16,216 nucleotides of DNA, taken from Thermoproteota archaeon (GTDB lineage Archaea > Thermoproteota > Thermoprotei > Gearchaeales > Gearchaeaceae). Below, one piece after another: positions 1 through 16,216 of this stretch. The stretch lies in NCBI GenBank assembly GCA_032249055.1, contig JAVVGP010000013.1:1-16216 (forward strand). Reading direction: 5' to 3'. The notes below the pieces were generated by a model, which saw only the letters and a list, made by a program, of their open reading frames with translations, searched no databases and was not told where the DNA came from. The position numbers and the translations under genes are program-made. Each line of letters starts with the position of its first letter. Position 1 is the stretch's first letter.

Positions 1-2
1 TA

Positions 3-596
3 AATCATTCCTTATGCTTAACTTTTTACATTAATGTTGAAAATGATGATGAATATAAAAAACGAATTTTCTCTGGACTAAATTATATTCCTTCGATATT
101 TAGTTTTACTACAAATATAAAAAATGAACTTGGAGAATTTTCCAGAACTTCTTTAGTAGAAGGAGTTAAATCACAATTAAAAAAAGAATTTGATATTAAT
201 TTTACTACTTCAGCATTAACTCCATATGAAAATCTTTTATTAAAATCTCACATCGAAAAGCATACAATGAGCGAATGGATATATGGATATAGAAATGTAA
301 GAAGCTTCCTATCTGGAAATGTTAAAAGTGTAACTATAAATACAAAAGAAGGATATTTAACAGTAATAGCTTCATCTAATAGAGGATTAATTATGAATAT
401 TTATATTACTGGTGATTTTTACATCTATCCTCCTGAAGCACTTAATGCGCTTGAAACTTCTTTGCAATTCGCTCCTACAGATGATAAATATATTCAAGAT
501 TGTATAGAAAGATATATAAAAGTCGGAAAGGTAAAGCTTTATGGTATAGATACTAACGATCTAGTGGAAGGAATCAAAAGAGCTGTCATTCAATAA
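3..596 (+). CDS. lplA: Lipoate-protein ligase A, 5'-truncated by the window edge (end of catalytic domain plus C-terminal accessory domain)
   Basis: Frame 3 is open from nt 3 to the TAA at 594-596. Hand translation of 3-266 gives NHSLCLTFYINVENDDEYKKRIFSGLNYIPSIFSFTTNIKNELGEFSRTSLVEGVKSQLKKEFDINFTTSALTPYENLLLKSHIEKHT, continuing into MSEWIYGYRNV. The SEWIYG segment matches the conserved SWEWN(F/Y)G junction of LplA, and the upstream part aligns with the LplA catalytic-domain end. The ATG at 267 in the ORF track is therefore an internal Met. Confidence 0.75.
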   Translation, partial: NHSLCLTFYINVENDDEYKKRIFSGLNYIPSIFSFTTNIKNELGEFSRTSLVEGVKSQLKKEFDINFTTSALTPYENLLLKSHIEKHTMSEWIYGYRNVRSFLSGNVKSVTINTKEGYLTVIASSNRGLIMNIYITGDFYIYPPEALNALETSLQFAPTDDKYIQDCIERYIKVGKVKLYGIDTNDLVEGIKRAVIQ

Positions 597-1280
597 TTTT
601 CTGGATAAATTTTTAGCAGTTTTTGTAGCTAATTCATGAGCTTTTAATAAAGGAAAAGGGTAACAGTTTCGAATACATTTAAAAAACACTTTTATACAAG
701 AATCCAAGTCAATTAAATTTCCTACGCTAATATAATAATCTTTATTACAAATTCTAATTACCTTTCCTAAAACTTCGTTTTCATATATAACATTTCCCAA
801 ATTTTCACTAATCCATTTAATGTTTCCTATCAATTTCTTTTTAGCAACACCTATTGTGGGCTTTTCAATCAAATATCCTACATAGCATGCTAAACCTGCT
901 TTATAAGGATGAAGTTTCCCATTACCATCTATTAAATAAACATCAGCATGATATTTTGTTTCTTTTATTAATTTTACCATATATGGACCTTCTCTTAAAA
1001 ATAACAAGGTAGGAATATAAGGAAAATTAACTGTAGTTATTTTTACTTTTTCTTCTATTACTTTATGATTAATAACATCGTAGATTACTATTGCAGTTAC
1101 TATTTTATTAGAAAAATAAGAACAATCCAAAGCAGCTACAGTTTGGAAATCCATCAATTTTTCTTCTTTAATCTTAGATGCAATGAATGTTTGAATTTCT
1201 CTTGCTTTTTTAATGTCACATTTAAATTCTTCAATTCTTTCTTCTATATTTTCCAAATATTCATGCGAAAATTCTTTCAT
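561..1280 (-). CDS. nfi: Endonuclease V (deoxyinosine 3' endonuclease)
   Basis: 239 aa with an ATG start. DVYLIDGNGKLHPYKAGLACYVGYLIEKPTIGVAKKKL matches the EndoV core (DGxGxxHPRxxGxAxHxGxxxxxPTIGVAK). AALDCSY resembles the catalytic Asp region. Confidence 0.9.
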   Translation of the reverse strand: MKEFSHEYLENIEERIEEFKCDIKKAREIQTFIASKIKEEKLMDFQTVAALDCSYFSNKIVTAIVIYDVINHKVIEEKVKITTVNFPYIPTLLFLREGPYMVKLIKETKYHADVYLIDGNGKLHPYKAGLACYVGYLIEKPTIGVAKKKLIGNIKWISENLGNVIYENEVLGKVIRICNKDYYISVGNLIDLDSCIKVFFKCIRNCYPFPLLKAHELATKTAKNLSRKLLNDSSFDSFH

Positions 1281-1291
1281 TTATATTTCAA

Positions 1292-1362
1292 AACTATTGA
1301 TTGAATAATTAATTTAAAATAGTTTGTTTTTCTTACAGTAAATAGTTATATTTTAAATAGTT
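1292..1362. repeat. Four copies of AATAGTT in the nfi / MBL divergent intergenic region
   Basis: AATAGTT occurs directly at 1318-1324, 1341-1347 and 1356-1362, each time in a (T/A)AAATAGTT(T/A) context. It also occurs inverted as AACTATT at 1292-1298. The last copy overlaps the likely TATA box (TTTTAAATAG) of the MBL gene. Confidence 0.3.
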
Positions 1363-1375
1363 TATCTTATTTGAT

Positions 1376-1993
1376 ATGGAAATCTTTAAACTTGTAGTAC
1401 CTCCTTTAGATAATAATGTATACATAGTTTATGATAAAGAAACAAAAGAAGGTTATGTAATAGATGTTGGATTAGGAGCAAACGAATTAGCTTCTTATAT
1501 AAAAACTCATAAAATAAAAATCCTAGGAATTTTGTTAACCCATGCACATATAGATCATTCTGCACATGCTTTTTTGCTAAGAAAACTAATTAATTCGAAA
1601 GTAATGATTCATTATGCAGACTATAATTTACTTAAGGAATTCTTTTCAAGGGATTATCCTTATATTGATGAAAAATTAGAATATGAAGAACCAGATTATT
1701 TGTTTAAAGATGGAGAAGAATTTAAATTTGGAAAGTATAGTTTAATTGTTATAGAAACTCCAGGTCATACACCTGGTTCTGTATGCTTTTATGAAAAAAA
1801 TGAAAAAGTATTATTTTCAGGTGATACTTTATTCGCTGGTACTTACGGAAGAGTAGATTTTCCTTATAGTGATGAAAATAAAATGATGGAAAGTTTAAGG
1901 AAACTTGCAAGATTGCCTAAGGAGGTTAAAGTTTATCCTGGTCACTATGAAGAAACTAAGATAGAGTATGAATATTGGTTACAAGAGATTTAA
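1376..1993 (+). CDS. MBL-fold metallo-hydrolase (glyoxalase II / hydroxyacylglutathione hydrolase-like)
   Basis: 205 aa. It carries the LTHAHIDH (HxHxDH) zinc motif, TPGHTPGS, SGDTLF and a C-terminal PGH, the typical order of beta-lactamase-fold ligands. Confidence 0.85.
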   Translation: MEIFKLVVPPLDNNVYIVYDKETKEGYVIDVGLGANELASYIKTHKIKILGILLTHAHIDHSAHAFLLRKLINSKVMIHYADYNLLKEFFSRDYPYIDEKLEYEEPDYLFKDGEEFKFGKYSLIVIETPGHTPGSVCFYEKNEKVLFSGDTLFAGTYGRVDFPYSDENKMMESLRKLARLPKEVKVYPGHYEETKIEYEYWLQEI

Positions 1994-2387
1994 GATTTCT
2001 TCCGATATAAAATAAATGAGATCTACATTTACAATCGCTACAACCGAATTTACTTACATATTTAAATTTATTGTTATAAAATATTTTTGATATATCACAT
2101 TCGTTTTTGTTTAATAATAAAATAAAACCTATTATAATTGCATTTTTATTTGTAATTAAATAATCTATATGCCAATGTTTTCTTTTTATTTTACTTAAAT
2201 ATCTTAAAATTCTTGATTTATATGTTTTCTTTGAAGATCCTATATATAAATAGTAACCTTTTTTAAAATCAATATCTCCAATTTTTCCTATTTTTGTTTT
2301 AAATTTTTTCTTAATTTTTATAATTAAAATGTATGATCCTTTTAATTTTAAAATATTATTAAAGTTATTTAAATAACCATTTTTCAT
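1956..2387 (-). CDS. DUF123 / GIY-YIG-like (Uri superfamily, COG1833-type) protein
   Basis: 143 aa. GYYLYIGSS...RILRYL...KHWHIDYL...FGCSDCKCRSHLFY matches my recollection of the DUF123 signature (GxYxYxGSA, RxxRH, HWHIDYL, GxSDCxCxSHLFY). The ATG at 2385-2387 lies 23 nt inside the 3' end of cofE. Confidence 0.75.
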   Translation of the reverse strand: MKNGYLNNFNNILKLKGSYILIIKIKKKFKTKIGKIGDIDFKKGYYLYIGSSKKTYKSRILRYLSKIKRKHWHIDYLITNKNAIIIGFILLLNKNECDISKIFYNNKFKYVSKFGCSDCKCRSHLFYIGRNLKSLVTNIHTLS

Positions 2388-3123
2388 ATGGCATATTTAA
2401 CTTACTTGCATCTTCATCTTCGTTTGTTAATATATTTAATCCTCGAATTATTGCAACAGGTATTCCCTCATCTCCTTGTCCCATAACCAATTCAGCTGCA
2501 GAAGCCAATTCGTCAGCTATTGCAATGTTTTTAACTTGTAAAATATATCCTGCTCTATCGGCTTTTCCTCTATAGTCTTTAAAGATTTTAACTCCAGAAG
2601 CTCCTATAGCTAAGTTTATTTGTCCTTCTCTTAAAGGTCTACCATAAGTATCTGAAATTATTATGCCTACTTTTTTCCCTGTCTTTTTTTCAATTTCATT
2701 CCTTATAATTCTTGCACTTTTATCAGGATCTTCAGGCAACAAAGTAACATATTCTCCTCCTTTTACATTAGATCTATCTATACCTGCATTTGCGCAAACA
2801 ATGCCATGTTTAGTTTCAACGATCAAATGACCAGCTGTTGCTTTAACAATTCTTTTAGATTCTCTTAATACTAGCTCAACAAATCTTGGATCTTTTTGAG
2901 TAATTTTAGATAATATTATGGCTTTTTGCGAAGGTATGACATTATTTAAATTAACTATTCTTCCTTCCCATTTTGAAATTATCTTTTGGGAAATAACTAT
3001 AATATCATTATCTTGAAGTTCGATATTTTCAGATTTTATTTTATCTAAAATTATTCCTACAAGATCATCATTTTCTTTTATTTCTGGTAAACCTTCAATT
3101 CCTATAATTTCAATTTTTTTCAT
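2365..3123 (-). CDS. cofE: Coenzyme F420-0:L-glutamate (gamma-glutamyl) ligase
   Basis: 252 aa. Matching segments are GLPEIKENDDL, IIVISQKIISKWEGRIV, NAGIDRSNV, IISDTYGRPLREGQINLAIGASG and ADELASAAELVMGQGDEGIPVAIIRG, all typical CofE blocks. There is no C-terminal nitroreductase-like extension. Confidence 0.9.
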   Translation of the reverse strand: MKKIEIIGIEGLPEIKENDDLVGIILDKIKSENIELQDNDIIVISQKIISKWEGRIVNLNNVIPSQKAIILSKITQKDPRFVELVLRESKRIVKATAGHLIVETKHGIVCANAGIDRSNVKGGEYVTLLPEDPDKSARIIRNEIEKKTGKKVGIIISDTYGRPLREGQINLAIGASGVKIFKDYRGKADRAGYILQVKNIAIADELASAAELVMGQGDEGIPVAIIRGLNILTNEDEDASKLNMPYEKWLFK

Positions 3124-3125
3124 TT

Positions 3126-3776
3126 TTAATTTTTTGTTATTTCTTTTATGTATTTAATGCTTTTTTTATTGATATTTAAAGTTTGAAAATATCTAAGTCT
3201 AATTATATCATCTAAATCTAAGCATATTCTTTCGTTGCTATAAATGGCTACACTATAATTATTATCTAAAGCATTTTTTAGATGTAATAAAAAACTACGT
3301 TTTCCTTCTCCAAATTCCAAACTTATTTTAACATAATTTCTTAGCATTAGAATATTTGTTCCTCCATCACAAGAAGGTCCTAATATAATTTCATAATTTT
3401 TTATAAGTTCTCTTAGGTTCTTGAAGTCTACAGGTTCTATTAATGGTAAATCTGAAGGAATTATTAAAGTTGCACCGTTTTCTTCTTTTTTCAAATGATT
3501 CAATGCAAATTCTAAAGCTTTATTTAATTCCTCTTTATTAATTAAAATTTCAATTTCTTTATATTTTTTAAATTCGCTTAAATCATCATAGCTTACTAAA
3601 TATATTTTATTTACCGATTGTGATAAAATACAACTATCTAATATATCTTCAAGCATCAATAAAGTAAGTGTTATTCGAGAATTTTCGTCTAAATATTTTA
3701 TTAATCTACTTTTGCTTTCGTTTAATTTTTTTAAGGGAATTAAAACATTAATTTTCATTTCATCATGTTTTCTCAA
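3126..3776 (-). CDS. cofC: 2-phospho-L-lactate (or PEP) guanylyltransferase
   Basis: 216 aa. Matching segments are INVLIPLKKLNESKSRL (IPxKxxxxxKSRL), IIPSDLPLI and PSCDGGTNILML. The second in-frame ATG at 3756-3758 (MKINVLIPLK) is a plausible true start and would remove the 14-nt overlap with the upstream gene. Confidence 0.8.
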   Translation of the reverse strand: MRKHDEMKINVLIPLKKLNESKSRLIKYLDENSRITLTLLMLEDILDSCILSQSVNKIYLVSYDDLSEFKKYKEIEILINKEELNKALEFALNHLKKEENGATLIIPSDLPLIEPVDFKNLRELIKNYEIILGPSCDGGTNILMLRNYVKISLEFGEGKRSFLLHLKNALDNNYSVAIYSNERICLDLDDIIRLRYFQTLNINKKSIKYIKEITKN

Positions 3777-4524
3777 TATTAAAGTGCTCTATTATTGTTT
3801 TTAATTTGTTTATATCTTCTATAGCTAGCCTTCCTATTGATATATAATCACTACCGCTCTTTAAAAATAAGTTAGCAGTGTCAATATCACGAATGGAATT
3901 TCCTCCTATTATTATAATATCTTTGTTTTGATTCCTTATTCTTTCTATAACGCTTATATCAGGTAAATTTAAATAAGGATGCATAGCATCTATATGAAAT
4001 ATTTTTACTCCAAAATCTTTGAATAATTTAACTAATCTAAGTTCATCAGTAACATTGGCTCTAAATTTAATAATTAAAGGAATGTTAACTTTATTTAAAT
4101 GTTTTTCCAGCCAATCTAATAATAATGCAGGATAAAGTGCAAAGTACTGTCCTCCCCCTCTAGAAATTATTTCAGGCTGTCTGCAATGGAGATTTAATTC
4201 AATAAAATCTACATATTTATTAGAGATTTCAATTGCTCTCAACAATCCTTCTTCTGTGGCAAACCTTGCATTAATTATAACAGGAGCCAAACCTCCTATA
4301 ATCTTTACCTCATTCTTAATATATTCTTCCAACATATTCATTTCTATTACGAATTCTTTTCTTCCTCTTTTAACCATTAACATAGAAGCTTCCATTGTTT
4401 CTCTATCAAAATCTATTCCTCCTAAGGTAACAGCTCCTGCACCTAATTCTGCAACCTTTCTACAGAATTTTCCATCTGTTATCCCTCCTAACGCAGCCAA
4501 TATAACCTTGTTTTTTAATCTCAT
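3763..4524 (-). CDS. Flavin (FMN)-type TIM-barrel oxidoreductase, Dus/NifR3- and class-1 DHOD-like (short archaeal NifR3-related type), function unknown
   Basis: 253 aa. LAALGGITD resembles Dus LAPMAGVTD. IELNLHCRQPE (Cys114, codon 4183-4185) resembles the ELNLSCPN active-site loop of class-1 dihydroorotate dehydrogenase. IIIGGNSIRD...YISIGR resembles the FMN phosphate-binding end of the barrel. There is no C-terminal helical tRNA-binding domain. The start ATG shares one nt with the cofD stop (TAATG, 4522-4526). Confidence 0.7.
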   Translation of the reverse strand: MRLKNKVILAALGGITDGKFCRKVAELGAGAVTLGGIDFDRETMEASMLMVKRGRKEFVIEMNMLEEYIKNEVKIIGGLAPVIINARFATEEGLLRAIEISNKYVDFIELNLHCRQPEIISRGGGQYFALYPALLLDWLEKHLNKVNIPLIIKFRANVTDELRLVKLFKDFGVKIFHIDAMHPYLNLPDISVIERIRNQNKDIIIIGGNSIRDIDTANLFLKSGSDYISIGRLAIEDINKLKTIIEHFNIEKT

Positions 4525-5447
4525 TATTTATAATAATGTTCTATGATAAATTTAGCTAATCTTATTCTATCTTCTTGGGTTTTTAATGAAATATTAGTTT
4601 TAACTAACTCCATATTTAATTTTTCAAGTCTCTCATCGTCTTCTTTTTCATCTACAATAAAAACATCTATAATATCTTCGTAAAGTTTTGCTACTTGATA
4701 TGCGCTAACCTCTAAACCTAAACTTTCCATTAATTTAGCAGCAGGGCCGCTGAAAGGTGAACCTTTAACAATAGGACTTACAGCAATTTTTTTAGCTTCA
4801 CTGCTGATTATAATGTTTCGCATTTTAGGTAAGCTTAATATTGGATTAATACTTGTAATAGGGTTGCTAGGTCCAATAATTATTAATTTAGACTTTAATA
4901 TTGCTTCTATTGCTTCATTAGGAATGCTTGCGTTTTCAATGTTTTCAAATATAACTGATTTTATTGGCATATTGCCTCTATGTAAAACCCAAAATTCTTG
5001 GAAATGTCTTTTTTTAATGCCATCAAATATGTATGTAGTAACTTTATCATTTGTCATAGGAATTATTTTGCAATCTATGTTAAGTTTTTCACATAAGAAC
5101 TTTGTAACTTCTGTTAATTTCATTCCAGATTTTAATAAATTAGTTCTTAAAACATGTATGGCTAAGTCCCTATCACCAATATGAAACCATGAATAGGTAG
5201 GAACAATTTTAGTTATCATTTCATGAAAGTTAAAAGTATCATTTTTTATTCCCCATCCTCTTTCTTCATCAAAAATTCCAGCTAAAGTATACATGACTGA
5301 GTCAACATCAGGACTTATATACAATCCGTAAATTTCTATATCATCTGCAGTATTAACAATTACATTTATTTCTTTTTGAGGGATAACTTTAGCTAAACCA
5401 TCTATTAGTTTTCTTGAACCTGTACCCCCACTTAATACGGTTAGCAA
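4524..5447 (-). CDS. cofD: LPPG:FO 2-phospho-L-lactate transferase
   Basis: 307 aa. Matching segments are LSGGTGSRKLIDGL, VNTADD, SPDVDSVMYTLAG, GWGIKNDTF and IIGPSNPITSI. The start codon is TTG (caa at 5445-5447 on the plus strand). There is no in-frame ATG before the essential GGTG motif. Confidence 0.9.
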   Translation of the reverse strand: MLTVLSGGTGSRKLIDGLAKVIPQKEINVIVNTADDIEIYGLYISPDVDSVMYTLAGIFDEERGWGIKNDTFNFHEMITKIVPTYSWFHIGDRDLAIHVLRTNLLKSGMKLTEVTKFLCEKLNIDCKIIPMTNDKVTTYIFDGIKKRHFQEFWVLHRGNMPIKSVIFENIENASIPNEAIEAILKSKLIIIGPSNPITSINPILSLPKMRNIIISSEAKKIAVSPIVKGSPFSGPAAKLMESLGLEVSAYQVAKLYEDIIDVFIVDEKEDDERLEKLNMELVKTNISLKTQEDRIRLAKFIIEHYYK

Positions 5448-5459
5448 TTTCTTATTATT

Positions 5460-5474
5460 TTTATATTTTATAAA
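5460..5474. promoter_or_regulatory. Shared symmetric TATA element in the 43-bp cofD / rhomboid divergent intergenic region
   Basis: TTTATA-TTT-TATAAA spans 5460-5474 and includes the self-complementary TTTATAAA at 5467-5474. It lies about 17-30 nt from the rhomboid ATG (5491) and about 13-27 nt from the cofD TTG (5447). It is the only TATA-like sequence available to either gene. Confidence 0.4.
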
Positions 5475-5490
5475 CTTAAGAATATTAAAT

Positions 5491-6168
5491 ATGTTAAGCG
5501 TAAGAGGATTTTTAAGTAGTCATACAAATAAGCTTATTTTAGCTAATATTTTGATGTTTATTTTTATAATAGTTACGTACAATTTTATATCTGTTTATTT
5601 TGGCAAAAGACTTTATCATGCAAATTCACCTTTAGATATAATTACGGGAAGAAGCATATCTGGTCTACAATTTCTTCTTTCCCAAGTAAATTATCTCGTA
5701 ATTAACGGCTTTTTATGGCAGTTGTTAACTTCAATGTTTATTCATATAGGTATAATTCATTTAACATTTAATATGGTTGCGCTTTACATTTTTGGAAATT
5801 TGGTAGAAAATGCATATGGTAAAAGGAATTTTTTACTAATATATTTTATCTCAGGATTTTCTGGAAACATAGCTACTTTATTTCTTCTTAAATATCTTCA
5901 ACCTATGGGTGATTTTATTCCTTCTGCAGGTGCTTCAGGAGCTATTTTTGGTTTAATAGGAGCTTATGCTATGCTAGGAAGATTAAGCGGAAGTTTCGCT
6001 GCAGGATTATCTTATGCTATAATTATTTTCCTTTTTTCTTCATTATTTCCTGGTGTAAATATTTTTGCTCATCTCTTTGGTTTATTAGGAGGATTAATTG
6101 TAGCTTTTTTCTTAACTAGAAAATTAAGAAAGCATGAAGAAATTATTTACGCTATTGATTATTATTAG
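5491..6168 (+). CDS. Rhomboid-family intramembrane serine protease
   Basis: 225 aa and multi-pass hydrophobic. It carries HIGIIHLTFNM (HxxxxHxxxN), GASGAIFGLIGAY (catalytic GxSG) and FAHLFGLLGG (catalytic His helix). Confidence 0.85.
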   Translation: MLSVRGFLSSHTNKLILANILMFIFIIVTYNFISVYFGKRLYHANSPLDIITGRSISGLQFLLSQVNYLVINGFLWQLLTSMFIHIGIIHLTFNMVALYIFGNLVENAYGKRNFLLIYFISGFSGNIATLFLLKYLQPMGDFIPSAGASGAIFGLIGAYAMLGRLSGSFAAGLSYAIIIFLFSSLFPGVNIFAHLFGLLGGLIVAFFLTRKLRKHEEIIYAIDYY

Positions 6169-7084
6169 CATATTTTAAAAAAGATACCATACATTTTAAT
6201 ATAACATAAGCAGCAAATTTTGAAGAATATCCTTCATCAAGTATAGGATTTATCTCTACGATATCAATTACTTTAACGTTTTTAATTTTTAGAAGTTCAT
6301 AAAGTAAATTTATTACCTCATGAGGATATAATCCATTAAAACTTAAAGAGTTAACACCTTTTATGTAATGCGCATCAATAACATCGAAATCTATGCTTAT
6401 ATATAGTGATTTCACATCTTCAAAAAATTCTTTAATTTCTTTTACTACACTTCTTTCCCTTATTTCTTCTACGATGTAAAATCTGATTTTATCCTTTGCT
6501 TTAAGAGCGTAATATTTAGAATTGTAAAAATCCCTTATGCCTAATTGTGCTACTTTTATATTGTTAACCTTATTTATTATTTTTCTTAAGAATGAACCAC
6601 TTGTATCATAATTTTCTTTTGTTTCTCTTATATCATGATGAGCATCGAAAATCAGTAAGCCCAGCGGGCCTTCTTTAATGTATTCTTTTAATGACAAAAA
6701 ACTTGGAAATGTTATACTATGATCTCCTCCCAATAATATAGCTAATTTCGATTTTTTGTAGATTTCGTAAGTAGCATTAAATATATGATTAATAGTAAAT
6801 TCATGGTCTGTATGAGAAACATTAATATCACCAAAATCGCATATTTTAAATGAAGCTAAATCTAAATTTTCATAATACGAATATGTATTTAAACTATAAA
6901 GATATTCTCTAATGTATTTTGGTGCATATCTTGCCCCTGGTCTTCCAAAAGTTAAAGAATCGTAAGGCACGCCTAAAATTGCTACATCGCAATCTTCTCT
7001 TGATTTTCTAATTATATGTTTAATTTTTATTTCATTTTCATCTATTTTTGATATATCATATACTGGTTCAATAAATACATCCAT
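6152..7084 (-). CDS. speB: Arginase-family ureohydrolase, most likely agmatinase
   Basis: 310 aa. The Mn-ligand motifs appear in the right order: GGDHSITFP, FDAHHD and SIDFDVID. Substrate (agmatine versus another guanidino compound) cannot be fixed from sequence alone. Confidence 0.75.
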   Translation of the reverse strand: MDVFIEPVYDISKIDENEIKIKHIIRKSREDCDVAILGVPYDSLTFGRPGARYAPKYIREYLYSLNTYSYYENLDLASFKICDFGDINVSHTDHEFTINHIFNATYEIYKKSKLAILLGGDHSITFPSFLSLKEYIKEGPLGLLIFDAHHDIRETKENYDTSGSFLRKIINKVNNIKVAQLGIRDFYNSKYYALKAKDKIRFYIVEEIRERSVVKEIKEFFEDVKSLYISIDFDVIDAHYIKGVNSLSFNGLYPHEVINLLYELLKIKNVKVIDIVEINPILDEGYSSKFAAYVILKCMVSFLKYANNNQ

Positions 7085-7128
7085 AAAATTATTTCTTTTT
7101 GAAACTTATAACTCCTAAAGCTTGAAAA

Positions 7129-7380
7129 TTAGCTTGAATCTAACTCTTTTTCCATATCTTCTTTAATTTTAATAATTTTTTCATAAAGTATATTAAGCAT
7201 TAGTTCACTTGAAAGAGGAGGCTCTACACGATCAACGTTTTCTATAAATCTATGAATATCTTCTATTTCTTTTGATACTGTTTTACCATTTTTTGATAAA
7301 ACAAGAACCAAAGTTCCTTTAGGTGTTAAATAAACTTTATCAAAACCAAATATTTCTTCTAAAAACTTTAACTCTTGCAT
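7129..7380 (-). CDS. Hypothetical 83-aa protein, no recognisable domain
   Basis: ATG start 4 nt downstream of the FrhB-like stop on the same strand. The charged, non-repetitive composition looks protein-like. Coding status is supported only by position and ORF length. Confidence 0.5.
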   Translation of the reverse strand: MQELKFLEEIFGFDKVYLTPKGTLVLVLSKNGKTVSKEIEDIHRFIENVDRVEPPLSSELMLNILYEKIIKIKEDMEKELDSS

Positions 7381-7384
7381 TATA

Positions 7385-8455
7385 TTACTGCATTAGTTTG
7401 CTAAGCTGGAAAGAATGCCCTCTAAATTTTTGTTCAATTGCTCTTTTTGCAACAAATTTAACCTTTGGTTTCTCAGTGCTTTTTACTATTTTACCCGCTC
7501 TTAAAGCACTTTCGATTAACTGTTTTCCAACTTGAGATCTAATTATTGCAAAATTCCATCCATCCGGTGCACCATTTGCACCTAAGGATATATCACTAGC
7601 TTCAGCTGTAAAATCTCTGCAAACATAACATGAGCCAAAAACAGCTTCTTCTAATTCATCAATATGAATTTTTTTCACTTCACCATTTTTCAACCTAAAT
7701 ATTACATTCCTTTTTACAAGAATGTTATTAACATCCTTAGGTTCAATGTTTAGTTTTTCCTTTGCTATTCTAAAGAATTCTTCTCTTCTCCACGTTTTTG
7801 AACAAAATAATCCTAATGTTAAAGCTACTTTTCCTTTAAATTTTGGAACTCTTTCTGTTAATTTTGCAGCTGCAGTTTGGCATCCTGTTCCTACAATAGC
7901 TATTTTATTTAATCTTAATTTATCTATAGCAGTTCTTAAAGGAGTTACCATTGGAACATGCCAATATATTGTTTGTGAATATTTCCTTAATTCTTTAGGA
8001 TCTGTTACAATTACTGCTTTAGCATACCATTCTTCATCTTTTGTAGCTACTATTGCACCGTCAATTAAGCCTATTTCAAAAGCATGTTCTAATAATGCTG
8101 TTGTAACACCGCCATCTGTTGCATTTTTCCAAAGTTCAGGCTCAGTAGCTTTATATATACCATATTCAATATAATCACCTAGAGGTTTGTCTATAGGAGC
8201 TTCGTAAGGATTTACTACAGGACACGCTAATGGGCAAAGTTGACATAAAATACATACACCTATTAATTGGGCTCCTTCAGAACTCCTTTCATCTACTTCT
8301 AATACTTGTGGCGGACATACTGCAACACAACCACCACATAAACAACATAAGTCAGGTTTTACAACAAAAGCTGCTAGATCTCCAAATGTCAATATTTTAG
8401 AAGTTGATAAATTAGGTCTATAAATATCAGGTGAACGTATTTCTACTTTTGACAT
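7385..8455 (-). CDS. Coenzyme F420 hydrogenase/dehydrogenase beta-subunit family (FrhB/FdhB/FpoF-like) iron-sulfur flavoprotein with N-terminal 2x[4Fe-4S] ferredoxin domain
   Basis: 356 aa. It has two CxxCxxCxxxCP motifs (CCLCGGCVAVCPP, CILCQLCPLACPV). These are followed by FrhB_FdhB-like blocks: ATDGGVTTALLEHAFEIGLIDGAIV and IAIVGTGCQTAAAKL. Confidence 0.85.
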   Translation of the reverse strand: MSKVEIRSPDIYRPNLSTSKILTFGDLAAFVVKPDLCCLCGGCVAVCPPQVLEVDERSSEGAQLIGVCILCQLCPLACPVVNPYEAPIDKPLGDYIEYGIYKATEPELWKNATDGGVTTALLEHAFEIGLIDGAIVATKDEEWYAKAVIVTDPKELRKYSQTIYWHVPMVTPLRTAIDKLRLNKIAIVGTGCQTAAAKLTERVPKFKGKVALTLGLFCSKTWRREEFFRIAKEKLNIEPKDVNNILVKRNVIFRLKNGEVKKIHIDELEEAVFGSCYVCRDFTAEASDISLGANGAPDGWNFAIIRSQVGKQLIESALRAGKIVKSTEKPKVKFVAKRAIEQKFRGHSFQLSKLMQ

Positions 8456-8495
8456 ACAATTTCTTCTTCTTTCAAAGAACTTATAAGTTTATCTC

Positions 8496-8522
8496 TTATA
8501 TAAATTAAAAAAATTTATATAA
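8496..8522. promoter_or_regulatory. Palindromic double TATA element in the divergent FrhB-like / pck intergenic region
   Basis: TTATATAAATT (8496-8506), AAAAA spacer, AATTTATATAA (8512-8522): perfect 11-bp inverted arms. The right arm gives TTTATATA 28-35 nt upstream of the pck ATG (8549). The left arm gives TTTATATA on the minus strand 42-49 nt upstream of the FrhB-like ATG (8455). Confidence 0.45.
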
Positions 8523-8548
8523 TATAAAATAATTTTATTTTTCATTCA

Positions 8549-10312
8549 ATGGCAGTAATTCTTGAAGAAGCGAAGGGATTAAATAAAGAATTAATAAAAT
8601 GGGTTAAAGAAGTTGCTGAAATTACCGAACCTGATGAAATATTAATTTGTGATGGTTCGGATGAGGAATTTAATTATTTGATTAATATTTTGTTAAAGGA
8701 AGGAAGTTTAATAAAGTTAAACGAAGAAAAATATCCAGGATGTTATCTTTACAGAAGTGCTCCTTTTGATGTAGCTAGAACCGAAGAAGCTACTTATATA
8801 TGTACTAAAAAGAAAGAAGAAGCTGGTCCAAACAATAATTGGATGGAACCAAATGAAGCAAAAAGTAAGCTGTTTAAATTGTTAAAAGGTTGCATGAGAG
8901 GAAGAAAAATGTTTGTTGTACCTTACATCTTAGGTCCTGTTTCATCAAAATATTCACAAATAGGTGTTGAAATAACCGATAGTCCTTATGTTGTAATAAA
9001 TTTAAGATTCTTAACAAGGATGGGTAAAATAGCTTTAGAAAAATTAAATGAAACAAACAATTTTGTAAAAGGAATTCATTCCATGGGCAATTTGGATCCT
9101 AAGAATAAATATATATGTCATTTTCCTGAAGAAATGCTAATAATAAGCATAAATTCGAATTATGGAGGAAATTCTATATTAAGCAAAAAATGTCATTCTT
9201 TAAGGTTAGCAAGTTATCAAGCAAGAAAAGAAAAATGGATGGCTGAGCATATGCTTGTTATAGGATTGGAAAATCCTGAAGGAGAAATAATATATATTAC
9301 TGCAGCATTTCCTAGTGCAAGCGGAAAAACAAACTTAGCAACTTTATCTCCTTCAGGTAAATATTCAGATTGGAAAATATGGTTAATAAGTGATGATATA
9401 GCTTGGATGTATGTTGGTAATGATGGAAGACTTTATGCAATAAATCCTGAATATGGTTTCTTTGGTGTAGTTGTTGGTATAAATGAAAAAGTAACACCAA
9501 ATTTAATGAAAACTATAAGTAAAAATACGATATTTACAAATGTTGCGCTAACTAAAGATTTAACTCCTTGGTGGGAAGGTCTTGGAGAATATCCAGAGGA
9601 ATTATTAGATTGGCAAGGTAAACCGTGGAAAAAGGGAAAGCCTGCTGCTCATCCAAATTCAAGATTTACAACATATTTAAAGCAATATCCTTATATTTCA
9701 CCTTACTTTGAAGATCCAAACGGTGTTCCGGTATCTGTTATACTTTTTGGAGGAAGAAGAAGTAAAACTATTCCTTTAGTATTTGAAACTTTTAGCTGGG
9801 AACATGGTGTTTTAGCTGGTGCTATGATGCGTGTTGAAACTACAGCTGCTGCTGAAGGTGAAGTTGGAAGATTGAGAAATGACCCTATGGCAATGTTGCC
9901 TTTCTGTGGCTATAATATAGGAGATTATTTTGCTCATTGGCTAGAAATGGGTGAAAGAATCAAACATAAACCAAGAATTTTCTATGTTAATTGGTTTAGA
10001 AAAAATGAAAAAGGTAAATTCATTTGGCCAGGTTTTAATGAAAATATTAGAGTTTTAAAATGGATATGGGATAGGATAAAAGGAAAAGTTGGCGCTGAAA
10101 AAACACCTATTGGATATATTCCAAGGAAGGAAGATTTTGATTTTGAAGGTTTAAATCTTAAAGATGAAGATATTAATGAGTTATTTAAAATAGATAAAAA
10201 TGAATGGATAAAAGAATTTATGGAAGCGAAAAAGTTTTTTGAAAAATTCGGTAATAGATTTCCTAAAAAATTATGGGATATATTCTACGAAATATTGGAA
10301 AATCTTAAATGA
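8549..10312 (+). CDS. pckG: Phosphoenolpyruvate carboxykinase (GTP)
   Basis: 587 aa. Matching segments are ICDGSDEE, YRSAPFDVARTEEATYIC, AGPNNNWM, KKCHSLRLAS, WMAEHMLV, FPSASGKTN (kinase-1a P-loop), SDDIAWM, HPNSRFT and WPGFNENIRVLKWI. Confidence 0.95.
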   Translation: MAVILEEAKGLNKELIKWVKEVAEITEPDEILICDGSDEEFNYLINILLKEGSLIKLNEEKYPGCYLYRSAPFDVARTEEATYICTKKKEEAGPNNNWMEPNEAKSKLFKLLKGCMRGRKMFVVPYILGPVSSKYSQIGVEITDSPYVVINLRFLTRMGKIALEKLNETNNFVKGIHSMGNLDPKNKYICHFPEEMLIISINSNYGGNSILSKKCHSLRLASYQARKEKWMAEHMLVIGLENPEGEIIYITAAFPSASGKTNLATLSPSGKYSDWKIWLISDDIAWMYVGNDGRLYAINPEYGFFGVVVGINEKVTPNLMKTISKNTIFTNVALTKDLTPWWEGLGEYPEELLDWQGKPWKKGKPAAHPNSRFTTYLKQYPYISPYFEDPNGVPVSVILFGGRRSKTIPLVFETFSWEHGVLAGAMMRVETTAAAEGEVGRLRNDPMAMLPFCGYNIGDYFAHWLEMGERIKHKPRIFYVNWFRKNEKGKFIWPGFNENIRVLKWIWDRIKGKVGAEKTPIGYIPRKEDFDFEGLNLKDEDINELFKIDKNEWIKEFMEAKKFFEKFGNRFPKKLWDIFYEILENLK

Positions 10313-10812
10313 AAATAGAAAATCTTGTAGATTTTTTGCTAGAAGTTTATAAATTAAAAGAAATAAAGAGAAAAGGTTGGGTAGTTAAAGTAGGTATTGA
10401 TGAAGCTGAAAGTGTTGCAAGTCATACTTTTGGAATGTTACTTTTAGCTTCGATAATCTATAACAAGTCTGACTTGATGAAAAATATATCTTTACATGAT
10501 ATTGCTGAAATAAAAATAGGAGATTTACTTCCAGAGGAAAAAGATAAGGAGTTGGAGAAAAAAGTATATGAGGAGATTGTTAAAAATGTAGCAAAAGACT
10601 GGAATTTGCCTAAGAGTTTAGATGAAATATTTAGATTAGAGAAAATTAAGGAACTAGATAGATTAGATATGGCTTTGCAAGCTCTTTATTATAAAGAAAA
10701 AGGCTATCCTAAAGAAAAGCTCAGAGAGTTTATTGTTTCAGCAGAAAAGGAAATCAAAAGTAAGGAGTTAAAAGAGATATTAGAAGAAATAAAGAAGAGA
10801 TTCGAAAAATAA
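10309..10812 (+). CDS. HD-domain phosphohydrolase, YfbR/HDDC2-like 5'-deoxynucleotidase family
   Basis: 167 aa. Matching segments are LKEIKRKGW, ESVASHTFGM, LHDIAEIKIGDL and ELDRLDMALQA, the typical YfbR-type order. The ATG overlaps the pck stop (ATGA at 10309-10312). Confidence 0.8.
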   Translation: MKIENLVDFLLEVYKLKEIKRKGWVVKVGIDEAESVASHTFGMLLLASIIYNKSDLMKNISLHDIAEIKIGDLLPEEKDKELEKKVYEEIVKNVAKDWNLPKSLDEIFRLEKIKELDRLDMALQALYYKEKGYPKEKLREFIVSAEKEIKSKELKEILEEIKKRFEK

Positions 10813-11423
10813 ATGGAAAATACAATTTTTGATTTATCTTATTTTAATATTCATAAAATCTTTCAAGAACTAAAAGAAATAGGTGCTATCTCGTTTAAGT
10901 TACTTAGAGATGATTTTAGGAACCTTCTCTATAATGAAGCACTAAATTTTAATTATAAAAAGGAGCCAGTGGAAGTTAATGCTAAAAAATATATTGTAAA
11001 AATGGAAGTTGAATCATGCAGAAGTTTTCCTAATAATAGTTTATTTTATACATTAAAGGAAACATTTCAGAATTTTATAATTAATGAATTTAAAAAAGTT
11101 GGTGAAGATATTTTTGAGACCCCCTTAAATTTTAATTCGATGATCCTTCTTAGGTATCCCAAAGGTTCAATAGGAATTTCTCCTCATCAAGACAATCCTA
11201 AATACATCAATTTGATTTGCATTTTTGTAATAAAAGGTAAAGGCAAATTCTTTATCTGCAAAAATGAAAAGGGGACGATGCTATAGAAATAAGCTCGAAT
11301 GAAGGTAACGTTATAATTCTTAGAGCACCAGGGTTTTTAAAATCAAAGCAAAGACCCTTTCATTTTGTAAAGGATATTGAAGAAGAAAGATATACCTTTG
11401 GTTTAAGACAGGAAAAGCTTTAA
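10813..11423 (+). pseudogene. AlkB-like 2OG-Fe(II) dioxygenase, interrupted by a 1-nt frameshift in an A4G4 tract (or a sequencing error)
   Basis: Frame 1 (10813-11286) ends ...LLRYPKGSIGISPHQDN...FFICKNEKGTML*. Frame 3 opens at 11268 and reads KGDDAIEISSNEGNVIILRAPGFLKSKQRPFHFVKDIEEERYTFGLRQEKL* with its stop at 11421-11423. Joined, the two give the full HxD...H...R facial triad. RYxxGxxxxxHQD and RYTFGLRQ resemble E. coli AlkB (NRYAPGAKLSLHQD, RYNLTFRQ). The ATG directly abuts the HD gene stop. Confidence 0.6.
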
Positions 11424-11539
11424 ATTTAAAAGAATTACACTTCTTAGATCTGAATTTTAGAAATAAAATTTAAGAAATTGTTTCATAAAATTGAATTTGA
11501 ATTTTCATGTTTTTATTTAATATTAATTAAATCTTAAGT

Positions 11540-11932
11540 ATGAGTGTTAAAGTCACATGGAAAGTTAATGAAGGATATATAGGCTACGATTCTAAAGGAA
11601 ACACCATAGAACTTGGTAAAGATAAATTTTCTCCAATGGAACTTTTATTAATTTCCTTAGCAGGATGTACAGCAATAGATGTTGTCGAAATATTAACTAA
11701 AATGAGGAAAAAAATAAAAGAAGTAAATGTCTATGTTGAAGGAGAAAGGAATGAAGAATATCCAAGATATTGGAAAAAAGCAAAAATAAAATATGAGATT
11801 TTAGGAGAAGATATCACAAATGCGGATGCTGAAAAAGCAATAAAGCTTTCAATGGATATTTATTGTTCAGTAGCTGCAACAATTTCAGGCAAGACTGAGA
11901 TATCTTATAGCTATGAAATTAAAAAAGTATAA
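11540..11932 (+). CDS. OsmC/Ohr-family peroxiredoxin-like protein
   Basis: 130 aa. The two conserved Cys contexts are LLISLAGCTAIDV and DIYCSVAATI, with spacing typical for OsmC. Confidence 0.85.
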   Translation: MSVKVTWKVNEGYIGYDSKGNTIELGKDKFSPMELLLISLAGCTAIDVVEILTKMRKKIKEVNVYVEGERNEEYPRYWKKAKIKYEILGEDITNADAEKAIKLSMDIYCSVAATISGKTEISYSYEIKKV

Positions 11933-11995
11933 TTAAAAGTTAAGTTAAAAAATTACTTTTTCAAAAATATTAATTCTATTTCGTAATAATCTTTC

Positions 11996-12850
11996 ATGAA
12001 TATAGGATTTATAGGGCTTGGCAGAATGGGAAGTAGAATTGCAAAAAACTTACTTAAAGAATATGGAAATATTAACGTTTATAATAGAACAAAAGAAAAA
12101 GCAAAAGAACTAATTGAATTAGGAGCAAAGTTTTTTGATACTCCAAAAGAACTTGCTAAATATTCAAATGTTATATTTACAATAGTTTCAAATTCCGAAG
12201 CTGTAAAAGAAGTACTTTTAGGTTCCGAAGGTGCTTTTCATTCAGCTTCAAAGGATACATATTTTATAGATATGTCAACAATTGAACCAGATGTTTCAAT
12301 AGAAATTTACAATATAGCTAAACAAAAAGGATTTCACTTTTTAGATGCTCCATTGATTGGAAGTATTGATGCAGCTGAAAAGGCAACTTTAACTATAATT
12401 GTAGGAGGTGATAAAGAAGATTTTGAACATGTATTACCAATATTACAAAAAATAGGTAAAAACATATTTTATGTAGGACCTGCAGGAAGTGGTTCAAAAC
12501 TTAAATTAATAAATAACGTTTTAATTGCCAACACACCTGTCATATTTGGAGAAATTTTAAATATAGCTAAAAAATCAGGTTTAGATTTACAAGTAGTATT
12601 AAATGTATTAAAATCAGGAATTTTTGGACAGATTTTAACTTATTATGAAAATAGGATAGTATATAAGAACTTTTCTACTAGATTTAGTTTGGAATTAATG
12701 TTAAAAGATTTAAAATATGCAAAAAAATTAGCCTCAACGTTTAATTGCAAAACAGCTATTATAGATAGTCTAGTTCAAGTTTATGATGAAGCGTTTAAAA
12801 AAGGTTTATCGCAACTAGATTACACTGCTGTAAGTACAGTTTTTGAATAA
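11996..12850 (+). CDS. NAD(P)-dependent beta-hydroxyacid dehydrogenase (3-hydroxyisobutyrate / 6-phosphogluconate dehydrogenase-like)
   Basis: 284 aa. It has the N-terminal Rossmann motif IGFIGLGRMGSRIAKNL, then FLDAPLIGS, GSGSKLKLINN and LMLKDLKYA, which are family signatures. Confidence 0.85.
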   Translation: MNIGFIGLGRMGSRIAKNLLKEYGNINVYNRTKEKAKELIELGAKFFDTPKELAKYSNVIFTIVSNSEAVKEVLLGSEGAFHSASKDTYFIDMSTIEPDVSIEIYNIAKQKGFHFLDAPLIGSIDAAEKATLTIIVGGDKEDFEHVLPILQKIGKNIFYVGPAGSGSKLKLINNVLIANTPVIFGEILNIAKKSGLDLQVVLNVLKSGIFGQILTYYENRIVYKNFSTRFSLELMLKDLKYAKKLASTFNCKTAIIDSLVQVYDEAFKKGLSQLDYTAVSTVFE

Positions 12851-12863
12851 AAAAATAAAAAAA

Positions 12864-13100
12864 TTAGTATGTTTCTATTACTACTGAAGTAGAAGTTTTT
12901 ATTACTCCAGGTACTGAAAGTATTTTTTCTTTAATTGTTTTGGACAATTCTGAGAAATCTTTTGCATCAAGCTCTACAACTAGATCAAATTCTCCTGTTA
13001 CTGCTTTTACTGATTTAGCGTTTTGTATTTTTTTAATTTCAGTACCTACTTTGTCAATTTTATTAGGTTCTACTACAACAAATACGTATGCTTCTACCAT
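12864..13100 (-). CDS. Stand-alone Lrp/AsnC-type ligand-binding (RAM) domain protein, no DNA-binding domain
   Basis: VEAYVFVVVEP...VKAVTGEFDLVVELDAKDFSELSKTIKEKILSVPGVIKTSTSVVIE fits the RAM beta-alpha-beta-beta-alpha-beta pattern. The track start at 13106 is a TTG. The ATG two codons later (13098-13100) sits a leaderless-typical distance from a strong TATA box, so I prefer it (78 aa). Confidence 0.75.
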   Translation of the reverse strand: MVEAYVFVVVEPNKIDKVGTEIKKIQNAKSVKAVTGEFDLVVELDAKDFSELSKTIKEKILSVPGVIKTSTSVVIETY

Positions 13101-13122
13101 AAACAAATTAATTTTTGTAAAG

Positions 13123-13136
13123 TATATAAATTTAAA
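13123..13136 (-). promoter_or_regulatory. TATA box for the RAM-domain gene
   Basis: The minus strand reads TTTAAATTTATATA, centred about 29 nt upstream of the ATG at 13100. There is no SD motif, which is consistent with a leaderless transcript. Confidence 0.5.
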
Positions 13137-13216
13137 GAATTCATAAAGATTGATTTAACTTAAAAAGGTGGTTAATACAACATTTTAGTAAAACTTCTAA
13201 TATCTTCTTTTAAAAC

Positions 13217-14842
13217 TTAATTCCAACTAACTCTTTTAGCTTTTTCTACATCAAAGCCTAATCTTTCTCCCCATTTTTCTATACTCCTTAATATTGTATT
13301 AGCTCCGACAAATGATAAAACTTGCATAAACATCTTAAAGAATGGATTTACGTTAAATACCTCTCTTGAAGCTCTTAATATTTCAATTAATGTATGTCTC
13401 CAGCATCTATATATTACTGCAAAATAACCTTCATTTACTTGTTCTTCTATATTAAAGAAATCTTTATCTTTTAGTAATCCAATAGGAACAAAGCTTAAAG
13501 GTGTGGCTGTAAAGTGAGCTTTATTTCCAACTTTTTTCGGCAACTCTTTTTCCATTCTATCAATTAACCTTACAGTATCCCAGCAATCTTCCTCTGTTTC
13601 TCCAGGTAAACCAACTATTAAAGTATATGCTGGGAACCAATAGTTATCATTTAATACTGCATTACCTTCCAATATTATTTCTTGCCATTCATCTGCATCA
13701 AAAGGTTTAGCCTTTAATGGCATATAATTACTAAAAATTCTGTTAGAACCTGTTTCTAAGCCGCATTGAATTCCGATCCAATTTCTTGAATGAGCTCTAA
13801 GTATTTTAGATAAGTCTTTTATTAAATCAGGATCCGCTGCTGCAGCTGAAACAGTACCATGCGTAGGATTCATATGCTTAATTCCTTTTATTTCCATTAT
13901 TGATTTAAACAAAGCTATTAATGCATCTCTATTGGGATAAAAATATTTTTTATCTTCTACTTCATACAAAAATATATCTTCACTATGTAACCAAACACTA
14001 TGATACCCTCCTAATTTTACATTTACAAGTACTTCTTTCTTTATTTTTTCAATTGGCATATATCTTCCAACTCTTAAGTTTGGCTCACAAAAATGACAAT
14101 TTCTTCCACACCCTCTCATTGCTTCTACAAAGCCGTGGGTAGCTGGACGAACTATAGTAGGTATTTGATGTATTTCAGGATGGCCTCTAACTTTTATTAT
14201 TCTATTTAATGATTTATCTAATGAAAGAATTTCAGAAACGATGTTGCCTCCATTCGTATTGTAGTAATATATATCTTCTTTCTCTATTTTAAAGAACAAA
14301 TCAGGCAATAAATGATCTACTTCTCCTATTATTAAATGATCAATTTGAAGCTCATCTAAATAATTCCTTTTAACATCAAGTTGCCAAGCTCCACTTCCGC
14401 CTACTACAATTTTAAATTTTAAATTTCTTTTTCTCCTTATTTGTGCTACAGTTCTAACAAGTTTAAGAAAATAATATTTTGTATAAGCAGTATAATATCC
14501 TCCATAAGTAAACATCATCGATACTGGCCCTAAACCCAAAGGATCCATCGAATTTATTCCTACAATTTTTGTATCTTCATTTATGAACTTATGAATATGA
14601 TCAGGATGAACAACTGCAATCTCGTTTGGTTTATATCCTCTTAATAATCCAGCTTCTATTTTTCTTAAAGGATATGGAGCTCTTATTAATAAACCATTAT
14701 AAGTAGGTAGTTGACCTGTAAGAAAATCATATAAGAACTTAGGTGTTTTTTCAACTGGAGCGCAACTAAAGAAATCAAGCAATGGAATATGATGAAATTC
14801 TCCAGTTAGTGTTCTATCACTTGTTAAAACAATTCGAACCAT
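13217..14842 (-). CDS. Radical SAM protein with N-terminal B12-binding-like (Rossmann) domain, archaeal type, function unknown
   Basis: 541 aa. It has a single CxxxCxxC cluster motif (MRGCGRNCHFCEP) about 245 aa from the N-terminus. A KFKIVVGGSGA Rossmann-like segment precedes it, and IQCGLETGSNRI plus TLIVGLPGETEED follow it. Confidence 0.85.
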   Translation of the reverse strand: MVRIVLTSDRTLTGEFHHIPLLDFFSCAPVEKTPKFLYDFLTGQLPTYNGLLIRAPYPLRKIEAGLLRGYKPNEIAVVHPDHIHKFINEDTKIVGINSMDPLGLGPVSMMFTYGGYYTAYTKYYFLKLVRTVAQIRRKRNLKFKIVVGGSGAWQLDVKRNYLDELQIDHLIIGEVDHLLPDLFFKIEKEDIYYYNTNGGNIVSEILSLDKSLNRIIKVRGHPEIHQIPTIVRPATHGFVEAMRGCGRNCHFCEPNLRVGRYMPIEKIKKEVLVNVKLGGYHSVWLHSEDIFLYEVEDKKYFYPNRDALIALFKSIMEIKGIKHMNPTHGTVSAAAADPDLIKDLSKILRAHSRNWIGIQCGLETGSNRIFSNYMPLKAKPFDADEWQEIILEGNAVLNDNYWFPAYTLIVGLPGETEEDCWDTVRLIDRMEKELPKKVGNKAHFTATPLSFVPIGLLKDKDFFNIEEQVNEGYFAVIYRCWRHTLIEILRASREVFNVNPFFKMFMQVLSFVGANTILRSIEKWGERLGFDVEKAKRVSWN

Positions 14843-14860
14843 AGTGTAAAATAATAAGGA

Positions 14861-14876
14861 TTTATATCAATATAAA
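14861..14876. promoter_or_regulatory. Palindromic TATA-like element upstream of the radical SAM gene
   Basis: TTTATAT-CA-ATATAAA has 7-bp inverted arms and lies 19-34 nt upstream of the radical SAM ATG (14842, minus strand). It is 63-78 nt from the hyuA ATG, so it probably serves the radical SAM gene only. Confidence 0.35.
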
Positions 14877-14938
14877 CTTTTCGGTATTTTAGACTTACCA
14901 ATAAATTTGGTATCTTAAAATAATTAAAATAGAATAAA

Positions 14939-16216
14939 ATGGGAAATGAAGCTACATTATGCATAGATGTTGGAGGTACTTTTACTGATTATGTAATGTT
15001 ATTTAATGATGAAATTATCACGTTTAAACTTCCTACAGAAACAAAGAATTTAGAAAATGTAATCTCAAATTTTTTGAATTCATTGAAAATCGATTTGAAT
15101 ATTAAAGAATTAATCTATGTATCCACAATAGCTTCAAACTTACTTTTAGGACAACTAGGTATAGCGATGCCTAAGGTTTGTTTGATAACAACAAAAGGGT
15201 TTAGAGATGTTATAGAAATAGGAAGACAAAATAGACCCGAATTATACAATTTATTCTTTGAGAAAAAGAAACCTTTAGTGGAAAGAAGATATAGATTTGA
15301 AGTAAATGAAAGAATAGATTCAAAAGGAAAAATAATTAAAGAAGTAGATGAGAAAGAAATTGAAAATATAGCAAAAATAATAATTCAAAATAAAATAGAA
15401 AGTGTTGCTATTTGCTACATTAACTCTTATGTTAATCCTTTTAACGAGTTTAAAACAAAAGAGCTTCTTAAAAAGTTAATTCCCTATAATGTTTATATAG
15501 TAACTTCATATGAAGTCTGTCCAGAAATAGGAGAATATGAAAGATTTTCCACTACTGTATTAAATGCTATATTAATGCCAGTTATGAGCTCTCATATGGA
15601 TAAATTATTGGAAGAAGCTAAAAAAAGAAAAATTAAAAAGTTTTATGTTATGGGTTCAATAGGAGGATTGTTAAGTTATGATAAAGTTTCCATGAAACCT
15701 GTTTATACTATTGAATCAGGACCGATTGCAGGCATATTAGGTTCTTTATATTTATCAAAAATTTACAATCTTGATAATGTTGTTTCTTTTGATATGGGAG
15801 GCACAACAGCTAAGAGTTCTTTAATCCAAAATTTTTCTCCTTTTATAACTACGGAATATGAATTTGATTCAAGAAGAATAGGAGGACGTTCTTTAAAAGG
15901 AACAGGTTATCCTATAAAGATTCCTTTTATAGATATTGTTGAAGTTAGTGCAGGCGGAGGAACTATCGTTTGGATAGATGAAACAAATTCTCTTAAAGTA
16001 GGGCCTTTAAGTGCAGGTGCGGATCCAGGACCTGCTTGTTATGGTAAAAGTATGATACCAACAATCACCGATGCTAATTTAATTTTAGGAAGATTGAGCG
16101 AAAAACTATTGGGTGGAAATATGATCGTTTATAAAGAAAGATCTGTTAAAGCTTTTGAAAATTTAAGTAAAAATTTAGGGTTGAGTGTCGAAGAAACAGC
16201 TTATTCTGCTATAAAA
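14939..16216 (+). CDS. hyuA: Hydantoinase A / 5-oxoprolinase / acetone carboxylase beta family protein, 3'-truncated by the window edge
   Basis: Absent from the ORF track because there is no stop in the window. Hand translation from ATG 14939 gives 426 codons without a stop: [20 protein letters not shown]...[20 protein letters not shown]...[12 protein letters not shown]...[12 protein letters not shown]...[19 protein letters not shown]...[13 protein letters not shown]. These are all classic Hydantoinase_A blocks. Confidence 0.9.

What the first reader, a model, noticed from the sequence alone, without database searches (positions are those of the whole stretch)
3763..4524. Uncharacterised Dus/DHOD-like flavin TIM-barrel embedded between cofD and cofC: candidate missing reductase of archaeal F420 side-chain synthesis
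Seen: the 253-aa ORF is translationally coupled on both sides (TAATG overlap with the cofD stop; its stop lies at or inside the cofC start), so it is an obligate member of the cof transcript. It has a Dus-like N-terminus (LAALGGITD) and an ELNLHC(114)RQPE loop resembling the ELNLSCPN loop of class-1 DHOD. In that loop the Cys is the catalytic acid/base for C-C/C=C redox next to a carboxylate. It also has a C-terminal FMN phosphate-binding-like segment but lacks the helical tRNA-binding domain of true Dus enzymes. Established: in bacteria CofC/FbiD plus CofD/FbiA can use PEP to make dehydro-F420-0, which the FMN-dependent C-terminal domain of FbiB reduces. Archaeal CofE, like the 252-aa one here, lacks that domain. 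The proposed lactate kinase route to 2-phospho-L-lactate has never been assigned a gene. Inference: an ene-reductase-type flavoenzyme in exactly this position could reduce the enolpyruvyl moiety, acting on PEP to give 2-PL, on EPPG to give LPPG, or on dehydro-F420-0 to give F420-0.
Basis: partly seen in the sequence, partly recalled or inferred. Interest (0 to 1): 0.75.

Follow-up and report, generated by a model that had tools for sequence, protein, structure and literature searches.

The report
Candidate missing reductase for archaeal F420
A small flavin enzyme gene wedged between two genes that build the side chain of coenzyme F420 recurs in that position across very distant archaea. This makes it the best available candidate for a reduction step in F420 synthesis that has lacked a gene for about twenty years. 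No enzyme activity has been shown.

Summary
A 253-aa ORF (3763..4524, minus strand) lies inside cofD-X-cofC-cofE. Its ATG shares a base with the cofD stop (TAATG), and its stop lies 4 nt before the cofC ATG.

X is a stand-alone FMN-type (beta/alpha)8 barrel (AlphaFold pLDDT 96.9). It is closest to tRNA dihydrouridine synthases and class-1 DHOD and keeps their catalytic set (N111, C114, K153-x-R155, H177). It lacks the Dus tRNA-binding domain. It belongs to the small archaeal MJ0144/TIGR00736 family, which has no known function.

- **New evidence:** cofD sits directly upstream of X in 17 of 22 sequence clusters. These span Asgard groups (including a complete Heimdallarchaeum genome), Thermoproteota MAGs, Hydrothermarchaeota, Methanobacteriaceae and the haloarchaeon Natrinema.
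- **Caveats:** X is absent from the cof operon of the window's nearest relatives and from 74 of 80 CofD-anchored loci. The family also associates with methanogenesis marker 9 (often fused) and with CitG-like, DUF447 and DmrX genes. The substrate cannot be read from sequence.

Best reading: X is an FMN-dependent enolpyruvyl reductase of F420 side-chain synthesis. Dehydro-F420-0 is the favoured substrate and PEP to 2-phospho-L-lactate the main alternative. I found no publication making this assignment.

The parts
3763..4524 (-). X: 253-aa stand-alone FMN-type TIM-barrel protein of the MJ0144/TIGR00736 family (Dus/DHOD superfamily). Candidate enolpyruvyl reductase.
   Evidence: ORF. TIGR00736 182 bits, full length but below the 218.7 cutoff; Pfam Dus 29.5 bits, above the 20.4 threshold. 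AF2 pLDDT 96.9, barrel only. Foldseek best hits are Dus, DusB and DHODB.
4171..4200 (-). Catalytic loop E109-L-N-L-H-C114-R-Q-P-E118. E109, H113 and C114 are invariant in 133 family members.
   Evidence: Read from sequence. Aligns with DusB INMGCP and DHODB LNISCPN. Conservation counts.
4060..4068 (-). K153-F-R155, equivalent to the Dus K-x-R motif. K is invariant; R is present in 129 of 133.
   Evidence: Profile alignment to DusB VTLKIRTG. Conservation.
4351..4368 (-). Family-specific R53-G-R55-K-E57-F58 motif, inside an insertion relative to Dus between strands 2 and 3. Inferred to be an Arg-rich lid or anion-binding element.
   Evidence: Conserved in at least 128 of 133 members. The region has no counterpart in the alignment to TM0096 Dus. 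The role is inference only.
3823..3906 (-). C-terminal FMN phosphate-binding segment G207-G-N209-S ... S229-I-G-R232.
   Evidence: Aligns with DusB IANGDI...MIGRAA and DHODB IIGMGGV...VAVGTAN. N209 is present in 130 of 133 and R232 in 128 of 133.
4474..4500 (-). N-terminal L9-A-A-L-G-G-I-T-D17, the Dus-type first strand and FMN-contact loop.
   Evidence: Aligns with DusB IAAPMAGITD. G14 is present in 132 of 133.
4522..4526 (-). TAATG junction: the cofD stop and the X start share one base (translational coupling).
   Evidence: Sequence read.
4524..5447 (-). cofD (2-phospho-L-lactate transferase), immediately upstream of X.
   Evidence: TIGR01819 353.8 bits (cutoff 257); Pfam CofD 181 bits.
3126..3776 (-). 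cofC (guanylyltransferase), immediately downstream of X. The likely start is the ATG at 3758; an alternative TTG lies at 3776.
   Evidence: TIGR03552 125.9 bits (cutoff 105); the Pfam CofC match starts at residue 10 of the TTG form. Junction read.
2365..3123 (-). cofE (F420-0:gamma-glutamyl ligase). Single domain, with no nitroreductase-type reductase domain.
   Evidence: TIGR01916 288.8 bits; the only Pfam domain is F420_ligase, residues 12-228 of 252.

Best explanation
X is an FMN-dependent ene-reductase that works with CofD in building the phospholactyl side chain of coenzyme F420. The proposed route has four steps.
1. CofC and CofD can take phosphoenolpyruvate and attach an enolpyruvyl phosphate to FO, giving dehydro-F420-0. 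This is shown for archaeal enzymes in vitro.
2. X binds the enolpyruvyl end of that product over reduced FMN. Hydride passes from flavin N5 to the terminal methylene carbon (C3).
3. Cys114 protonates C2, while K153, R155, N85, N111 and H177 hold the carboxylate or enolate. This is the Dus/DHOD half-reaction applied to a new acceptor.
4. The product, F420-0, is the substrate of the single-domain CofE.

X would thus be a non-homologous replacement for the FMN-dependent C-terminal domain of bacterial FbiB (stand-alone form FbiE). It would be the 'CofX' postulated in 2019.

In methanogen-related lineages the Cys-rich methanogenesis marker 9 domain, fused or adjacent, is inferred to feed electrons to the flavin. 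In the window organism the donor is unknown.

- **Shown:** the fold, the conserved catalytic residues and the conserved cofD-X linkage.
- **Inferred:** the flavin cofactor, the substrate and the electron donor.

My probability that X is an enolpyruvyl reductase of the F420 pathway on any of the three possible substrates is about 0.55. For dehydro-F420-0 specifically it is about 0.33.
For: 1. **Fold and active site.** The AF2 model has pLDDT 96.9 and is a bare (beta/alpha)8 barrel. The nearest structures are Thermus Dus, E. coli DusB, DHODB and DPD at TM about 0.7. The family profile hits DusB at E=5e-24, and the N-x-x-C, K-x-R, H and FMN-phosphate motifs align. E109, H113, C114, G125 and K153 are invariant in 133 members. 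N85, R87, R115, Q116, R155, H177, D179, N209 and R232 are conserved in at least 96%.
2. **Linkage to cofD.** cofD is directly upstream, usually within about 10 nt or overlapping (up to about 55 nt), in Jord-/Freyarchaeia, Borr-, Sif- and Promethearchaeota, two Thermoproteota MAG lineages, Hydrothermarchaeota, Heimdallarchaeum endolithica (complete genome) and Natrinema thermotolerans. In Methanobacteriaceae only arfA lies between them. This covers 17 of 22 sequence clusters. The other cof genes are shuffled around the pair: cofD-X-cofC-cofE, cofE-cofD-X-cofC and cofD-X-//-cofC.
3. **Parallel with bacteria.** The gene set cofE + cofD + X parallels bacterial fbiA + fbiB, where fbiB is cofE fused to a reductase. 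Every cofE in these loci is too short (at most about 335 aa as listed) to carry a reductase domain.
4. **The gap exists.** Bashiri 2019 predicted a separate archaeal dehydro-F420-0 reductase and found none among NTR-fold neighbours. E. coli carrying M. jannaschii cofC and cofD made only traces of dehydro-F420 and no F420.
5. **Against the methanopterin alternative.** Haloarchaea lack methanopterin but make F420, and they keep the overlapping cofD-X pair.
6. **Weak hint.** One lineage fuses X to a gamma-glutamylcyclotransferase-like domain, just behind cofD. This suggests a glutamylated F420-type ligand.
Against: - No biochemical data exist for any family member.
- M. jannaschii CofC/CofD prefer 2-phospho-L-lactate (96.5%) over PEP (3.5%), and Mjan-CofD prefers LPPG. 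In methanogens dehydro-F420-0 may therefore be only a minor product.
- A lactate kinase making 2-PL in methanogens has been proposed (review). The extract data behind it are recalled from memory.
- X is missing from the cof operon of the window's closest relatives (L091-L093) and from 74 of 80 CofD-anchored loci. It is therefore not a universal part of the pathway, or it is encoded elsewhere in those genomes.
- In Methanoperedens, Methanosarcinales and Methanocellales, X is not near cofD.
- The family's other partners (marker 9, CitG-like, DUF447, DmrX) are not explained by this model.
- The catalytic residues are equally compatible with uridine reduction.
Confidence: 0.33

Rival explanations
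1. X acts before CofD. It reduces free phosphoenolpyruvate to 2-phospho-L-lactate, replacing the never-identified 'CofB' lactate kinase. Less likely, it reduces the CofC-bound intermediate EPPG to LPPG. The chemistry is the same (flavin hydride to C3, Cys114 proton to C2), but the product is the substrate that archaeal CofC/CofD prefer.
For: - Mjan-CofC/CofD turn over 2-PL far better than PEP, and Mjan-CofD prefers LPPG.
- The origin of 2-PL is explicitly unknown, and no kinase candidate was found in cof operons.
- Only F420, not dehydro-F420, is found in M. jannaschii.
- X is followed directly by cofC in the window and in Jord-/Freyarchaeia, Sifarchaeota, Heimdallarchaeum, L083, L089 and L173.
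- The many invariant Arg and Lys residues (R53, R55, R87, R115, R155) would suit a small tri-anionic ligand (inference).
Against: - cofD-X is conserved more widely than X-cofC. cofC is elsewhere in Methanobacteriaceae, Hydrothermarchaeota, Natrinema, L086, L088 and L172.
- I know of no precedent for a free-PEP reductase. The known enolpyruvyl reductases (MurB, FbiB C-domain) act on carrier-bound groups.
- Free 2-PL inhibits central enzymes (Bashiri 2019).
- EPPG and LPPG are unstable and stay bound to CofC, which makes a third enzyme acting on them awkward.
Confidence: 0.22
2. X has another F420-linked role that is not enolpyruvyl reduction. It could be a partner or chaperone of CofD, a reductase acting on FO/F420 or on a side product (repair), or one component of a larger unrecognised module with CitG-like, DUF447 and marker 9 proteins.
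For: - The cofD linkage itself says only 'works with CofD'.
- There is a recurrent cofD-X-CitG-like-DUF447(-DmrX) order (L073, L086, L088). CitG and DUF447 lie 2 kb from cofD-X in Natrinema.
- Marker 9 is fused to or near X in 59 of 81 genome loci.
- X is dispensable in sister operons.
Against: - The strictly conserved Dus/DHOD catalytic set, including the proton-donor Cys (133 of 133), points to C=C reduction next to a carbonyl or carboxylate.
- The enolpyruvyl group is the only such bond known in the pathway.
Confidence: 0.15
3. X is a genuine RNA dihydrouridine synthase, as public annotation says ('tRNA-dihydrouridine synthase'). It would be a minimal Dus that reduces uridine in tRNA or rRNA, perhaps with a separate RNA-binding partner. 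Its position next to cofD would be fortuitous or regulatory.
For: - The Pfam Dus match is above the gathering score (29.5 against 20.4).
- The best PDB sequence and fold hits are Dus enzymes.
- All Dus catalytic residues are retained.
- Databases name members tRNA-dihydrouridine synthase.
Against: - The C-terminal helical tRNA-binding domain is absent.
- Scores against the DusA/B/C equivalogs are about 39 bits against cutoffs near 290.
- Family-specific invariant residues (H113, R115, Q116, the RGRxEF insertion) are absent from Dus.
- A conserved, often overlapping cofD-X pair across phyla is not expected for a tRNA enzyme.
- Every lineage named here is one where cof genes are adjacent or F420 use is known.
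Confidence: 0.07
4. X is a reductase of tetrahydromethanopterin biosynthesis, for example reducing the ribofuranosyl-aminobenzene intermediate. It would lie near cofD only because F420 and methanopterin genes cluster.
For: - X is followed by CitG-like, DUF447 and DmrX in Hydrothermarchaeota, Methanocellales and L086. DmrX matches TIGR02700, 'dihydromethanopterin reductase', at 283 bits.
- MptE-like and pterin-methylase-like genes lie near X in a Methanopyri contig.
Against: - In at least 10 lineages X is flanked only by cof genes, with no such genes within the 5-8 kb of flank examined.
- Natrinema, a haloarchaeon and so without methanopterin, keeps the overlapping cofD-X pair.
- No C=C reduction is known in that pathway (my knowledge).
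Confidence: 0.06

Closest known systems
tRNA dihydrouridine synthases (Dus; PF01207, COG0042; e.g. T. thermophilus Dus 3B0P, E. coli DusB 6EI9)
   Same: - FMN-type (beta/alpha)8 barrel.
- Aligned motifs: APMAGxTD-like first strand; N-x-x-C catalytic loop with the proton-donor Cys; K-x-R; a conserved His after strand 6; NG..GRAA-type FMN-phosphate site.
- Expected chemistry: flavin hydride plus Cys proton across a C=C conjugated to a carbonyl.
   Different: - No C-terminal helical RNA-binding domain (253 aa against about 310-350).
- H-C-R-Q-P-E replaces G-C-P.
- A 25-30 residue insertion carries the invariant RGRxEF.
- Asn replaces the Dus Gln on strand 3.
- Only 17-20% identity.
- The genomic partner is cofD, not RNA-modification genes.
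Class-1 dihydroorotate dehydrogenase (PyrD; L. lactis DHODB 1EP1/5UE9) and dihydropyrimidine dehydrogenase
   Same: - Same barrel, and an ELN-x-x-C loop with a catalytic Cys (IELNISCPNVK).
- Asn on strand 3 and Lys on strand 5.
- DHODB and DPD receive electrons through Fe-S partners. This resembles the fused or adjacent Cys-rich marker 9 domain in methanogen-type X.
   Different: - Pfam DHO_dh scores 15.8 bits, below the 27-bit threshold.
- X lacks the C-P-N and S-x-N orotate-binding residues and has K-x-R like Dus.
- A separate pyrD is expected in these genomes (not checked).
Dehydro-F420-0 reductase: C-terminal domain of bacterial FbiB, and stand-alone FbiE of Thermomicrobium roseum
   Same: - The proposed reaction, FMNH2-dependent reduction of the enolpyruvyl group of dehydro-F420-0 to give F420-0.
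- Same genomic logic: next to, or fused with, the cofD/cofE homologues.
   Different: - Unrelated fold (nitroreductase fold against TIM barrel). This would be functional analogy, not family membership.
- The activity of X is untested.
MJ0144 family (NCBIfam TIGR00736, 'RNA dihydrouridine synthase-like protein'; formerly 'nifR3-related archaeal TIM-barrel protein')
   Same: - Best full-length family match (residues 13-239 against profile positions 2-228 of 231; E=1e-53).
- Methanobacterium orthologues in the cofE-cofD-arfA-X context pass the cutoff (253 bits).
- Same invariant residues.
   Different: - The window protein scores 182 bits, below the curated 218.7 cutoff, so it is a divergent branch.
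- The family itself has no demonstrated function, and no paper on it was found.
MurB (UDP-N-acetylenolpyruvoylglucosamine reductase)
   Same: Precedent for flavin-dependent reduction of a carrier-bound enolpyruvyl group, with hydride to C3 and a proton to C2 (my knowledge, not tested here).
   Different: FAD/NADPH enzyme of an unrelated fold. It was not compared with tools here.

Membership tests
Dus (tRNA dihydrouridine synthase, PF01207) | Pfam PF01207 match at or above the gathering score. | tested here: met
   29.5 bits against 20.4, but only profile positions 63-219 of 311 are covered.
Dus (tRNA dihydrouridine synthase, PF01207) | Catalytic barrel motifs: N-x-x-C (proton-donor Cys), K-x-R, conserved His, FMN-phosphate loop. 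| tested here: met
   Alignments to DusB and TM0096. C114 and K153 are invariant; R155 and H177 are conserved in at least 97%.
Dus (tRNA dihydrouridine synthase, PF01207) | C-terminal helical (four-helix) tRNA-binding domain. | tested here: not met
   The protein ends at residue 253 after barrel helix 8. The Dus profile beyond position 219 is unmatched.
Dus (tRNA dihydrouridine synthase, PF01207) | Membership of a curated DusA, DusB or DusC equivalog. | tested here: not met
   TIGR00737 DusB scores 39.1 bits against a cutoff of 293.
Dus (tRNA dihydrouridine synthase, PF01207) | Forms dihydrouridine in RNA. | not testable with these tools
   Needs tRNA nucleoside analysis of a knockout, or an in vitro assay.
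MJ0144 family (TIGR00736) | Score at or above the curated whole-protein cutoff (218.7 bits). | tested here: not met
   182.3 bits, full-length match. Orthologues from Methanobacterium score 253 bits and pass. Those from Freyarchaeia (201.5), Hydrothermarchaeota (182), Methanocella (140) and Natrinema (110) do not.
MJ0144 family (TIGR00736) | Shared invariant residues and a single barrel-only architecture across the homologous group. | tested here: met
   133-sequence alignment. HMMER against 1.84 billion representatives finds 196 relatives, and true DusB appears only at E of about 1e-11 or weaker.
Class-1 dihydroorotate dehydrogenase (PF01180) | Pfam or NCBIfam match at or above the cutoff. 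| tested here: not met
   PF01180 scores 15.8 against 27. TIGR01037 scores 33 against 270.
Class-1 dihydroorotate dehydrogenase (PF01180) | Catalytic Cys loop (LN-x-S-C-P-N). | tested here: inconclusive
   ELNLHCRQPE aligns with IELNISCPNVK and the Cys is conserved, but the P-N that binds orotate is replaced by R-Q.
Dehydro-F420-0 reductase (FbiB C-terminal domain / FbiE) | Nitroreductase (NTR) fold binding FMN and F420. | tested here: not met
   X is a TIM barrel. It is therefore at most a functional analogue.
Dehydro-F420-0 reductase (FbiB C-terminal domain / FbiE) | Genomic coupling to the cofD/fbiA and cofE/fbiB genes. | tested here: met
   cofD is directly upstream in 17 of 22 clusters, and cofE lies within 3 kb in most.
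Dehydro-F420-0 reductase (FbiB C-terminal domain / FbiE) | Reduces dehydro-F420-0 to F420-0. | not testable with these tools
   Needs an enzyme assay or heterologous pathway reconstitution with LC-MS.

The most novel reading that the evidence does not exclude
The MJ0144/TIGR00736 family, now annotated as a tRNA dihydrouridine synthase-like or 'TIM-barrel' protein, is the long-missing redox enzyme of archaeal F420 side-chain synthesis. It would be either the predicted dehydro-F420-0 reductase 'CofX' or a PEP to 2-phospho-L-lactate reductase that makes the hypothetical lactate kinase 'CofB' unnecessary.

By extension, methanogenesis marker protein 9, which is fused to X in Methanosarcinales and Methanocellales and adjacent to it elsewhere, would be its Fe-S electron-input module. 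That would give marker 9 its first function. The co-located CitG-like and DUF447 genes may be further unrecognised helpers.
Probability: 0.5. Interest if true: 0.9.

Novelty: new variant of a known kind. Interest (0 to 1): 0.8.

Why it matters
- **A long-standing gap.** F420 is central to methanogenesis, anaerobic methane oxidation, antibiotic biosynthesis and activation of anti-tuberculosis prodrugs. How archaea make its lactyl group has been unresolved since 2001. No lactate kinase gene has been found, and the bacterial reductase domain is absent from archaeal CofE.
- **A testable candidate.** A conserved gene beside cofD turns the question into a one-gene experiment.
- **Practical use.** If correct, it would complete the archaeal pathway and allow efficient heterologous F420 production from archaeal genes. 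E. coli carrying M. jannaschii cofC and cofD currently makes only traces of dehydro-F420.
- **Annotation.** It would correct the widespread 'tRNA-dihydrouridine synthase' label on these proteins.
- **Enzymology.** It would show the Dus/DHOD catalytic apparatus recruited to an enolpyruvyl substrate.
- **Marker 9.** It would probably assign a role to one of the orphan methanogenesis marker proteins.

Tried and rejected
- **Word-indexed homologue search:** it returned only near-identical proteins, both with the single sequence (2 hits) and with the 44-sequence profile (6 hits). Distant relatives came from the exhaustive HMMER search instead.
- **RNA features:** Rfam and tRNA scans of the window found nothing.
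- **Promoter/terminator scan:** the sigma-70 and intrinsic-terminator scan of the operon was at or below shuffle expectation, and it is not meaningful for archaea.
- **Literature:** searches for MJ0144, TIGR00736, 'phosphoenolpyruvate reductase', CofX, dehydro-F420 reductase, and F420 with dihydrouridine synthase gave no prior assignment. All ten searches are used, and subscription-only papers are not covered.
- **Unavailable resources:** the AlphaFold-database fold library was not available. The Kalyuzhnaya 2005 methanopterin gene-island paper is not held.
- **Alternative reductase in X-less loci:** I looked for one (NTR-type or other) beside cofD. The neighbours are cofE, an HD-domain protein, cofG/H-like radical SAM, LLM/Mer-like, UbiX and FrhB-like genes, with no obvious substitute.
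- **Fusions:** I looked for fusions of X to CofC, CofD or CofE and found none. The only fusions are to marker 9 (several) and to GGACT (one).
- **AF2 CofD-linker-X co-fold:** considered but not run.
- **arfA adjacency:** I considered a role in the riboflavin/FO pyrimidine branch and rejected it. No redox step is missing there, since ArfC is known (my knowledge).
- **Didehydroaspartate formation in methyl-coenzyme M reductase:** I considered this because of marker 9 and the A2-like ATPase neighbours. I rejected it for the window because the family occurs in non-methanogens.


Full report
**1. What is in the window.** On the minus strand, five ORFs run head to tail.
- cofD: 4524..5447, TIGR01819 354 bits.
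- The 253-aa target X: 3763..4524.
- cofC: 3126..3758/3776, TIGR03552 126 bits.
- cofE: 2365..3123, TIGR01916 289 bits, 252 aa, F420_ligase domain only.
- A DUF123 gene: 1956..2387.

The cofD stop and the X start share a base (TAATG at 4522..4526). The X stop (TGA, 3765..3763) is 4 nt from the cofC ATG at 3758, or 14 nt inside an alternative TTG start. cofC and cofE are 2 nt apart, and DUF123 overlaps cofE by 23 nt. A contig carrying a 93%-identical X has the same order. So do a 92%-identical X locus in a 'Thermoproteota archaeon' MAG (L002) and a metagenome contig whose CofD is 98% identical (L090).

**2. What kind of protein X is.**
- **Family scores.** Its best family match is NCBIfam TIGR00736, 'MJ0144 family RNA dihydrouridine synthase-like protein' (182 bits over the full length, below the 218.7 cutoff). 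Pfam Dus is just above threshold (29.5 against 20.4). DHO_dh is below threshold, and the DusB equivalog scores far below its cutoff.
- **Model.** AlphaFold2 on a 44-sequence alignment gives a very confident model (pLDDT 96.9, pTM 0.93). It is an eight-stranded beta/alpha barrel and nothing else.
- **Nearest structures.** Foldseek places it nearest Thermus Dus, E. coli DusB, Lactococcus DHODB, E. coli and human DHODH, and DPD, at TM about 0.7 and 13-20% identity. No member of the family itself has a solved structure.
- **Motif alignment.** The family profile hits DusB at E=5e-24, and the alignments line up the functional motifs:
  - LAAMAGxTD with APMAGITD.
  - E-l-N-a-H-C-R-Q with IDINMGCPAKKV (Dus) and IELNISCPNVK (DHODB). 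The Cys is the catalytic acid/base in both known families.
  - v-K-i-R with VTLKIRTG.
  - l-H-v-D with LTIHGRT.
  - G-N-N-S and S-x-A-R-A-A with IANGDI and MIGRAA, the FMN phosphate site.
- **Conservation.** In 133 non-identical family members, E109, H113, C114, G125 and K153 are invariant. N85, R87, R55, E57, F58, R115, Q116, E118, R155, H177, D179, N209 and R232 are conserved in 96-99%.
- **Differences from Dus.** X has the H-C-R-Q-P-E loop. It has an insertion of about 25-30 residues between strands 2 and 3 that carries RGRxEF. It has Asn, as in DHOD, instead of the Dus Gln on strand 3. It lacks the helical RNA-binding domain entirely.

The inference is a flavin enzyme that adds hydride and a Cys-derived proton across a C=C next to a carbonyl or carboxylate. 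Its substrate site differs from that of Dus.

**3. How widespread the family is.** An exhaustive HMMER search of 1.84 billion cluster representatives finds only 196 relatives at E<=1e-3 (59 at E<=1e-10). True DusB-type proteins appear only from about E=1e-11. A pattern scan of one genome per species finds at least 592 genomes. All of the 80 best hits are archaeal: Thermoproteota MAGs, several Asgard groups, Methanobacteriaceae, Methanocellales, Methanoperedens/ANME-2/Methanosarcinales and Hydrothermarchaeota. Cluster look-ups add Methanococcus, Methanosphaera, Methanopyri and Heimdallarchaeaceae. A plasmid-collection search adds the haloarchaeon Natrinema. Public names are 'tRNA-dihydrouridine synthase', 'TIM-barrel protein', 'dihydropyrimidine dehydrogenase' or 'MJ0144 family ... 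-like protein'.

**4. The neighbourhood test, forward direction.** I called ORFs in all fetched loci and searched them with the window's Cof proteins.
- **Raw count.** cofD lies within 8 kb of X in 53 of 81 genome loci.
- **Collapsed count.** I collapsed X to 60%-identity clusters to reduce pseudo-replication. I then added the extra representatives looked up individually and the Natrinema hit. cofD is the gene immediately upstream of X in 17 of 22 clusters.
- **Gene orders seen:**
  - The window lineage: cofD-X-cofC-cofE.
  - Jord-/Freyarchaeia, a second Thermoproteota MAG and L083: cofE-cofD-X-cofC.
  - Borr-, Sif- and Promethearchaeota: cofD-X, with cofC either adjacent or 1.9 kb away.
  - Heimdallarchaeum endolithica (complete genome) and L173: cofD-X-cofC.
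  - L089, L172 and L063.
  - Hydrothermarchaeota: cofE-cofD-X.
  - L086 and L088.
  - L170: cofD followed by an X::GGACT fusion.
  - Natrinema thermotolerans: cofD (TIGR01819, 359 bits) and X overlap by 4 nt.
  - Methanobacteriaceae (41 loci): cofE-cofD-arfA-X, with GTP cyclohydrolase III between them.
- **Interpretation.** Gaps are usually within about 10 nt or are overlaps (the largest seen is about 55 nt). The other cof genes move around the pair, yet the pair persists. For a single gene among a few thousand, repeated adjacency in this many deep lineages is far beyond chance. It is the signature of a functional, probably stoichiometric, partnership with CofD.
- **Exceptions.** The five clusters without cofD nearby are Methanoperedens/Methanosarcinales, Methanocella, a Methanopyri contig, L084/85 and a 74%-GC contig (L082).

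**5. The reverse direction tempers the claim.** I anchored on CofD instead. This used 80 metagenomic loci, the best of at least 596, ranked by similarity to the window's CofD. X is adjacent in only six. The three closest CofD relatives (67-70% identity, sharing the divergent rhomboid neighbour) have cofD-cofC-cofE with nothing between cofD and cofC. X is therefore an accessory of cof operons, not a fixed part. Those genomes either encode it elsewhere, as Methanosarcinales do, or manage without it. I found no alternative reductase beside cofD in X-less loci. Every cofE seen is too short to include an NTR reductase domain.

**6. A second set of partners.**
- **Marker 9.** In 59 of 81 genome loci, X is tied to 'methanogenesis marker 9' (TIGR03277). 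This is a domain of about 110 residues with two CC-P-x-K-P-C-P motifs, followed in the stand-alone proteins by a UBA-like tail. It is fused to the C-terminus of X in Methanocella, Methanoperedens, ANME-2 and other Methanosarcinales. It is directly adjacent in Hydrothermarchaeota and two genes downstream in Methanobacteriaceae. A fusion of this kind indicates a functional pair. By analogy with DHODB and DPD, I infer an Fe-S electron-input module.
- **CitG-like, DUF447 and DmrX.** In Hydrothermarchaeota, Methanocellales, L082, L086 and L088, X (or X-marker 9) is followed by a CitG-like gene. A DUF447 gene follows in all of these except L088, where the contig ends. A DmrX-type flavoprotein (TIGR02700) follows in Hydrothermarchaeota, two Methanocellales loci (L028, L034) and L086. 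In Natrinema the CitG-like and DUF447 genes lie 2 kb downstream of X.
- **Does this point to methanopterin?** DmrX is a methanopterin enzyme, so a methanopterin role for X had to be considered. Natrinema argues against it. Haloarchaea make F420 but no methanopterin (supplement of PMC8305020), yet Natrinema keeps an overlapping cofD-X pair with CitG and DUF447 genes 2 kb away. What CitG-like and DUF447 do there remains unexplained.
- **GGACT fusion.** In one lineage X is fused to a gamma-glutamylcyclotransferase-like domain (PF06094, 43 bits) just behind cofD. This is a weak hint at a gamma-glutamylated ligand such as F420-n.

**7. What the literature says is missing.**
- In the classical archaeal scheme, 2-phospho-L-lactate is activated by CofC and transferred by CofD. 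Its source is an 'unidentified lactate kinase CofB' (review PMC8498797).
- Bashiri et al. [quoted passage not shown] They noted that archaeal CofE lacks this domain and drew a hypothetical 'CofX'. They searched over 1000 archaeal genomes for NTR-fold genes near cofE and found none convincing (PMC6450877).
- Braga et al. 2019 and Hasan et al. 2022 found that M. jannaschii CofC/CofD prefer 2-PL (96.5%) but do turn over PEP. CofD is the selective filter: Mjan-CofD prefers LPPG. The origin of 2-PL is 'unknown'. E. coli with Mjan cofC and cofD makes only traces of dehydro-F420 and no F420. M. jannaschii itself contains only F420.
- No paper in the searchable library mentions MJ0144 or TIGR00736, or assigns an archaeal dehydro-F420 or PEP reductase. 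I cannot exclude a report in a journal that is not held.

**8. Most likely mechanism.** The only C=C bond in the cof pathway is the enolpyruvyl group. It comes from PEP and must end up as an L-lactyl group. X has exactly the apparatus for this: flavin N5 hydride to the beta carbon, Cys proton to the alpha carbon, and Lys, Arg, Asn and His to hold the adjacent carboxylate. DHOD uses it on orotate and Dus on uracil. MurB and the FbiB C-domain show that flavin reduction of enolpyruvyl groups is feasible.

I therefore read X as the enolpyruvyl reductase of archaeal F420 synthesis, with overall probability about 0.55. Sequence cannot decide which species it reduces.
- **Dehydro-F420-0 (about 0.33), slightly favoured.** cofD-X is the conserved core and follows pathway order. 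The set cofE + cofD + X mirrors bacterial fbiA + fbiB. The known enolpyruvyl reductases act on carrier-bound groups. This route also avoids free 2-PL, an inhibitor of central metabolism.
- **PEP to 2-PL, or EPPG to LPPG (about 0.22 together).** This fits the measured preference of methanogen CofC/CofD for 2-PL/LPPG, the unknown origin of 2-PL, and the frequent X-cofC adjacency.

Remaining probability goes to another CofD-linked role (0.15), a true RNA Dus (0.07), a methanopterin role (0.06), and something not considered.

**9. Evidence that cuts against the whole idea.**
- There are no biochemical data.
- A lactate kinase has been proposed for methanogens (cited; the extract details are from my memory).
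- X is absent from many cof operons, including the nearest relatives.
- The marker 9, CitG and DUF447 associations are unexplained.
- The catalytic residues do not by themselves exclude uridine as substrate.

**10. Comparison and novelty.** X works like a Dus/DHOD enzyme but fails Dus membership on a defining feature: it has no RNA-binding domain and scores far below the equivalog cutoffs. It would work like FbiB-C/FbiE but is not homologous to them. It falls in the orphan MJ0144 family as a divergent branch below the curated cutoff. If the assignment is right, this is a known kind of step (enolpyruvyl reduction in F420 synthesis) performed by a new enzyme family, and it closes a gap that has been open since 2001. 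I rate it 'new variant of a known kind' with interest 0.8. The comparative evidence is strong, and the decisive experiment is simple: add one gene to an existing E. coli F420 strain, or assay the protein on PEP and dehydro-F420-0.

Noticed in passing
L070:7968-9098; L073:8744-9238; L016:10508-10984: Methanogenesis marker 9 (TIGR03277, unknown function; two CC-P-x-K-P-C-P motifs plus a UBA-like tail) is fused to the C-terminus of X in Methanocella, Methanoperedens, ANME-2 and Methanosarcinales. It is adjacent to X in Hydrothermarchaeota (not a methanogen, to my knowledge) and two genes downstream in Methanobacteriaceae. This is a Rosetta-stone link that may give marker 9 a role as electron-input partner of X.
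   Followed up: partly
L073:9240-11418; L086:1469-3287; L082:1614-3160; L174:9826-11270: A CitG-like gene and a DUF447 gene follow X (or lie 2 kb from cofD-X in the haloarchaeon Natrinema). A DmrX-type flavoprotein (TIGR02700) comes after them in L073 and L086. The association recurs in lineages with and without methanopterin and is unexplained.
   Followed up: partly
L170:221-1270 (protein P0010): One lineage has X fused to a gamma-glutamylcyclotransferase-like domain (PF06094 GGACT, 43 bits), directly behind a cofD C-terminus. It is a possible link to the gamma-glutamyl tail of F420.
   Followed up: partly
L016:7137-7898 (and 40 other Methanobacteriaceae loci): GTP cyclohydrolase III (arfA, PF05165, 390 bits), the first enzyme towards the FO/riboflavin pyrimidine, sits between cofD and X. 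The full order is purO-cofE-cofD-arfA-X, then a double ABC ATPase (not identified further), marker 9, a sirC-like gene and a hemA-like gene. From memory, MJ0145 (arfA) is likewise next to MJ0144 in M. jannaschii.
   Followed up: partly
L091:5001-7295; L092:5001-7308; L093:2673-4074: The closest CofD relatives of the window (67-70% identity). L091 and L092 share the divergent rhomboid neighbour and have cofD-cofC-cofE with cofC starting at the cofD stop and no X. L093 shows cofD-cofC before the contig ends. X was inserted in the window lineage or lost in these.
   Followed up: partly
window 1956..2387 (-): A DUF123 gene (PF01986, 84 bits; Cys-rich C-terminus) overlaps the end of cofE by 23 nt. 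It is conserved in the same place in L001 and L002, so it is probably co-transcribed with the cof genes. Its function is unknown.
   Followed up: no
window 7385..8455 (-), 7129..7380 (-), 6152..7084 (-): Upstream on the same strand as the cof operon lie three genes. One is an FrhB/FpoF-like F420-binding subunit with an N-terminal 2x[4Fe-4S] ferredoxin domain. The others are an 83-aa ORF with no family match and an arginase-family (agmatinase or formimidoylglutamase-like) gene. An arginase-family gene also lies about 3 kb from X in the Jord-/Freyarchaeia loci.
   Followed up: no
window 8549..10312 (+): A GTP-dependent PEP carboxykinase (PF00821, 521 bits) lies about 3 kb from the cof operon. 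It produces PEP, the possible precursor of the F420 side chain. The proximity may be coincidental.
   Followed up: no
L030:4046-7800 and other Methanoperedens loci: X::marker 9 is divergently adjacent to a run of genes that look like NuoA/B/C/D/H (Fpo-type F420H2 dehydrogenase) subunits. This is judged by eye from the sequences and was not verified with HMMs.
   Followed up: no
window 11996..12850 (+): A beta-hydroxyacid dehydrogenase-like protein (NAD_binding_2 and NAD_binding_11). Its Rossmann domain also matches the F420_oxidored family (31.7 bits against a cutoff of 21.6). The substrate is unknown.
   Followed up: no
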